From a bacterium (lineage in GTDB: Bacteria > Zhuqueibacterota > Zhuqueibacteria > Zhuqueibacterales > Zhuqueibacteraceae), in NCBI GenBank assembly GCA_044869275.1, contig JBIOXB010000036.1:25621-89620 (forward strand): 64,000 bases of DNA, written 5' to 3'. Both the position numbers and the translations under genes were made by a program. Shown here piece by piece: positions 1 through 64,000 of this stretch (positions are counted from its first letter, which is position 1; each line of letters opens with the position of its first letter). The notes under the pieces were generated by a model. That model was not told the origin of the DNA, ran no database searches, and worked only from the letters and a program-made list of their open reading frames with translations.

Positions 1-344
1 ATGATTTCACGCACTTCCTGGCGGGCTTGTGGAGAATGGATCGAATCCGAGGCCACGTAAATGCCCTTCCAGCCCACGGGCTCGCCGTCGGCGCTGGCGA
101 GAATGATGGGAAATTCCGTGCGCTTGATGATTTGCTCGAAGATGAAATTGAGCGAGCTGTCATCGGCTTCGTTGGCGGCGCGCGCGTAAAACTGCGCATA
201 GAACAGCAAGATATTACGCGCCTCCGCCCGCAAACCGGTAACGATTTGATGAGAATGCCACAACAACCCCAGAATGATGGCGACCGCCGTGACGAACAAA
301 AAAATTTTCAGGCGGCCAGCGTAACGATAGGGCAAGAATTTCAT
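1..344 (-). CDS. N-terminal part of a probable membrane sensor histidine kinase (runs off the window edge)
   Basis: My translation from ATG at 344 is open to base 1: MKFLPYRYAGRLKIFLFVTAVAIILGLLWHSHQIVTGLRAEARNILLFYAQFYARAANEADDSSLNFIFEQIIKRTEFPIILASADGEP... It has one TM helix then an extracytoplasmic segment resembling FCB-group kinases. The kinase domain is not visible. Confidence 0.55.
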   Translation of the reverse strand, partial: MKFLPYRYAGRLKIFLFVTAVAIILGLLWHSHQIVTGLRAEARNILLFYAQFYARAANEADDSSLNFIFEQIIKRTEFPIILASADGEPVGWKGIYVASDSIHSPQARQEVREI

Positions 345-350
345 GGGCGT

Positions 351-1175
351 TTATAAGGATACGCTTGCGCGCGACATTTCGTAACCCGCTTGCGTGATCT
401 CCTGGAGCAATGCGTGCACTTTGCCATTGCTGGCGAGAATATTGCCGCTGTGCCAAAAATCATCATCTGCGGAAAAACCCGTGACCAGCCCGCCGGCTTC
501 GTGCACCAGCAATACCCCGGCGGCAAAATCCCAAAGATTCAGATGATATTCCCAGAAGGCATCGAAACGGCCCGCGGCGACAAAGGCCAAGTCAAGACTG
601 GCAGCGCCCAACCGGCGCAGATCGCGCACGCGGCCGAAGAAGGATTTGAACATCCATGAATAAGCTTCGAGCAGAGTTTTCGCACGAAACGGAAAACCGG
701 TGCCGAGCAGGCATTGATCCAGTGCCGTGCTTGCCGTGACTTGAAGGCGCGTGCCGTTCAGAAACGTCCCGCCGTTGCAAGTGGCGGTATACAGCTCGCC
801 GCGCAGGGGATCGAGCACCACGCCGGCGACGATCTGCCCCTGTGCGCGCGCGGCAATGGACACGGCGAATTGCGGCACGCCGTGGATGAAGTTCGCCGTG
901 CCATCGAGCGGGTCGATGATCCATTGCACTTCGCTTTCATTTCCGCCCGAGGCGCCGCTCTCTTCCGCGAGAATGGCGTGCTGTGGGAAATGCCGGCGCA
1001 GGCAGGCGACGATGGCCGCTTCCGACTCGCGGTCCACGGCGGTGACGAAATCGAATTCTGCTTTGTGGTCCACTTGCAGCGTATGCCGCTGTGCGAACCT
1101 CTCGCGCAGAATCTTGCCGCCGATTTGTGCCGCTTCTATCGCCGCCGTGAGAAAGTCGTGATGTTTTGAGAGCAT
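351..1175 (-). CDS. suhB: inositol monophosphatase family protein
   Basis: DFVTAVD, WIIDPLDGTANF, GAASLDLAFVA and WDFAAG motifs. Start placed at ATG 1175 (MLSKHH) rather than 1238. Confidence 0.9.
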   Translation of the reverse strand: MLSKHHDFLTAAIEAAQIGGKILRERFAQRHTLQVDHKAEFDFVTAVDRESEAAIVACLRRHFPQHAILAEESGASGGNESEVQWIIDPLDGTANFIHGVPQFAVSIAARAQGQIVAGVVLDPLRGELYTATCNGGTFLNGTRLQVTASTALDQCLLGTGFPFRAKTLLEAYSWMFKSFFGRVRDLRRLGAASLDLAFVAAGRFDAFWEYHLNLWDFAAGVLLVHEAGGLVTGFSADDDFWHSGNILASNGKVHALLQEITQAGYEMSRASVSL

Positions 1176-1234
1176 GGTTTGATACTTTCGAACACGGATC
1201 TGCAACTTAAACAGGTTGCACACCTCACAACAGC

Positions 1235-1696
1235 TCATCCTCCATCATTCTGCAAGACCGGCGGATTGAAGATTTCCATCCAGATCTCGGGAGATTTTAT
1301 TTCAGCCCAGCCGAATTGCCGGTAAAATTCGTGCGCGTCACGCGTGGCCAAGCTCCAGCGCCGCAACCCTTGCAAGTCCGGATGAGACATAACCGCGGAA
1401 ATCAGCCATTTCCCCAAGCCCTTGCCTCGGCAACTCTCGTCGACGAAGACGTCACACAAATAAGCGAATGTGGCGCAATCGCTGATCACGCGAGCGAAAC
1501 CAATTTGCTGGTTGCCGGAATACAGGCCGAAGCAGATCGAACTTTTGAGGGAATGCTCGATCGTTTCACGCGTTCTGCCCTGGGCCCAATAGGCGCGCGC
1601 TAAAAAAGCCGACACCGCCTCTAGATCGAGGCGTGATTTATCCGTGCTGATCGTGTAGCCGCCCTGGCAGCATTCGTAGCTGTCCATTTGGCTCAC
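1235..1696 (-). CDS. GNAT N-acetyltransferase
   Basis: QIGFARVISD, AYLCDVFV, RGKGLGKWL acetyl-CoA motif, LATRDAHEFY. Overlaps the mutS2 stop by 4 bp. Confidence 0.9.
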   Translation of the reverse strand: MSQMDSYECCQGGYTISTDKSRLDLEAVSAFLARAYWAQGRTRETIEHSLKSSICFGLYSGNQQIGFARVISDCATFAYLCDVFVDESCRGKGLGKWLISAVMSHPDLQGLRRWSLATRDAHEFYRQFGWAEIKSPEIWMEIFNPPVLQNDGG

Positions 1697-4116
1697 CGCA
1701 GCTCGACCACGGTGACACCATAATCTCCTTCGCCCAGGGGCGCGTCACCGAAACGGCTGACGCCGGGATAGGTTTTGAGGTAGTCGGTAATGCCTTTGCG
1801 CAGCGCGCCCGTGCCTTTGCCGTGAATGAGGCGCACCTGTTGCCAGCCGGCGAGCAGGGCTTCATCCAAAAATTTGTCGACCGCGGCCACGGCTTCATCA
1901 TAGCGCATGCCGCGCAAGTCGATTTCCGGCTGAGTATTCGCGGCGGCGTGTGAAATTTTTGGAAGGGAAGAAGCGGGCTTATGCACCGGCGCGGCGGTGC
2001 CGCGCAGTTCTTCCTTGGGCACACGCGCGCGCAAAATACCGGCTCCGATCAGGACCTTGTTCGTGGCATCCGGAGGTTCCAAAACCGTGACCACGGAGTT
2101 TTGTGTCGACCACAACACTTGCGCGCCCGGCTGCAAATCGAGCGAAGTTCCGGATGCGGCGGGCGGCGCCGCAAGCAAATTTTCCTTTTCCGTCGCGACT
2201 TGCTCGCGCAGTGCCTGTACGTTTTCTTTCACTTCCCGAATCGCCTCACGCGAAGCGTTTTGCTCCCGCAATGTACGAATGGCATTCTCAATGGTGGCAT
2301 TGGCGTTGTGCAGCAGCGCTTCGGCTGCCGCCACGGCATCTTGTTTCAGCTTTTGTTCCTGCGCTTTGAAACGTGCGTAACGGTCTTCGTAGTGCTCGCG
2401 TTTCTCACGCAGCTGGCTTTCCTCTTCCTGCAAATTCGCAGTCAACTGTTTTTGGTGTGAAAGCTGCGCTTGCAGCTCCGCTAATAGAGCCTCGACGCTG
2501 CTCTTCTCGCTGCCGGTGAAGTCGCGCGCGGTTTCGATCAAACGATCTTCCAAACCCATGCGTGCGGCGATCTCGAAGGCGTAGCTCGCGCCGGGCAATC
2601 CCGCTCGAAATTTGTATGTGGGAGTCAATGACGCTTGATCGAAATCCATGGAACCGTTGCGCATGCCGGGCTCGGTCTGCGCGAAATGCTTCAACGCGCC
2701 GTGATGCGTCGTCGCCATCGTCAAGCAGTGGCGGTGGTGCAACTCTCTGAGAATCGCCATGGACAACGCCGCGCCCGCTTCAGGATCGGTGCCGACGCCG
2801 ATTTCATCCAATAACACCAAATCGCCGGGCTGGGCGCCGCGCAAGATCTCCACCAGCCGCGACATGTGCGAAGTGAAAGTCGAGAGATCGTCCTCGATCG
2901 ACTGCCGGTCGCCGATATCGACAAAGATATTCTTGAACAACGGCATCTCGCTGTCCGGCTCGGCAGGAATATGCAGGCCGCAGCGCACCATCAGGGCCAG
3001 CAAGCCCGCCGTTTTCAGCGCCACGGTTTTGCCGCCGGCATTGGGGCCGCTGATGATCAGGGTGTTGAACGTCAGGTTCTGCTGCGCCGCAGGCACGCCG
3101 AGCTCCAGATCGAGCGGTACGACGGTGGGACGCTCGCGCGGGCTTTCGACGCGCAGCAAGAGCAGAGGGTGCCGCGCGCCGATGAGCCTGAGCTGCGGTG
3201 CCGTCTGCAAAGCGGGCGCATGCGCGCCCCAGCGTTGCGAGGCCACGGTTTTGGCGTGAATCATGTCGATCTGAATCATGCGCTCGTGGTTGCCTTGCAG
3301 CGCGGGCAATACCCGGCGAAAGCGATTGGACAGCTCCAGCAAGATTCTCTCTATCTCTTCGCGCTCGGCGCTGTACAGTTGGCGGATGCGATTGTTGGCT
3401 GCCACGGATTCCATCGGTTCGATGAACACGGTTTTACCGCTGGCGGATTCATCGTGAATCAGTCCGGAAACGCGGCTGCGAAATTCATCTTTCAACATCA
3501 ACACCAGGCGGCCCTCGCGCAAGGTGATCATGTGCTCTTGCAACATCTCCCGCTCGGCCAGATTCTTGGCAATGCGCTGCAGCGTCTCGCGCGCTGCGGC
3601 AGTGGCGCGCGTGATTTCCTTGCGCAGCCGTTGCAGCGCCGGGCTGGCGGAATCCTTGACCGAGCCCTCAGTGAAGCTGAGTGCCGCTTCGACCGCGTGT
3701 TCCTCGGCCGGCAAATTCAAAATGCCCTGCGCGATCGCCTGCAACAGCGGCACGCGCTCGCGGTGCGCCATCAGAAAGCCGCGCACGCGCCGGGCTGAAG
3801 CCAAAAAAATTGCCAAGTCGATCAACTCGCGCGGTTCCAACGCGCGGCCCTCGAGCTGAAGTTGTTCCAGGGCCGAACGAAGATCAGGGAAAGAGGAGAT
3901 GGGCAGATTTTCGCCGGCGTCGAGCAAACCGCGCATTTCGGTGATTTCGTCGAGACGGGTTTGCGCTTCGGCAAGGGTAGGCAACGGAGATAATTGCAGC
4001 AAACGCTCGGCGCCCGGAGCGGAATGCGCATAAGCCGCCAACTGCTGGAGAATCTTGGCAAGTTCTAAAGCGTGCGCGGCGGAAGCGAAGCTGTCATGTG
4101 CAGGCCCAGCCGTCAT
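1693..4116 (-). CDS. mutS2: endonuclease MutS2
   Basis: SGPNAGGKT Walker A, DIGDRQSIEDDLSTFTSH, LLDEIGVGTDP, TTHH, coiled coil, C-terminal Smr domain (IDLRG...IHGKGTGALR). Confidence 0.96.
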   Translation of the reverse strand: MTAGPAHDSFASAAHALELAKILQQLAAYAHSAPGAERLLQLSPLPTLAEAQTRLDEITEMRGLLDAGENLPISSFPDLRSALEQLQLEGRALEPRELIDLAIFLASARRVRGFLMAHRERVPLLQAIAQGILNLPAEEHAVEAALSFTEGSVKDSASPALQRLRKEITRATAAARETLQRIAKNLAEREMLQEHMITLREGRLVLMLKDEFRSRVSGLIHDESASGKTVFIEPMESVAANNRIRQLYSAEREEIERILLELSNRFRRVLPALQGNHERMIQIDMIHAKTVASQRWGAHAPALQTAPQLRLIGARHPLLLLRVESPRERPTVVPLDLELGVPAAQQNLTFNTLIISGPNAGGKTVALKTAGLLALMVRCGLHIPAEPDSEMPLFKNIFVDIGDRQSIEDDLSTFTSHMSRLVEILRGAQPGDLVLLDEIGVGTDPEAGAALSMAILRELHHRHCLTMATTHHGALKHFAQTEPGMRNGSMDFDQASLTPTYKFRAGLPGASYAFEIAARMGLEDRLIETARDFTGSEKSSVEALLAELQAQLSHQKQLTANLQEEESQLREKREHYEDRYARFKAQEQKLKQDAVAAAEALLHNANATIENAIRTLREQNASREAIREVKENVQALREQVATEKENLLAAPPAASGTSLDLQPGAQVLWSTQNSVVTVLEPPDATNKVLIGAGILRARVPKEELRGTAAPVHKPASSLPKISHAAANTQPEIDLRGMRYDEAVAAVDKFLDEALLAGWQQVRLIHGKGTGALRKGITDYLKTYPGVSRFGDAPLGEGDYGVTVVELR

Positions 4117-4742
4117 GGGTACATTTCTTCAAGCTGCTCGGGCGTGAGCGTGCACACGCCCAGTCTTTGCCAAAGCAGAAGGATTCGGTCTTCCGGCCCG
4201 CCAACGCCGCGCAGCGCGGTGATGATGTTTTGTTCGAAGGTGGGTGTGACCGGGATCAATCTGCGCACGTAATTGTACTGCAGCGGCAAAAAGCATCTCA
4301 CCTGCCGGTACAGCAGGCTGTAGGTTTCGGTGTAGGTCACGGTTTGCGTCAAGGGCAGGATGGAAAAGCCCAGCGCCAACAGGCTCACGAGCAAGAACCC
4401 GCGATACGCTCCCAGCAAGGCGCCGGCGATGCGATCGAACCACTCCACCACCTGCATTTTGATGAGATTGTGAATCCATTGCGCGAAAAACACCCACAAC
4501 AGCGTGAGCAGACCAAAGAGAAACGCCGCGCCGAACAGCAAGCTCATGTCCGGAGGCAATTGCAGCACAAACCCGAAAAAGCCCACGGTGTAGCGCATCA
4601 ACAGCAGCATCAACCCCAGCGCAAAATGGAAACCCATGAGCCTGAGCAGACTGTCATAGAAACCACTGCGATAACCGACGTAGCTGAAGAGAAAGATGAA
4701 AGTGATGATGGTAACATCGGCAAAGGTGATTACGAGGGACAT
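4113..4742 (-). CDS. cvpA: CvpA family (colicin V production) membrane protein
   Basis: Four hydrophobic segments, GYRSGF and DRIAGALLG motifs. Sits in the usual yqeY-cvpA-mutS2 context. Confidence 0.8.
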   Translation of the reverse strand: MSLVITFADVTIITFIFLFSYVGYRSGFYDSLLRLMGFHFALGLMLLLMRYTVGFFGFVLQLPPDMSLLFGAAFLFGLLTLLWVFFAQWIHNLIKMQVVEWFDRIAGALLGAYRGFLLVSLLALGFSILPLTQTVTYTETYSLLYRQVRCFLPLQYNYVRRLIPVTPTFEQNIITALRGVGGPEDRILLLWQRLGVCTLTPEQLEEMYP

Positions 4743-4763
4743 GCGGGGGTTATCCTCTCGGCT

Positions 4764-5207
4764 TCATCCCAAACGTTCGCGCACGAGTTGCTGCACCATC
4801 TTGCCGTCCGCGCGGCCTTTGATTTGCGGCATGATTTTGCCCATGACTTTGCCGAGGTCGCTGGCGCTTTTCGCGCCGGTTTCTTGCAGTGCCGCCATCA
4901 CGATCGCCTCGATCTCCGCGGGCGACAGGGCTTGGGGTAAATAAGAGGAAAGCACCTCCAGCTCGGCGGCCTCCTTTTCCGCCAAGTCAGCACGGTCGGC
5001 GTTGCGATAGGCTGCGATGGCTTCGCGGCGCTTCTTGGCCGCGCTCAGCAAGACTTCCATCTCTTCTTCCGGGCTGGGCGCGTGCTGTTTGTTGATCTGA
5101 AAATCTTTCAATTGGCCGCGCAGCAGGCGTATGGTTTCCGTGCGAACCTTGTCGCCACTTTTCATTGCCGCCTTTAAATCATCGTTGAGCTTGTCCAACA
5201 GGGCCAT
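4764..5207 (-). CDS. yqeY: GatB/YqeY domain protein
   Basis: MALLDKLNDDLKAAMKSGD...YLPQALS...DLGKVMG...GRADGK. GGAGG RBS lies upstream of ATG 5207. Confidence 0.93.
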   Translation of the reverse strand: MALLDKLNDDLKAAMKSGDKVRTETIRLLRGQLKDFQINKQHAPSPEEEMEVLLSAAKKRREAIAAYRNADRADLAEKEAAELEVLSSYLPQALSPAEIEAIVMAALQETGAKSASDLGKVMGKIMPQIKGRADGKMVQQLVRERLG

Positions 5208-5262
5208 GAGTTTTTCCTCCACTCGCGCGGGAATGAAACGGGGATGTGTTTGCTGCGAAAGC

Positions 5263-5463
5263 TTATTGGTTTTCCAGCAACTGCATGCGGCGTTGCTTGC
5301 GCTGCGCGAGCTTGAGCTTGCGTTTTTTCTTCTCGCTGGGCTTTTCAAAGTGTTTGCGTTTTCTCAGCTCCGACATGAGCCCTGCTTTTTCACATGCTTT
5401 GGTGAAGCGCCGCAGCGCTTTTTCGAAGCTTTCATGATCGCGCACTTTGATACCGGTAGGCAT
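5263..5463 (-). CDS. rpsU: 30S ribosomal protein S21
   Basis: [33 protein letters not shown]. Confidence 0.96.
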
Positions 5464-5523
5464 AACGGCTTCAAACCTCTTGATAAGTTGTGAGTAATGG
5501 TAAAAAATACTGTTTCAAAAAGA

Positions 5524-5601
5524 ACCGCAGAGAACGCGAAGCTCGAAGAGCAATTCCCAAAGTCGAACCGTCATGCTCTTGTGGTTGGCGCACTCTGCGG
5601 T
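5524..5601. repeat. nested inverted repeat upstream of rpsU
   Basis: ACCGCAGAG (5524-5532) / CTCTGCGGT (5593-5601) enclosing AAGAGCA / TGCTCTT. Confidence 0.5.
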
Positions 5602-5687
5602 CTTCACCAGTTCTCGGGGCTTTCAGGAATCATAAGCGGGAAAATTAAACAAGAATACCCCAGATAAGCAAGAACTTTTTCCGCCAT

Positions 5688-6431
5688 TTAACCTAATTGT
5701 CCAAATGCAGTGAAAGTTTTGATGATGGCTGCCAGCGCGGCGGTGTCAGCACGCAGCCGGCGCGGGCCCAGGCTGAACATGTGGCATCCCTTTTGTGTTG
5801 CCAATTGAACTTCACGCTCTGTGAAGCCGCCTTCCGGACCAATAATCAGAAGAATTTTGCGTGGGGGAGAGCCCTCGGCAAAATATCGCAGCGGATCACC
5901 GCTGCCTTCATGCGCCAGCAGGCAAAAGTCATATTCGCGGGCCACCTCGCAGGTTTCCACAAAAGACCGCGGCTCGCCGATTTCAGGCCAGACGGAACGG
6001 CAGCATTGTTTCATGGCGGCCAAAGCCAGACGCCGCCAGCGTTCCACCTTCGCCGCCTTCGCTTCGACCTCGGTGCGTTCCGTCAGCATGGGAATAATTT
6101 CAGCCACGCCCAATTCCGTGGCTTTTTCCACGATCCAGTCGAAACGATTTCCTTTGGGCACGGCTGGCGCCAGGGTGAGGTGGGTAAAAGATTCGCCGTA
6201 GCGCCGCATTTTCTTGATCACGCGCGCGATGGTCTTTTCACGCTGGAGAGAGATAATTTCCGCGTCCGCCGCGAGACCGGCGCCATCCACGACGATAATG
6301 CGCTCGCCCACGCGATGATGCAGCACGCGCGACAAATGGCGATGCTCTTCGCCGGTCAAAAAGATTTCTTCGTTTTGAAATTGTTCGGGTGGAGCGTAAA
6401 AGACTTCGCGGCGGGACATACTATTGGCCAC
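5688..6431 (-). CDS. rsmE: 16S rRNA m3U1498 methyltransferase
   Basis: HLSRVL, VEKATELGV, IIGPEGGF, LGPRRLRADTA. Confidence 0.95.
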   Translation of the reverse strand: MANSMSRREVFYAPPEQFQNEEIFLTGEEHRHLSRVLHHRVGERIIVVDGAGLAADAEIISLQREKTIARVIKKMRRYGESFTHLTLAPAVPKGNRFDWIVEKATELGVAEIIPMLTERTEVEAKAAKVERWRRLALAAMKQCCRSVWPEIGEPRSFVETCEVAREYDFCLLAHEGSGDPLRYFAEGSPPRKILLIIGPEGGFTEREVQLATQKGCHMFSLGPRRLRADTAALAAIIKTFTAFGQLG

Positions 6432-6485
6432 CGAATTTCACGGAAACAGGGCAAAAAAGCCGACATACAAGATAGGCACGTGCTC

Positions 6486-6809
6486 TTAGACCACGGGTTG
6501 AGGCATCGTTTCCATCATATTCGGCGCAGACATAATGGTAATATGATAGCCGTAAACCATCAAAATGTCGGTCGAAATCTGACTAGCTAATTCCTGTATG
6601 GCGATTTCGCGGTCTTCGTCGCCCGGCATGATCACATTGACCCAGAATTGATCGGTGCTTTCCATGCTCTCCGTGATGCTGACCAATTCAAGCTCTGGAA
6701 ACTGCTGCTTCAGCTTGTTGAAAAGCATCAAACCAAGTTCGCGTTCTTTGAAGTTCACTTGCACGGCTTGAATATTTCTTTTGGCTTTGGCGAGAAAAAT
6801 GATCTGCAT
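6486..6809 (-). CDS. small hypothetical protein
   Basis: 107-aa ORF (MQIIFLAKAK...) with a purine-rich RBS. It fills the gap between rsmE and the Omp85 gene. No family recognised. Confidence 0.6.
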   Translation of the reverse strand: MQIIFLAKAKRNIQAVQVNFKERELGLMLFNKLKQQFPELELVSITESMESTDQFWVNVIMPGDEDREIAIQELASQISTDILMVYGYHITIMSAPNMMETMPQPVV

Positions 6810-6966
6810 TTCTGCCCCCCCTTCGCATGTCAAAGTACGGCATGACGACCTAAAGCGCAAGAAGAGTTTTCATCCGGGTGACACAATGATTTGTCAAGCG
6901 TATAGTCAAGTGACTATTCCGTTGGTGTGACAAAAGTAAAGCGCACTGATTTTTTGGAAGTGAATG

Positions 6967-7001
6967 CAATTCTCAATTGATAATTGCCAATTGATAATTG
7001 G
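6967..7001. repeat. heptamer tandem repeat
   Basis: CAATTCT CAATTGA TAATTGC CAATTGA TAATTGG. Confidence 0.7.
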
Positions 7002-7008
7002 CGTGTTC

Positions 7009-8382
7009 TCAAAACGCCACACCCATGTCGAAAATCCCCTGCAACCTGCCCTTGTCATCGCTGGCCACTTCCAGCCGCACCAGGCCGAGGACGGGCACAT
7101 GAAAATGCAAGCCGGCGCCGAAGCCGCTGAGGCCGGTTTTCAAATCGGGAATCTCGTTCTTCGACCACGCGATGCCGTAATCATAAAAGAGCGCGAGGTT
7201 CATCCCGAATTTGACGTTGCTCATATAGGGCAGCAAGAAACCCGGCACCGTTTGCCGCAGCAGGCTGCTATTTGCCGCGCTGAGATAGCGCATGGGCAGA
7301 AGCGGCAACCGCGCTTCCACGCTGCCGAGCGCCACATGCCGGCCTGAAACGCGATCGAAGAACCGGCCGCGCACGCGATTCGAGTAACCCAAATACACCA
7401 AATCATAAACCGGAATTTTGTTGCGGCCGAGGTCGGCCATGCCGTAGGCCGCCAGGGTCAAGTGTGTGTTGATTTTTTGATAGCGCCGCACATCCACGCC
7501 GTAACGCTGATAGTTGATTTTTTCCTGCTTGAAACCCACGCGGCGAGCGGACAGCCGCACGTACGTGCCTTCCAAGGGATATTCGTAAAAGTCGCGCGCA
7601 TCGTACGTGTAGGTCAATCCGAGGGAAGGCAGCTCATCCTTGCCGGAGCGGTTGAGCGTTTGTCCGGAGACGTAGGGATCCATCTCCAACTCGGAATAAC
7701 CCAGGTTCACGCTGAGGTAGTTGAAATACCCGAAGCGCCGGCCCAAGGAGAAACTGCCGCCGATGCGTTTCTCAGTGACTTCCTGTTGATTCTGTTCAAA
7801 GAAGCGGTTTTGTGTGCGCGAGCTGAAGAAACGCCAGCGCCCGAACAAATTGGCTTTGCCGAACATCCAGGGGTTGGCGTAATCGAGCTGTACGGAGGGG
7901 TTGTAGCCGGCCCAGCCCGAGGCGGAGATGGTTTCATTACGGCCGCGAAAGTTCAGGTGCAAGAGTCCCGCGCCATAGGAAAGCTTGTTCCAATTCCACT
8001 CGCGATCGTTTAAAAAGACGATGGGATAGGGATAAAGAAACCAGCTTTCGAAAACCGTGACAATGATCTCCACACCGGTGGCGGCGCGATAGCCTTCAAT
8101 GTCGACACGGCTGAAAATGCCGAGATTCAGAATGCGCTTGCGGTCGCGCGCCAAAACTTCAGAGTCGGCAATGGCGCCGACCTTGGATTGCATCTCGCGC
8201 AGAATTACGTGCGGTTTGGTGCGGCGGTTGCCCGCAATAATAATTGCGCAGATGCGCGATGGGGAGGAAGCGGAGGAGACTGCCGTCGAATCACTCGCGG
8301 TTGGCGCTTCCTGCGGCCACGCTGTGCCGGCGAGCCCAGGCACGAGCGCAAAAAACAAAATCCAGGTGATCGCTTTCATCAT
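7009..8382 (-). CDS. BamA/TamA (Omp85) family outer membrane protein with one POTRA domain
   Basis: Signal peptide, GNRRTKPHVILRE...NLGIF POTRA, RVRG lid-like motif, beta-strand pattern, C-terminal Phe. Confidence 0.85.
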   Translation of the reverse strand: MMKAITWILFFALVPGLAGTAWPQEAPTASDSTAVSSASSPSRICAIIIAGNRRTKPHVILREMQSKVGAIADSEVLARDRKRILNLGIFSRVDIEGYRAATGVEIIVTVFESWFLYPYPIVFLNDREWNWNKLSYGAGLLHLNFRGRNETISASGWAGYNPSVQLDYANPWMFGKANLFGRWRFFSSRTQNRFFEQNQQEVTEKRIGGSFSLGRRFGYFNYLSVNLGYSELEMDPYVSGQTLNRSGKDELPSLGLTYTYDARDFYEYPLEGTYVRLSARRVGFKQEKINYQRYGVDVRRYQKINTHLTLAAYGMADLGRNKIPVYDLVYLGYSNRVRGRFFDRVSGRHVALGSVEARLPLLPMRYLSAANSSLLRQTVPGFLLPYMSNVKFGMNLALFYDYGIAWSKNEIPDLKTGLSGFGAGLHFHVPVLGLVRLEVASDDKGRLQGIFDMGVAF

Positions 8383-8398
8383 CCACTACGAGGTTAGC

Positions 8399-9622
8399 TC
8401 AAAACTTATCAAGAATCCGGAATGTGATCCGCCATTTGTCGTCGCCGCGGTCCAGACGGCTGGCGAAATCGACGCGCATCAGATTTTCGGCAAAATAAAT
8501 CGAAAAACCCGCGTCGCTGCGCAAATCATTCAACTGGAAACTGCCGAAATCAAACAGGCTGGCATCAGGATTTTGTGGATCGGCGAACCAGGCATAGCCG
8601 GTCTCGGCGAAAACACCCACGGAAATCGATTCCCAGAAAGGCAGAATATTCAAAGGCACGTGATGCAGCCATTGCTGGCCGATGACGTAATTCGCACTCA
8701 AATACAGCAAACGGTCGCCCACAAATTCTTTTTCGCGATAGCCGCGCAAATTGCCCAAGCCGCCGAGCGGCAGCAAGTGTTGAAATCCGCGGCTGCCGGA
8801 GCGCGATCCCGCCAGCAATTTGATTTGAAACTTTTGATCGCCGAAAGTGGGCTGGTAGCGCTTGAGCGTCAGCAGCAGCGCTTCGGTTTCGAAATCTTGC
8901 TGTGTGACTTCGAACTGCGCGTCGGCGTACCAGCCGGAAAGCGGAAAGACGGGATTGTCACGGCCATCGAGCACGGTGGAGAGGCGCACCGACAATTCTT
9001 CGCCGGGCAATACCGGCTGGCTCGTGCGCACGTTGGGGGGATATTTCTTGTCCCGCCCGAACACGCTCCACTCGGAATTCTTTTGCAGCACTTCGTAGCG
9101 ATGACCGCTGACCTCCAGCCGCAAGGAATGCGTTTGCTGGAAACGGTAATCGAGATAACCGCGCGCGCCGCGGCGCTCGAAATAATCCATGAAATCTTCG
9201 TGCAGAAAAATGCCGGCGAGGGTGTTCTCCAGCGCGCTGATCAGCCAGCGATCGTTGCTCTCGACTTTGTTGAAATAATCGGCGCCCACGGCGAACTGCT
9301 GTGGCAGGAAGAATATTTTTTGCACGCCGGTTTGCCAGCGCCAGCGGCGCCCGTCTTCATTCTTGAAGCCGTAGCCCGCGTCGCCGTACAGCGTGAAGCC
9401 TTCCCATTTCTGCGGGTGAAGTTTGACGCCGAGATTGAGTTGCAGCGCTTCGACGCGGTTGAAGTGCGTATTCGTGTAAAACGAAAAATTACGGCCACGC
9501 TGAAAAAATTGGTTTTCGCTCACGCGCTCGATCTTGAATTGCGCCCCGAGGGGCAAGGCAAAAAACAAAAGACAAAAAGCAAAAAAGAAATAACCATGGA
9601 CCGATGGCAAACTTTTACGCAT
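8399..9622 (-). CDS. Omp85-family beta-barrel outer membrane protein (no clear POTRA)
   Basis: Signal peptide, FNRVEAL, DGRDNPVFPLSGWY, LGGLGNLRGY, C-terminal Phe. Confidence 0.75.
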   Translation of the reverse strand: MRKSLPSVHGYFFFAFCLLFFALPLGAQFKIERVSENQFFQRGRNFSFYTNTHFNRVEALQLNLGVKLHPQKWEGFTLYGDAGYGFKNEDGRRWRWQTGVQKIFFLPQQFAVGADYFNKVESNDRWLISALENTLAGIFLHEDFMDYFERRGARGYLDYRFQQTHSLRLEVSGHRYEVLQKNSEWSVFGRDKKYPPNVRTSQPVLPGEELSVRLSTVLDGRDNPVFPLSGWYADAQFEVTQQDFETEALLLTLKRYQPTFGDQKFQIKLLAGSRSGSRGFQHLLPLGGLGNLRGYREKEFVGDRLLYLSANYVIGQQWLHHVPLNILPFWESISVGVFAETGYAWFADPQNPDASLFDFGSFQLNDLRSDAGFSIYFAENLMRVDFASRLDRGDDKWRITFRILDKF

Positions 9623-10003
9623 GCAAAACCCCTGTGCAAGTCATCCTCATGTTGCCTCAGATTTTGGAAAAAGAAAAAGCGGGTCAAACAGATTCAACGG
9701 AGGAACCTCGTTGTGCCAGCAGCAATAGAAACTTGATCCGTTTGATCTGCTCCACCCGCTTGCGTGATGGGATTGAACAATAGCATGTCCTCATGAAATC
9801 ATTCACGCAAAGTAGCAAAAGGAGCGGGAAATATGCAAGCGATCTTTTGAGAGAATAAGGGCGGGACACACACGCGCCAGCCGTGCCCGGGGAGATGGAC
9901 CCCCCAACGCCGATCGCAGGCGGTAACGGAAGCGAAGGTGACCACGCCGCCCAGCACGAGCGCGGACACCGGCGCGACCGGGGTCAAAATGTGCGCCGGG
10001 CGT

Positions 10004-10777
10004 TCAGCCGCCAAAGTTTTCGGCGCATTGTTCCCAGTTGACAACTTGCCAAAAATTCGCGACGTACTCCGCGCGCTTGTTTTGATAACGCAGATAATAC
10101 GCGTGTTCCCAAACGTCGAGGCCGAGCACGGGCTTCTTGCCGCTGGCGAGAGGGGAGTCCTGATTGAGCGTCTGCATAATGCTCAGCTCGCCCGTACGGT
10201 TGACCACCAGCCACGCCCACCCGCTACCGAACAAAGTCGAGGCTGCTTTCACGAATTTTTCCTGGAACGCCTCGAACGACCCGAAATCGCGTTTGATCGC
10301 GTCGCCCAAGCTTCCTGCCGGCTTTTGGCCGCCCGGCGGGCTCATCATGCGCCAGAACAAGCAGTGATTGACATAGCCGCCGCCGCTGTTGCGGATCACG
10401 GTGCGCACCTCGGAGGGCAACACTTCAAGGTTGGCGAGGAGATCGACGATCGTGATACCGTGCAAATCCGTGCGGTTTTTCAGCGCGTTGTTGAGATTGT
10501 CAACGAACGTCTGATGATGGCGGCCGTGATGAATCTGCATGGTTTGCTCGTCGATGGCGGCCGCCAGGGCGTTGAACGCATAGGGTAATTCCGGCAGCGC
10601 GAAGGGATATTCCGCCGCCGCTCCAGGCGCGAGCCTGGCAAAATCGATGCGGGCCGGTGCCGCCGGCGCTGTAGGCGTGGCGTGCCCGCTCCCAGGCAGA
10701 AGCCAGGCCCCCATTGCTGCGCCAACCATTTTACCCAAGGCTTCCCGTCGTGTTTGCAAAAATTGTCTTTCATTCAT
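10004..10777 (-). CDS. sodA: superoxide dismutase, probably Mn-type, with Tat signal
   Basis: LPELPYAFNAL, HHGRHH, GGGYVNH, FGSGWAWL, NQD, DVWEHAYY. The N-terminus carries TRREALG twin-arginine. Start set at ATG 10777. Confidence 0.92.
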   Translation of the reverse strand: MNERQFLQTRREALGKMVGAAMGAWLLPGSGHATPTAPAAPARIDFARLAPGAAAEYPFALPELPYAFNALAAAIDEQTMQIHHGRHHQTFVDNLNNALKNRTDLHGITIVDLLANLEVLPSEVRTVIRNSGGGYVNHCLFWRMMSPPGGQKPAGSLGDAIKRDFGSFEAFQEKFVKAASTLFGSGWAWLVVNRTGELSIMQTLNQDSPLASGKKPVLGLDVWEHAYYLRYQNKRAEYVANFWQVVNWEQCAENFGG

Positions 10778-10884
10778 GTTGCTGTTCTCGTCATTGCGGA
10801 GTTCGCAGAAAGGCGCTTCGTGTAATTCAAAAGTGTAACCCGGCGAACAACCTCTGGCATTCGTGCCGTTGCCTTTGTTCGTTG

Positions 10885-10985
10885 AGAGCCTCTCTCCGAA
10901 TCCAGTTTCATTGAAAAGGGTTGCCCGCTTCATTCCGCCACGGCGGGGCGAGCATACCCATGAAGATGGTCTTGGGATAGGCTCT
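10885..10985. repeat. degenerate MITE-like inverted repeat
   Basis: AGAGCCTCTC ... GATAGGCTCT ends (1 mismatch) with an internal CCGCCACGGCGG palindrome. Confidence 0.35.
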
Positions 10986-11047
10986 GCGCAATTGGCATGC
11001 CAGCGTGAAACTCCTGGTCGCTACATTGGCTAGGGTCAAAGTTCCCG

Positions 11048-11084
11048 AAAAATGAGAAGAGCTGTGGGGAGGAGCTTCTTCATT
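11048..11084 (-). terminator. probable intrinsic terminator
   Basis: Minus strand reads AATGAAGAAGCT-loop-AGCTCTTCTCATT followed by a T run, downstream of the 11127 ORF. Confidence 0.45.
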
Positions 11085-11126
11085 GCAGAAAGGCATCGTT
11101 GCTCATGAGGAGAAAACGTTGTAGAA

Positions 11127-11519
11127 TTATCTCAGCCCGGAAAAGGCTTCACTATAGGCTTTGCCAACGATGAAGAGAAGAACTGTAGTGCCGAGAATCA
11201 GCACGAACACTGCGATTTCCTTTTCCTGGCTGGCTAAAACGCGAATCATTCTGATTTCGTATGCCGGCAATCGCAGCGGCATTTGCTGGTTTCTTTTACG
11301 ATAAAGCACGACCGTGTCCACGGTTGCCTCGTGAAAATATCCTATTGCCATGCGGTCGTCTTGATAATGCACTTCTACGCGCTTGCCGCGCAAATTTTGC
11401 TGCAACCGCTCATCGCCTTGCATTTGCGTGAGCGTGTAAACCGGACTGGCGCAACTGGAGAAGGCGAAGGCCGCAACCAACAACAGAATGCCGGCGGGTT
11501 TAAAACGAGGTACGTCCAT
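11127..11519 (-). CDS. hypothetical lipoprotein with C-terminal TM helix
   Basis: MDVPRFKPAGILLLVAAFAFSS-C lipobox-like signal and a hydrophobic C-terminal segment. Confidence 0.65.
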   Translation of the reverse strand: MDVPRFKPAGILLLVAAFAFSSCASPVYTLTQMQGDERLQQNLRGKRVEVHYQDDRMAIGYFHEATVDTVVLYRKRNQQMPLRLPAYEIRMIRVLASQEKEIAVFVLILGTTVLLFIVGKAYSEAFSGLR

Positions 11520-11784
11520 TTTTTTGATCAAGAGGCTCAGCGTGATTTGAAGAGATTGCAGCAGAATGATAAATGCAGAAGACAAGCGCCGTGCAACTGA
11601 TGCAGGTCTGCCGCCGCCAGGAAGCCAGTACCAGGAAAATCGCCAACAAAATAAGCGGACGGCAATTTGCTAAAGGTTTCATGACTCTCGTCGCCTTCCT
11701 GAAAATAGCAGCCTTTGATTGAAAAATCAAGCGTCCCCTGCAGCCAACACTCCCGCCATATTTCCGCCCACTTCTTTTCGCCAT

Positions 11785-11811
11785 AAATCCGTTTTTAGAA
11801 TCCCCTCGTAT
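11785..11811 (+). promoter_or_regulatory. candidate SigK-like ECF promoter for the DUF4331 gene
   Basis: AAATCC-N16-CGTAT about 230 bp upstream of ATG 12039. Confidence 0.35.
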
Positions 11812-12038
11812 CGTCGGTGTGAATTGCAAGCAGACTCGTTCCCGGTATTCTCCAGAATCAAAAGAGTTTCGGCTTCGCACTCAATATACCGCTGCAGCGC
11901 CACCATGGGCACTGGGAGGGAAAGAGGCAGACAAAGCCCGGCATGGACAATTCCCCATGCGCTTTGATTCGCCTCCGTGCCCGTGGTGGCGCGGTGGCAG
12001 AACAAATCATTTTTATCAATTTTTTAAGGAGAGTGGTT

Positions 12039-14240
12039 ATGCGTAAACTGTTTTTGATCGGTGCTTTGGCGCTCGCCGCTTTGGGCCTGTTTTTGTCGAT
12101 GCCCTCGCCGTACCTCGACGCTTCAAGCCATCGCGAAGCACCATTGATCAGCAACGACCCGCTGGCCGACAATACGGATCTGTACGCCTTCCGTTCGCCG
12201 GACCGGCCGGAATGGGTGACGATCGTGGCGTGCTACGTGCCTCTGGAACTGCCGGAGGGCGGCCCGAACTATTCCACCTTTGGCGAGGGCATACGCTACG
12301 AGATTCACGTCAAGAACCAACCCTCGGCCGCGGCGCTGGGCGCGGCGAAGGATGACATCACCTATCGTTTCACTTTCTCGCAGATGAATGAGGACCCGAA
12401 CACCTTCTTCAATATCCGGCTGGGGCAAAATTTGAAAACCAACTATACCTGCGAGAAGAGCACCGACGGCGGCAATTCCTTCACCACCATCGTCGCCAAC
12501 GGCATCGTGCCGCCGAATAATATCGGACCGCGTTCCACCACGTTCGCCGGCGGCGCCGGCGGCAATTACGAAGCGTTGGTAACGCCCGCCATTGCCACGG
12601 CTGCGACCGGTGAAGTCGTTTTTTGCGGCCCACGCGACGATCCATTCTTCGTTGACTTGGGCGGCGTGTTCGATTTGGGCGCTACGCGCAGCAATTACGG
12701 CAACAATCCCGGCGATCCCGGAAATGCCCGCGACGCCGTGGCCGGCTTCAATTGCCACGCCATTTGCCTGCAAATTCCCATTGCTACGCTGCAAAGAAAC
12801 GGCTACGGCCCGAATCAAGCCGAAGGCATACTCGACCCCACCTATGTCATCGGTGTATGGGCTTCGGCCAGCCGCCAGCAAGTGACGACGCTTTCTGCTG
12901 TCGGCGCGAAGCCGCAGCACAGCGGCCCGTGGGTGCAAGTGTCGCGGCTCGGCATGCCGCTTACCAACGAGGCGGTGATTCCGATCAAAGATAAGGATTA
13001 TTGGAACGCGGTCACGCCGTACAGTCAGGATGAGCAATACTTCGTGCAGTATTTTGCGAACCTCGAGCTTTCACTTTACATGCAAGATGGCAGCGACCCC
13101 GCGAATCCGACGGTGGGCTTGGGCGGTCTTGTCCCTTCGTTGGCGCCGTTGCGCGTGCAAAGCCGTTCTTATCCTGCGCTCGTTATTCCTGGTTATCCCA
13201 CGCCGGGTTTGGATTTTCGTTATGGCAAGGACGGTGCGTTTGCGGTAACGAAAGTCATTTCCGATTTTACCGGAACTGCTTTCGCCGTGCCCACTCGTCC
13301 CGCGCAAACCGGCTTGCCGACGGCATTGGTCGGCGCCGGTGAGCCTCGCCGCGTTGATATTTTCCCGATCTTTTATTTCGGCGTGCCCAATGCCATTCCT
13401 TATCAACTGCTCACTTTGAAAACCGGCCCGCTGGATGCCGGCAAGCCGTTTATTCACAACTTCCTGCCCGTCACGCAAACACCGGACGGTGCTTTGTGGG
13501 GCGGCGATATGTTGCGTTTGAACATGGCAACGCCGACCACCGAGCGCAGCACCTCGGAGTTCACACAAAACGCTGCTCAAGGTTTGGTGCGCGCCGCAGT
13601 GTTGGGTTTGACCGCAACGCCTTATAACACCAGCAAGAATCTCGAATTCATTCCGCACATGGACGGTTTTCCGAACGGCCGCCGTCTCGAAGATGATGTG
13701 ACGACGATTGAGCTGCAAGCCGTCGGCGGTTTGGTGCTCGCCGCAGTCGGTCTGCCATTCGACGACGCGGTTGCACCGGATTATGCCGACGTGCTCTCGC
13801 CCAGTTTGGTGGCCGAACTGACGTATTCCGCCGGCCCGAGCAAAAACGATTTGCCGCTGTTGGCGGAGTTTCCGTATCTGGCCTCGCCGCATCGCGGTTA
13901 TGATTACGTCAAGCAGCTCACCTCCGGCCCCAAAACCGGCGTGTCGGAGCGCGGCATGGGCATCGGCGTGCCGAAAGGATTCCAGCTGCAACAGAATTAT
14001 CCGAATCCCTTCAACCCCTCGACGGAAATCAAGTATGCCCTGGCGCGCAACGATCGCGTACGGTTGAGAATCTTCAACGAGCTCGGACAGGAAGTGGCAA
14101 CGCTCGTGGATCAGCCGCAAACTGCGGGCACGCATACGGTGAAATGGAATGCCAGTAACGTGGCCAGCGGCACTTATTTTTACCGCCTGGAAGTTGGCGA
14201 CGAAGTGATGCCGGCGAAAAAGGCCATTTTAATCAAGTAG
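12039..14240 (+). CDS. DUF4331 family secreted protein with C-terminal sorting (T9SS-A/FlgD-Ig-like) domain
   Basis: Signal peptide then ASSHREAP, DNTDLYAF, GPRDDPFFVDL, QVSRLGMPLTNE, DGFPNGRRLEDDV. C-terminus has QNYPNPFNPST...SGTYFYRL. AAGGAG RBS present. Confidence 0.9.
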   Translation: MRKLFLIGALALAALGLFLSMPSPYLDASSHREAPLISNDPLADNTDLYAFRSPDRPEWVTIVACYVPLELPEGGPNYSTFGEGIRYEIHVKNQPSAAALGAAKDDITYRFTFSQMNEDPNTFFNIRLGQNLKTNYTCEKSTDGGNSFTTIVANGIVPPNNIGPRSTTFAGGAGGNYEALVTPAIATAATGEVVFCGPRDDPFFVDLGGVFDLGATRSNYGNNPGDPGNARDAVAGFNCHAICLQIPIATLQRNGYGPNQAEGILDPTYVIGVWASASRQQVTTLSAVGAKPQHSGPWVQVSRLGMPLTNEAVIPIKDKDYWNAVTPYSQDEQYFVQYFANLELSLYMQDGSDPANPTVGLGGLVPSLAPLRVQSRSYPALVIPGYPTPGLDFRYGKDGAFAVTKVISDFTGTAFAVPTRPAQTGLPTALVGAGEPRRVDIFPIFYFGVPNAIPYQLLTLKTGPLDAGKPFIHNFLPVTQTPDGALWGGDMLRLNMATPTTERSTSEFTQNAAQGLVRAAVLGLTATPYNTSKNLEFIPHMDGFPNGRRLEDDVTTIELQAVGGLVLAAVGLPFDDAVAPDYADVLSPSLVAELTYSAGPSKNDLPLLAEFPYLASPHRGYDYVKQLTSGPKTGVSERGMGIGVPKGFQLQQNYPNPFNPSTEIKYALARNDRVRLRIFNELGQEVATLVDQPQTAGTHTVKWNASNVASGTYFYRLEVGDEVMPAKKAILIK

Positions 14241-14263
14241 TTCATCCCATTTCGAGATCATAC

Positions 14264-14298
14264 CAGCTCCGGCAATCTTTTGAAAATTGCCGGAGCTG
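14264..14298. repeat. perfect 13-bp hairpin between the DUF4331 and TPR genes
   Basis: CAGCTCCGGCAAT-N9-ATTGCCGGAGCTG with no following U-tract. Probably an mRNA-stabilising or processing stem. Confidence 0.6.
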
Positions 14299-14350
14299 AA
14301 AATGTCATGCCGGACATTATTCCCCAAGCACATGATACTCAGAGGCCAAT

Positions 14351-15694
14351 ATGCGCAAGAGTCGAAAGAATTTTTTGTTGATCGCCGGTTTTGTCGTCGC
14401 CTGGCTGGGCGCTTATTTTTTGCTGCAGAAACCCGAGGCGGCGAAGCCAATTCCCGATCTGAGCAAACGCACGAACGCCGTGAGCCTGGGCGCGGAATAT
14501 GCCAACGTGCAGAAGGCGGTCGAATTTTATCGTGGGGAAATTCGCAAAGACCCAGCAGTGGTGAAGAATTATGTGCTGCTGGCGCAACTCTTTATGCAGG
14601 AAGCGCGTGTGACCAGCCGCCATCATGAATACATTCCCAAGGCAAAGGAATTGCTTGTTGAAGCACTCAAACGCGACGGTAATGATTTCGAAGCCAACAC
14701 CACCCAGGCTTCCTTGCTGATGACGCTGCATCAATTCGAGAAAGCCAAAATGCTCGCGGAAAAGGCAATTGCGCAAAGCCCATACAGTGCTTTTTCGCAC
14801 GGCATTTTGGTGGATGCTCTGGTGGAGTTGGGCGACTACGAAGGCGCAGTAAAAACTTGCGACAAGATGCTCAGCCTGCGCCCGGATTTGCGCTCTTATG
14901 CGCGCGCGGCTTATTTACGCGAGTTGCACGGTGACGCGCGTGGCGCGCAACAAGTTATGAAGATGGCTTGCGACGCCGGCCTGGCCGGACAGGAGAATCG
15001 CGCCTGGGCACTCTGTCAACTTGGGAAATTGTTTTTCAATGCAGGCAAGCTCGATACCGCCAAATTTATCTATGAGGGGATTTTACAGGAACGGCCGGGC
15101 TACGCTTATGCGCTGAGCGGTTTGGCGCAAATCCTGAGCAGCCGCGGTGACTATCACGGCGCCATTGACTTATTGAAACAGATTTACAGGGATACGCCGG
15201 ATCATGCTTTTCTCGAGCAGCTGGTGGAGGTTTATACGGTGGCTGGACAAAAAGCAGAAGCGCAGAAAATGACGCAGCTCGTGTTGGCATCCTATGACCA
15301 GCATGAGCAGGAAGGCTGGGAGGTTGATTTGGAGTATGCGCGCTTTTGCGCGGACAATGATCTGAATCTCGCCGCAGCCTTGCAGCGCGCGGAACGCGAA
15401 TATCATCGCCGCCCGAAAAATATTGAGGTGTTGGAAACCTATGCCTGGGCGCTTTACAAAAACGGCCAGCCGGGAAAAGCCGAGCCAATCTTGCAGCAAG
15501 CGCTGCGTTTAGAAACACAACGCGCCTCGCTGCATTATCGCGCCGGCATGATTGCCAAGGCTTTGCACGATACGCGCAAAGCGCAGGATTTTCTCGCGCG
15601 GGCATTGGCGCTCAATCCCAACTTCTCCTTTCGCGATGCGCAAACGGCACGTCTGGCGCTAGCGGATTTGCGTGCCAAAGGCAAAATGAGCTGA
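14351..15694 (+). CDS. membrane-anchored tetratricopeptide repeat protein
   Basis: N-terminal TM helix and multiple TPR-pattern helices. This is the usual partner gene of DUF4331. Confidence 0.88.
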   Translation: MRKSRKNFLLIAGFVVAWLGAYFLLQKPEAAKPIPDLSKRTNAVSLGAEYANVQKAVEFYRGEIRKDPAVVKNYVLLAQLFMQEARVTSRHHEYIPKAKELLVEALKRDGNDFEANTTQASLLMTLHQFEKAKMLAEKAIAQSPYSAFSHGILVDALVELGDYEGAVKTCDKMLSLRPDLRSYARAAYLRELHGDARGAQQVMKMACDAGLAGQENRAWALCQLGKLFFNAGKLDTAKFIYEGILQERPGYAYALSGLAQILSSRGDYHGAIDLLKQIYRDTPDHAFLEQLVEVYTVAGQKAEAQKMTQLVLASYDQHEQEGWEVDLEYARFCADNDLNLAAALQRAEREYHRRPKNIEVLETYAWALYKNGQPGKAEPILQQALRLETQRASLHYRAGMIAKALHDTRKAQDFLARALALNPNFSFRDAQTARLALADLRAKGKMS

Positions 15695-15818
15695 GGTTTT
15701 GCAGTCTCTGCTTGAATAACCGCGACGGGTTTTCGGTTCGCGCGGACGGTGGAGCGAAGGCATGATGCTTACAGTCGGGAGATTCCAGCGTTTGTCTTGA
15801 TTCTTCTTTGTCCCATAA

Positions 15819-15861
15819 ACCGAAGTGCCGAACGGCACTGGGCAACGTTCGGCACCTCGGT
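15819..15861 (-). terminator. hairpin between convergent TPR and PDZ genes
   Basis: ACCGAAGTGCCGAACG / CGTTCGGCACCTCGGT, 16-bp stem with 1 mismatch. Confidence 0.55.
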
Positions 15862-15911
15862 GGACTGTATGCTGCTTCCTACGGCATATGCAGCATGAGA
15901 GTGGTTCGTGC

Positions 15912-16904
15912 TTACAAAACAAGGCTGCTGAAATCCGGCACGCGCCGCAGCTCGCGCTCGATCTCCTGATGAAATTGATGCCTGATTTCACGATCCGAAG
16001 GCGAGCGCATCTCGTCTGGCATGAAAATATCGAAGTCCTGCGGCGGGGCGTCGAGGTACACTTCGTTCCAATCGCTCGAGCCAAATGGATGCACGCGCAT
16101 GCCCCCGCCTCCAGGCGTGAAAAAGCGATAGCCGGACTCGCTGGCTTGATCGATTTCCACGGTCGCGGTTTCACGCCGGCCTTGGCGCACATATTCGATC
16201 TTCACTTGATCGCCTTCCTCATAATCCTGCAAGCTTTCCATCAGATCTTCCGCACTGCGCACGGCTTCGCTGTCCACTTTGCCAATGACGTCGCCCGATT
16301 TCAACCCCGCTTTCGCCGCCGGGGAATCTTCGTTGACTTCCAGAACCAGCACGCCGCTTCCCGGCTCGACTTTGAAATAAGCGGCCAGATTCTCATCCAG
16401 CTCGTGCACCTGCACGCCCAGGCGCGGGCGGTTCCCCCAAATCATCATCCCTTTTCCTGGGCCGAAACCGTGGGAAAATCCCGTCGCATAACTCGGAGTG
16501 CGGCGCTTGGCGAGCATGACTTCTATCGTTTTGCGCTCACCATGACGCAGGACGAGTAATGTAACCTTCTTGTCCGCACCGGCGTTGCGAACCAAGCGCG
16601 AGAAATCTCCGGCCTGCTCGACTTTCGAGCCCTCGAATTGCATGATAACATCTTCTGTTTTGAGGCCGGCGTCATCCGCCGGGCTGTCTCGCACGACCTC
16701 GGTGATCAACAGGCCGGTTTCATTGCCGAGCTTCATTTTCTCGCGGAGGGAAGGCGTCAATTCTTGTACGCCCACACCCAGCCAGCCCTTCGCAGGTTTC
16801 TCGCTGGCGCGGCTGTCCTGAAACGCCCAAACCACCGTCATGCCGGCCGCCGCCGTGATCGCCAGACCGGCCGCCCAGCGCTGCAATGATCGTCGCGAAA
16901 ACAT
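15912..16904 (-). CDS. exported tandem-PDZ domain protein (no protease domain)
   Basis: GWLGVGVQEL...DSPADDAGLKTEDVI and RLGVQVHEL...DSPAAKAGLKSGDVI. Signal/TM at the N-terminus. GGAGG RBS before ATG 16904. Confidence 0.88.
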   Translation of the reverse strand: MFSRRSLQRWAAGLAITAAAGMTVVWAFQDSRASEKPAKGWLGVGVQELTPSLREKMKLGNETGLLITEVVRDSPADDAGLKTEDVIMQFEGSKVEQAGDFSRLVRNAGADKKVTLLVLRHGERKTIEVMLAKRRTPSYATGFSHGFGPGKGMMIWGNRPRLGVQVHELDENLAAYFKVEPGSGVLVLEVNEDSPAAKAGLKSGDVIGKVDSEAVRSAEDLMESLQDYEEGDQVKIEYVRQGRRETATVEIDQASESGYRFFTPGGGGMRVHPFGSSDWNEVYLDAPPQDFDIFMPDEMRSPSDREIRHQFHQEIERELRRVPDFSSLVL

Positions 16905-17025
16905 TTGCTGCCTCCAGAATTTTAATGCACCAACCTCGTTAAATTCTCGCTGCCGGCCGTTCAAAAAGACTTGGGCCGCCGGCAAAAAGTTTTACGTTTT
17001 GCAGCGATTATTTCTTATATTCAGC

Positions 17026-17052
17026 TAAACAGATTGTCCCGGCTGCCGTCTA
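17026..17052 (+). promoter_or_regulatory. candidate autoregulatory ECF promoter
   Basis: TAAAC-N16-CGTCTA upstream of the ECF sigma gene. Confidence 0.45.
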
Positions 17053-17203
17053 TTCTGTTAGAACGAAAGGGCGTCGGTTCTAACCCGGCAAGAGCTTCAG
17101 TGAAATTGATTTCGTCACCGCAATGCCCCTTGGTTGCAGCGGAGGCCGGCTGGAGGTTGCAAGATCAACCAATGCGTATTGAGCACAAAGCGATCGCGAA
17201 AAC

Positions 17204-17833
17204 ATGAGAGTGGCTCTGAAATCTTCTGAAGCTGCGGTGACGCATCCGGCGCCAGCAGAGCGCGGCGAAGTGGAGTTGGTAGCGCGCGCCCAGCACGGCG
17301 AGGAGGCTGCGTTCGAGCAATTATACAAACGCTATTCCCGCGCGTTGTATTCGCTGGCGTATCAAATGCTCGGCACGCATCAAGACGCCGATGAAGTCTT
17401 GCAGGAAACCTTCGTGCGCGTGTTCAAAAATCTATCGCGCTTGCGCAGCCCGGAAGCTTTCACCTCGTGGGTTTATCAGATTACGGTTAATCTCTGCATG
17501 GATTACCGCAAAATGCGGGCGCGGGCGCGCTGGCAGCCGCTCGAAGATGAAAACCACGAAGGCGCTGCCTCGCATTTCGAATTGGCCACGGCAAAATGGG
17601 TGCGCACGCCGCATCAAGTTCTGGAAAACAACGAGCTGCTGGGAAATATCACCGCGGCGATCGAAGCGCTGCCCGAGCAGCAGAAGGCCGTGGTGATCAT
17701 GCACGAGATCGAGGGCATGTCTAAAAAGATGATCTCCAAAGTGCTGGAATGTTCGCTGGTCACCGTACGCACGAATTTGCATCACGCACGCAAGAAGCTG
17801 CGCCGGAAATTGATGCTGTATTTGAAGGCTTGA
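17204..17833 (+). CDS. ECF sigma-70 factor
   Basis: AFEQLY, DADEVLQETFVRVF, FTSWVYQITVNLCMD, region 4 LPEQQKAVVIM...VRTNLHHARKKL. Confidence 0.93.
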   Translation: MRVALKSSEAAVTHPAPAERGEVELVARAQHGEEAAFEQLYKRYSRALYSLAYQMLGTHQDADEVLQETFVRVFKNLSRLRSPEAFTSWVYQITVNLCMDYRKMRARARWQPLEDENHEGAASHFELATAKWVRTPHQVLENNELLGNITAAIEALPEQQKAVVIMHEIEGMSKKMISKVLECSLVTVRTNLHHARKKLRRKLMLYLKA

Positions 17834-17846
17834 AAAAGCGATCACG

Positions 17847-17879
17847 GCTTACGCCTTACGTGATCCGTAATACGTAAGC
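17847..17879. repeat. palindromic heptamer array
   Basis: GCTTACG CCTTACG tgatc CGTAATA CGTAAGC. Confidence 0.55.
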
Positions 17880-17993
17880 GCGCCGCGTTGGTCCGAGCGA
17901 GAACTGGAATTCTTCATTTTCATGCTTTGTGCAGTATGATTATCAAAACTTTCGCCCCAAGGGTTTCAATTTCGATGTTTGGGAGATTTGACC

Positions 17994-18545
17994 ATGTTAT
18001 GTGAACACGCACGCGATTATTTGCTGGATTACATGGATAACGAGTTGCCGGCCGTGTTGCAGCAAGAACTGGCCGAGCATCTGCGCGCGTGCGCAGAATG
18101 CCAGGAAGAAGCAGAGGCTTTGCGCAAGACTGGCCTGCTGCTGCAGCTCCGCGCCGTACCCGAGCCTGCCGCAGAATACTGGGAAAAGGCCTGGTCGGGA
18201 ATTCGCAGCCGTACTGCGGCCACGGTTTTACCGCTTTCACCGCGCACCATTTTCCAAAATCCTTCATGGTTGGGCGCGTACGCCACGGGCTGGCGCGCAC
18301 GCCTCGCCATTGCCGCTTTGTTGATCGCGGGGATTGCCGGCGCTCTGCTGTCTTGGCGCTCGGCGCCGCAGCCATGGGCGGATCACCCTCTCCCCCCGCC
18401 GCTGGTGCAGCCGGCTGCCGGCGATTTGACGGCAGAAATGGAACGCCAGATGGAAATCCTCAACTACACGACCTCGGTCGCCGGCTCGCCGGATCCCATT
18501 TCCAAAAGCATGCGCTTTGCCAAGTTGGAGACGGCGCCCAGATGA
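17994..18545 (+). CDS. zf-HC2 (ZAS) transmembrane anti-sigma factor
   Basis: CEHAR...DYMDNEL...HLRACAEC (HxxxCxxC) followed by one TM helix. Directly after the ECF sigma gene. Confidence 0.88.
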   Translation: MLCEHARDYLLDYMDNELPAVLQQELAEHLRACAECQEEAEALRKTGLLLQLRAVPEPAAEYWEKAWSGIRSRTAATVLPLSPRTIFQNPSWLGAYATGWRARLAIAALLIAGIAGALLSWRSAPQPWADHPLPPPLVQPAAGDLTAEMERQMEILNYTTSVAGSPDPISKSMRFAKLETAPR

Positions 18546-19462
18546 AACGCGGCTTTCACATCTGGCGCGCGCTCACGTGGCCGCTGCTGATGTTCCTTCT
18601 CTCGGGCTGTCGCGAGAAGCTCTCTTCTTCCGGCCCGATTTTTTTTGAATTCAAGCAGCAACCAGGCGACAAATACGTTTATAAGGTTTTCGACGAGGTG
18701 GTGCTGACCGTTCGCGATTCGACCGGAAAGATCTATGACACGGTGCAACACCTGCAGGAGCAGAAGTCGATCATGAAATTCACCAGCATCGATTCGAATG
18801 CGCTGCGCGACATTGATTTGACGTTCATCATCACCATGGACACTTTGATGAACGTGTCGGAAACCTCACGCTGGAAGAAGCGGAAATCGCCGCTCGGCGA
18901 AAAATACGAATTCCAATTGCGCATGCAGCCCAACGGAGGCATCGTCTCTGTTGCCAGCGCACGGCCGGGACTGACGTTGTTTTATGAAACCGCGTATCGC
19001 CCCAGCCAGCCTATTTTTCCCGCGACCGCGATTCCTTTGGGATATACCTGGTCGCAAAGCTTCAACGTCAACGTCCCCAAGGGCGAACCCGGCATGGTTG
19101 AAGCCGAATACAAATTCAGCGCGCTGGAAAAAGTCGGCGACTTCGATTGCGCCGTGATCGAATTCAAAAGTGAAGTGAATTACGTCGAGCCTTTCAATCC
19201 CAAGGACAAGTGCGCCAATACGCCGGATTGCCGCGGCGAGTATCATTCGCAGACGGTGAGCCAGGGCAAGCTCTATTTCGCCTATCGGGAAGGCATCATG
19301 GTGAAAAAAGTCAATTTGCTCACGGCCAATGCCGAAGCCACGATCATGCAGAGCGGCGCCGCCAAAACGCTTTCCCGCACGGAACAGCGTGATCAGGAAA
19401 CGATCACATTGGTGGCGATCTATCGCAGCGGCGGGGAGAAGCTGGCATTTGACATTAAATAA
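18542..19462 (+). CDS. hypothetical lipoprotein
   Basis: MKRGFHIWRALTWPLLMFLLSG-C lipobox. ATGA overlap with the anti-sigma stop. Confidence 0.8.
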   Translation: MKRGFHIWRALTWPLLMFLLSGCREKLSSSGPIFFEFKQQPGDKYVYKVFDEVVLTVRDSTGKIYDTVQHLQEQKSIMKFTSIDSNALRDIDLTFIITMDTLMNVSETSRWKKRKSPLGEKYEFQLRMQPNGGIVSVASARPGLTLFYETAYRPSQPIFPATAIPLGYTWSQSFNVNVPKGEPGMVEAEYKFSALEKVGDFDCAVIEFKSEVNYVEPFNPKDKCANTPDCRGEYHSQTVSQGKLYFAYREGIMVKKVNLLTANAEATIMQSGAAKTLSRTEQRDQETITLVAIYRSGGEKLAFDIK

Positions 19463-19629
19463 ATGTAATTTCTGCCGATCGGAATTCTATTGCGCGAATA
19501 GCCTCCACCGGCTATATTCGCGGTGAAACTGCTTTTCCGGGAGAGCGCGGTATATGTCCGCTGGCTGGCAATTTACCTTTCGCCCACGCTTGACGACTGG
19601 TTGCGAAGTTTATTTGCGAGGCGCGGTCC

Positions 19630-22269
19630 GTGAGAAGAAGAACCCGACCCATCCTGCCGCCGTTGCTGTTTTATCTCGCCTGCTTTTCCTGCCCTGGTGC
19701 CGCGCAAAGTTCACTCTCACAAGCCTGGTCCTCTTTTTATCGCGGTGACTACGCGGTCTCGGTGCGCGCGTTTCAACAAGCCGCTGAAAACTCTTCATCC
19801 AATATAGAGGCGATCGTCGGCCAAAGCCTGGCACTGCAGGAGTTGGGGGAATACCAGGAGTGCCGCGCGCTTTTGACCGGGGCGAAAATGAAAACTCCCG
19901 ACGCGCGGCTGTTGCAGCGCCTGGGGGAATTGGAATTGTTCCTCGGCCGCATCAAAATCGCGCAAGGCTATTTTGACGAAGCCATGGCACGCGACCCCGG
20001 ATTCCGGCTCGCGCAGTTTTATCAAGCGCTGGCGCGCTGGCACTTGGGCGAGCGCACCGCTGCCAACCAGGCTTTTCTTGCCTTTCTTAGTTTTTATCGC
20101 ACCGCCTCGGAATTGACGCCGCAAGATATCCATCTCGTCGCGCGTGCGTGTGTTTATTTGGAACGATTTCACGACGCCAATCGTTTGTTCGGTGAAGCCG
20201 TCAAGCAAAAACCACAGGATTGGAGGCTCTATATTCCCTGGGGAGACTTGTTCCTTGAAAAATACAATCTCGCCGACGCGCGCTCGATCTTTGACGACGC
20301 TTTGGAACAGAATCCCAATTGCGCACCGGCATTGCTCGGGTTGGCACGCGTGCAAGTGACGGAAGATTTCGAGCAGGCGTGGCGCACCACGGAACAGGCT
20401 TTGCAGCTCAATCCGTATTCTCCCGCCACCGGCACGCTCCGGGTCGAGCTTCAGCTTTTCGCCAGCCGGGAAAAAGCGGCGCAGGAACAGCTCGCCAAAA
20501 TTCTGCTGGAATTTCCCGATTATGTTCCCGCGCTTGCGCTGCAGGCGATCATGGCCGATCGCCGGCAAGATCAGGAGCAAGTCGAACAAGTGGCCGCGCG
20601 TGCCGCGGCCCTCAATCCGCACGACGCTTCCGTCTTCATTCGCCTGGGTGAAGACGCCGCACGCCGCTACCTTTTTCAAGAATCGGCTGTTTTTTTTCGC
20701 CGCGCGCTCGCGCTCGATGCCGAGAATTGGACCGCCGTCGCCGGGTTGGGCACGAGCCTCTCGCGCTTGGGGCAAAAAGACGAAGCTGAAACGCATCTCG
20801 ATAGGGCCTTTGCGCACGATCCTTTCAATGTCGTGGTGGGAAACCTGCTTAATTTGTTCGACGCGATGGCGAAGTACGACACCATCCACACGCGCCATTT
20901 TCTTATTCGCATGCGGCCGGAAGACAAAACGGTGATCGGACCGGCCGCCGCGGAGCTGTGTGAAGCCGCATATCAAAACATGTCGCCGCGTTATCGCGTT
21001 CATTTCACGGCGCCGGTCACCGTGGAGATTTTCCCCAAGCACGATGAATTCGCCGTGCGCTGTTTCGGCTTGCCCGGCGCGGAATATTTTCTTGGCATTT
21101 GCTTCGGCCCGTTGATCGCGATGAACTCGCCGCGCGCGCGCGAACGCGGCGCGTTCAATTGGCAGGAGACTTTGTGGCATGAGATCGCCCACGTCGTGCA
21201 TTTGCAATTGACCGCCAACCGTATTCCGCGCTGGTTCGCCGAAGGGCTCGCGGTTTATGAAGCGGCACATGCGCGCAGCGAATGGAGCATGAACATAGAC
21301 TTGGCCATGATTCGCGCGCTGCAAAACAACGAACTTTTGCCCCTGCGGGAATTGGACGAGGGTTTCACGCGCCAGCCGGAACGGATTGCGCTGGTCTATT
21401 ATCAAGCCTCGCAAATCATCGAATTCATCCAGGCGCGCGACGGCTTTGACCGGGTGCTGGCGCTGCTACCGCATTTCAAAAAAGGCAAAAAAACCGAGGA
21501 GGCGATCCAGCTCGTCTTCGCGCAGTCGCCGGATGAATTCGACCGTGCCTTTCACGATTTCCTGCGCCGGCGCTTTCGCCCGGAAACCGTGGAGCTGGAC
21601 GGGCAGAAGAATTCGCCACTGGACAGATTTTTGGGCAGCCTGTCTTCGGCGCCGGCGAAAGGCGAAGACGGTGATATGCGCCAGCGTGCTGAGAACGAGC
21701 CGAAAAATTTTCCCGCCGCGCTGCGCTATGGCAAAAAGCTGGCCGGCAACGGCCAGGCAGCGGAGGCGGAAGTCTATCTCAAGCGGGCGAAAGGCTTGCT
21801 GCCGGCTTATGTCGACGAGGGCAATCCTTACGCCGCACTCGCGGAATTATATTGGCAACAAGGCCGCAAGCGAGAAGCAGCGGAAGAATTGGAATTCTTG
21901 ACGGCACACAATGGCCGTGCCGTCGACGAAGCGCTGAAATTAGGTGAATGGCAACTGGCCTTGCGTGATAGCGCGGCCGCGGCACGAGCGTGGTCACGCG
22001 CCCTGGCCATTCATCCCTACGATGCCGGCCTGCAGCGCCGCACCGGCGAGCTCAAACTGGCACTCAAACAACCGGGCGCGGCGGAACAAAACTTACTTGT
22101 CGCGCTGGGACTCAACCCCGCTGATCGCGCGGCCATTTATTGTCTGCTGGCTGAAGCTTACCTGGCTCAAGGACGGCGCGCGCAGGCCAAAAAGCAAGCA
22201 TTGGCGGCGCTGGAAATTGCGCCCCATTTCGAGCGGGCCCAGGAAATTCTATTGCAAACGGTGGAATAG
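19630..22269 (+). CDS. exported TPR protein with peptidase MA-like (gluzincin) domain
   Basis: Signal peptide, many TPRs, WHEIAH (HExxH) plus downstream PRWFAEGLA glutamate. Confidence 0.88.
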   Translation: MRRRTRPILPPLLFYLACFSCPGAAQSSLSQAWSSFYRGDYAVSVRAFQQAAENSSSNIEAIVGQSLALQELGEYQECRALLTGAKMKTPDARLLQRLGELELFLGRIKIAQGYFDEAMARDPGFRLAQFYQALARWHLGERTAANQAFLAFLSFYRTASELTPQDIHLVARACVYLERFHDANRLFGEAVKQKPQDWRLYIPWGDLFLEKYNLADARSIFDDALEQNPNCAPALLGLARVQVTEDFEQAWRTTEQALQLNPYSPATGTLRVELQLFASREKAAQEQLAKILLEFPDYVPALALQAIMADRRQDQEQVEQVAARAAALNPHDASVFIRLGEDAARRYLFQESAVFFRRALALDAENWTAVAGLGTSLSRLGQKDEAETHLDRAFAHDPFNVVVGNLLNLFDAMAKYDTIHTRHFLIRMRPEDKTVIGPAAAELCEAAYQNMSPRYRVHFTAPVTVEIFPKHDEFAVRCFGLPGAEYFLGICFGPLIAMNSPRARERGAFNWQETLWHEIAHVVHLQLTANRIPRWFAEGLAVYEAAHARSEWSMNIDLAMIRALQNNELLPLRELDEGFTRQPERIALVYYQASQIIEFIQARDGFDRVLALLPHFKKGKKTEEAIQLVFAQSPDEFDRAFHDFLRRRFRPETVELDGQKNSPLDRFLGSLSSAPAKGEDGDMRQRAENEPKNFPAALRYGKKLAGNGQAAEAEVYLKRAKGLLPAYVDEGNPYAALAELYWQQGRKREAAEELEFLTAHNGRAVDEALKLGEWQLALRDSAAAARAWSRALAIHPYDAGLQRRTGELKLALKQPGAAEQNLLVALGLNPADRAAIYCLLAEAYLAQGRRAQAKKQALAALEIAPHFERAQEILLQTVE

Positions 22270-22270
22270 C

Positions 22271-23017
22271 ATGCGGCGTGGCTGTGATTGCAAGTGCATC
22301 TTTCTTGTGCTGGCGCTCATTCCGGTTTTGTTGCGGGCACAAGAATCTCCCTTCGTTGCCGGGGGCGAAAACGGCATTCCCCACACCCCCGGCGCGCAGG
22401 GCTTCACCTTTGTACGTATTGAATGGTCGGGCGAAGGCCACGGTATTTTCGCGCGCGGCAACGGGCCGTTGTGGGCGCATGACTACCCCACTGCGGAGCA
22501 GAATTTTTACACGGCCCTGAATGCGCTAACGGCCGTTCCCATGACCTTTGAAAACAAAATACTCACTTTAGCCGACGACGCCATTTTCGATTTTCCCCTG
22601 CTGTACATCTGTGAAGTGGGCTACTGGATTCCTGCCGCAGCGGAAGCTGACCGTTTGCAGGAATACTTGCAGCGCGGCGGGTTTCTCATCGTCGATGATT
22701 TTCGCGGCGGTTTTGAGTGGCGGAATTTTCGCGACCAGATACAGCGCGTCGTACCCGATCCGCCGCAGCCGCTGTCGCTCGATCATCCGGTGTTTCATTG
22801 CTATTTCGAATTCGAGCACGTCGGTGATCATGCGCCCTACGGCGGAGTTCTGCCGATCTTCTACGGCCTGTATGATCAAAAGAAACGCCTCACCGGCATC
22901 GTCAATTACAACAATGATATCGGCGACGGCTGGGAATGGCCCGAGACCGATCAGGAGTTTTCCACGGAGGCGTTCAAATTAGGCATCAACTATCTGATCT
23001 ACGCGATGACGCATTGA
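22271..23017 (+). CDS. DUF4159 domain protein
   Basis: FTFVRI, WAHDYPTAE, EYLQRGGFLIVDDF, DHPVFH, NNDIGDGWE, GINYLIYAMTH. Confidence 0.9.
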   Translation: MRRGCDCKCIFLVLALIPVLLRAQESPFVAGGENGIPHTPGAQGFTFVRIEWSGEGHGIFARGNGPLWAHDYPTAEQNFYTALNALTAVPMTFENKILTLADDAIFDFPLLYICEVGYWIPAAAEADRLQEYLQRGGFLIVDDFRGGFEWRNFRDQIQRVVPDPPQPLSLDHPVFHCYFEFEHVGDHAPYGGVLPIFYGLYDQKKRLTGIVNYNNDIGDGWEWPETDQEFSTEAFKLGINYLIYAMTH

Positions 23018-23124
23018 TGAGGAGATGAGCCTGGCGGCGCCCCATGCAACACCAAATTCAGATCACAAAACTCAAAATCCAGACCAATGAGAGAATCCAA
23101 GTTCGCATGTGCAAACCTCGGGTC

Positions 23125-23886
23125 ATGGCCAAGCCGCGGCGGCGCGCCCTGCTGTTCGCGGTGATGAGCGGATGGGCGCTGGCGCAAGCCTCATGGGCGC
23201 AAACGCTGCAAAACGATGTTTTCACCTTCACGCGCTTGAAATACAGCTCGGGCAAGTTTACCTATGCCTTTCGCATGCGCTTCCGTTCGGATAGCTGGGA
23301 AGTGGATTATCCCACGGCCGAGGAAAATTTCATCCGCGGATTGAAGGAAATCACGCGCGTGCCGGTGAACGATGAGGCCATCGTGCTCAGCATGACTGAT
23401 CCACAATTGTTCGATTATCCTTTTGCCTACACTCTCGAACTCGGCTTCGCGCAGTTCTCACCGGAAGAGGCGAAGGCATTGCGCGAGTGGTGTTTGCGCG
23501 GCGGCTTTTTGATGATCGACGATTTTCATGGCAGCGCGCAGTGGGAAAATTTTGCCTATGAATTCAGCAAAGTTTTTCCCGACCGCGAGCCCGTCGAGCT
23601 GAAGCCCGAGCATCCCATTTTTCATTGCTACTTCGATTTCGATCATTATCCGCAAGTGCCGGGCATGGCCGCGATCTACCAGGGCACGACGTTCGAGTAC
23701 GACGGCCGTTATGCGCATTGCCGTGGTATTTTCGACGACGACGGGCGTTTGATGGTGCTGATCAATTTCAACGTCGATCTCGGCGACAGTTGGGAGCACG
23801 CCGCAGATCCCAGGTATCCGGAATTTTATTCGATGCTGGGCTACCGCCTCGGCATCAATTACGTGATCTATGCCATGACGCACTAG
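23125..23886 (+). CDS. DUF4159 domain protein (paralog)
   Basis: FTFTRL, WEVDYPTAE, RGGFLMIDDF, EHPIFH, DLGDSWE, GINYVIYAMTH. Start is uncertain (23044, 23107 or 23125); the signal peptide begins at MAKPRRR. Confidence 0.88.
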   Translation: MAKPRRRALLFAVMSGWALAQASWAQTLQNDVFTFTRLKYSSGKFTYAFRMRFRSDSWEVDYPTAEENFIRGLKEITRVPVNDEAIVLSMTDPQLFDYPFAYTLELGFAQFSPEEAKALREWCLRGGFLMIDDFHGSAQWENFAYEFSKVFPDREPVELKPEHPIFHCYFDFDHYPQVPGMAAIYQGTTFEYDGRYAHCRGIFDDDGRLMVLINFNVDLGDSWEHAADPRYPEFYSMLGYRLGINYVIYAMTH

Positions 23887-23914
23887 CGCCAGGCGGGCAA
23901 AAATCTTGCAAAAA

Positions 23915-23968
23915 TGCGAAGACGGCGCGAAGCCTCGGGATCACGGTTCACTTCGTCTGTGCTTCGCA
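23915..23968. repeat. degenerate inverted repeat (GCGAAG units)
   Basis: TGCGAAGACGGCGCGAAG ... CTTCGTCTGTGCTTCGCA. Confidence 0.45.
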
Positions 23969-24024
23969 GCACGCCAGGCATGCAGAGCGAAACATAAACC
24001 GTCAGCCTAATGCAGGAAAGCATC

Positions 24025-25050
24025 ATGAATTTCGATCCCCCCTCTCCGCCTCTTGACGACAACGCTTTATATGAGCGCCTGCAGCAGGCGCGCGATACTT
24101 TGCTGGCAGAATTGCGCAAAATCATCGTGGGTCAGGACGAAACCATCGAATTGGTTCTCATCGCGCTGTTTACGGGCGGGCATTGCTTGATCACCGGCGT
24201 GCCGGGCCTGGCCAAAACGCTGCTCATTCGCACGCTGGCAACGGTTCTCGACTTAAATTTCAAGCGCATCCAGTTCACGCCCGACTTGATGCCTTCGGAC
24301 ATCACCGGCATCGAAATCATCGAGGAGGATCGCACCACGGGCAAGCGTGTGATGAAATTCATCAAAGGACCGTTGTTCGCGAACATCATTCTGGCCGATG
24401 AAATCAACCGCACGCCTCCCAAAACACAGGCGGCGCTGCTGGAAGCCATGCAGGAACATCACGTGACCGCCGGCGGCATCACCTATCATTTGGAAGAACC
24501 GTTTTTCGTGCTGGCCACACAAAATCCCATCGAATTGGAAGGCACGTATCCTTTGCCCGAGGCGCAACTCGATCGTTTCATGTTCAACATTGTGATGGAT
24601 TATCTGCCGGAAGAGCAGGAAGTCGAGGTCGTCACCGCCACCACGAGCAGCCTCAAACCGGATTTGCAGCGTGTGATGAGCGGCAGGGATATTTTGGCGT
24701 ACCAGTCTTTGGTGCGCAAGGTTTTCGTCTCACAGGAGGTGGCAAAATACGCCGTGCAACTGTCGCGCGCCACGCGGCCGGGCACCGGTGCCGCGCCGGA
24801 TTTCGTGAAGAATTGGGTGAGCTGGGGCGCGGGCTTGCGCGCCTCGCAATACTTGATTCTCGGCGGTAAAGCGCGGGCGCTGCTGCGCGGCCGCGCGAAC
24901 GTTTCCATTAAAGACATACACGCGCTCGCCTTGCCGGTCTTGCGCCATCGCGTCTTGACCAACTTTTACGCGGAATCGGAAAAAGTGAAGCCCGCGGACG
25001 TCGTGCGCCGGCTGCTGGAATTCGTGCCCACACCCAAGTCGGGATTGTGA
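24025..25050 (+). CDS. moxR: MoxR family AAA+ ATPase
   Basis: GVPGLAKT, RIQFTPDLMPSDITG, LADEINRTPPKTQAALLEAM, ATQNPIELEGTYPLPEAQLDRF. Confidence 0.96.
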   Translation: MNFDPPSPPLDDNALYERLQQARDTLLAELRKIIVGQDETIELVLIALFTGGHCLITGVPGLAKTLLIRTLATVLDLNFKRIQFTPDLMPSDITGIEIIEEDRTTGKRVMKFIKGPLFANIILADEINRTPPKTQAALLEAMQEHHVTAGGITYHLEEPFFVLATQNPIELEGTYPLPEAQLDRFMFNIVMDYLPEEQEVEVVTATTSSLKPDLQRVMSGRDILAYQSLVRKVFVSQEVAKYAVQLSRATRPGTGAAPDFVKNWVSWGAGLRASQYLILGGKARALLRGRANVSIKDIHALALPVLRHRVLTNFYAESEKVKPADVVRRLLEFVPTPKSGL

Positions 25051-25140
25051 GGGCAGAGGACACCACGCGGCTCCGGGGCACGCTGGAAAATTTCTCTCAC
25101 TGTCAGTTGCACGGAGCCATAGCCGCGCGGTGAATCGGCC

Positions 25141-25770
25141 ATGCGAAAAAAAATAGCGCTTATATTGCCGCTCGCTGCCCAAATGTTGAGCTCTGCTTTC
25201 TCGGGATGCAGCCCGGCAAGCGAGAAGCGCCAAGCCATCGAAAGCGCCCTGGCTGCAGAAATGGCGCGTTATCCACAAGCCACGCTGATTGACATTTACA
25301 AGTTCTTCTTTCAAGGCGCCTTCGGTCCGGGGCACATGATTCCCGATGCCGCCGCGGCCCGCCAGTATCTGGAAAACGAGTTGCAGCAAGCGACGAGCTT
25401 CGATTCTACACGGTGGTATCCGGTCGGCTACCAGCAAGAATTCTATCGTGTCCACCTCAGCATGATCAAGGACGGTGAAATTTCCTCCGGAGATTTGTTG
25501 CAGGCTTTTGTCGAAAGCGCGAATGCCGTGGTCGGCCCTTCGTTGCGGGAGTGGCAGGAAGAATGGGCGATGATTTTGAAGGTTGTGGAAAAGCATCGCG
25601 GGCAGTTGGCAGACTTTGACGCGGACAAAGTGCGACTGGCCGAAATGCTCGGCCGCGATGAGATCGTCGCGCACCACAGCCCGATATTCGAAGAGAAGTA
25701 CCATCCGCATTATCGTGTGGTGCATCGCAGCCATATGGAGCGGCTCAGAAGCGCCAGGCACGACGACTGA
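25141..25770 (+). CDS. conserved hypothetical lipoprotein
   Basis: Lipobox FSG-C. Motifs DIYKFFFQGAFGPGH, YRVHL and HHSPIFEEKYHPHYRVV. Confidence 0.8.
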   Translation: MRKKIALILPLAAQMLSSAFSGCSPASEKRQAIESALAAEMARYPQATLIDIYKFFFQGAFGPGHMIPDAAAARQYLENELQQATSFDSTRWYPVGYQQEFYRVHLSMIKDGEISSGDLLQAFVESANAVVGPSLREWQEEWAMILKVVEKHRGQLADFDADKVRLAEMLGRDEIVAHHSPIFEEKYHPHYRVVHRSHMERLRSARHDD

Positions 25771-25805
25771 ACATGTGCAAAGTGCATTTAACGCGTCGAT
25801 AAACC

Positions 25806-26732
25806 ATGTCTTACACGCCCCGGCCCCAATTGCGCTTCATCGATCCCGCAATCCTGTCCCGCATTTCGGGCATGGAATTGCGTGCGCGCACCGTGGTGGA
25901 AGGCTTTTTAAGCGGCTTGCATCGCAGCCCGTTTCGCGGCTTCAGCATCGAGTTCGCTGAATATCGCCAGTATACACCCGGTGATGACACGCGCCGCATC
26001 GATTGGAAAGTATACGGCCGCACCGATCGTTATTTCGTGAAGCAATACGAAGATGAAACCAATTTGCAGTGCCATCTCCTGCTCGATCTTTCCGGCAGCA
26101 TGGCGGGCACGAGCGGCAAGCATCTCACCCCCTCCCGGGTGAGCAAATTCGATTACGCGCGCTATCTCACCTCCGCGCTGGCGTATTTCATCTTTCAACA
26201 GCGCGACGCGGTGGGCTTCGTGGCTTTTGATGATGACCTCCGCTTGGAGGTTCCAGCCAAATTCCGGCCGGGACATCTCTACAGCCTGCTGCTCGAACTG
26301 GAAAACTTGCGGCCCGGCGCGGGCCAGGCGTTTAACGTGGACCGCCTGCATCGCTTCGCCGAAAGCATCCGGCGCAAGGGCATGATCATTTTGATCAGTG
26401 ATTTCTTTTGCGAGCTCGAGCCTTTGATCGACGCACTCAAACATCTGCGCTTTCGCGGCCACGACGTGATCGCTTTTCAAATCATGGACGAGCGCGAGCT
26501 CGATTTCGACTTCGATCGCCTAACACGCTTTGTCGGTTTGGAAGGTGAGACGATGACGCTGGGCATGCCACAAGACATGAGACAGCACTATCTCGGCAAG
26601 CTCAACGCGCATCTCGCCGACTTGCGCACGGCCTGCGGCGTGCATCGCGTCGATTACAATTTGTTGCGCACCTCGCAACCGCTCGATTTCGCGCTGCAAG
26701 CATATCTTGCCGCGCGCAGCGGGAAGGCGTGA
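25806..26732 (+). CDS. DUF58 domain protein (vWA-like)
   Basis: GLHRSPFRGFSIEFAEYRQYTPGDDTRRIDWK, DLSGSM, LISDF. Confidence 0.95.
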   Translation: MSYTPRPQLRFIDPAILSRISGMELRARTVVEGFLSGLHRSPFRGFSIEFAEYRQYTPGDDTRRIDWKVYGRTDRYFVKQYEDETNLQCHLLLDLSGSMAGTSGKHLTPSRVSKFDYARYLTSALAYFIFQQRDAVGFVAFDDDLRLEVPAKFRPGHLYSLLLELENLRPGAGQAFNVDRLHRFAESIRRKGMIILISDFFCELEPLIDALKHLRFRGHDVIAFQIMDERELDFDFDRLTRFVGLEGETMTLGMPQDMRQHYLGKLNAHLADLRTACGVHRVDYNLLRTSQPLDFALQAYLAARSGKA

Positions 26733-26742
26733 GATGTGAAGC

Positions 26743-26806
26743 CGTGGATCGTGATCAGTAGATCGTGAATGGTGCACGATCAATCGATCCACGATCTACT
26801 ATCTGC
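26743..26806. repeat. palindromic heptamer array
   Basis: GATCGTG-type units and their complements. Perfect AGTAGATCGTG (26757-26767) / CACGATCTACT (26790-26800). Confidence 0.65.
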
Positions 26807-26837
26807 AATTCACAAATGAACCATCAATAACACGAAC

Positions 26838-28877
26838 GTGCTCGATTTTCTAACATCCCCCTTTTTGCTGTTGGGCGCGGCCGCGGCGGCGATACCCGTC
26901 ATTTTGCATTTGATTCTGCGCAATCGTCCGGAAACCGTTTATTTTGCCGCGATGCGTTTTCTGGTGACGACGCCCAAGCATCTGTTGCGCCGGCAGAAGC
27001 TCAAACAAATTCTTTTGCTGCTCATGCGCATCCTGGCGCTGTTGCTGCTGGGGCTGGCTTTCGCGCGGCCGCTGCTGGTGGGCAAACAACTGCCCACGGT
27101 GCTCAGCCGGGAGTCGCGCGCCATGGCTTTGATCATCGATGTCTCCGCGAGCATGGCCGCCTCCAACCATTTGCAACACGCGCGCGCGCGCGCGGCCGAA
27201 TTGATTCAGAATGCTTCGGACGCGGATCGCATCTCCGTGCTGGCCGCCGCCACGCGCATCGAAGTGCTGGTGGAGAACGCCAAGCCGGCGCAGGCCCTGG
27301 CGGCGCTGGCCAATGTGGCACAAAAACAGACCGCCGGCAATTTGCGCGAGGCGGCGCAATTCGCCGACAATCTGCTGGCGCAATCGCCGTTGCGCCGCCG
27401 CGAGCTCTACGTGCTGTCGGATTTTCAGACGAGCAATTTCAGTGCAGGGCAGCTCAAGCTGAACAGCTCCGCTGCATGCATTCCGCTCGCTTTGGACCAG
27501 CCCTGGCAAAACCTCGCGATCATTGGCGGCGAGCGCCTCGTGCGGGACGGCCAGATCACTTATGTCTGCCAAGTGCGCAGCTTTGCGATAACGGATCAGG
27601 AAATCAACCTCAAGCTGAATCTTGATACCCGAGACGCCCGCCCGCCCGCACCACAACGCCTCACGGTGCCGGCTCAGGAAGAAAGAACCGTGCGCTTTTC
27701 GAACGCCGCAGCAACGGCGAAAAACGAGCGCGCCATGTATGGCGCATATTTTGAAATGGAGGTGCGAGATGATTTTGCCGCGGACAACCGTTATTATCTC
27801 GCGGCAGAGGCCGGCCGTGACACGCGCGTTTTGCTGGTGAGCGGCGATGCGGAGGCGGAATTTTATCTGCGCCAGGCCCTGGGATTGCCGGGCTTTCCTT
27901 ATCGCCTGCACCAAGTCTCGGCGAACGAGCTCGAGCAAACGCCGTTGGAAGCTTATGCCGCCGTGCTTTTTGCCGGCACGAGCGGCATCAACCGGCTGGC
28001 GGCGGAAAAATTGCGCGCCTACGTGCACGCCGGCGGCGGGTTGATCATCACCTTGCGCGAGAATACCTCCGCCGAGACTTTCAACTATTTTCTCGCTGAA
28101 TTGCTGCCCGGAAAAATCGAGGAAACGATCGAAGTGGCGCGCGGCCAGCGCGAGCATGTCGCGCTTACCGAAATCGATTTCACCCATCCGGTCTTCAAGG
28201 TTTTTCGCGATCCGGCACACGGCGATCCCAGCGCCGTGCAGATTACCAAATACCATCGCGTCACACCCAAGCCCGAAGCCGTGCGCATTGCCGGCTTTGA
28301 TGACGGCAGCGCAGCCTTGCTGGAGCTCGGTGTGGGCAAGGGCAAAACCTTGATGTGGACTTCGGCGCTCAATACGCGCAGTGGCAATTTTCCCGTGCGC
28401 GGCATTTTTGTACCGGTGCTCCATCAATGGCTGGATTATGTGGGCCGCACCGATCTCACGCCCGCCAAGACGCACACCGGCCAGCCGGTCTTTCTCAGCG
28501 AGGAATTTATGCCGGATCAACCCGTGGTGCTGACACGCCCGGACGGCACCGAACAAACCCTGCCTCCGATTGGCACCGCGGCATTCACTGGAACCGAGGA
28601 CCCCGGCCTGTATCGCTTCCGGCAGGGAGGTGCGGCCCTCGTGCAAGCGGTCAATCTCGATCCGCGTGAATCCGATCCTGCGGCCCTCTCGCCGGATGAT
28701 TTTGCCGCGAGTATGATGCGCGAGTTGGATCAGGTAGGAATTGCGAGTGTCTTCGGCAACGCGGCGCCGGTGTTGCTGGAGCAAGAACGCCAGCAAAAGT
28801 TGTGGCGATATGCGCTCTGGGCTTTACTCGCGTTGTTGATAGGGGAATGCTGGCTGTCGAATCGCACGCCGAGATAA
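26838..28877 (+). CDS. BatA N-terminal double-TM + vWA domain protein
   Basis: AIPVILHL...FAAMRFL...LLLLMRILALLLLGLAFARP, MIDAS DVSASM, LSDFQ, C-terminal NLDPRESD and TM helix. Confidence 0.9.
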   Translation: MLDFLTSPFLLLGAAAAAIPVILHLILRNRPETVYFAAMRFLVTTPKHLLRRQKLKQILLLLMRILALLLLGLAFARPLLVGKQLPTVLSRESRAMALIIDVSASMAASNHLQHARARAAELIQNASDADRISVLAAATRIEVLVENAKPAQALAALANVAQKQTAGNLREAAQFADNLLAQSPLRRRELYVLSDFQTSNFSAGQLKLNSSAACIPLALDQPWQNLAIIGGERLVRDGQITYVCQVRSFAITDQEINLKLNLDTRDARPPAPQRLTVPAQEERTVRFSNAAATAKNERAMYGAYFEMEVRDDFAADNRYYLAAEAGRDTRVLLVSGDAEAEFYLRQALGLPGFPYRLHQVSANELEQTPLEAYAAVLFAGTSGINRLAAEKLRAYVHAGGGLIITLRENTSAETFNYFLAELLPGKIEETIEVARGQREHVALTEIDFTHPVFKVFRDPAHGDPSAVQITKYHRVTPKPEAVRIAGFDDGSAALLELGVGKGKTLMWTSALNTRSGNFPVRGIFVPVLHQWLDYVGRTDLTPAKTHTGQPVFLSEEFMPDQPVVLTRPDGTEQTLPPIGTAAFTGTEDPGLYRFRQGGAALVQAVNLDPRESDPAALSPDDFAASMMRELDQVGIASVFGNAAPVLLEQERQQKLWRYALWALLALLIGECWLSNRTPR

Positions 28878-28926
28878 CTCGAAATAGGCGCGCTTTGAGC
28901 AAAGCATAGGCACGAGAATGATAAAG

Positions 28927-29007
28927 ATGGATTATTGGATCGTTGGATTATGGGGTGTTGTGCCTAAGCAACCAGCAATCCAGGTATCCATCAATCCAAT
29001 AATCCAT
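28927..29007. repeat. palindromic octamer array
   Basis: TGGATTAT-type units facing their complements. Perfect 14-bp ATGGATTATTGGAT / ATCCAATAATCCAT. Confidence 0.7.
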
Positions 29008-29054
29008 TGCTTCAACAAACTCGATCATCCGCAGATTTTGGCAGCCATCACGAT

Positions 29055-32000
29055 ATGAATCATTCCTACCTGCAACTCGAACGCCGCCTGGAAGAAGCAT
29101 TGCAAGCCTGGCGGCGCAGCCGCTGGCAACGCGGGCTGAGTGTCGCGCTTTTCGGATTGCTCGCCATTTTGGCCTTCGTTTATTGGGTGGAACCTCACCG
29201 GCCAATTTTGTGGTGGGCGACGCTGGCGGCCTTGTCCCTCGGGTGGGTGATGCTCTTGGCGAAGTTTTTTATTCTGCCTTTGCGTAGCCGCCCCACGCTC
29301 GCGCAAGTCGCACGCTTTCTGGAAGAACAGCATCCCGAGCTGGAAGATCGCCTGGCAACCGCGGTGGAATTCGGTGCCCGCCGTATCAAAGCAGATGAGC
29401 AAACGTGGCTGGACCGCATGATTCGTGAAGCGATCACACGCACCGCCACCATGAATTTCCCGCAACAGTTGCAGCTTCCCTTTGCCCGTGGCTGGCAATT
29501 CCTGGCGGCGGCCGCGGCGATTTTATTCTTCCTGGTGCTGCTCAATTACTCCGGGCCGTTTCAGAGCAGAGTGGCGGGCTATCTCGAAAAGCCGAGCGCG
29601 CCGGCGCCCACCGTCAGCCAGTTGCAAATCACGCCCGGGGACGCCAAAGTGGCGCGCGGTGAAACGGTGGAAATCGCTGCGCGCACGCCGCAGCTCGAGC
29701 TCACGCAGGCGACCATCTATTTGGAAACCCGCCGCGCTTCCTGGCAGCCGAGCGCCATGAATCTTGCGGCACAACCGGGAGAATTCGCGCACAAAGTCTT
29801 TGACGTGCGCGACACCCTGCGCTACTACGTGCGCGCGGGCGACGAGCTTTCACCGATTTATACGCTGTTCCCGCTGGAGGCGCCGGAAATCAAAAGCTTT
29901 CGTGTCAGGTATCGTTATCCGGCGGGAATGGGCCTATCGCCCAAGGGCGAAAGCGTGAGCGGCGATATTTACGCGCCCGCCGGCACCACGATCGATTTGG
30001 AAGTTGTCGCGACCCAGTCCTTGCGCCGTGCCGAGGTGCGCATGGGCGACACGGCTTTTCAGGAGATGATCGTCGCTGCGGACACGTTGGCGCGCCATGC
30101 TTTCAAAGTGGAGAAAGACAGCTATTACGTGCTGCGGCTGACCAATCATGATGGTTTGAAGAATGCGCCGACCGAATATTTCATTCATGCTACGCCGGAT
30201 CAAGCCCCGCAAATCACCATTCTGCAGCCGGGTCGCGATTTGCGGCCGACGATGCTCGAAGAAGTAACGGTGGAAGTCGAGGTGCGAGAAGATTACGGTC
30301 TGCGCCGGTTCGATTTGGTTTATGCGCGCAATAATGGCGGGCAGCTCCGGCAAAACTTGCTGCCGTTGCTCGCGCGCGCCGCGCCGAACTCATTCGGCGC
30401 GAGCACGCTGCTTGCTCTTGAAGACCTCGGCGTGCAACCGGGCGATTTCATCTCTTATTATTTCGAAGCGGCAGACGCGGCGCAGCAAGCCAGCAGTGAT
30501 TTGTATTTTCTTGAAGCCCGCCCGTTCGAGGAAGAATTCTACCGCGCACTCAGCCAGGGCAGCAGCGGCAGCAGCCCGGCAACGAACCTGGCGCTGTCAC
30601 AAAAAGAAATCATCACCGCAACCTGGAAGCTGGAGCAAATGCGCGGGCATCTCGCCGCGGCCGAGCTGCCGAGCGGCAGCAAGGCGCTGGCGGAAACTCA
30701 GGAAGGCTTGCGCGAGTCCATCCAGCAAATGGCCGGGCATGCGAAGCTGCGCTCGCAGTTCGTCGACGAAGGCGCCGCGGGCAATATGGTGCAGTTTCTC
30801 GAGCAGGCCGCAGAGGCGATGCGCGAAGCCGTGCCGTTGCTGGAAACGGCCAAACTTGCAGAAGCACTCGATCCCGAGCGCCGCGCTTATCATGCTTTGC
30901 TGCAGGCGGAAGCAGAGATTCGCCGGCGCGAGCTGACGCAATCATCGAATGCGGCGAGCTCGTACAACCAGCTGCAAAGCCGCGACGATTTGCAGCGCCT
31001 TTTCAAAGACGAATTGGAAAAGATTCAATCCAAGTACGAAACGTTCGAGAACAGCCGCCAGCAGCAACACGACGCGCAAATGAACGAGGCGCAGGAAAAG
31101 GTGCGCGAGCTGGCGCAGCGGCAGGAACGGCTCGTCGATCTCAACCGCCGGCTGGCGCGGGAGAACCTGAATGAAGAAAATCGCCGGCAAATCGAGCGTT
31201 TGCGCCGCGAGCAGGAGCAAATCAACCGCGATTTGCAACAGCTCCGGCAGCGCATGGAGCCGCTCGACCAGAATGGCGCAAATGCCGGCAACCAAAACAC
31301 GCAACAGGCATTGCGCGAAACCATCGAAGAAATGCAGCGTGCGAGCGACAGCCTGCGTCGCAACAGCCCGTCGCAGGCGGCGGCAGAGGGCAATCGCGCG
31401 CTGGAGCGGCTCAACCGGCTGACCGAACAATTACAGCGCGAACAAACTGGCTCCTTGCGCGAGCAGCTGGCGGAGCTGCAAAACGAATTGCAGCAATTGG
31501 GCGTGGCACAATCGCAGCTCAGCGAACGGCTTCCCGACCCGCAAGGGCCGTCGACCGGCGACCCATACGCGGAGGAGGCACAAGCGCAACAGTGGCAGGA
31601 ACAGCAAAAGGATTTGCGCCAGCGCACGGAGCGCGTCCAGGACAAATTGCGCCAAACGCAAACAGCGGCGCGCAGCAAGCCGGAAGAGAAAGAAATCGCG
31701 CGCGATCTTTCCGAGGCTTTGCAAGAAATGGACAAGCGAAAGATCGCACAGCGCATGGACGAGGCTGGACGCGCGCTGGAGCAAAAAGATTGGCAGCAAG
31801 CCCGGCAGCGACAGAAAGAAGCCGCACAGGGCTTGCGCCGTGCGGAATCGGCACTGCGGGAAAGCTTGTCGCAATTGGCGGAAACTCCGGAAGAAAAACT
31901 CAATGACGCATTTCAGGAAGCGCATCGTTTGCGCGAGCGCCTGGAGGAATCCCTGCAACAAACGCGCCTTGCGCAGGGAGCTGCAGAGGCCGAGCGCGCC

Positions 32001-32438
32001 GGCGCTCCGCCATCACCAGACGCGGGCAAGCCATCGAAGCCGCAAGGGGCTTCCGGCGAACAGATTTCTGGCAATGAAAAACTGTCGCCGGAAAACATGG
32101 ATTGGTGGAATGAAAATCTGTGGAACGGCATGCGCCGCCTGGAACGATTACAGCCGTCGGTGCAGGGTGACAGCGCGCTGGGCGGTGACTATCGTGATTT
32201 GATGAAAGGCTACCGCGGCTTTCTGCAGTCTTTTCGTGGCGGTGATCCGTTGCGGCTGGAGCACCTCGAAAATCAGCTGCTGGATCCGTTGCGCCGTTTT
32301 GAGGCCGAATTGGCGACGCGCCTGGGGACCTTGCAGCAGCAAGAACGCTTGCTCAGCGTGCGCGATGAACAAGTGCCGCCGCAATATCGCCAGATGGTGG
32401 AGGAATACTTCAAGCGGCTGGCGCAAAACAAGAAGTGA
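29055..32438 (+). CDS. DUF4175-like membrane protein with Ig-like domains and long coiled coil
   Basis: Three N-terminal TMs, PELEDRLATAVE, DQAPQITI..P, EDYGL, Q/E-rich coiled coil, C-terminal VPPQYRQMVEEYFKRL. Confidence 0.85.
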   Translation: MNHSYLQLERRLEEALQAWRRSRWQRGLSVALFGLLAILAFVYWVEPHRPILWWATLAALSLGWVMLLAKFFILPLRSRPTLAQVARFLEEQHPELEDRLATAVEFGARRIKADEQTWLDRMIREAITRTATMNFPQQLQLPFARGWQFLAAAAAILFFLVLLNYSGPFQSRVAGYLEKPSAPAPTVSQLQITPGDAKVARGETVEIAARTPQLELTQATIYLETRRASWQPSAMNLAAQPGEFAHKVFDVRDTLRYYVRAGDELSPIYTLFPLEAPEIKSFRVRYRYPAGMGLSPKGESVSGDIYAPAGTTIDLEVVATQSLRRAEVRMGDTAFQEMIVAADTLARHAFKVEKDSYYVLRLTNHDGLKNAPTEYFIHATPDQAPQITILQPGRDLRPTMLEEVTVEVEVREDYGLRRFDLVYARNNGGQLRQNLLPLLARAAPNSFGASTLLALEDLGVQPGDFISYYFEAADAAQQASSDLYFLEARPFEEEFYRALSQGSSGSSPATNLALSQKEIITATWKLEQMRGHLAAAELPSGSKALAETQEGLRESIQQMAGHAKLRSQFVDEGAAGNMVQFLEQAAEAMREAVPLLETAKLAEALDPERRAYHALLQAEAEIRRRELTQSSNAASSYNQLQSRDDLQRLFKDELEKIQSKYETFENSRQQQHDAQMNEAQEKVRELAQRQERLVDLNRRLARENLNEENRRQIERLRREQEQINRDLQQLRQRMEPLDQNGANAGNQNTQQALRETIEEMQRASDSLRRNSPSQAAAEGNRALERLNRLTEQLQREQTGSLREQLAELQNELQQLGVAQSQLSERLPDPQGPSTGDPYAEEAQAQQWQEQQKDLRQRTERVQDKLRQTQTAARSKPEEKEIARDLSEALQEMDKRKIAQRMDEAGRALEQKDWQQARQRQKEAAQGLRRAESALRESLSQLAETPEEKLNDAFQEAHRLRERLEESLQQTRLAQGAAEAERAGAPPSPDAGKPSKPQGASGEQISGNEKLSPENMDWWNENLWNGMRRLERLQPSVQGDSALGGDYRDLMKGYRGFLQSFRGGDPLRLEHLENQLLDPLRRFEAELATRLGTLQQQERLLSVRDEQVPPQYRQMVEEYFKRLAQNKK

Positions 32439-32543
32439 GCGATTGCCCTATGCTCGCCCGGGATTTCCAATCTCTGGCGTAGCCGAATACGGCAGCATTT
32501 AAATATCCGGGTCTACAAAACCTATTGCTGAACCACAGCATCC

Positions 32544-34844
32544 ATGTTCGACATTCTTTTTAAATACAGCCCTGTCGTTTACGAGCAAGGCCAGTGGATT
32601 TGGCACAGCCGGCCGGCAAGTCTTGCTTTGTTCGCCCTTACCAGCCTCATCGTTTTCACGCTGCTGCTGGCGTATCGCCGCACCACGACGACGTTGCAGC
32701 GCTCGTGGCATGTTGCCCTCATTGTGATACGTGGGGCATGCCTGGCGATTCTGGCTTTTTGTTTGCTGGAACCCGCGCTTTCGGTTTCCACCATCGTGAC
32801 GCAGAAGAGTTCAGTGTTGGTGTTGGTAGATGATTCGGAAAGCATGTCGATTCCGGATGCCCCCGGCGGGCAGCGGCGCATGCAGCAAGTGGCAGCCTGG
32901 CTCGATGGCGACGCGCAAAGGGACGGAGTTCTCCACCGCCTGGAAGAGAATTTTCGCGTTGCCACTTTTCGCTTTGATGCGCGCGTCCAACCTTTGTCCG
33001 GCACCGAAGCTCTGAAGGCCGGCGGCAAGAGCACGAATATTGCACAAGCTTTGTCCTTTGCCGCGCAACAAGCGCAGCAGCGCGCGCTTTCCGGTGTGAT
33101 CCTGGTCACGGATGGCGCGGCCTCTGCCGGCGCCGATCCATTGCACGCGGTGCGTGATTTGATTGCGGGCAATGTGCCGGTCTTTACCGTGGGCGTGGGA
33201 ACGAAAATCGCTCACGACGTGCAGATCGCCAAAGTCAGCGCCACGCCCGCGGTCCTGGAAAATGACATGGTCGAAGTCAATGCGCTGCTGCAAGCGCGCG
33301 GATATGTGGACCAGAAAGCCGAAATTGAGTTGCGCGAAAGCGGCACCGTCTTGCAGCGGCAAAGTGTCACCCTGGATGAAGCGAGCAAGCGCGTGAGCAT
33401 GTCTTTCGCGCCGCGTGCCGGTTTTGCGCAATATACGCTCGCAGTACAGCCACTGCCGCGTGAAGTGGTGGCCAGCAACAATCAAAAGAGCTTTTTGGTG
33501 AACAGCCGCAAGCGCACGGCGCGCATTCTCTACGTCGAGGAAATCTCGCCGTGGGAATTCAAATTCATCCAGCGCGCGCTCGAGGGCGATCCTGCGGTGC
33601 AACTGACTGCGCTGTTGAAAACCGGGCAGGAAAAATTTCTGCGTTTGGGGCTGCGCGACGCCAACGAACTCGCGCAAGGGTTTCCCAAAAGCGCAGCGGA
33701 ATTGTTCGGTTATCAGGCTGTCATTCTGCGCAATGTGCCTGCCGATTTCTTTTCCGCGGAGCAATTGCAGCTTTTGCATGATTTTGTGGACAAACGCGGC
33801 GGCGGCTTCATGATGCTGGGCGGCATGAAATCCTTTTCCGAGGGCCGCTATAATAACACGCCCGTGGCAGAGTTGCTCCCGCTGGAATTGCTGCCCCTTT
33901 TCGCCGCGGACGGCCGGGCGATTCCTCCACAGTTTCATGAAGAATTCCGTTTCACGCCCATGGCGGAGTATTTGAACACACCGCTGCTGCAGCTCGATCC
34001 GGAGCCCCTGGCCAATTTGAAAATGTGGGAAGCTTTGCCGCTGTTGCAAGGTTACAACCCGCTGGGCGGGGCCAAGCCCGGCGCGACGATTCTCGCCGTG
34101 CATCCCCTACATCGCGCCGAGTCGCCGCGTATCGTGCTGGCGACGCAGCGTTTTGGCCGCGGCCGCGTGGCGGCGCTCGCCACTGGAACCACTTGGCGCT
34201 GGCAAATGCATCGCGAACACACGGACATGACGCACGAGCGCTTTTGGCGCCAGCTGGCGCGCTGGCTGAGCGTGACAGCCCCGGAAGCGGTGGCGGTCGA
34301 GCTCGAGCGTGAAAGCTTCTCACCGCACGAAAGTGTCGCGATCCACATTGAAGTGAGAGACAGCGTATTTGCGCCGCAGCTCCAAGCCAACGTCACCGTC
34401 AAGATTACGGGGCCGAGACAGCAAGCGACTTCGCTGCAGGCCGCCACCGATCTCACCGGCGAACAAATCGGAGAGGCCGCGAAATATCTGGCCAACTTCG
34501 AAACCGCAACAGAGGGGCTTTATCACGTCGAGATCCTGGCGCACGACCGGCAAGGCCGTTATCTCGGCAATGCGGAATCGGCTTTTTTTGTCGAGCCTTC
34601 GCAAGCCGAGCTGGCGAATCCCGACGTGCAGTCGCCCTTGCTGCAACGCTTGGCGGAAATGACCAAAGGCCGCTATTTTCCCATTGCCCAGGCGCAGGAC
34701 TTGCCCGATGCCCTCAAAATCGCGGAGAGCTCTTATTCCAAAATGGCGGAGCACGACGTGTGGGACGCGCCGGTTTTCTTTTTGGCGATGGTTTTGTTGC
34801 TGGCGGCGGAATGGTATATCCGGCGCGCACGAGGGTTGTCGTGA
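32544..34844 (+). CDS. membrane protein with vWA and class I glutamine amidotransferase-like domains
   Basis: N-terminal TMs, DDSESM MIDAS, VTDG, FVDKRGGGFMMLGG, GRGRV, WRWQM, FWRQLARWL, C-terminal AEWYIRR TM. Confidence 0.85.
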   Translation: MFDILFKYSPVVYEQGQWIWHSRPASLALFALTSLIVFTLLLAYRRTTTTLQRSWHVALIVIRGACLAILAFCLLEPALSVSTIVTQKSSVLVLVDDSESMSIPDAPGGQRRMQQVAAWLDGDAQRDGVLHRLEENFRVATFRFDARVQPLSGTEALKAGGKSTNIAQALSFAAQQAQQRALSGVILVTDGAASAGADPLHAVRDLIAGNVPVFTVGVGTKIAHDVQIAKVSATPAVLENDMVEVNALLQARGYVDQKAEIELRESGTVLQRQSVTLDEASKRVSMSFAPRAGFAQYTLAVQPLPREVVASNNQKSFLVNSRKRTARILYVEEISPWEFKFIQRALEGDPAVQLTALLKTGQEKFLRLGLRDANELAQGFPKSAAELFGYQAVILRNVPADFFSAEQLQLLHDFVDKRGGGFMMLGGMKSFSEGRYNNTPVAELLPLELLPLFAADGRAIPPQFHEEFRFTPMAEYLNTPLLQLDPEPLANLKMWEALPLLQGYNPLGGAKPGATILAVHPLHRAESPRIVLATQRFGRGRVAALATGTTWRWQMHREHTDMTHERFWRQLARWLSVTAPEAVAVELERESFSPHESVAIHIEVRDSVFAPQLQANVTVKITGPRQQATSLQAATDLTGEQIGEAAKYLANFETATEGLYHVEILAHDRQGRYLGNAESAFFVEPSQAELANPDVQSPLLQRLAEMTKGRYFPIAQAQDLPDALKIAESSYSKMAEHDVWDAPVFFLAMVLLLAAEWYIRRARGLS

Positions 34845-34942
34845 TAAATTTTTAGAGCCACGACTCCCCATTGCCTAAAAAAGAAAGATTCTTCTGAAAT
34901 GGCAGTTTACGGAAATCCGCACCAAAAAGCTCCTCATCTGCT

Positions 34943-35995
34943 ATGAAAAAAACTTGCTTCGCCCAATGCCGTCACGCGCTGTTCATTGGTGCGGCAATCA
35001 TCTTAGCTTGGCATACTGCACTGCTCTCCAATACTCGCGTGTTCATCATCGCCGGCAAAGGCGGCACGCCGGAATACACGGAGAAATTCCATACCTTCGC
35101 ACAACGTCTGCAAACGGCGCTGGTCAATCACCACAATTTTACACCCGAGCAAATCAAGATTTTATCCGAAACCGGAGACGGTTCACCCTCAAGCCGGCTG
35201 CTGTGCAATGCGCAAAATGTGGAACAAGTCCTTGCCGAGCTTGCGGCGGAACTGCAGCCGGACGATCAGCTCGTCATCATTCTTTTTGGGCATGGCAGCT
35301 CGGACGGCGTGGTTTCGAAGTTCAATCTGGCCGGGCCGGATTTGCGCGACCTCGATTTCGCGCGTTTATTGGAGCGCGTGCTAACGCCACGGCAAATATT
35401 CATTAACACCAGCTCCGCCAGCGCCGGCTTCATTGAAAAGCTGGCGCGCAAAGAGCGGGTGATCATCACCGCCACGCGCAGTCCAGAAGAGAATTTTGCC
35501 ACAAAATTTCCCGAGTATTTCGTTGAAGCATTTGAAAAGAAGGAGGAGGTCGATCTCAACAAGGACCAGCAGATTTCGTTGCTCGAAATCTTCGACTATA
35601 CGCGGGATCAAGTAGTGAGATTTTACGAGCAGGCGAACCGCCTGCGGCCCGAGCATCCGCTGCTCGACGACAACGGGGATGGCGTGGGCAGCGAAACTCC
35701 CTTGGTCCATGCGAGCGATGCGCCGCCGCACGGCGAGCAAACACAAAACGCCGACGGCGCACTGGCCGCGCGCACCGTTTTGACGGCAGTCGCGCCGTCA
35801 GCCAGCCCGGTGTTGACTGCGGCGGAAAGAGCAGACACTCCCGCGGAGAAAAAAAAGACAAAATTGCTTGCCGAAATCGAAGACTTGAAAGCGCAAAAAA
35901 GCTCCATGCCCGTGACGGATTACGAACGCAAACTCGAGACGCTGTTTATCGAACTGGCCAAATTGAACCGTGAAATCAAGAAAACTTCTCAATAA
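34943..35995 (+). CDS. exported caspase/peptidase C13-fold protein
   Basis: Signal peptide, IILFGHGS, FINTSSASAGF, VIITAT, DLNKDQQISLLEIF EF-hand-like segment, EHPLLDDNGDG. Confidence 0.75.
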   Translation: MKKTCFAQCRHALFIGAAIILAWHTALLSNTRVFIIAGKGGTPEYTEKFHTFAQRLQTALVNHHNFTPEQIKILSETGDGSPSSRLLCNAQNVEQVLAELAAELQPDDQLVIILFGHGSSDGVVSKFNLAGPDLRDLDFARLLERVLTPRQIFINTSSASAGFIEKLARKERVIITATRSPEENFATKFPEYFVEAFEKKEEVDLNKDQQISLLEIFDYTRDQVVRFYEQANRLRPEHPLLDDNGDGVGSETPLVHASDAPPHGEQTQNADGALAARTVLTAVAPSASPVLTAAERADTPAEKKKTKLLAEIEDLKAQKSSMPVTDYERKLETLFIELAKLNREIKKTSQ

Positions 35996-36043
35996 ACACC
36001 CCGCTCTCTTCGAATTCTCTTGCCGACTTGCCGGAATTTCTGC

Positions 36044-36072
36044 TTGACATTGCGCGCTCGCATAATTACATT
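36044..36072 (+). promoter_or_regulatory. sigma70-type promoter for the oxidase operon
   Basis: TTGACA-N17-TACATT. Confidence 0.5.
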
Positions 36073-36128
36073 GACCGACAATTTTTTTGCGTATGATGCG
36101 GGCATGACGCCCATCTTGAAAAACTGCT

Positions 36129-36920
36129 GTGAGCCGAATTTATTCCGCACGCCAGATTCTCGTTCTGATCTATTGCAGCGCCTTCGGTTGGCTCGGCTGC
36201 CGTGGTGATTCCGGTCACGAAGCCGCTTCACCCGCTTCCGGGCATACGCTCACCGCGGCCGAATTCGAGCAGAATGCGACCAGCGCAGTCGCTGGCCACG
36301 CTTTTTTCGAGGGCCGGCTCCCGGAACCGAAAGTATGGCGCGTGGCGAGCAGCGATCCTGGCTGCGCGCCAGAAGGCCACGACTTGATTGAATCCGAAGA
36401 AATCGTGGTCAACACCAATGGCACGCTCCGCAACGTTTTTATTTACATTTCCAGCGATTTGAGCTCGCTCCAATTTCCGCTCCCTTCCGGGCCGGTGATT
36501 TTGGACCAGCGCGGCTGTCGCTATGTGCCGCACGTGTTCGGCCTGCGCGCCGGACAAGAGCTGCAGATTTGGAATGGCGATAGCACCATGCACAACGTGC
36601 ACGCTGCGCCACGGCGCAACCACGCTTTTAACATTGGCATGACGCGGGTGGTCAAAAAGCTCGCACGCGCATTTGACCGGCCGGAAGTGATGATACCCTT
36701 CAACTGCAATGTGCATCCGTGGATGTCAGCTTATGCCGGCGTGTTGGACCACCCCTTTTTCGCCATCACCAATACGGAAGGCAGTTTTCGGCTGGGTTTG
36801 TTGCCGCCGGGCGAATACGAAATCACCGCCTGGCACGAGCGGTTTGGCGTTTTGAAGCAGAGCGTGAAGCTGGGGCCAACCGAGGAGCGGCGGGTTGATT
36901 TCAGTTTTCTGGCGCGCTGA
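36129..36920 (+). CDS. lipoprotein with cupredoxin-like domain and carboxypeptidase-regulatory-like beta-sandwich
   Basis: Lipobox WLG-C, DQRGCRYVPHV, HNVH, CNVHPWM, LPPGEYEITAWHE. Confidence 0.8.
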   Translation: MSRIYSARQILVLIYCSAFGWLGCRGDSGHEAASPASGHTLTAAEFEQNATSAVAGHAFFEGRLPEPKVWRVASSDPGCAPEGHDLIESEEIVVNTNGTLRNVFIYISSDLSSLQFPLPSGPVILDQRGCRYVPHVFGLRAGQELQIWNGDSTMHNVHAAPRRNHAFNIGMTRVVKKLARAFDRPEVMIPFNCNVHPWMSAYAGVLDHPFFAITNTEGSFRLGLLPPGEYEITAWHERFGVLKQSVKLGPTEERRVDFSFLAR

Positions 36921-37102
36921 GGCGCGGCAAGCACATCATGGAACAGTATCATTCCATTTCGACGCTTGGGGACGAAATCTCCTCCAGCGTGACATCCATC
37001 GACTGGCTGCAATGAAACTTCTGCATCCGCAGAAGCGACACAATTATGGCGTAACCGACATGCGGCAACATCATCACCCCAAATTTTCGAGGAGAGAGGC
37101 GC

Positions 37103-37816
37103 ATGCTTGACTGGCTTCCGGAATCCCTTTCAACGTATAGCGGCGAGATCGATTTTTTCTTCTACGTCATCTATTACATCACTACTGGAGTCTTCGCGAT
37201 AGTGGCGGGCGCACTGATTTATTTTCTCATCAAATATCGCTTCCGTGAAGGCCGCCGCGCCGTGTATTCACACGGCAACATTACGCTGGAATGGGTATGG
37301 ACGCTGGCGACCACGGTGGCAATGTTGGTGCTGGCCCTGGCAAGCAAGCCGTTGTGGGGCCGTATCAAACAAGAATTGCCACCACCGGGCGTTATCGTGC
37401 AAGTCACTGGCAAGCAATTCAATTGGGAAGTATTGTATCCCGGCCCCGACCAAGCCTTTGGTACGGCGGATGATTACCAGATCGACAATGAAGTGCATGT
37501 GCCGGTCAACACGGTCGTGCACGTCCATCTCAAATCCAAAGACGTCATTCACAGTTTCTTTGTCCCCGTGTTGCGTTTGAAGCAAGACGCTCTGCCCGGC
37601 CGCGAGATCAAAGCGTGGTTCGAAGCCACGAAAGCCGGCGAATACGAGATTCCCTGCGCCGAGCTGTGCGGCTTTGGCCATTCCGGCATGCTCGGCCATC
37701 TGTTCGTGCATGAGCCCGAAGATTATCAAAATTGGGTGCAACAAACCTGGCCCGCGCCCGAAAGTCCCGCCAGCAGCGATAGCACGCAAGCCCCGGCAGA
37801 GAATCCTCAACAGTAA
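37103..37816 (+). CDS. coxB: cytochrome c oxidase subunit II
   Basis: Two TMs, DVIHSF, CuA motif CAELCGFGHSGM. No fused heme c. Confidence 0.96.
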   Translation: MLDWLPESLSTYSGEIDFFFYVIYYITTGVFAIVAGALIYFLIKYRFREGRRAVYSHGNITLEWVWTLATTVAMLVLALASKPLWGRIKQELPPPGVIVQVTGKQFNWEVLYPGPDQAFGTADDYQIDNEVHVPVNTVVHVHLKSKDVIHSFFVPVLRLKQDALPGREIKAWFEATKAGEYEIPCAELCGFGHSGMLGHLFVHEPEDYQNWVQQTWPAPESPASSDSTQAPAENPQQ

Positions 37817-37827
37817 AGGGTTGAAAG

Positions 37828-39663
37828 ATGAGCGAGACCACACACGTGCAAGAAGCACATGCGCATCAAGGTTTCATTCGCACATACATTTTTTCCACCG
37901 ATCACAAAATGATCGGCAAGCAGTTTTTAATAATGGGTTTGTTGATGATGGTTCTCGGTGGCGGCTTGGCGTTGGTGTTTCGCTGGCAACTGGCCTATCC
38001 CGACAAACCGCTGCCGCTGATTGGCGCTTCGCAGAAATTCTTGGAATCCGGCGAGCCGCAAACCTTCATGGATCACAAATGGGCGGATTGGATGAGCAAG
38101 GAGGAAGCCGAGCAAAACTGGTTCGCGCGCAACCTGCCCATGGGCACGGTCACGCCGGCGTTCTATAACTCGCTCTTTACCATGCACGCCACCATTATGA
38201 TTTTTTTCGTGGTGATGCCCATTCTCGTTGGTTGCTTCGGAAATTTTCTCATACCTTTGATGATCGGCACGCGCGATATGGCCTTTCCTCTGCTCAATAT
38301 GCTTTCGTTCTGGGTCGCGTTCATTGCCGGCATCATCATGATGATCGGCTTTGTCGTGCCGGGCGGGCATGCGGCCGCGGGCTGGACCTCGTACGCGCCC
38401 TTGAGTGCCGATCCGCAATGGACCGGCGTCGATTGGGGCCAGGGTTTGTGGTGCATTAGCTTGATCGTCATCGGTATTTCCTCCTTGATGGGCTCGATCA
38501 ATTACATCACCACCATCATCAACATGCGCGCGCCGGGCATGACTTATTTCCGCCTGCCGCTCACCATCTGGTCGCTGTTCATTGTCGCGATTTTGTTGCT
38601 GCTCGCGCTGCCGGTGTTGACTTCGGCGCTGGCGATGTTGCTGTTCGATCAATGGGCGGGCACGCATTTCTTTGACGTCGCCGGCGGCGGCGAGCCTTTG
38701 CTCTGGCAGCATCTCTTCTGGTTCTTCGGCCATCCCGAAGTTTACGTTTTGATTCTGCCGGCGATGGGCATTGCTTCGGAGATTCTGCCGGTGTTCGCGC
38801 GTAAGCCGATTTTCGGCTACCGCGCCATGGTCTACGCCATGATTGCCATCGCCTTTCTCGGCTGGATCGTGTGGGGCCATCACATGTTTCAAAGCGGCAT
38901 GAACCCCGCGCTCGGCACCACGTTCATGGTTTCGACCATGTTCATTGCCGTGCCCTCCGCCATTAAAACGTTCAACTGGCTGGGGACGCTGTGGGGAGGA
39001 AATATTCGCTTCACCACTCCCATGCTCTTCGCCCTCGCGTTCGTGTCCATGTTCGTGATCGGCGGTTTGAGCGGCATCTATATGGCCTCGACGCCGGTTG
39101 ATATTTTCATTCACGACACCTATTACATCGTCGCGCACATTCACTACGTCGTGTTCGGCGGCAGCATCATGGGTATCTTCGCCGGCCTTTACTACTGGTT
39201 CCCGAAAATGTTTGGCCGCAAGCTAAATGAGACTTGGGGCAAGATTCACTTCGGCCTCACGTTCCTAGCCTTTAATTTCACCTTCTTTCCCATGCACATT
39301 CTTGGCATCGGCGGTCACATGCGCCGCATCGCCAATCCCATGCAGTATCAGTTCTTGCACGATTTGCAATGGATCAACGTGTTGATCACGCACAGTGCAA
39401 TCCTGCTGGGCTTCGCGCAATTGATCTTCGCGTTTAATCTCATCGCCAGCCTGGCGCGCCGCAAGAAGGCCGAAGACAATCCCTGGCACGCCAATACCTT
39501 GGAATGGGATGCGCCCACGCCGCCGCCGCACGGCAACTTCCTGGAGCAACCCACCGTTCATCGCGGGCCGTATGAATACAGCTCGCCGGAGGTGGAAGAT
39601 GATTGGCTGCCGCAATCGCGGCGCCTGGGCGCGAGGGCCGGCCGCTCGCACGACGGGCATTGA
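37828..39663 (+). CDS. coxA: cytochrome c oxidase subunit I (type A1)
   Basis: TDHKMIG, TMHAT, RDMAFP, WFFGHPEVY, WGHHMF, AHIHY. Confidence 0.97.
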   Translation: MSETTHVQEAHAHQGFIRTYIFSTDHKMIGKQFLIMGLLMMVLGGGLALVFRWQLAYPDKPLPLIGASQKFLESGEPQTFMDHKWADWMSKEEAEQNWFARNLPMGTVTPAFYNSLFTMHATIMIFFVVMPILVGCFGNFLIPLMIGTRDMAFPLLNMLSFWVAFIAGIIMMIGFVVPGGHAAAGWTSYAPLSADPQWTGVDWGQGLWCISLIVIGISSLMGSINYITTIINMRAPGMTYFRLPLTIWSLFIVAILLLLALPVLTSALAMLLFDQWAGTHFFDVAGGGEPLLWQHLFWFFGHPEVYVLILPAMGIASEILPVFARKPIFGYRAMVYAMIAIAFLGWIVWGHHMFQSGMNPALGTTFMVSTMFIAVPSAIKTFNWLGTLWGGNIRFTTPMLFALAFVSMFVIGGLSGIYMASTPVDIFIHDTYYIVAHIHYVVFGGSIMGIFAGLYYWFPKMFGRKLNETWGKIHFGLTFLAFNFTFFPMHILGIGGHMRRIANPMQYQFLHDLQWINVLITHSAILLGFAQLIFAFNLIASLARRKKAEDNPWHANTLEWDAPTPPPHGNFLEQPTVHRGPYEYSSPEVEDDWLPQSRRLGARAGRSHDGH

Positions 39664-39681
39664 AAAACGGTTTTTACAAAT

Positions 39682-39798
39682 ATGAGCAGCGAGCTTTTCG
39701 CCCATGCGGCACAAAACCGGCGCGTGGCCAAAATTTTGATCGGCATTTTGTTGCTGCTCGTTGCCATTACCATTGTCACCGTGCTCATGAAAAACTAA
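39682..39798 (+). CDS. 38-aa single-TM protein inside the cox operon
   Basis: My translation MSSELFAHAAQNRRVAKILIGILLLLVAITIVTVLMKN*. It fills the coxA-coxC gap and is below the ORF-track cutoff. Confidence 0.6.
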   Translation: MSSELFAHAAQNRRVAKILIGILLLLVAITIVTVLMKN

Positions 39799-39811
39799 TC
39801 TCTCTTTGCGC

Positions 39812-40531
39812 ATGATTCCGCTCTTTGCCACCGCCGACCTGCCCGTCGAATTGGAGCACGAGCGTGAAGCCGATCGCGCTCTCCAGATCAAGCACAACGG
39901 CAACGGCTCGCCGCCCATCATTCCGGATTTGCCATTTGGCCCGGACGACCACGGCTCCGACGGCGAAGCAAAGCCGCAAACACACGTGCACAATGCACTG
40001 CTCGGCATGCTGTTGTTTTTGGGCACGGATTTGATGTTCTTCGTCGCCTTGATCGGAGCGTATTTGGTGTTTCGCCTGGGCAGCGCGGATTGGCCGCCCA
40101 TGAGCCAGCCGCGCCTGCCGATCGCCGTCACCGGCATTAACACCGCGATCTTGCTGGCCAGCGGTTATACGATGTTTCGTGCGTGGCGCGCGTTGCGCAA
40201 CGATCATCAGCGCAGCATGATTCGGCTGCTGACACTGACCGCCGTTTTGGGCGCGACGTTTTTAGTGGTGCAAGGCTCGGAATGGGTGCGCCTCGTCAGC
40301 TTTGGCTTGACCATGTCCTCCAGCGTTTACGGCGCGATCTTCTACACGCTGATTGGCTGTCACGCCGTGCACGTGCTCGGCGCGGTGGTCTGGCTGTTGA
40401 TCGTACTGGCCATGGCACGGCGGAAGCGTTTCTCCGCGAAACGGCATGTGGCGCTGCAATTATGTGGCATGTATTGGTTTCTCGTTGTTGCGCTATGGCC
40501 GATTTTGTACACGTTGGTTTATGTGAATTAA
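39812..40531 (+). CDS. coxC: cytochrome c oxidase subunit III
   Basis: LGMLLFLGTDLMFF, NTAILLASG, FYTLIGCHAVHV, YWFLV. Confidence 0.9.
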   Translation: MIPLFATADLPVELEHEREADRALQIKHNGNGSPPIIPDLPFGPDDHGSDGEAKPQTHVHNALLGMLLFLGTDLMFFVALIGAYLVFRLGSADWPPMSQPRLPIAVTGINTAILLASGYTMFRAWRALRNDHQRSMIRLLTLTAVLGATFLVVQGSEWVRLVSFGLTMSSSVYGAIFYTLIGCHAVHVLGAVVWLLIVLAMARRKRFSAKRHVALQLCGMYWFLVVALWPILYTLVYVN

Positions 40532-40547
40532 TCTGACTGGACACTTT

Positions 40548-40817
40548 ATGCGAAAATGCACTGCAATCTTCTCGTTCACGCTCGCCACGATCACGCTGCT
40601 GCCTCCCGTGCTGGCGCAAGCCTGTCCCGGCTGTAGTAACGCTTTGAACGGTGATCTCGGCTTCGGCCTCAACGCCAGCATTTTGTTCATGATGGCCATG
40701 CCATTTACCGTTGCCGGCGGAGTGGCCGCTGGGATCGTCTTGCTGTATCGCAAAACTTCGCAAACACAGGCATCCGCAAAACGCGAACTTCCAAACCCAA
40801 AGGAGACGGGAAATTGA
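40548..40817 (+). CDS. small membrane protein with signal peptide and CxxC
   Basis: VLAQACPGC followed by GLNASILFMMAMPF TM. Overlaps the next gene's start. Confidence 0.75.
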   Translation: MRKCTAIFSFTLATITLLPPVLAQACPGCSNALNGDLGFGLNASILFMMAMPFTVAGGVAAGIVLLYRKTSQTQASAKRELPNPKETGN

Positions 40818-41431
40818 GCCAGGTTGCCGCAATGCATCACGCCGTCGAGCCGGCGGAATCGCCCCTCACCCCGGAGAGCTGGGGCAAGCTCGGCATGTGG
40901 GTGTTTCTCGCCGGCGACGCCATGTCGTTCGGCGCACTGCTGGCTGGCTACGGCGCCATACGCGCCGGCAGCGTGGACTGGCCGGTGCCGGCGAATGTGC
41001 TCGGTATCAGGCTGACCGCGATCATGACCTTTCTGCTCATTTGCAGCAGTGTTACCATGGTCAAGGCCTTGTCCGCCATCCGGCACGGCGATGCCAAGAG
41101 AATGCGCATGTTCTTGTCACTGACCATTTTGGGCGGCACCTTGTTTTTGGGGATGCAGGCCTATGAGTGGACGCATCTCATTCACGGCGGCTTGCACTTC
41201 ACCAGCAATCCCTACGGCAACTATTTGTTTGGCACGACCTTCTTCGCCATCACCGGTTTCCACGGCATGCATGTCACTGGCGGGGTGATTTACCTGACCA
41301 TCGTCACGCTCAATAGCCTGCGTGGCACTTATTCCGCCGAGAATTTCAACGCCGTTGAAATTCTCGGCTTGTATTGGCATTTTGTCGATCTCGTATGGAT
41401 TTTGGTGTTCACTTTCGTTTATTTGATTTGA
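40814..41431 (+). CDS. coxC: cytochrome c oxidase subunit III (second copy)
   Basis: KLGMWVFLAGDAMSF, TFLLICSSVTM, FFAITGFHGMHV, GLYWHFVDLVW. Confidence 0.93.
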   Translation: MSQVAAMHHAVEPAESPLTPESWGKLGMWVFLAGDAMSFGALLAGYGAIRAGSVDWPVPANVLGIRLTAIMTFLLICSSVTMVKALSAIRHGDAKRMRMFLSLTILGGTLFLGMQAYEWTHLIHGGLHFTSNPYGNYLFGTTFFAITGFHGMHVTGGVIYLTIVTLNSLRGTYSAENFNAVEILGLYWHFVDLVWILVFTFVYLI

Positions 41432-41478
41432 ACGAATGGCACAAGGCGAGAATCACCATCAGTAACGAGGAAAACCCC

Positions 41479-41820
41479 ATGTCCACGACGCATCAAGAAC
41501 CGAACTACATGCATATTTTTTATGCGCTGAGCGTTTTGACGGCGGTCGAAATTGGCGCCGTCTTTTTGCCCATCGACAAAATGATCATCGCCGTCATGCT
41601 CGTCACTCTGGCGCTGGCCAAAGCGGTACTGGTCGCGATGTATTTCATGCATCTCAAGTTTGAGAAGCGCACGCTCGGCATTATTGCGCTCACGCCGTTG
41701 ATTCTGTGCGCGCTGCTGATCATCGCGCTGCTGCCCGATCTCACCAGCACGCCGCACAAATCCACGATCAAAGCGGCAGCACAGGCGGAGCAGCCTCACG
41801 AGCAAGCAGCGACGGAATGA
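41479..41820 (+). CDS. coxD: cytochrome c oxidase subunit IV
   Basis: LTAVE, AKAVLVAMYFMHLKFE. Confidence 0.9.
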   Translation: MSTTHQEPNYMHIFYALSVLTAVEIGAVFLPIDKMIIAVMLVTLALAKAVLVAMYFMHLKFEKRTLGIIALTPLILCALLIIALLPDLTSTPHKSTIKAAAQAEQPHEQAATE

Positions 41821-41845
41821 TTCTCGTTATGATTACTCCATAAAT

Positions 41846-41972
41846 AATCGCGGATCGAAGATCGAGGATGGATGATCGCTCTCATTGCACTATTAGATGG
41901 CAAATAGATTCAAGCGATCTTCGACAATCGCTCATCAATCTTCGATTCTCGATCTTCCATCTTCGATTCTCG
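41846..41972. repeat. palindromic heptamer array
   Basis: AATCGCG GATCGAA GATCGAG GATGGAT GATCGCT ... ATCTTCG ATTCTCG ATCTTCC ATCTTCG ATTCTCG. Confidence 0.75.
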
Positions 41973-41979
41973 AATAAAT

Positions 41980-42966
41980 ATGCGCATTACCCGCACCAGC
42001 AACAACAAATGGCTTCATCGCTTTGCCGTCCTCGTCGCCGGCGCAACTTATATTTTGATCTTCATCGGCGGATTGGTGACCAGCACCGGCTCCGGCTTGG
42101 CTGTTCCTGACTGGCCAACGACATACGGCCATTTCATGTTCTCATTTCCGCTTTCGCAGATGGTGGGCGGGATTTTTTATGAACACGGCCATCGTATGGT
42201 CGCGAGCGTCGTCGGGATGTTCATGGTCATACTCGCGGTGTGGCTGTGGCTGAAAGAACCACGGCGTTGGGTGCGCCGTTTGGGCTGGCTGGCGTTGGCC
42301 ACCGTGGTGCTGCAAGGCGTTTTGGGCGGATTGACCGTGCTCTTTTTGCTGCCCACGCCGGTGTCCGTGGGCCACGGCACATTGGCACAAACTTTTTTTT
42401 GCCTGACAATTGGCTTGGCGGTGTCTACCTCGCCGGGATGGCAAAAGCCGCGCACCAAACGGGAAGACGCCCATCGCCCTGCTTTGCAGACCTTGACACT
42501 GGCCACCACCGGGCTGGTTTTTATCCAGCTCATCATCGGTGCGATCATGCGACACAGCAAAGCCGGCTTGGCCATTCCCGATTTTCCCCTGGCATTCGGC
42601 AAAGTTATCCCGCCCCTCGATACGTTCGGTATCGCCATCAATTTTGCGCATCGCACGGGCGCAGTGGTGGTGACCATTTTTATGGTTTGGACGGTGGCGC
42701 GAATTTTCCGATATTTTTATAACGAAGCGTTATTGCTGCGGCCGGCCTTGTTGCTGTCGGTCGCCATCCTGGCGCAATTGACTCTGGGCGCTTTTACCGT
42801 CTGGACGCAAAAAAATGTTTGGATCACGACCGCGCACGTCGCCTGCGGTGCGTTGCTATTGGGCGCGAGCTTGGTGCTGGCGCTGCGGGCAAATAAATTT
42901 TTAACGGATTCCACAGAGGTTTTGGATCGTTTCGAACTTGCGCATGGAATGTCGAAAACAAGGTAA
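41980..42966 (+). CDS. ctaA: heme A synthase (COX15/CtaA)
   Basis: GGLVTSTGSGLAVPDWP, EHGHR, QGVLGGLTV, GHG, FAHR, AHVA. Confidence 0.92.
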   Translation: MRITRTSNNKWLHRFAVLVAGATYILIFIGGLVTSTGSGLAVPDWPTTYGHFMFSFPLSQMVGGIFYEHGHRMVASVVGMFMVILAVWLWLKEPRRWVRRLGWLALATVVLQGVLGGLTVLFLLPTPVSVGHGTLAQTFFCLTIGLAVSTSPGWQKPRTKREDAHRPALQTLTLATTGLVFIQLIIGAIMRHSKAGLAIPDFPLAFGKVIPPLDTFGIAINFAHRTGAVVVTIFMVWTVARIFRYFYNEALLLRPALLLSVAILAQLTLGAFTVWTQKNVWITTAHVACGALLLGASLVLALRANKFLTDSTEVLDRFELAHGMSKTR

Positions 42967-43061
42967 AGGTTGATGGAAACATTCGCTCTCGCTTGACGTT
43001 TGCGGCATATGGTCGATGAAGTGGAGTTTCTCCTCGGCGAGAATTGGCAAAATAACCCTAA

Positions 43062-43192
43062 CAGGATGCTGAAAAAGTCTCGGATTGGTCGAATTTGTCA
43101 TTCCCGCGAAAGCGGGAATCCATGATTTCTTTGGGCTTTCTGGATACCCGCTTTCGCGGGTATGACATCAAAAAGGGTTTTTCAGCATCCTG
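43062..43192. mobile_element. MITE-like element containing two facing REP-like hairpins
   Basis: Perfect 15-bp terminal inverted repeats CAGGATGCTGAAAAA / TTTTTCAGCATCCTG, with TA one base outside each end. Internal TGTCATTCCCGCGAAAGCGGGAATCCA and inverted TGGATACCCGCTTTCGCGGGTATGACA. Confidence 0.75.
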
Positions 43193-43218
43193 CTAAAGCA
43201 GATTGCGTAGACGCTCTG

Positions 43219-44145
43219 ATGATGAATCAAACAAAATTCTCAGATTATCTTTCCCTCACCAAGCCCCGCGTCACGTTCATGGTGTTGCTCACCATGCTCT
43301 TCGGTTTTTATCTGGGCGCGCGCGGGGAGATGGACGCCATGCTGCTTTTTTTCGCCCTGGCGGGAACCGCTCTGGTTGCCGGCGGCACGAGCGCGTTCAA
43401 TCAATATCTCGAGCGTGACCTCGACGCCAAAATGCTGCGCACGAGAAACCGCCCTTTGCCCGCGGGGAGAATTTCGCCGCGCCGGGCGCTCGCGTTCAGC
43501 GCGACCATTTCGATCACCGGGCTCTTGCTTTTGGCATGGCAGGTGAATGCGTTGACGGCTTTGCTGGCGGCGCTGACCCTGGTGAGTTATGTTTTTCTTT
43601 ATACGCCGCTCAAGCGCAAGAGCCATCTCTCGACGCTGGTGGGAGCGATTCCGGGCGCGCTGCCGCCGATGGGCGGCTGGACCGCCGCGCGCGGCGAGAT
43701 CGGCATCGAGGCCTGGGTGTTGTTCGCCATTTTGTTTCTCTGGCAGCTTCCGCATTTTCTCGCCATCGCCTGGATGTATCGCGAAGATTATGCACGCGGC
43801 GGCTTTCCCATGCTGCCGGTGATCGATCCCGAAGGCCGCAGCACCGGCCGGCAAATCGTGAGCAATTGCCTGGCGCTGCTGCCGGTGAGCCTGCTGCCTT
43901 CACTGCTCGGCATTTCCGGAGCAACGTATTTTTTCGGCGCACTGATTTTGGGCTTGATTTTTTTCGCCTGCGGCGCTGCCCTTCATTTTCAACGCAACAA
44001 TCTCGCCGCGCGGCGCTTGATGCGCGCCTCCCTCGTTTATTTGCCGGTGCTGCTCGCGCTGATGGCATTAGATAAATCTCACTCCCCCAAAGCAGCAGGC
44101 TTTGCCCACGAACCCGCCGGGCAAGCTGTGCAAAAAACGGAATGA
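43219..44145 (+). CDS. ctaB: protoheme IX farnesyltransferase (heme O synthase)
   Basis: LTKPRV, ERDLDAKMLRTRNRPLPAG, YTPLKR, GAIPGALPPMGGW, WQLPHFLAIAW, EDYARGG. Confidence 0.95.
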   Translation: MMNQTKFSDYLSLTKPRVTFMVLLTMLFGFYLGARGEMDAMLLFFALAGTALVAGGTSAFNQYLERDLDAKMLRTRNRPLPAGRISPRRALAFSATISITGLLLLAWQVNALTALLAALTLVSYVFLYTPLKRKSHLSTLVGAIPGALPPMGGWTAARGEIGIEAWVLFAILFLWQLPHFLAIAWMYREDYARGGFPMLPVIDPEGRSTGRQIVSNCLALLPVSLLPSLLGISGATYFFGALILGLIFFACGAALHFQRNNLAARRLMRASLVYLPVLLALMALDKSHSPKAAGFAHEPAGQAVQKTE

Positions 44146-44187
44146 TTTGTTCAGCCGGGGCTATTTGATCCTGGCATTCGATGCGCT

Positions 44188-44814
44188 ATGAAGGAACGAT
44201 CTGCGTCTCGCCTCTTATGGGTGCTTGCCGGCACCGCGGTGATTGCCGTTTCGGGATTTTCCGCATGGCGCTGGCTGGCGCCGCGGCCTGAGCCTTTGCC
44301 GGTGTTCGCCGCGATTCCGGATTTTTCCCTTACCGAACGCAGCGGCGAGCCCTTCGGCCTCGCACAATTACGCGGCCACGTGTGGATTGCCGATTTCATT
44401 TTCACCAACTGCGGCGGCACCTGCCCGATCATGACCACCCAGATGACGGAGCTGCAAGAGGCGCTGCAAAAAGAGAAATTCACCGCCGTGAAACTGGTTT
44501 CTTTCACGGTCGACCCGGAACGTGACACACCGGAAGTGTTACGCCGCTTTGCGGATGGTTATGGTGCGGCACAGGACAAATGGTACTTTGTCACCGGGCC
44601 TGGCCAGAAGATACAAGAACTCGCGCAGGAAGGCTTTATGCTGGCCGCGGCCGCGAGCGGAGGCAATCCCGACGAGGACATTATTCACAGCAACCGTTTT
44701 GTGTTGATTGATGCACAAGGCCGCATTCGCAAATACTATTTGGGCACCGAGCCGGGCATTGCGCAACAGATTTTGCAGGACGTCAAAAGCTTGCTCGCCG
44801 AGGGGCATTCGTGA
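44188..44814 (+). CDS. SCO family copper chaperone
   Basis: N-terminal TM, FIFTNCGGTCP (CxxxC), VDPERDT, HSNRFVLID. Confidence 0.94.
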   Translation: MKERSASRLLWVLAGTAVIAVSGFSAWRWLAPRPEPLPVFAAIPDFSLTERSGEPFGLAQLRGHVWIADFIFTNCGGTCPIMTTQMTELQEALQKEKFTAVKLVSFTVDPERDTPEVLRRFADGYGAAQDKWYFVTGPGQKIQELAQEGFMLAAAASGGNPDEDIIHSNRFVLIDAQGRIRKYYLGTEPGIAQQILQDVKSLLAEGHS

Positions 44815-45230
44815 TTCCGGTCTCCGTTCTTCCCCACCTCAACGCCACGCTCAACGCCGCCAGTGGAATTTTTTTGTTGTTCGGCTATTGGTTCATTCGC
44901 CGCAAGCGCATTCGCCAGCACAAATTCTGCATGCTCGGCGCCGTTGCCGTATCGATTCTCTTTTTCACCAGCTACATTATTTATCACTCCCTCGCCGGCT
45001 CCCGGCCCTTTCAAGGCCAAGGCTCGATCCGCACCATCTATTTCGCCATCCTGTTCTCGCATACGGTTCTCGCCGTGGTCAACGTGCCCATCGTCATCGT
45101 GACGCTGGTGCGCGCCTTCAAAGAAAAATTCGACCAGCATGCCCGCCTCGCCTCGCGCGTGACCTTCCCGCTGTGGATGTACGTTTCGATTACCGGCGTC
45201 ATCGTTTATTTCATGCTGTATCACTTCTGA
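44811..45230 (+). CDS. DUF420 membrane protein
   Basis: LPHLNATLN, HKFCM, YIIYH, ILFSH, WMYVSITGVIVY. Confidence 0.9.
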   Translation: MIPVSVLPHLNATLNAASGIFLLFGYWFIRRKRIRQHKFCMLGAVAVSILFFTSYIIYHSLAGSRPFQGQGSIRTIYFAILFSHTVLAVVNVPIVIVTLVRAFKEKFDQHARLASRVTFPLWMYVSITGVIVYFMLYHF

Positions 45231-45325
45231 TCGCCAGCGAATTGCCCCATTGGAGTGATGCGATCGTTTGAGGAATGGAGTGAGGGGATTCTACGCTCAA
45301 AGGTTCATCAATTCAGACAAGACGC

Positions 45326-46117
45326 TCACGCCAGAGTGCCGGTTTTTCTACGCGAAAGCAAAGCCACTGCCAACAGCGCCCAGGTGAACCAGAAGGTCAT
45401 GGTGAATGAGGATTCAAAAGACGGCAGCAGCATGCCGGCGCGCACGCTGGCGGGATACAAACACTGCCGCAAAGCAGACATGCCATAGGTGAGCGGATTC
45501 AAGGCCATCAGCCATTTGAGGGGAAGGGGCGTTCCCGCCGCCGGAAAAAAAGCGCCCGAGAGCAGCCACAGTGGAATCAAAAAGACATTCATCACCACGT
45601 GAAAGCCCTGAGTTGATTCCATGCGCCAGGCAATGGCGAATCCCAGCGCGGTGAGTGACAATGCCAGGAGCGCCAGCACGCCCAGAGTGGCGGGCATCGT
45701 GCTCATGGAAAGAGGAATTCCGATCGCCGGTGCCAACACTAAAAACAGCAAAGTTTGCAGCCAGGCCAGTGTCGCTCCGCCTAACACTTTGCCCAAAACC
45801 AGGACGACCGCAGGAATGGGCGCCACCAGCACGCTCTGCAAAAAACCTTCACGGCGATCTTCGATCACGGAAATGTTGCTGAAGATCGAGCTGAACAGCA
45901 GAATCAAGAGAAGCGTGCCTGGGAAAAAATACTCGAGATAGTTGATGTGCGCGGGCATGCCGGCGGGTCGAAAAGAAGGGCCCAAGCCCGCGCCGAGCAG
46001 CAGCCAGAACAGCAACGGCTGTCCCAACGCGCCGAAGACACGGCTGCGCTGGCGCACGAAGCGCACGATTTCCCGCTGCCATAAAGTAGCGATGGGTAGG
46101 AGCAGAGAAGAAATCAT
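45326..46117 (-). CDS. ABC-2 type exporter permease
   Basis: WQREIVRFVRQRSR, DRREGFLQSVLVAP, LSGAFFP, NPLTYG. Confidence 0.92.
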   Translation of the reverse strand: MISSLLLPIATLWQREIVRFVRQRSRVFGALGQPLLFWLLLGAGLGPSFRPAGMPAHINYLEYFFPGTLLLILLFSSIFSNISVIEDRREGFLQSVLVAPIPAVVLVLGKVLGGATLAWLQTLLFLVLAPAIGIPLSMSTMPATLGVLALLALSLTALGFAIAWRMESTQGFHVVMNVFLIPLWLLSGAFFPAAGTPLPLKWLMALNPLTYGMSALRQCLYPASVRAGMLLPSFESSFTMTFWFTWALLAVALLSRRKTGTLA

Positions 46118-46169
46118 TTTACGGGCAGTTACATTTGACGTTACAAGTGATGTTTCCAGAAACCACCGC

Positions 46170-46260
46170 TGTCATTCTGCAAGAATCTTCCAACGCTCTG
46201 GGTATCTAGCCAAAATCAAACACAGTGCCGTCACTTGGGGAAGATTCCTGCGGAATGACA
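46170..46260. repeat. 22-bp inverted repeat (TGTCATTC... family)
   Basis: TGTCATTCTGCAAGAATCTTCC (46170-46191) / GGAAGATTCCTGCGGAATGACA (46239-46260), 2 mismatches. Confidence 0.7.
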
Positions 46261-46318
46261 TTTTGCAGGGGCCCACGCTTGATTTCGGAGCAATGATGCA
46301 TAATTGCGATGATCAAAA

Positions 46319-47263
46319 TCAATCGGGCTTTTCTTGATTCCAAAACTTATGACCAGTCTCTTTGATGAACACATCCTCCAAAGTCGGTTTGCTTACCGAA
46401 ATGGATTCTATCAAAGGTGAAAAAAGATCGTTCAACTTCGGCACGAGCTCATAGCCGTTCGTATGCTCGATACGGATCATACCGTCGACCGAAGCCGATT
46501 TTATTCGCAAAAGCGCATACAACTGCTTTTGAAATTCGGCCGGCGCAGCAGATTTCACCCAGATCACCTCACCGCCAATGCGCGCTTTCAATTCCTCCGG
46601 TGAGCCCAGCGCCACCAATCGGCCCTGATCGAGAATCGCAAGGCGGTCGCATTTTTCCGCTTCTTCCAGCAAGTGCGTGGTGAACAAGATCGTTGTGCCT
46701 TCGCTTGTGCACTGGGAGTGCAGAATCTGCCACAGTTCCCGGCGCACACCAGGATCAAGGCCGGTGCTGGGCTCGTCGAGCAACAAAATCGGCGGCCGCG
46801 ACAACAGCACTTTCGCCAATTCGACGCGACGGCGCAAGCCGCCGGACAATTTCTCCGCCCAATCCTGGCGCCGCTCATTCAAATCGAACTGCTGCAAGGC
46901 CGCCTCGATGCGGCCTTGTAAATCTGCGCCGCGCAGGCCCCACAAATGGCCGTGATGCAACAGGTTTTCAAACACGGTGAGCTTGACATCCAAGCTGGGG
47001 GATTGAAAGACGATGCCGAGCTTTGCGCGCACACGCTTGGCGGCACGCACACAATCAAGTCCCAGTATCTTTGCCTTCCCGCTCGTGGGCGGAAGGAGCG
47101 TGGACAAGATTCGAAAAAGCGTGGTCTTGCCGCTGCCGTTGGGGCCAAGGATGCCAAATATTTCCCCGGTAGAAACAGAAAAACCCACTTCATGGAGAGC
47201 TTGGCGCTCGCCATACAAGCGGGTCAAGTTTTCGATGACAATCGCGGGCTGCACAGATTTCAA
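46319..47263 (-). CDS. ABC exporter ATP-binding protein
   Basis: GPNGSGKT, LSGG, LLLDEP, TTH, KPTLEDVF. Confidence 0.94.
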   Translation of the reverse strand: MKSVQPAIVIENLTRLYGERQALHEVGFSVSTGEIFGILGPNGSGKTTLFRILSTLLPPTSGKAKILGLDCVRAAKRVRAKLGIVFQSPSLDVKLTVFENLLHHGHLWGLRGADLQGRIEAALQQFDLNERRQDWAEKLSGGLRRRVELAKVLLSRPPILLLDEPSTGLDPGVRRELWQILHSQCTSEGTTILFTTHLLEEAEKCDRLAILDQGRLVALGSPEELKARIGGEVIWVKSAAPAEFQKQLYALLRIKSASVDGMIRIEHTNGYELVPKLNDLFSPLIESISVSKPTLEDVFIKETGHKFWNQEKPD

Positions 47264-47287
47264 TTCAGCATCATCGGAGTCAAAAGA

Positions 47288-48076
47288 TCAATTCGCAGCA
47301 GCTGGAAAAGCAAAATTCAACGTCGCGGCCTGGCCAGCGGCGACGGTCACTTGGGCGGTTTTCGTGCCCAACTTTTCCTGCCAAAACTCAACGGTGTACG
47401 TTCCGGCGGGAACGTCCGCCAGCTTGAAAGCGCCGTTGGCATCCGTGATCACGTGATAAGGATGATCAACCACCATGATGCTCGCGCCCATCCACCCGTG
47501 CACGTCGCATTTCGCCGTCACCATTTCCGCGTTGGCAAAAGTCGCGGTCATTTCCTTTTTGAACTGTGGTTGTGACTTATTGAAGGGGGGATTCTTCTGG
47601 CTGTAGGTATGAATGTTGTGCAAAATGCCGTCGGGATTGAGAACTTTCACCGGCGCATTCACCGGCACGATCGAGACATGGGGGGAATACATACAGCCCT
47701 TTTGATCCAAAACAAAGGAGGTGCCGAGCGTTTCCAAGCCTTTACCAGATTTGATGCTTTTGATGCTCACGATCACATTTTTCACGCCGCCGTTCGCGCC
47801 CACCACCAGGCTTTCATCCAGGTGCTCGACTTTGCCGCACACTTGCGTGTCTTTCGTCACTGCCAGTTTCTTGGGCGCGGGCGCTTTGCCGGAATAGGTC
47901 ACGGTTCCCGCAATCGATCCGCCATTCTTCACCGCCGCCACCGTGTAAGCCGCAGCTTGCGGAGCAGACCCTGCTGCATTTGTATTGGGTACCGTTTTTT
48001 TGCTCTCATCGCCGCCGCTGCCCATGTTGAACAGCGCAGTTGTCGCCGCCAGAAACCACATCAGAACTGCTTGCAT
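47288..48076 (-). CDS. exported cupredoxin-like protein, paralog of 36129-36920
   Basis: Signal peptide, DQKGCMYSPHV, HNIH, CDVHGWM, VPAGTYTVEFWQE. GGAGG RBS present. Confidence 0.82.
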   Translation of the reverse strand: MQAVLMWFLAATTALFNMGSGGDESKKTVPNTNAAGSAPQAAAYTVAAVKNGGSIAGTVTYSGKAPAPKKLAVTKDTQVCGKVEHLDESLVVGANGGVKNVIVSIKSIKSGKGLETLGTSFVLDQKGCMYSPHVSIVPVNAPVKVLNPDGILHNIHTYSQKNPPFNKSQPQFKKEMTATFANAEMVTAKCDVHGWMGASIMVVDHPYHVITDANGAFKLADVPAGTYTVEFWQEKLGTKTAQVTVAAGQAATLNFAFPAAAN

Positions 48077-48299
48077 CGATACACCTCCCGCTAGCTGGAT
48101 GACTGATCACATCAGGTTGATTAAAGCCGGATGCCTTATTTCGCATCTCGTGCAAAGAGATTAACAATCCCTCCAAAGAATGTCAAGCATAAATTTCCAT
48201 CGCCCAAAATGCGGCTCACCCAGTGCGGAGAATGGCCATGATTCCGTAAGCATCAGCCGGCAGAAAAACTGGGATGTCCCAGAAATGAAAAAGTTGAGG

Positions 48300-49490
48300 T
48301 CACGAAAAGGCTGCAATCTGAAAGCCGAGCTCGCGTAATGTTTCGGCAAGAGGCGCCTGGCCTGGGTCGCAACTGAGGGTGTAGCTGCCGAACTCCCGGC
48401 GGATGGGATAGGCGCGCCGCAGTTGATCGAAATGCCTGCCGCGTTGCACTGCTGTCCAATCGTCTCGATAAAACCCGGCGCGCAATGCGCGATCGTCCGC
48501 AGCGATGTCGTAAGCGTGGCAGACGGCTTCATGCAAAATCTCGAGGTTGCTGCGCGTGCTTGCAGCAATTTTGATGAGGTGCCGAGCTGGAGCGGGAAGA
48601 TGCCGTGTGGCGTCCCATGCCGGTGCCGCCTTTAGAAAGGCACACAACGCCTCATAAATTTGCCGCGTGCCTTGCAGCTTGCCTTCAAAAGAATAGCCGG
48701 CAATATGCGGCGTGGCAAGATGCACGCCGCGCAGTAATTCCAGATCCAGATGCGGTTCGTTTTCCCAAACGTCCAGAATGGCGCCGGCGAGATGGTTCGC
48801 CTGCAAGGCTTTTTTTAACGCGAGATTATCGACGACGGCACCGCGTGCGGTATTGAGCAACACACTGCCGCGTTTCATGGCGGATAAACGCGCTTCATTA
48901 AAAAGATGATAGGTGGGCTCGGGGCCAGTCGAAGTGAGCGGGGTGTGCAGCGTGATGAAATCCGCCTGCCCCAGATCAGACAAGGGCAAAAACTCGAACG
49001 GCGGCGCCTCTCGGGCGTTGCGAAATTTCCTTGCCAAAGGGGGATCGTTGACCAGGACGTTCAGTCCCAGCGCGCGCGCTTTGGGAATCACGCGGCTGCC
49101 AACATTGCCCGCGCCAACGACGCCGAGACTTTTTCCTGCCAATTCGAGGTTGTGGGATACCGCCCAGTGCAGCAAGGCCGCGATCACATATTCCGCCACG
49201 GAATTGGCGTTGGAGCCGATGGCGCTCGCGAATGCAATGTTGCTGGCCGCCAAGTATTCGCGATCGAGGTGATCGAAGCCGATGGTCGCCGTGCCCACGA
49301 ATCGAACCGGCGTGCCGCGCAGCAGGGCATCGTTTACGGTCGTGATCGAGCGCACCAAAAGCACTTCAACGTCGAGCAAGACTTCACGCGTAATCGCGCG
49401 GCCGGGCAGGAGGCGCACCTCACCCAGAGACCCAAACGCCTCTTTCGCGAAGGGAAGGTTTTCGTCAGCAAGGATTTTGAGCACGATCAA
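48300..49490 (-). CDS. pdxB: erythronate-4-phosphate dehydrogenase
   Basis: ILADENLP, LLVRSIT, TATIGFDH, GSNANSVAEY, GAGNVG, LDVWENEP, TPHIAGYS, FDQLRRAYPIRRE. Confidence 0.94.
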   Translation of the reverse strand: MIVLKILADENLPFAKEAFGSLGEVRLLPGRAITREVLLDVEVLLVRSITTVNDALLRGTPVRFVGTATIGFDHLDREYLAASNIAFASAIGSNANSVAEYVIAALLHWAVSHNLELAGKSLGVVGAGNVGSRVIPKARALGLNVLVNDPPLARKFRNAREAPPFEFLPLSDLGQADFITLHTPLTSTGPEPTYHLFNEARLSAMKRGSVLLNTARGAVVDNLALKKALQANHLAGAILDVWENEPHLDLELLRGVHLATPHIAGYSFEGKLQGTRQIYEALCAFLKAAPAWDATRHLPAPARHLIKIAASTRSNLEILHEAVCHAYDIAADDRALRAGFYRDDWTAVQRGRHFDQLRRAYPIRREFGSYTLSCDPGQAPLAETLRELGFQIAAFS

Positions 49491-49529
49491 GCGGCGTGAA
49501 GGTTCTCAGTTCCAGCAGGAAACAGGAGG

Positions 49530-49570
49530 GCTGCACAGTGCACCTCGACTAGCAACGCGCACTGTGCAGC
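49530..49570. terminator. hairpin downstream of the RRM gene
   Basis: GCTGCACAGTGC / GCACTGTGCAGC, perfect 12-bp stem with a weak U-tract. Confidence 0.4.
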
Positions 49571-49646
49571 AAGAAAAGTTGATTGCATCATTAAGCACAG
49601 CAAGATGCTGTGATCGGTGGTGCAGAAGCTGGCGTCTCAACGGGAA

Positions 49647-50009
49647 TCAATAACGCCCGCCGCCTCTGCGCCCGCCGCCACCACCGTAGCCACCACCGCT
49701 GCTGCGCCCACCGCCGCTGCGGCCGCCACCGCTGCGACCGCCACCACCACCGCCGCCCGTTCTTTCGCGGCGCTCGCGCGCTTCATTCACAATCAAAGAA
49801 CGGCCTTGCAGCTCTTTGCCGTTCATTTCACGCATCGCCGTGGTGGCTTGCGCTTTGGCTGGCATTTCCACAAAGGCAAAACCGCGCGACTCGCCGGTGA
49901 ACTTGTCCTTGATGAGGGTCACGGCAGAGACATCCCCGTACGCGGCAAACGCCTCCTTCAACTCGTCTTCAGTCACCGCATGTGCAAGATTCCCCACATA
50001 GATGTTCAT
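49647..50009 (-). CDS. RRM RNA-binding protein with Gly-rich tail
   Basis: RNP2 IYVGNL, RNP1 RGFAFVEM, VNEARE, GGGR repeats. Confidence 0.95.
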   Translation of the reverse strand: MNIYVGNLAHAVTEDELKEAFAAYGDVSAVTLIKDKFTGESRGFAFVEMPAKAQATTAMREMNGKELQGRSLIVNEARERRERTGGGGGGGRSGGGRSGGGRSSGGGYGGGGGRRGGGRY

Positions 50010-50240
50010 GGGTCCATCTCCTTTGAAAGATAATTTGTTTCCGCGTGCTTCCAGCCATCACGCTGGAGCAGCGGAGGGCCCGCGTTTCTGTTTTGCCTCG
50101 CGATTTCTCAGATGGAACCTCAACAAAGAAGATCGGGACGAAGGGAAAGCGGGAGTGGATTGAGTGTTATGGTGGATTGCTCATGGCACCAGATACCGCG
50201 GCCTGACCAATCGCAAGGTTGTAGCCTCAGCCGGTTTTGC

Positions 50241-52220
50241 TTATGTCAAGCTATTTTCGCTCGTGGGCGCATCGACAATTTCCACCAGCGCCGCGCCGGT
50301 GTGAGCGATGCGTACGGGCACTTCGTATGCGGCTTGCCGTATCAAGCACAGGCCGCGTTGTTTCTCGCAATAATAATACAGCAATTCGAGCCGGAACGCG
50401 GACTCCGCCGCCTGGGAGTGCACACGCAAAGGCACGGTGATTTCGGTTCCGGGTGACGCCAGCGTGAGCGCAGCGGAGGGAAAAACCAGCGCGTCATTAA
50501 GGCTGCGCATCATGAGCTGCACGGGCGAACCTTCATTCAATTCCGCTTCCTCAGGCAAGAGTATTTTCACATGAATCTCCGCCGCGCCCGGGGCCAACAC
50601 TCGCGCCGGCAATTTCGTCACGGGCGTATGTTTCGATACCAAGCGCTCGAGGCTGGGCAACGCTTGCGGCTTGAGGCGCAACGTGCCGGTCTCCTGGCTG
50701 GGCAGATCGACCACGCGAATGGCGTGATTGTTGGCGTCTGCCACATACATTTTTCCATTGAGAACGGCCAGACCCGACGGTTCGGAGAAACGCGAGGAGA
50801 GTCCATCGACGTGCCCGGTTTTGCCCTCGCCGAGCAGCGTCTTGCAGGTGCGCAGATTGGGATCAATAACTTTGATTTTGTGGTTGTAGGTATCGGCGAG
50901 ATAAAGCCTGCCCTCCTGAAACAACACGCCCAGAGGGTGCTGCAAGCGCACGCTGTCCGCCGTGCCATCCTGATCGCCGTATTGAAACAAATCGCCGCCC
51001 ACGAGTGTGCTCACGCGGTCGCTGCGCATGTCGATTTGACGCACGCTGGAGATCTCGCTGTCCGCGATGAATAAGCGCGTCAACTGCCCGCCGATGACTT
51101 CGCCGGTGATGCCGCTGGGCTGCGCGAACGCGGCTTGCATGCGCTCACCGTCACGCCGCGCTTCGTGGCCCGTGCCGGCGAAAGGCTCGATGCGATTCGT
51201 TTTCAAATCAATCGACCAGATTTGATGCGGGCCGGCCATGGCGATATAACCCGTGTGCCCGTGAATGAAGATATCCCACGGCGAATTCAACGGTATTTTC
51301 AAGCCAGACCCCCCGCGCTGCACATAACTGCCTTGCTCGCCCGTGCCTGCAATCGTCGTCACGCTGCGTGCAGCCAAATCCACGCGGCGCAAGAGGTGGT
51401 TTTCCGTATCGCAAACGATCAAATCGTCGCCATGAAAAGCCATGCCCTGCGGGCGGTTAAAGTGTGCGGTTTCAAAATCGCCGTCGTCGCGTCCGGGCAC
51501 ACCGGCACCGATGATTTCTTTTAACGTACCATCGGGCGTGCACACCAGCAAACGATCGTGATTGGAATCGGCTATGGCGAGCCGTTTATGCTTGAGATCG
51601 GCGGTAATTTTACCGGGGAAGCGCAGAAACGAATCGGGCAAATCCGGCGTTTCGAGCCGGGTGGAGAGCGGGGTGTGGTCCAGTTTATGCTCTTGCGCGA
51701 AGATCGCCAAGGCTGCTTCGACATAATGATCGATGATTTCGCGATTGCCTTCGCCGGAAAACACACCGAGCAGATAACCTTCGGCGTCGATCAATATCAG
51801 GGTCGGCCAGGCACGCACGGTATAAGACTGCCAAATGGCAAATTCGGAATCAACCACCACGGGATGTTCCACCGCCAAGCGCAGCACCGCCTGGCGGATG
51901 CTTTGCGTTTCTTTTTCATGCGTAAATTTGGCGGAATGCACACCGATCACCACGAAGGGCTGGCTCGCGTATTTTTTTTCGAGATACTTCAGGTCTGGCA
52001 CGACGTGCATGCAATTGATGCAGCAAGACGTCCAAAAATCGAGCAACACCATTTTGCCGCGCAACTCCGCCAACTGCACCGGCCGTGGCGTGTTCAGCCA
52101 ATCCAAGCCTTCAGGAAAAGCCGGCGCTTTGATCTTATGCTTGGTGCGCACTTCGCGGATTTTTTCCTGAATCTGATTCTTCAGCGACAAGCGGTCCGCA
52201 TCTGTTCTAATCGGTGTCAT
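50241..52220 (-). CDS. thioredoxin-like + NHL-repeat protein (NHLRC2/SOQ1-like)
   Basis: DFWTSCCINCMH, GVHSAKF, AWPT, repeated IADSNH/DTENH/ADTYNH NHL units. Confidence 0.92.
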   Translation of the reverse strand: MTPIRTDADRLSLKNQIQEKIREVRTKHKIKAPAFPEGLDWLNTPRPVQLAELRGKMVLLDFWTSCCINCMHVVPDLKYLEKKYASQPFVVIGVHSAKFTHEKETQSIRQAVLRLAVEHPVVVDSEFAIWQSYTVRAWPTLILIDAEGYLLGVFSGEGNREIIDHYVEAALAIFAQEHKLDHTPLSTRLETPDLPDSFLRFPGKITADLKHKRLAIADSNHDRLLVCTPDGTLKEIIGAGVPGRDDGDFETAHFNRPQGMAFHGDDLIVCDTENHLLRRVDLAARSVTTIAGTGEQGSYVQRGGSGLKIPLNSPWDIFIHGHTGYIAMAGPHQIWSIDLKTNRIEPFAGTGHEARRDGERMQAAFAQPSGITGEVIGGQLTRLFIADSEISSVRQIDMRSDRVSTLVGGDLFQYGDQDGTADSVRLQHPLGVLFQEGRLYLADTYNHKIKVIDPNLRTCKTLLGEGKTGHVDGLSSRFSEPSGLAVLNGKMYVADANNHAIRVVDLPSQETGTLRLKPQALPSLERLVSKHTPVTKLPARVLAPGAAEIHVKILLPEEAELNEGSPVQLMMRSLNDALVFPSAALTLASPGTEITVPLRVHSQAAESAFRLELLYYYCEKQRGLCLIRQAAYEVPVRIAHTGAALVEIVDAPTSENSLT

Positions 52221-52443
52221 ATGTTGCAGCAGAGCATGATTCGCATGAGAGCGCTCGTTCGACTTGCTTGCAGAGGTGTTCCGCAGGAGTCAGAAAGCGG
52301 CTAAAGATAATAGGCAAAACACGGTTGAGATACAAGAGGTATTTTGGGGAAAAACCCAGCGCCAAAAGCCAAATACCAAATTGAAACGTCGCATTTTGCC
52401 CTTGGAAACACTATCTTATCTTGGATTCAATGGAGGAAAGAAA

Positions 52444-53178
52444 ATGCCTGAGAAAGTTGCTCTCATCACCGGCGGCAGCCGCGGCATCGGACGTGCCCTG
52501 GCTTTGGCGCTTGCCGGAAGCGGCTGGCATGTCGCAATCTGTTATCGCAAAAGCCGTGGGCAAGCGGAAGAGACCGTGCAAGCAATCTTTGCCCAGGGCG
52601 CCACCGGCCGCGCCGATCTTTGTGATATTTCCGAGGCGCACGCCGCCGCACACTGGGTGCAAACCGTCGCCACGGCATGGGGCCGCATCGATGCACTGAT
52701 CAATTGCGCGGGTATGTATCATCGCGTGCCCCTTTTTGAGGAAACGATCGCCGGCTGGCATGAAATGTTCGATCATAACCTCCATCCGGTGTTCTATCTG
52801 GCCCGGGCAGCAGCTCCCGGCATGCAAGCGCGGCGGTGGGGCCGCATCATCAATTTCAGCATGGCCGGCGCCGATCAAATGCGCGGCCAGCCCTTCGTCA
52901 CCGCGCATTATATCGCCAAAGCCGGCGTACTGATTCTGACGCGCACGCTGGCCAAGGTTTTGGCGGCAGACGGCATCACGGTGAACTGCATTTCGCCCGG
53001 CTTTATTGACTCCGGCAGCACGCCGGCGGAAGAGTTGCAGCAAATGGCCAAGAGCATTCCCGCGGGTTATATTGGCGCGGTGGATGACGCCGTGGCGATT
53101 TGCTGCTTCTTGCTTTCGGAAGAAGCGCGTTACATCAACGGCGCGAATATTCAGGTGAGCGGCGGATGGGGAGTGTGA
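52444..53178 (+). CDS. SDR family oxidoreductase
   Basis: TGGSRGIG, INCAG, YIAK in the catalytic region, VNCISPG. GGAGG RBS present. Confidence 0.9.
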   Translation: MPEKVALITGGSRGIGRALALALAGSGWHVAICYRKSRGQAEETVQAIFAQGATGRADLCDISEAHAAAHWVQTVATAWGRIDALINCAGMYHRVPLFEETIAGWHEMFDHNLHPVFYLARAAAPGMQARRWGRIINFSMAGADQMRGQPFVTAHYIAKAGVLILTRTLAKVLAADGITVNCISPGFIDSGSTPAEELQQMAKSIPAGYIGAVDDAVAICCFLLSEEARYINGANIQVSGGWGV

Positions 53179-53186
53179 GGCGATGA

Positions 53187-53606
53187 CTAAGGGGTTTTTT
53201 GCAGATACGCCAAAACAAATCGTTCGAATTCTCGAAAATCATCCAGCCGATTGAGCTGGTCGAAGACGATCGCGCGATCGATCTTCAAATAAGCATGCAC
53301 TAAAATGTTCCGAAAGTTGACCATGCCGGCGATGGTCTCGGCAAAGGCGCGCGGCAGCACGCCTTGATCTCCAAGCTCAATTATAGCGTCGGTATTATCG
53401 GCGGGTCGCGGCCAACTCTTTTGGCTAATGAGATAATGCGCGATGTCCAGAACGCACTCGATGCAAAGCTGCAAGCACCGTTCCGCCAGTTTGTGAATCT
53501 TGGGATCCTGAACGAATCTCTGAATGGGGTACTGGCGGAGCTCATCGAGAATTTCCAGATTCTTGCCGATTTCTTCCAAACGCTCGTGTACGATAAAATG
53601 ATTCAT
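53187..53606 (-). CDS. HEPN (DUF86/HepT-like) ribonuclease toxin
   Basis: AERCLQ and RNILVHAY (Rx4HxY). Confidence 0.9.
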   Translation of the reverse strand: MNHFIVHERLEEIGKNLEILDELRQYPIQRFVQDPKIHKLAERCLQLCIECVLDIAHYLISQKSWPRPADNTDAIIELGDQGVLPRAFAETIAGMVNFRNILVHAYLKIDRAIVFDQLNRLDDFREFERFVLAYLQKTP

Positions 53607-54031
53607 GCTTCTACACCCAGGATTCGTCGTTGCCGCGCTGCGATGTGAACGCTCTGAAAGTGACAGTAATCTTCATAGTCACGATATGTCCTGCTCTGAA
53701 AATGAAAAATCAATTCAGGGTTGGAGAAATAGCATACGCTTCCGCCTTTCACCACTTCATAGCGCAACAATGGTGGCGCAAAATTCAAAATCGTCACGTC
53801 CACTTTGCGCTGCACGCGTTTCCGCAACGCCGATTGCATCAGTGCGGTATGGCGGAATCGTTCCAGCGGCGCAACTTTTTCTTCAAAAAGAACGGCGACA
53901 TCTACGTCGCTCTCCGGCGCAAAGCGTTCCGAATTGATCGAGCCAAAAAGATAAACCAGGGCAACGCCGTATTTTTGATAGAATGCCGGTTCGAGCTTGG
54001 AGATGAGGGCTTTTATTTCTTGATTCGTCAT
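53603..54031 (-). CDS. minimal nucleotidyltransferase antitoxin (MntA-like)
   Basis: YLFGS-x10-DVD (GSINSERFAPESDVD), VDVTILN. 4-bp overlap with the HEPN gene. Confidence 0.9.
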   Translation of the reverse strand: MTNQEIKALISKLEPAFYQKYGVALVYLFGSINSERFAPESDVDVAVLFEEKVAPLERFRHTALMQSALRKRVQRKVDVTILNFAPPLLRYEVVKGGSVCYFSNPELIFHFQSRTYRDYEDYCHFQSVHIAARQRRILGVEA

Positions 54032-54311
54032 ATTTAAATTTACGCACCGTATTTTCACCAAACAAGGAGTTTCATGTGGCCGCCAGGTTGTCCTCCGCAT
54101 GATATTGCGAAAAACCGTGGTTTTGATTTTGACGCACAGTTGCCCAAATTCTGGGGTCGAACGTTATCTCCGCGAATAGCATACTGAGCGGAGTTATAGT
54201 CGCTATCCAGTATCAGCCCAACCTGGTTAGTTCATAAAATTAAACCGCCGAGACACCGAGTTCACATAGAATATCAAGTTGTCGAATAGCTTCGGTTAGT
54301 GGCAGCCTCTT

Positions 54312-55673
54312 TCATGCCTGCAAGCGCTGCTCAATCATCTGCTCCGCCTTATTCCAATCCAATTCCTCCAAACTGGAAATGGCACGGCACAGTTCCTCCA
54401 GAATTCCATCCTGAATCGTGCCTTTCTCCAGCGCAAGCGCATAGGGCAGGCGATGGAACGTCACCATCGCGTACTTCGGAATGAATATATCCGGGAATTT
54501 TTGCTGCAAGGCTTGTTCGACTTTTTTCTTCAACAGAAACTGCGGATCAGCGACGCGGTCGCGCATCTCGATGAAATTTTCCAAAGCCAAATCAGCAATG
54601 GCATCGGTGTTTCTTTTGCGCAAACTTTCGAACCTGCAGAAAGCTTCTTCCCAATCGCCGTCGAAATCGTCCAAAACCGCATTCAATACCGTACAATCTT
54701 CGAACGCGCAGTTTACGCCTTGTCCGAAGAACGGCACGATCGCGTGCGCGGCATCGCCGAGCAGCAGGGCTTTGCCGTCTAAGTACCAGGGCTCGCAACG
54801 AACGGTCATCATCGCACCCGTGGGATTGGCAAAGTAGCTCTCCAGCAAATTCGGCATCAGCGGCACCACGTCGGAAAATTGTTGCCGGAAAAAGTGCAGC
54901 ACTTTCTCCCCGGAATCCAGGCTCGCGAAGCTGGGCTCACCTTTGTAGGGAAAGAAGAAAATGCAGGCGAAGCTGCCATCGGTGTTGGGCAGGGCGATGA
55001 GCATGTAGGTTTTGCGCGGCCAGATGTGCAAGGCGTTTTTTTCGATCAAAAACTCTCCCGCCGCTCCGGCAGAAATCGTGAGCTCTTTATAGCCGTGCTC
55101 CAGGTACTGCTGCGAGAAATTGAAACGTCCGGCTTTCTGCATTTCCGCACGAATGGCAGAGGCCGAGCCGTCCGTGCCGATCACGACCTCGGTTGCGATC
55201 TTCGCGGTCTGCTGGCTGGTCTCATCCCATAATTCGATCTCGCCGGTATTGAAATTCATGGCCGTGCAGCGCTGGTTGAAATGGATTCTGACATTGCCAT
55301 TTCGTTCTGCCTCCGCCAGCAGCGCCTTGTTCAGCTCGCCGCGCAACACCGCGTAGATCACCTCAGAATCGTCCTTGCCGTAGCGTTGAAACGTGAGGCC
55401 GCCCTCGAGGGCGTGCATCATGCGGCCTTTCATGGGCACGGCGATTTTCATGATGGCGTCGAACAATCCCACTTGCCGCAAAGCATACAGGCCGCGCGTG
55501 GACAAGGCCAGATTGATCGAACGGCCCGCGGCGATCTCCCTGGTGCGCAGGTCCGGGCGGCGCTCGAATACTTCAACCGCGAAGCCGCGGCGCGCCAGAT
55601 AAATCGCCAGGAGCGCACCGGCCGGGCCGGCGCCGATGAGCGTGATTTTTTTAGCGGGATTCTGCGAGAGCAT
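54312..55673 (-). CDS. kmo: kynurenine 3-monooxygenase
   Basis: GAGPAG, GRSINLALSTRG, GYKEL, ALHIWPR, IALPN, GDAAHAIVPFFGQGVNCAFED. Confidence 0.95.
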   Translation of the reverse strand: MLSQNPAKKITLIGAGPAGALLAIYLARRGFAVEVFERRPDLRTREIAAGRSINLALSTRGLYALRQVGLFDAIMKIAVPMKGRMMHALEGGLTFQRYGKDDSEVIYAVLRGELNKALLAEAERNGNVRIHFNQRCTAMNFNTGEIELWDETSQQTAKIATEVVIGTDGSASAIRAEMQKAGRFNFSQQYLEHGYKELTISAGAAGEFLIEKNALHIWPRKTYMLIALPNTDGSFACIFFFPYKGEPSFASLDSGEKVLHFFRQQFSDVVPLMPNLLESYFANPTGAMMTVRCEPWYLDGKALLLGDAAHAIVPFFGQGVNCAFEDCTVLNAVLDDFDGDWEEAFCRFESLRKRNTDAIADLALENFIEMRDRVADPQFLLKKKVEQALQQKFPDIFIPKYAMVTFHRLPYALALEKGTIQDGILEELCRAISSLEELDWNKAEQMIEQRLQA

Positions 55674-56943
55674 CTTGATGCAATTGCCGAAAAACCTCCG
55701 CGAAGCGAAAAACTTCCATAAACGTGTTGTACAACGGTACAGGGGTGACGCGCAAAACGTCCGGTTCGCGCCAATCGCAAATCACATTTTGCGCGAGCAG
55801 GCGTGCACAGATTTTCTTGCCTGCTTCTGTCATTCGCAAAGAAAGCTGCGCGCCACGCTGATTCTCCTCGCGCGGCGTGATAATCTGGAAATTTGTCTGC
55901 GCCTGCAGATCGAGCAGATATTCGAGATAATTCGTGAGCAACACGCTTTTCGCGCGCAGGGTTTTCATGCCGGCGGCATCGAATATTTCCATGGATGCAC
56001 GCAATGCCGCGAGTTGCAATATCGGCGGGTTGCTCAGTTGCCAGCCCTCGGCCCCGGGAATCGGTTGAAAGTCCGGACCCATCAAAAAACGCGTGTGCTG
56101 GTCATGCCCCCACCAACCTGCCAGGCGCGGCAAGTCGCCGCGCTGCGCGTGACGTTCGTGCACGAAGCAGCCTGCGATGCTGCCCGGCCCCGCGTTCAAA
56201 TACTTGTAGGAACACCACGCTGCAAAATCGACATTCCAATCGTGAAGATGCAGCTCCAGGTTGCCCGCCGCATGCGCCAAATCAAACCCAACGATGCAGC
56301 CGTGCTCGTGTCCCAGTTGCGTGATGCGCTGCATGTCGAACGCCTGGCCGGTGGCATAATTCACGCCGCCGAGCAAAATCAACGCGAGGTGTTCGCCCTC
56401 ACGATGCAGCACCTCTTCAATATCCCCGGCGCGAATGAAAAACTCTCCCGGCCGAGGCGTTAATTCCAGCAAGCCGCGAGCGGGGTTGCAACCATGAAAG
56501 CGCAATTGGGATTTGACTGCGTATTGGTCGGAAGGAAAAGCGCCGCCTTCGATCAGGACTTTGTAGCGCTGCGGCGTGGGGCGATAGAAGGAAACCATCA
56601 AAAGATGCAAATTCACCGTGAGTGAATTCATCACCACCACTTCAATGGGCTGCGCGCCCACCAGGCGCGCGGTTGGTACGGTGAGAGATTCATGATAGGG
56701 CAGCCAGGGATTTTTCGCGTGAAAATGCCCTTCCACCCCGAGCTCGGCCCAATCTTTCAGCTCTTGCTCGACGTGCGCGCTCACCGTGCGCGGCTGCAAG
56801 CCGAGGGAGTTGCCGCAGAAATAAATGCAGTCGCAGCCGTTCTTGGCAGGTGGATAGTGGAAGCGATCACGATATTGGGCCAGCGGATCGCGCGCATCCA
56901 ACTCGCGCGCGAATGCCGGGGTGGGTTCGAAGCGATTGGACAT
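55651..56943 (-). CDS. kynU: kynureninase
   Basis: YFCGNSLGLQP, MNSLTVNLHL, FPSDQY, DLAHAAGN, WCSYKYLNAGPG, GWWGH. Confidence 0.96.
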   Translation of the reverse strand: MSNRFEPTPAFARELDARDPLAQYRDRFHYPPAKNGCDCIYFCGNSLGLQPRTVSAHVEQELKDWAELGVEGHFHAKNPWLPYHESLTVPTARLVGAQPIEVVVMNSLTVNLHLLMVSFYRPTPQRYKVLIEGGAFPSDQYAVKSQLRFHGCNPARGLLELTPRPGEFFIRAGDIEEVLHREGEHLALILLGGVNYATGQAFDMQRITQLGHEHGCIVGFDLAHAAGNLELHLHDWNVDFAAWCSYKYLNAGPGSIAGCFVHERHAQRGDLPRLAGWWGHDQHTRFLMGPDFQPIPGAEGWQLSNPPILQLAALRASMEIFDAAGMKTLRAKSVLLTNYLEYLLDLQAQTNFQIITPREENQRGAQLSLRMTEAGKKICARLLAQNVICDWREPDVLRVTPVPLYNTFMEVFRFAEVFRQLHQDALAESR

Positions 56944-56986
56944 AAGCAAAGACTTTTTCCAATTCCTCACACGCAGATCTGGCCGG

Positions 56987-58057
56987 TTAGTTTTGTATAT
57001 TTGAACGCACCGGTGGGCCCTCTTTCCTCCCCAGCCATTCCAGCGCCGTTCCCCGGAGCAAACGCGCTTTTGTCGCCTCGCTCAAATCCGGTATCGATTC
57101 GATCAGCTTACCCGGCTCTGCTTCACCCAATGGAAAGGGATAGTCCGAGCCAAGCGCTAGGGCGTTTTCACCCATGAGCTCGAGCAGGTAGCGCAGGAGG
57201 CGGGCATCGTGCACCAGCGCATCGAGATAAAATTTGCCCAAGTATGTTTTCGGGTGCACGGGATTGTCAAGCGCGCACAAATCGGGGCGCGCTTCGAAGC
57301 CGTGCGCGATGCGGCCGATGGTCCCGGGAAAGGAGCCGCCGCCATGTGCGAAGGCCACGCGCAATTTCGGCAAGCGTTCGAACAAGCCGCCGAAGACCAT
57401 GCTGCAAATCGCCAGGCAGGTTTCCGCGGGCATGCCGACGAGCCACGGCAGCCAGTATTTCTTCATTCTTTCCTGCCCGAGCACGTCCCAAGGATGCACG
57501 AAGATCGCCGCGCCCAACTGTTCCGCTGCCTGAAAAAACGGAAAAAGATGTGAATCATCCAGATTCCATTCATTCACATGCGAGCCGATCTGGACGCCGG
57601 CCAAGCCGAGCTCTTTGACGCAGCGTTCGAGCTCCTGAACCGCCAAATCCGGCGCCTGCAAGGGCACGGTGCCCAGGCCCGCGAAGCGCGCGGGAAATTC
57701 TGCGATTACCCCGGCGATGTGATCGTTGAGAAAGCGTGACAGATCGAGCCCATCTTCCGGCTTTGCCCAGTACGCGAACATGACCGGCACGGTGGAGAGC
57801 ACCTGCAGCGCCACACCGCAACGATCACAATCGGCCAGGCGCGCGCCCGGCGACCAGGCGTTCTCTTCGATTTCCCGAAACAGCCGGCTGTCGATCATCA
57901 TGCGCGCGCAGCCCGGTGCATGATGCTCGAGCCGTACGAAACCGCCATAGCCGTACTTCTTTTTCCAGTCCGGCCAGGCAGGCGGCAGGATATGCGTGTG
58001 AATATCGATTTTGCCGATGAACGAGGCAGAGCGATCGGAGTGTGAAGGGGAATTCAT
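56987..58057 (-). CDS. 2-amino-3-carboxymuconate-6-semialdehyde decarboxylase (ACMSD, amidohydrolase family)
   Basis: DIHTHILP, LSTVPVMF, FVHPWD, WLVGMPAET, AHGGGSF, GSDYPFPLGE. Adjacent to kynU and kmo. Confidence 0.9.
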   Translation of the reverse strand: MNSPSHSDRSASFIGKIDIHTHILPPAWPDWKKKYGYGGFVRLEHHAPGCARMMIDSRLFREIEENAWSPGARLADCDRCGVALQVLSTVPVMFAYWAKPEDGLDLSRFLNDHIAGVIAEFPARFAGLGTVPLQAPDLAVQELERCVKELGLAGVQIGSHVNEWNLDDSHLFPFFQAAEQLGAAIFVHPWDVLGQERMKKYWLPWLVGMPAETCLAICSMVFGGLFERLPKLRVAFAHGGGSFPGTIGRIAHGFEARPDLCALDNPVHPKTYLGKFYLDALVHDARLLRYLLELMGENALALGSDYPFPLGEAEPGKLIESIPDLSEATKARLLRGTALEWLGRKEGPPVRSNIQN

Positions 58058-58102
58058 ACTTGTTTCTGAAGCCGGGCCACCACAGTCAGGGCACGCGGCC
58101 AT

Positions 58103-58519
58103 TCACTCGCCGTGCAATTGTACCACGATTTCCCGGCGGCGCGGGCGATTGTCAAAATCCACCACCACAATCTGCTGCCAGGTACCCAGCAACAGCTTAC
58201 CGTGTGCAAAGGGCACGACGAGAGAGGGACCCAGCAGCGCGGCGCGCACATGCGCGAAGCCGTTGCCGTCCCCCCAGGTATCATCGTGCGCATATCGCAT
58301 TTTCATCGGCGCGATCTTTTCGAAGGCAGCCGGCAGGTCTTGCAGCAGGCCCGGTTCAAATTCAATCGTTGTGATGCCGGCGGTTGATCCGGAAACGAAG
58401 ATCGTCGCCGTGCCTTGTTGCAAGCCCGAAGCTTGCAAGCGATCTGTCACTTGCGGCGTCAGATCATTGATGTCGGTGAAACCCTGGGTGGAAATTGGGA
58501 TGTTGGACGTGATGATCAT
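58103..58519 (-). CDS. yjbQ: YjbQ/UPF0047 family protein
   Basis: GSTAGITTIE, HDDTWGDGNGFAHVRA, LGTWQQI, DFD. Confidence 0.92.
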   Translation of the reverse strand: MIITSNIPISTQGFTDINDLTPQVTDRLQASGLQQGTATIFVSGSTAGITTIEFEPGLLQDLPAAFEKIAPMKMRYAHDDTWGDGNGFAHVRAALLGPSLVVPFAHGKLLLGTWQQIVVVDFDNRPRRREIVVQLHGE

Positions 58520-58708
58520 GTGTAAAAACGCCAAAGTGGTTGCGTGTGGCTAGTGAGAGGATTATTTTCGACCTCGTATTCCCGCAAGTGAAGCCTGTGC
58601 GGAAGCGACTAGGTTACGCCTCACGTTTTACGTCCTATGGGCCATGGCTTACGCCATTCGTGCAACATGGGCCTCGGCTGTTGCTTCTGTGCATTGCGCT
58701 TTTGGTCC

Positions 58709-59836
58709 TCATTGCAACGGCGTTTCCCGGCGAATTTTGTCGATCGCCTTTTGTGCCTCCAGGCGCACGGCTTCAACGGGGTCATCCATGGCGCGGTACA
58801 AGCTCGGCAGCCCGCGCATGTCGCCGAGGTTGCCCAGCGCTTCCGCCGCCTGCTGCCTTAGCCGGGGATTGTCATGATCGACCGCCGCGGCCACGAGATG
58901 GACGGTTTGTGGCGCGCCAATATAACCCAACGTGGTGATCGCCAAGCCGCGCAGGAAAACATCATTCGAGGAAACGTTTGCAAAGGCAGCACGATAACCG
59001 CTGTCATTGCCAAGTACAGCCAGAATCAATGCAGCCAGCAATTGAGTCGTGAAAGGCGCCGTGGGCCGGTTCAAGATCTGTTCCAGCTTGGGCAGCAATT
59101 CCCTGCGAAGATTTGCTTGCAGTCCTGCAATTTGCGCCAGCGAAAACCCGGCGCTCTCCCGCACTTCCGCCGCTTCGGTCGAGTCCACGACCAGATCGAA
59201 TAACGTGATCGTCACCGCAGGCTGCGGAAAAACAGACAGGGCACGGCAGGCTGATGCGCGTATTGTCGCCTCTCCTGCGCGGGCTTTGGCGAGAAGGGGT
59301 TTGACGGCGCGCTCATCCCGAAGCTTGGCCAGCACCTGGGCAACGGCCTGTTGCACGGCGGGATGGGGGTCCTCTTCAAGAATGTCGATGATCGGCCTTA
59401 CCTCTTCTGCCGTGGCGATTTCGCCGAGCAACTGCACCATGCGCTCGCGCATGTAAGGATCGCTGTCGTCTTGGATTTCGCCGGGCAGCACCGTACGCAT
59501 GGATGCCGCATTGCGCAGGATGCTTTCATGCATGGCTTGCGCGCGCGGATTGCCGGCGCGTAAATAACAGCGCCACAGCAGCAACGTGCCGTGCGGGTCG
59601 TCGTGATTGCGGGCTAAAAAATTTTCCAACAATTGGATCGCCTGGCTGATCGGCTCGGAATACCCCTGCTGCGCCGCTTGGCCGTTGCGGGACTGATCGT
59701 ACAAAACTGCAGCCCGGTCATAGTCAGTATCACCGCACGCGGCTGCGAGCAGTGCCAGCCCGCACCACAGCCCCCGCAGCCCCGCGCGGAAAGGGTGATT
59801 GCTTTTTTCAAAAAGCTTATGTATGATAAAGTGCAT
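58709..59836 (-). CDS. HEAT-repeat lipoprotein
   Basis: Lipobox LAAA-C. Repeated D-x-VR-x-AA-x-ALG helical units. Confidence 0.85.
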   Translation of the reverse strand: MHFIIHKLFEKSNHPFRAGLRGLWCGLALLAAACGDTDYDRAAVLYDQSRNGQAAQQGYSEPISQAIQLLENFLARNHDDPHGTLLLWRCYLRAGNPRAQAMHESILRNAASMRTVLPGEIQDDSDPYMRERMVQLLGEIATAEEVRPIIDILEEDPHPAVQQAVAQVLAKLRDERAVKPLLAKARAGEATIRASACRALSVFPQPAVTITLFDLVVDSTEAAEVRESAGFSLAQIAGLQANLRRELLPKLEQILNRPTAPFTTQLLAALILAVLGNDSGYRAAFANVSSNDVFLRGLAITTLGYIGAPQTVHLVAAAVDHDNPRLRQQAAEALGNLGDMRGLPSLYRAMDDPVEAVRLEAQKAIDKIRRETPLQ

Positions 59837-60004
59837 GAGTGGATTTTTGGGAGCTCGATTCGCCAGTGGCTTACGAAGGCGATGCTGGGTGTTTAAAAAC
59901 GTTAATATAGAGCAGCCGCCCTAGAGAAGCAAGCGAAAATCCCTGCATAATCAACCGCCGCGCGGTTTCGCGCGTCTGATTCTTCATCATGTTATGCGAG
60001 GTGT

Positions 60005-61321
60005 ATGATGCACAAACACCGGCTGGCCCGGGCATGGCTCGGCGTCGTGCTTGCCAGTCTCTGCGGGCAGGCAGAAGTCCCGCTGCACGCGAACGATAAG
60101 ATGACCTTGCACTTGGTTTACACCAGCGACACGATCGGCTACGTCGACCCCTGTGGCTGAAGCGGCAGCAGGCGTGGCGGACTGGCCAAGCGCGCAACCA
60201 TGATTGACAGTTTGCGGGCGAAACATCCCGATCTCGTTCTCATCGACGGCGGTAATTTCGGCGAAACACCGGCCGGGCCGTCGACGTGGAAAACCTACGA
60301 GCAGCTCAAGCTGCTGCATAAAATGGGCTACGATGCCGTAGCGCTCGGACAAAATGATCTCTGTCCGGCCCTGGCGGACTCCGCGGCGAAGTGGCACTGC
60401 CGCGATTTCTTGTTCAGCGGCTTGCATGCCACCAAAGCGAAGGCGGATTATCCGGCCGCCAAAATCATTACGAAATCCAATTATAAGCTCGGCGTCGTGA
60501 ATGTGGCCTCGGCGCAATTCAATCGTTTGGAAGATAACACCTCGACTTACGACGCTGAAAAATTTCTGCGGGAGCAATTGAGCAGCCTCCAAAACCAGGC
60601 GGATTTTTGGGCGGTGGTGTATCTCGGGCCGCCGCACGAGCTCGTGGCGTTGAGCAAGAAATTCCCTGAAGTGGATTTGTGGCTGCAGGCGAGCGGCAAT
60701 CATCGACCGCTCAATTTGATTGAATCCTCGAATAATACTTTGATCGTCAGCGCCGGCGACCGAGGCCGCGAAATTGCGTTCATTACCATCGAGAAGGAGA
60801 AAGGCGGCAGCCGCGTCGCGGCGAGTTTTAATCAAATCATTTTGACCGATCGCATTGTCGATTCGCCCCAAGCCAAGCCCTGGATTGAGAGCTATCGCAA
60901 TGCCGGTCAGCGCGGGGTCGCACCTCCGCAAAAAGTCGGTGAAGTGAAAGGGTTGAATCCTTATCTCGGCAGCGCCGCGTGCCAATCGTGCCACCAGGAG
61001 ATTTTTCAGCGCTGGGAAAAAACGGCGCACGGGCATGCTTTTGCCACGCTCGCCGCAAAACGCGAAGACCGGAATACGGCTTGTCTGGAATGCCATACCA
61101 CTGGTTATCGCGAAGAGACCGGATATGCCGCCACCACGGCCACAGCCCACCTCGTACAGGTGGGCTGTGAATCCTGCCACGGTCGCGGCGGCTTTCACGT
61201 GCGCATGAACGGACGCATTGCCAATTTCATGGAGATTTCCGAAGCCGCTTGCCTACGCTGCCACGACGCGAAGAATTCTCCCAGTTTTGCCTTCGCGGCA
61301 GCGGTCAAAATCGTTCATTGA
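60005..61321 (+). CDS. probable selenoprotein: exported UshA-like (metallophosphoesterase-fold) domain with Cys-Gly-Sec, fused to a tetraheme cytochrome c
   Basis: GAGGTG RBS, ATG 60005, signal peptide, LHLVYTSDTIGYVDPCG-TGA(60158-60160)-SGSRRGGLAKRATMID, in frame with the 60200 ORF. Four CxxCH: CQSCH, CLECH, CESCH, CLRCH. Confidence 0.85.
60161..60195 (+). promoter_or_regulatory. candidate bacterial SECIS element
   Basis: Hairpin GCG-TGGC / loop GGACTG / GCCA-AG-CGC. The loop starts with G at 60179, 18 nt after the UGA. Confidence 0.6.
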
Positions 61322-61544
61322 GTCACTTTCTCCCCGCCCGTTCTCACCCTTTCATGCATATTGCTTTCAGCGCCAAAGTCAATCGAATTTTTCATTGCCC
61401 TCCCCATTGTCGCAGGCCATGGTATTTTCCCTCTTGTATTTTTCACCGGCTCTGCTAAATTCCGCTTTCGCTTACGGAGTGGCGTGGGCGGAGGCGGTGG
61501 AGTGAATCATACCACAAAACATACAATACTTTCGAGGCTGAAAC

Positions 61545-63983
61545 GTGACGGAACAAGATTTCTTCAAACTGATCGCGGCGGAAGAAAAAATAGGAGTCGC
61601 GCAGGTGCAGGCCACGGCGGCGCTGCTCGACGAGGAGAACACGGTGCCGTTCATCGCGCGCTATCGCAAGGAAGTGACCGGCGGCTTGGACGAAACCAAA
61701 ATCATCGCGATTCAGGACCGCATGCGCTACCTGCGCATGCTGGAAGAGCGCAAGCAGACTGTGCTCAAATCCATTGAGGAACAGGGCAAGCTCACCGAGG
61801 AGCTGCGCGAGAAGATCCAAGCTGCACTGAAACTGCAGGAAGTCGAAGATTTGTACTTGCCTTATAAGCCCAAGAAGCGCACGCGCGCCACCATTGCCAA
61901 AGAAAAGGGCCTGGAGCCGTTGGCGCAGCGCATGTGGGAGCAGACTGATATCACGGGCAATATCGAAGAAATCGCCTCGGCCTTTGTGCAGGAGGAGAAG
62001 GGTGTGGCCACTGCCGCGGAAGCCCTGGCCGGCGCGTGCGACATCATCGCGGAATGGGTGAGCGACGAGGCCGAGGTGCGCAAACTCGTGCGCCTCGCCA
62101 CCTGGGAAAAAGGCAGCCTGCGCTCCGAAGCGAAAGATCCCCAGAACGTCGATGTGTATGAAATCTACAAAGACTATCGTGATGCGTTGAAAAAGGTCGT
62201 GCCGCACCGCACGCTCGCCATCAACCGCGGCGAGAAAGAAGGGTTTCTGAAGGTTTCCATCGAAGCACCGGTGGAAGAAATTTTATCCGTGTTGAACGCA
62301 AAATTCATCACAAATCCTGCCGCCCTCTTTCGCGAGCACGATCAAGCCGCCATCAAAGATGCCTATGAACGTTTGATTGCACCGGCGATCGAACGCGAAT
62401 TGCGCGGCCAGCTCACGGAGGGCGCAGATGCGCACGCCATCGAAATTTTCGCCGCCAACCTGCGCAATTTGTTGATGCAGCCGCCCACCAAGGGCCACAT
62501 CATCATGGGCATTGATCCCGGCTTTCGCACGGGCTGCAAAGTTGCCGTCATCGATGAGACCGGAAAATACCTCGAAGGCGAAACCATCTATCCGCACGAG
62601 CCCAAGAAGCGCTGGGATTATTCCAAAGAACAACTGCGCGCCCTGATCAGGAAGCATCGCGTCACGATCATTGCCATCGGCAATGGCACGGCCAGCCGTG
62701 AAACCGAACAATTGGCGGCGGAATTAATTCAAGAAGCCAAAAGCGCCAATGACCCTGACCTTCCGGAATTGTTGTGTTATGCGATTGTAAGCGAAGCCGG
62801 CGCTTCGGTGTATTCCGCCTCGGAGCTGGCACGCCAGGAATTTCCCGATCTCGAAGCGGCGCAGCGCGGCAACATTTCCATCGCACGGCGCCTGCTCGAC
62901 CCGCTCTCGGAGCTGGTCAAGATCGATCCCAAATCCATCGGCGTCGGCTTGTACCAGCATGACGTCAATCAAACGCAATTGGCGGAGTCATTGGATCGCG
63001 TGGTGCAGTTGTGCGTGAACAACGTCGGGGTCAACTTGAATACGGCCTCCGCGGCATTGTTGCGCTATGTGGCGGGCGTCACGCGCACAACGGCGGAAAA
63101 CATCGTTAAGTTTCGCGACGAAAATGGCGTGTTCGCTTCCCGCCGGCAATTGCTGGAAGTGAAAGGCGTGGGGCCGAAGGCGTTCACGCAAAGTGCCGGT
63201 TTTTTGCGCATTCCCAACGCCGGTACCTTTTTCGATTCCACCGCCGTGCATCCGGAGTCCTACGCCGCGGCGGAAAGATTTTTGACCATTTGCGAGATGA
63301 AGCCGGAAGCCGTGCGCAGCAACGGCAATGCACTGCGTGAAAAACTAAAAGCATTGAATAAATCACTGGCGCACGTCGCAGAAGAATGCGGGGTGGGCCT
63401 GCCGACTTTGGAAGACATCATTGCAGCCCTGGAAAAGCCCGAGCGCGATCCGCGCGACGAAGCGCCCAAGCCCATCTTTCGCCAGGATGTTTTGAAAATG
63501 GAGGATTTGAAAGAAGGCATGATTCTCAAAGGCACCGTGCGCAACGTCGTCGATTTTGGCGCTTTCGTCGATATCGGCGTAAAACAGGACGGTCTCGTGC
63601 ATCTCTCCGCGATGTCCCACAAATATATCAAAAGCCCACTGGAAGTGGTGGGTGTCGGCGATGTCATCGACGTGCGCGTGCTGCGCGTCGAACCCGAAAA
63701 GGGGCGCATTGCCTTGAGCATGCTCTTGGACGGTGAACGCCGGCCACCGGAAAAAACGCCGCGGACAGAAAAGCCCGCGACAAAAAATGAACACAAAAAC
63801 AAAAATGATCAAGGCAAGGCCGGCGAAGCGGCACGGCCCTCGCACCGCGCCCAATCTACGGGTGCTTCTCGCGCGCAGCGCGGTCAGAGAACCCGTCCCG
63901 ATAAAAAGGCTGCAGAATTTGAAACGAAAGACTTCAAAGACTCTTTGGAGAAGTTGAAGAAGAAGTATGGTGGCAAGACGTGA
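61545..63983 (+). CDS. tex: Tex-like transcription accessory RNA-binding protein
   Basis: TVPFIARYRKEVTG, EDLYLPYK, GIDPGFRTGCK, IGNGTASRET, EAGASVYSAS, IGVGLYQHD, C-terminal S1 domain. Confidence 0.96.
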   Translation: MTEQDFFKLIAAEEKIGVAQVQATAALLDEENTVPFIARYRKEVTGGLDETKIIAIQDRMRYLRMLEERKQTVLKSIEEQGKLTEELREKIQAALKLQEVEDLYLPYKPKKRTRATIAKEKGLEPLAQRMWEQTDITGNIEEIASAFVQEEKGVATAAEALAGACDIIAEWVSDEAEVRKLVRLATWEKGSLRSEAKDPQNVDVYEIYKDYRDALKKVVPHRTLAINRGEKEGFLKVSIEAPVEEILSVLNAKFITNPAALFREHDQAAIKDAYERLIAPAIERELRGQLTEGADAHAIEIFAANLRNLLMQPPTKGHIIMGIDPGFRTGCKVAVIDETGKYLEGETIYPHEPKKRWDYSKEQLRALIRKHRVTIIAIGNGTASRETEQLAAELIQEAKSANDPDLPELLCYAIVSEAGASVYSASELARQEFPDLEAAQRGNISIARRLLDPLSELVKIDPKSIGVGLYQHDVNQTQLAESLDRVVQLCVNNVGVNLNTASAALLRYVAGVTRTTAENIVKFRDENGVFASRRQLLEVKGVGPKAFTQSAGFLRIPNAGTFFDSTAVHPESYAAAERFLTICEMKPEAVRSNGNALREKLKALNKSLAHVAEECGVGLPTLEDIIAALEKPERDPRDEAPKPIFRQDVLKMEDLKEGMILKGTVRNVVDFGAFVDIGVKQDGLVHLSAMSHKYIKSPLEVVGVGDVIDVRVLRVEPEKGRIALSMLLDGERRPPEKTPRTEKPATKNEHKNKNDQGKAGEAARPSHRAQSTGASRAQRGQRTRPDKKAAEFETKDFKDSLEKLKKKYGGKT

Positions 63984-64000
63984 GGTGGGGGATGGGGAGA

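Follow-up and report, generated by a model that had tools for sequence, protein, structure and literature searches.

A predicted selenoprotein gene hidden behind a shortened gene model in a Zhuqueibacterota bacterium joins a UshA-like Cys-x-Sec domain to a tetraheme cytochrome domain

The DNA analyzed here, referred to below as the window, is a stretch of 64,000 nucleotides from a bacterial genome assembly of the family Zhuqueibacteraceae. Standard gene calling places an open reading frame (ORF) of 373 amino acids at 60200 of the window. The initial annotation had proposed that this ORF is the rear part of a longer selenoprotein gene, read through one in-frame TGA. The features of the locus are the following.

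58709..59836, minus strand: HEAT-repeat gene with a lipobox-like L-A-A-A-C (Pfam HEAT_2), divergent from the selenoprotein gene
59998..60003, plus strand: Shine-Dalgarno-like GAGGTG just 5' of the tandem ATGs 60005/60008 (sequence)
60005..61321, plus strand: full read-through gene, 438 aa with one Sec and a true TGA stop (translation, relatives)
60005..60091, plus strand: predicted signal peptide, about residues 1-29 (hydropathy, similar leaders in relatives; cleavage site placed by eye)
60095..60913, plus strand: UshA/5'-nucleotidase N-terminal (metallophosphoesterase) fold, dimetal ligands lost, ending in a long linker helix (AlphaFold model, structure search, ligand tally)
60152..60160, plus strand: Cys50-Gly51-Sec52 motif, with the Sec codon TGA at 60158-60160
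60168..60195, plus strand: bacterial SECIS hairpin, upper stem 60175-60178 paired with 60185-60188 (fold, constraint, pairing, Sec versus Cys control)
60200..61321, plus strand: shortened 373-aa ORF of standard pipelines (ORF calling; database entry P0002)
60956..61318, plus strand: c554-like tetraheme domain (PF13435, 1bvb, conservation)
60980-60994, 61082-61096, 61166-61180 and 61250-61264, plus strand: CxxCH motifs (sequence)

The frame 60005-61321 translates into 438 codons with exactly one internal stop, a TGA at codon 52 (60158-60160) in the context D-P-C-G-stop-S-G-S-R-R-G-G; the terminal stop of the gene, at 61319-61321, is a TGA too. The leader consists of a basic start and a hydrophobic core whose 11-residue Kyte-Doolittle mean reaches 1.96, against a maximum of only 0.67 in the first 35 residues of the 373-aa ORF, the export signal being judged from this hydropathy profile and not by a dedicated signal-peptide predictor. 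In the AlphaFold model, residues 3-11 (model numbering) form the first strand, which is encoded 5' of the TGA. Hydropathy and model therefore bear out the claim that the called ORF lacks both an export signal and the first strand, and the ribosome binding site, ATG, leader and 438-aa frame predicted upstream are all present. Four CxxCH motifs start at residues 326, 360, 388 and 416, within the last 113 residues and, with the leader, they support the proposal of one protein, probably exported, with a tetraheme C-terminal domain. As also anticipated, standard pipelines shorten the gene: the best 28 of 28 database matches, its own entry included, are devoid of the CxU segment.

Upstream, the divergent HEAT-repeat gene, which encodes a probable lipoprotein, is kept in all seven family-level loci examined. 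Promoter-like sites such as 59922-59951 are not above chance (two found for 0.7 +/- 0.9 expected) and no terminator-like site was found 3' of the selenoprotein gene, which looks monocistronic. Farther away in the window, a minus-strand cluster at 54312-58102 encodes an amidohydrolase, a kynureninase and an FAD monooxygenase by Pfam, a set that fits tryptophan breakdown by the kynurenine pathway. A 659-aa protein combining thioredoxin-like and NHL-repeat regions is encoded at 50241-52220 (minus strand), about 8 kb from the selenoprotein gene.

The conservation of codon 52 was assessed by a read-through search of 61 genomes, the source and 60 relatives, in which the nature of the codon was not presupposed. 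Strong homologs were recovered in 17 of 18 same-family genomes, the only miss being a genome 59% complete. The motif is present in 57 of 59 relative loci, the two others being a frame without the motif and a C-terminal fragment. Among 48 distinct frames, including the studied gene, 47 carry TGA and one carries TGC in the same column, with conservation on both sides, in agreement with the expected alternation between TGA and Cys. A pattern scan of GTDB returned at least 120 loci; its DNA pattern detects only members with a five-residue spacer and admitted only TGA, TGC or TGT, whereas the searches of the 61 genomes were unrestricted. Among the GTDB loci listed, 117 were confirmed by profile and three were dropped, leaving 84 TGA and 33 Cys genes; according to the record titles, these loci belong to Myxococcota, Acidobacteriota, Planctomycetota, Eisenbacteria, Krumholzibacteriota, Calditrichota and other phyla. 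The closest named database homologs carry the label candidate division KSB1. Another sample of the same study yielded a contig with zero differences to the source across the TGA. Contigs from two other studies cover the codon too and show no change at 60158-60160 among the differences listed, a list that leaves out seven; this cross-check was made on assembled contigs and not on raw reads. The TGA is neither an assembly error nor a chance occurrence.

The hairpin at 60168-60195 (-12.8 kcal/mol) has a loop of 6 nt whose first base is G, at a distance of 18 nt from the UGA, and agrees with the bSECIS model, which specifies a loop of 3-9 nt with G within its initial two positions, 16-37 nt past the UGA, and a minimum free energy of at most -7.5 kcal/mol (PMC13188914). 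This model is unspecific on its own: 911 of 3184 candidate TGAs pass it in a genome-wide scan, a search for further selenoproteins that was rejected for this reason. The hairpin is not more stable than shuffled sequences either (z 0.02 to 2.24). Its specificity comes instead from synonymous constraint and from the contrast between Sec and Cys genes. In 17 family sequences, synonymous identity over codons 53-64 is 0.86, compared with 0.53 +/- 0.08 (maximum 0.72) in 372 other windows; the excess is weaker over all 44 TGA sequences (0.54 versus 0.44 +/- 0.05, maximum 0.62). Three core pairs are kept in 33 of 33 aligned sequences, with wobble changes only. No two-sided compensatory change occurs in any hairpin pair of this alignment, and a pair-shuffle control is uninformative because only G-U wobble changes occur. 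Among the GTDB loci listed, the Ala codon closing the stem, whose third base is free, has a pyrimidine there in 81 of 84 Sec genes and in 15 of 33 Cys genes, and the stem is intact in 71 of 84 and 12 of 33, respectively (Fisher p 1e-9 and 7e-7, both overstated as kin are not independent). On this comparison, the hairpin pairs are maintained in Sec genes and not in Cys genes.

Three observations had been named beforehand as speaking against selenocysteine: homologs with Trp or another non-Cys residue at this position, a TGC or TGT in other reads of the locus, and a genome without Sec machinery. The homologs and contigs supplied neither of the first two. The third received a mixed answer: selA and selB score over their cut-offs and tRNA-Sec is present in the source assembly, and selD is not over its cut-off in this assembly, which is 94.4% complete. 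It is over the cut-off in 54 of the 61 genomes, including a same-genus genome whose selD is itself TGA-containing (Sec-type). None of the genes in the 9.3-kb selD block of that genome has an ortholog in the source assembly, where even the best match stays below 30% identity; in the block around the studied gene, DNA identity between the two is 76-78%. The missing selD is probably a gap in the 94%-complete assembly, which is the simplest reading. PurC, encoded beside selD in the same-genus genome, likewise has no ortholog in the source assembly; as an argument for the gap it is weak, since a divergent PurC-like gene, below the family cut-off, exists there (G000:C139:10569-11180, minus strand). 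No Sec-type formate dehydrogenase was found over cut-off in the source assembly.

Conservation, SECIS constraint and the presence of selA, selB and tRNA-Sec together support the reading of codon 52 as selenocysteine, which is almost certainly right. The contrary reading, which takes the TGA for a genuine stop, a Trp codon or an error and leaves the 373-aa ORF or a pseudogene, could invoke the selD not found in the source assembly. It has to face a TGA whose conservation extends over the class and other phyla and whose only alternative is Cys, the constraint on the SECIS region, a TGA as the gene's own terminator, an ATG at 60200, the start of the called ORF, that is not conserved in relatives, and the Sec-type selD of the same-genus genome within a block for which the source assembly has no ortholog. 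We consider it extremely unlikely. The gene-model repair is correct and the gene almost certainly encodes a real hidden selenoprotein.

The best model match of the protein, with U read as C, is NCBIfam NF041198 (UshA_like_PCGU, 'UshA-like (seleno)protein'), with E 1e-64 and 218.9 bits, below the cut-off of 275. This model of 519 positions is matched at 15-272 and 394-518, in both the UshA-like and the cytochrome parts, the latter segment aligning to residues 309-430. The cut-off is passed by six of the 61 genomes, each only with both domains summed, and by three of 14 tested homologs; the six relatives above it all have TGA and four CxxCH. Since NF041198 spans the cytochrome segment and the relatives that pass it combine TGA with four CxxCH, the fusion is already part of the published model, and the word 'undescribed' in the initial annotation is not supported. 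Its statement that UshA-like CxU/CxC proteins are a described, functionally uncharacterised group agrees with NF041198 and with the Global Ocean Sampling (GOS) listing (PMC2398784). That survey counted 76 Sec and 92 Cys sequences in the family 'COG0737, UshA-like, CxU', which in 2008 belonged to the 20 major families of marine selenoproteins (Zhang and Gladyshev; PMC2398784), and the sequences seen in its supplement show the same CxU motif as the studied protein. In a 2026 review, the UshA-like CxU family is listed as predicted, not verified (PMC13188914). The literature searched yielded no paper on the heme domain or the function of the family.

The studied protein shares with NF041198 and the COG0737 CxU family a P-C-G-U followed by G-G-L, a signal peptide, a UshA-like domain and a C-terminal cytochrome, and differs from NF041198 by its score below the cut-off, its divergent clade and even fewer metal ligands (1/7). 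By the broad COG0737 definition it has the CxU after the first strand of a UshA-like domain predicted to be exported. It belongs to the known UshA-like CxU family, as a divergent relative of NF041198 that scores below the cut-off. A search at E <= 1e-30 returned 5804 cluster representatives, partial and cytochrome-only matches included, and a query of the ESM Atlas with a Cys homolog gave only clusters of the same architecture with automatic names.

The AlphaFold model has a mean pLDDT of 81, with values of about 90 or more over most of the N-terminal domain, below 50 in the linker and 42-82 in the heme domain. Its closest structures are the 5'-nucleotidases 3ivd (Z 27.6) and 1ush (Z 25.4) and SoxB 2wdc (Z 24.6), matches that all come from the N-terminal domain and do not concern the fold of the heme domain. 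Of seven positions that we take, His117 apart, to be the canonical nucleotidase ligand and catalytic positions, the studied protein keeps one, D42. Across 221 family sequences, GNH[D/E] occurs in none, its Asn in one and the catalytic His in four, no sequence retains more than four of the seven positions, and retention is partial for D42 (93), D84 (91), H207 (114) and H232 (79). This catalytic residue, His117, is described as essential in UshA and CpdB (PMC7922932). The 221 sequences had been selected for CxC, which makes the motif invariant among them by construction. The best 149 representatives were taken without this selection: 131 of them extend over the region, of which 128 match the motif pattern and two more show CxC, and the other 18 begin past the motif, as expected for shortened Sec genes. 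The domain, as judged from these alignments, retains the 5'-nucleotidase fold, and its metal ligands and catalytic His are gone.

UshA, CpdB and CD73 share the N-terminal fold and the linker helix with the studied protein (Z 25-28). The latter lacks their dimetal ligands and His117 and carries an added CxU loop; it has no Pfam match to the C-terminal nucleotide-binding domain of UshA/CpdB, and a tetraheme cytochrome domain replaces this substrate domain. SoxB thiosulfohydrolase is likewise periplasmic and has the same fold. It needs a dimetal site, which is lost in the studied protein, and the SoxB model TIGR04486 is not among the matches of the latter at E <= 0.01.

The C-terminal domain matches PF13435 with 58.7 bits (cut-off 20.8) and cytochrome c554 (1bvb) with E 1.6e-8, hemes 1-3 being aligned. 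Three further conserved histidines, His342, His398 and His438, occur together in 159 of 177 four-heme sequences, and these sequences hold no conserved Met in the heme domain. Cytochrome c554 has one five-coordinate heme. In the studied domain there are seven His ligands for eight sites and therefore one five-coordinate, or open, heme is predicted from the His count. A conserved S-P-x-F motif near the C-terminus may be, on our assumption, the c554 loop shielding the open heme; the alignment to c554 stops short of this motif. Three cytochrome c assembly genes are over cut-off in the source genome. Nitrosomonas c554 (CycA) is also of the PF13435 type, with four CxxCH and three extra His; the studied domain is shorter, is fused to the CxU domain, shows no hao context, and scores 49.5 bits against a cut-off of 400 with the CycA equivalog NF043010. 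MccSep/ExtKL is described as a periplasmic protein that, like the studied one, holds c-type hemes and one Sec in one chain, with five hemes and the Sec inside the cytochrome beside a Cys-ligated heme (PMC13510729). The studied protein differs in having four hemes and its Sec in a separate phosphoesterase-fold domain; it has four CxxCH, not five, and scores 26.9 bits with the MccSep/ExtKL model NF040886 (cut-off 250). A stand-alone c554-like cytochrome is encoded elsewhere in the source genome (G000:C117:14945-15364, plus strand, open frame of 215 aa); relatives have comparable cytochromes, which could serve heme-less forms.

Such forms are frequent. In a tree of 115 N-terminal domains, obtained by a quick IQ-TREE search and including several long branches, the heme domain is present in 71 members and absent from 44, and the heme label changes 14 times, at least eight of these changes being forced by well-supported branches. 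The heme domain is missing from the sister clade of the studied gene, which belongs to the same order and has an almost identical SECIS. Because the heme domain was gained or lost repeatedly on the tree, the Cys-x-Sec domain is the constant part and the hemes are optional; by this distribution, the core function does not depend on a heme wire in every member. A split form, in which a heme-less gene would be accompanied by an adjacent cytochrome gene, was rejected as a rule: a c554-like neighbor was found in two of 24 complete heme-less loci, some with short flanks. In Myxococcaceae, heme-less forms lie beside a CpoB-like gene (L088, L089, L147 and L152 versus L142 and L160); those of Myxococcus, Archangium and Corallococcus are Sec-type, and those of Pyxidicoccus Cys-type.

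The neighbors differ by lineage (LptD and HU, CpoB-like, Maf, HEAT lipoprotein, DUF1573) and no shared operon names a substrate. Among 77 loci, an LptD-like gene is found in 16 and the gene that we take to be HU in 13, and CpoB-like genes and what is presumably Maf occur in others. The order LptD-like, HU, UshA-like gene recurs in Krumholzibacteriota, Eisenbacteria and related records (L081, L087, L097, L099, L104, L107, L113, L120, L126, L136, L154 and others); it may be a relic of ancient synteny or point to a connection with envelope disulfide handling. The only link observed both as a fusion and as a neighbor is DUF1573/OS_HP2, fused in five of the 149 best representatives (P0173, P0186, P0194, P0262, P0152) and, in 10 of 77 loci, encoded just upstream of the UshA-like gene and on its strand (L086, L091, L101, L105, L110, L112, L119, L129, L144, L150), with CxC in 10 of 10. 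It is itself catalogued as a (seleno)protein family (PMC13188914). No DUF1573 gene lies beside the studied gene nor in 19 relative loci checked. DsbA-like domains are the other fusion partners: in three proteins of about 1200 aa (P0122, P0124, P0128), two UshA-like CxC domains flank a DsbA-like thioredoxin region and a tetraheme C-terminus follows, an architecture that strongly hints at a thiol-redox function of the family. In a large family comprising most of P0031-P0121 and labelled 'peroxiredoxin', two redoxin/TlpA-like domains are fused to c554-like heme modules.

Our best guess, held with modest confidence, is that the protein acts as a periplasmic thiol/selenol oxidoreductase with Cys50-x-Sec52 as its working site on a pseudo-phosphoesterase scaffold. 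SelB and tRNA-Sec almost certainly decode the UGA as selenocysteine under the direction of the adjacent hairpin, and the 438-aa precursor is very probably exported and receives four c-type hemes on its C-terminal domain. The N-terminal pseudo-phosphoesterase would present the Cys50-x-Sec52 loop, which would alternate between thiol/selenolate and selenenylsulfide while acting on envelope proteins or small oxidants, the CxC-bearing DUF1573 domain being one candidate partner. The tetraheme domain follows the same linker helix as the hinged UshA substrate domain, whose position it would occupy, and would be an optional built-in electron relay resetting the CxU, probably through the single heme predicted to be five-coordinate; in heme-less members, this role would fall to a separate redox partner. 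The C-terminal domain of UshA is reported to hinge onto the active-site face (PMC7922932), and hemes can reduce a Sec-S intermediate in the account given of MccSep (PMC13510729). By analogy, the cytochrome could swing like the UshA domain to reset the selenenylsulfide. The loss of the hydrolase site, the retention of CxC, the DsbA-like and DUF1573 fusions and the association of the heme module with tandem redoxins elsewhere argue for an oxidoreductase; the 44 heme-less members out of 115, the lineage-varying neighbors and the lack of DUF1573 near the studied gene argue against it. Myxococcaceae and Planctomycetota are largely aerobic groups, and the members they contain fit housekeeping redox more than anaerobic respiration.

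Other functions can be envisaged for the same architecture. The Sec might attack polysulfide, thiosulfate or a protein-bound persulfide, with the open heme, possibly ligated by Cys50/Sec52 on domain closure, supplying or taking electrons as in MccSep, TsdA and SoxAX on a scaffold related to SoxB. The fold shared with SoxB, the weak matches of several Cys homologs to the SoxB model (47-167 bits for a cut-off of 550), the heme site left open by the seven-His pattern, basic residues enriched near the old active site and the Sec/heme S-S cleavage described for MccSep (PMC13510729) are compatible with such a sulfur-species enzyme. We find it unlikely, as no sulfur-metabolism gene is prominent among recurrent neighbors in an untargeted tally of 77 and 20 loci, the studied protein itself does not match the SoxB model at E <= 0.01 and reaches only 26.9 bits with that of ExtKL/MccSep (cut-off 250), and many members are heme-less. 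Another reading, rather improbable, makes Cys50 and Sec52 not a redox pair but ligands of a soft metal or metalloid (Cu, Zn, Hg, As). The remodelled site would then serve chaperoning, detoxification or a new reaction dependent on the metal, which the hemes would maintain in the reduced state. Soft metals can be chelated by a CxC spacing, the motif follows the first metal-binding strand and D42, D84, H207 and H232 persist in the part of the 221 sequences given above; the studied protein retains D42 only, metal-resistance genes are not prominent among recurrent neighbors and the fusion partners are thiol-redox folds.

A non-catalytic role as redox or gas sensor or scaffold, in which the CxU state or NO/O2 at the open heme would shift the domains and signal to a partner such as the divergent HEAT-repeat lipoprotein, would suit a pseudo-enzyme fold with a flexible linker, and cytochrome c554 reportedly binds NO reversibly. 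This role is quite improbable: the HEAT neighbor, present in seven of seven family loci, is confined to the taxonomic family, and Sec is usually catalytic (PMC13188914). Finally, the protein could still be a phosphoesterase or nucleotidase with CxU as a regulatory switch, as its clear 5'-nucleotidase fold and the sequence similarity around residues 27-122 would allow; with the catalytic His, the Asn and most metal ligands lost and the nucleotide-binding domain replaced by a cytochrome, we regard this as very unlikely. Beyond the thiol/selenol oxidoreductase that we prefer, a bolder and doubtful possibility is that the family forms a second, far more widespread class of heme-coupled selenoenzymes, in which a c554-like domain, having assumed the place and the hinge motion of the substrate domain of UshA, would swing its open heme onto the Cys-x-Sec selenenylsulfide of a dead nucleotidase and so reset it.

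The discovery is modest, the family and its heme tail being already in a curated model; it consists of a gene-model fix and a lead. Standard pipelines drop both the export signal and the active site, and annotations of these bacteria consequently miss one selenoprotein. The lead concerns a large family for which the literature searched gives no tested function and of which the present clade falls below the NF041198 cut-off. The analysis narrows the tests to a protein with no hydrolase site, an optional heme relay and one predicted open heme; natural all-Cys versions can be expressed without Sec machinery and the heme-less forms of Myxococcaceae offer a culturable system. If the heme-coupled selenoenzyme reading is true, the family would link one-electron heme wires to the two-electron chemistry of thiols in the periplasm by a route that needs neither flavin nor quinone, and the CxC-bearing DUF1573 domains would be its clients.
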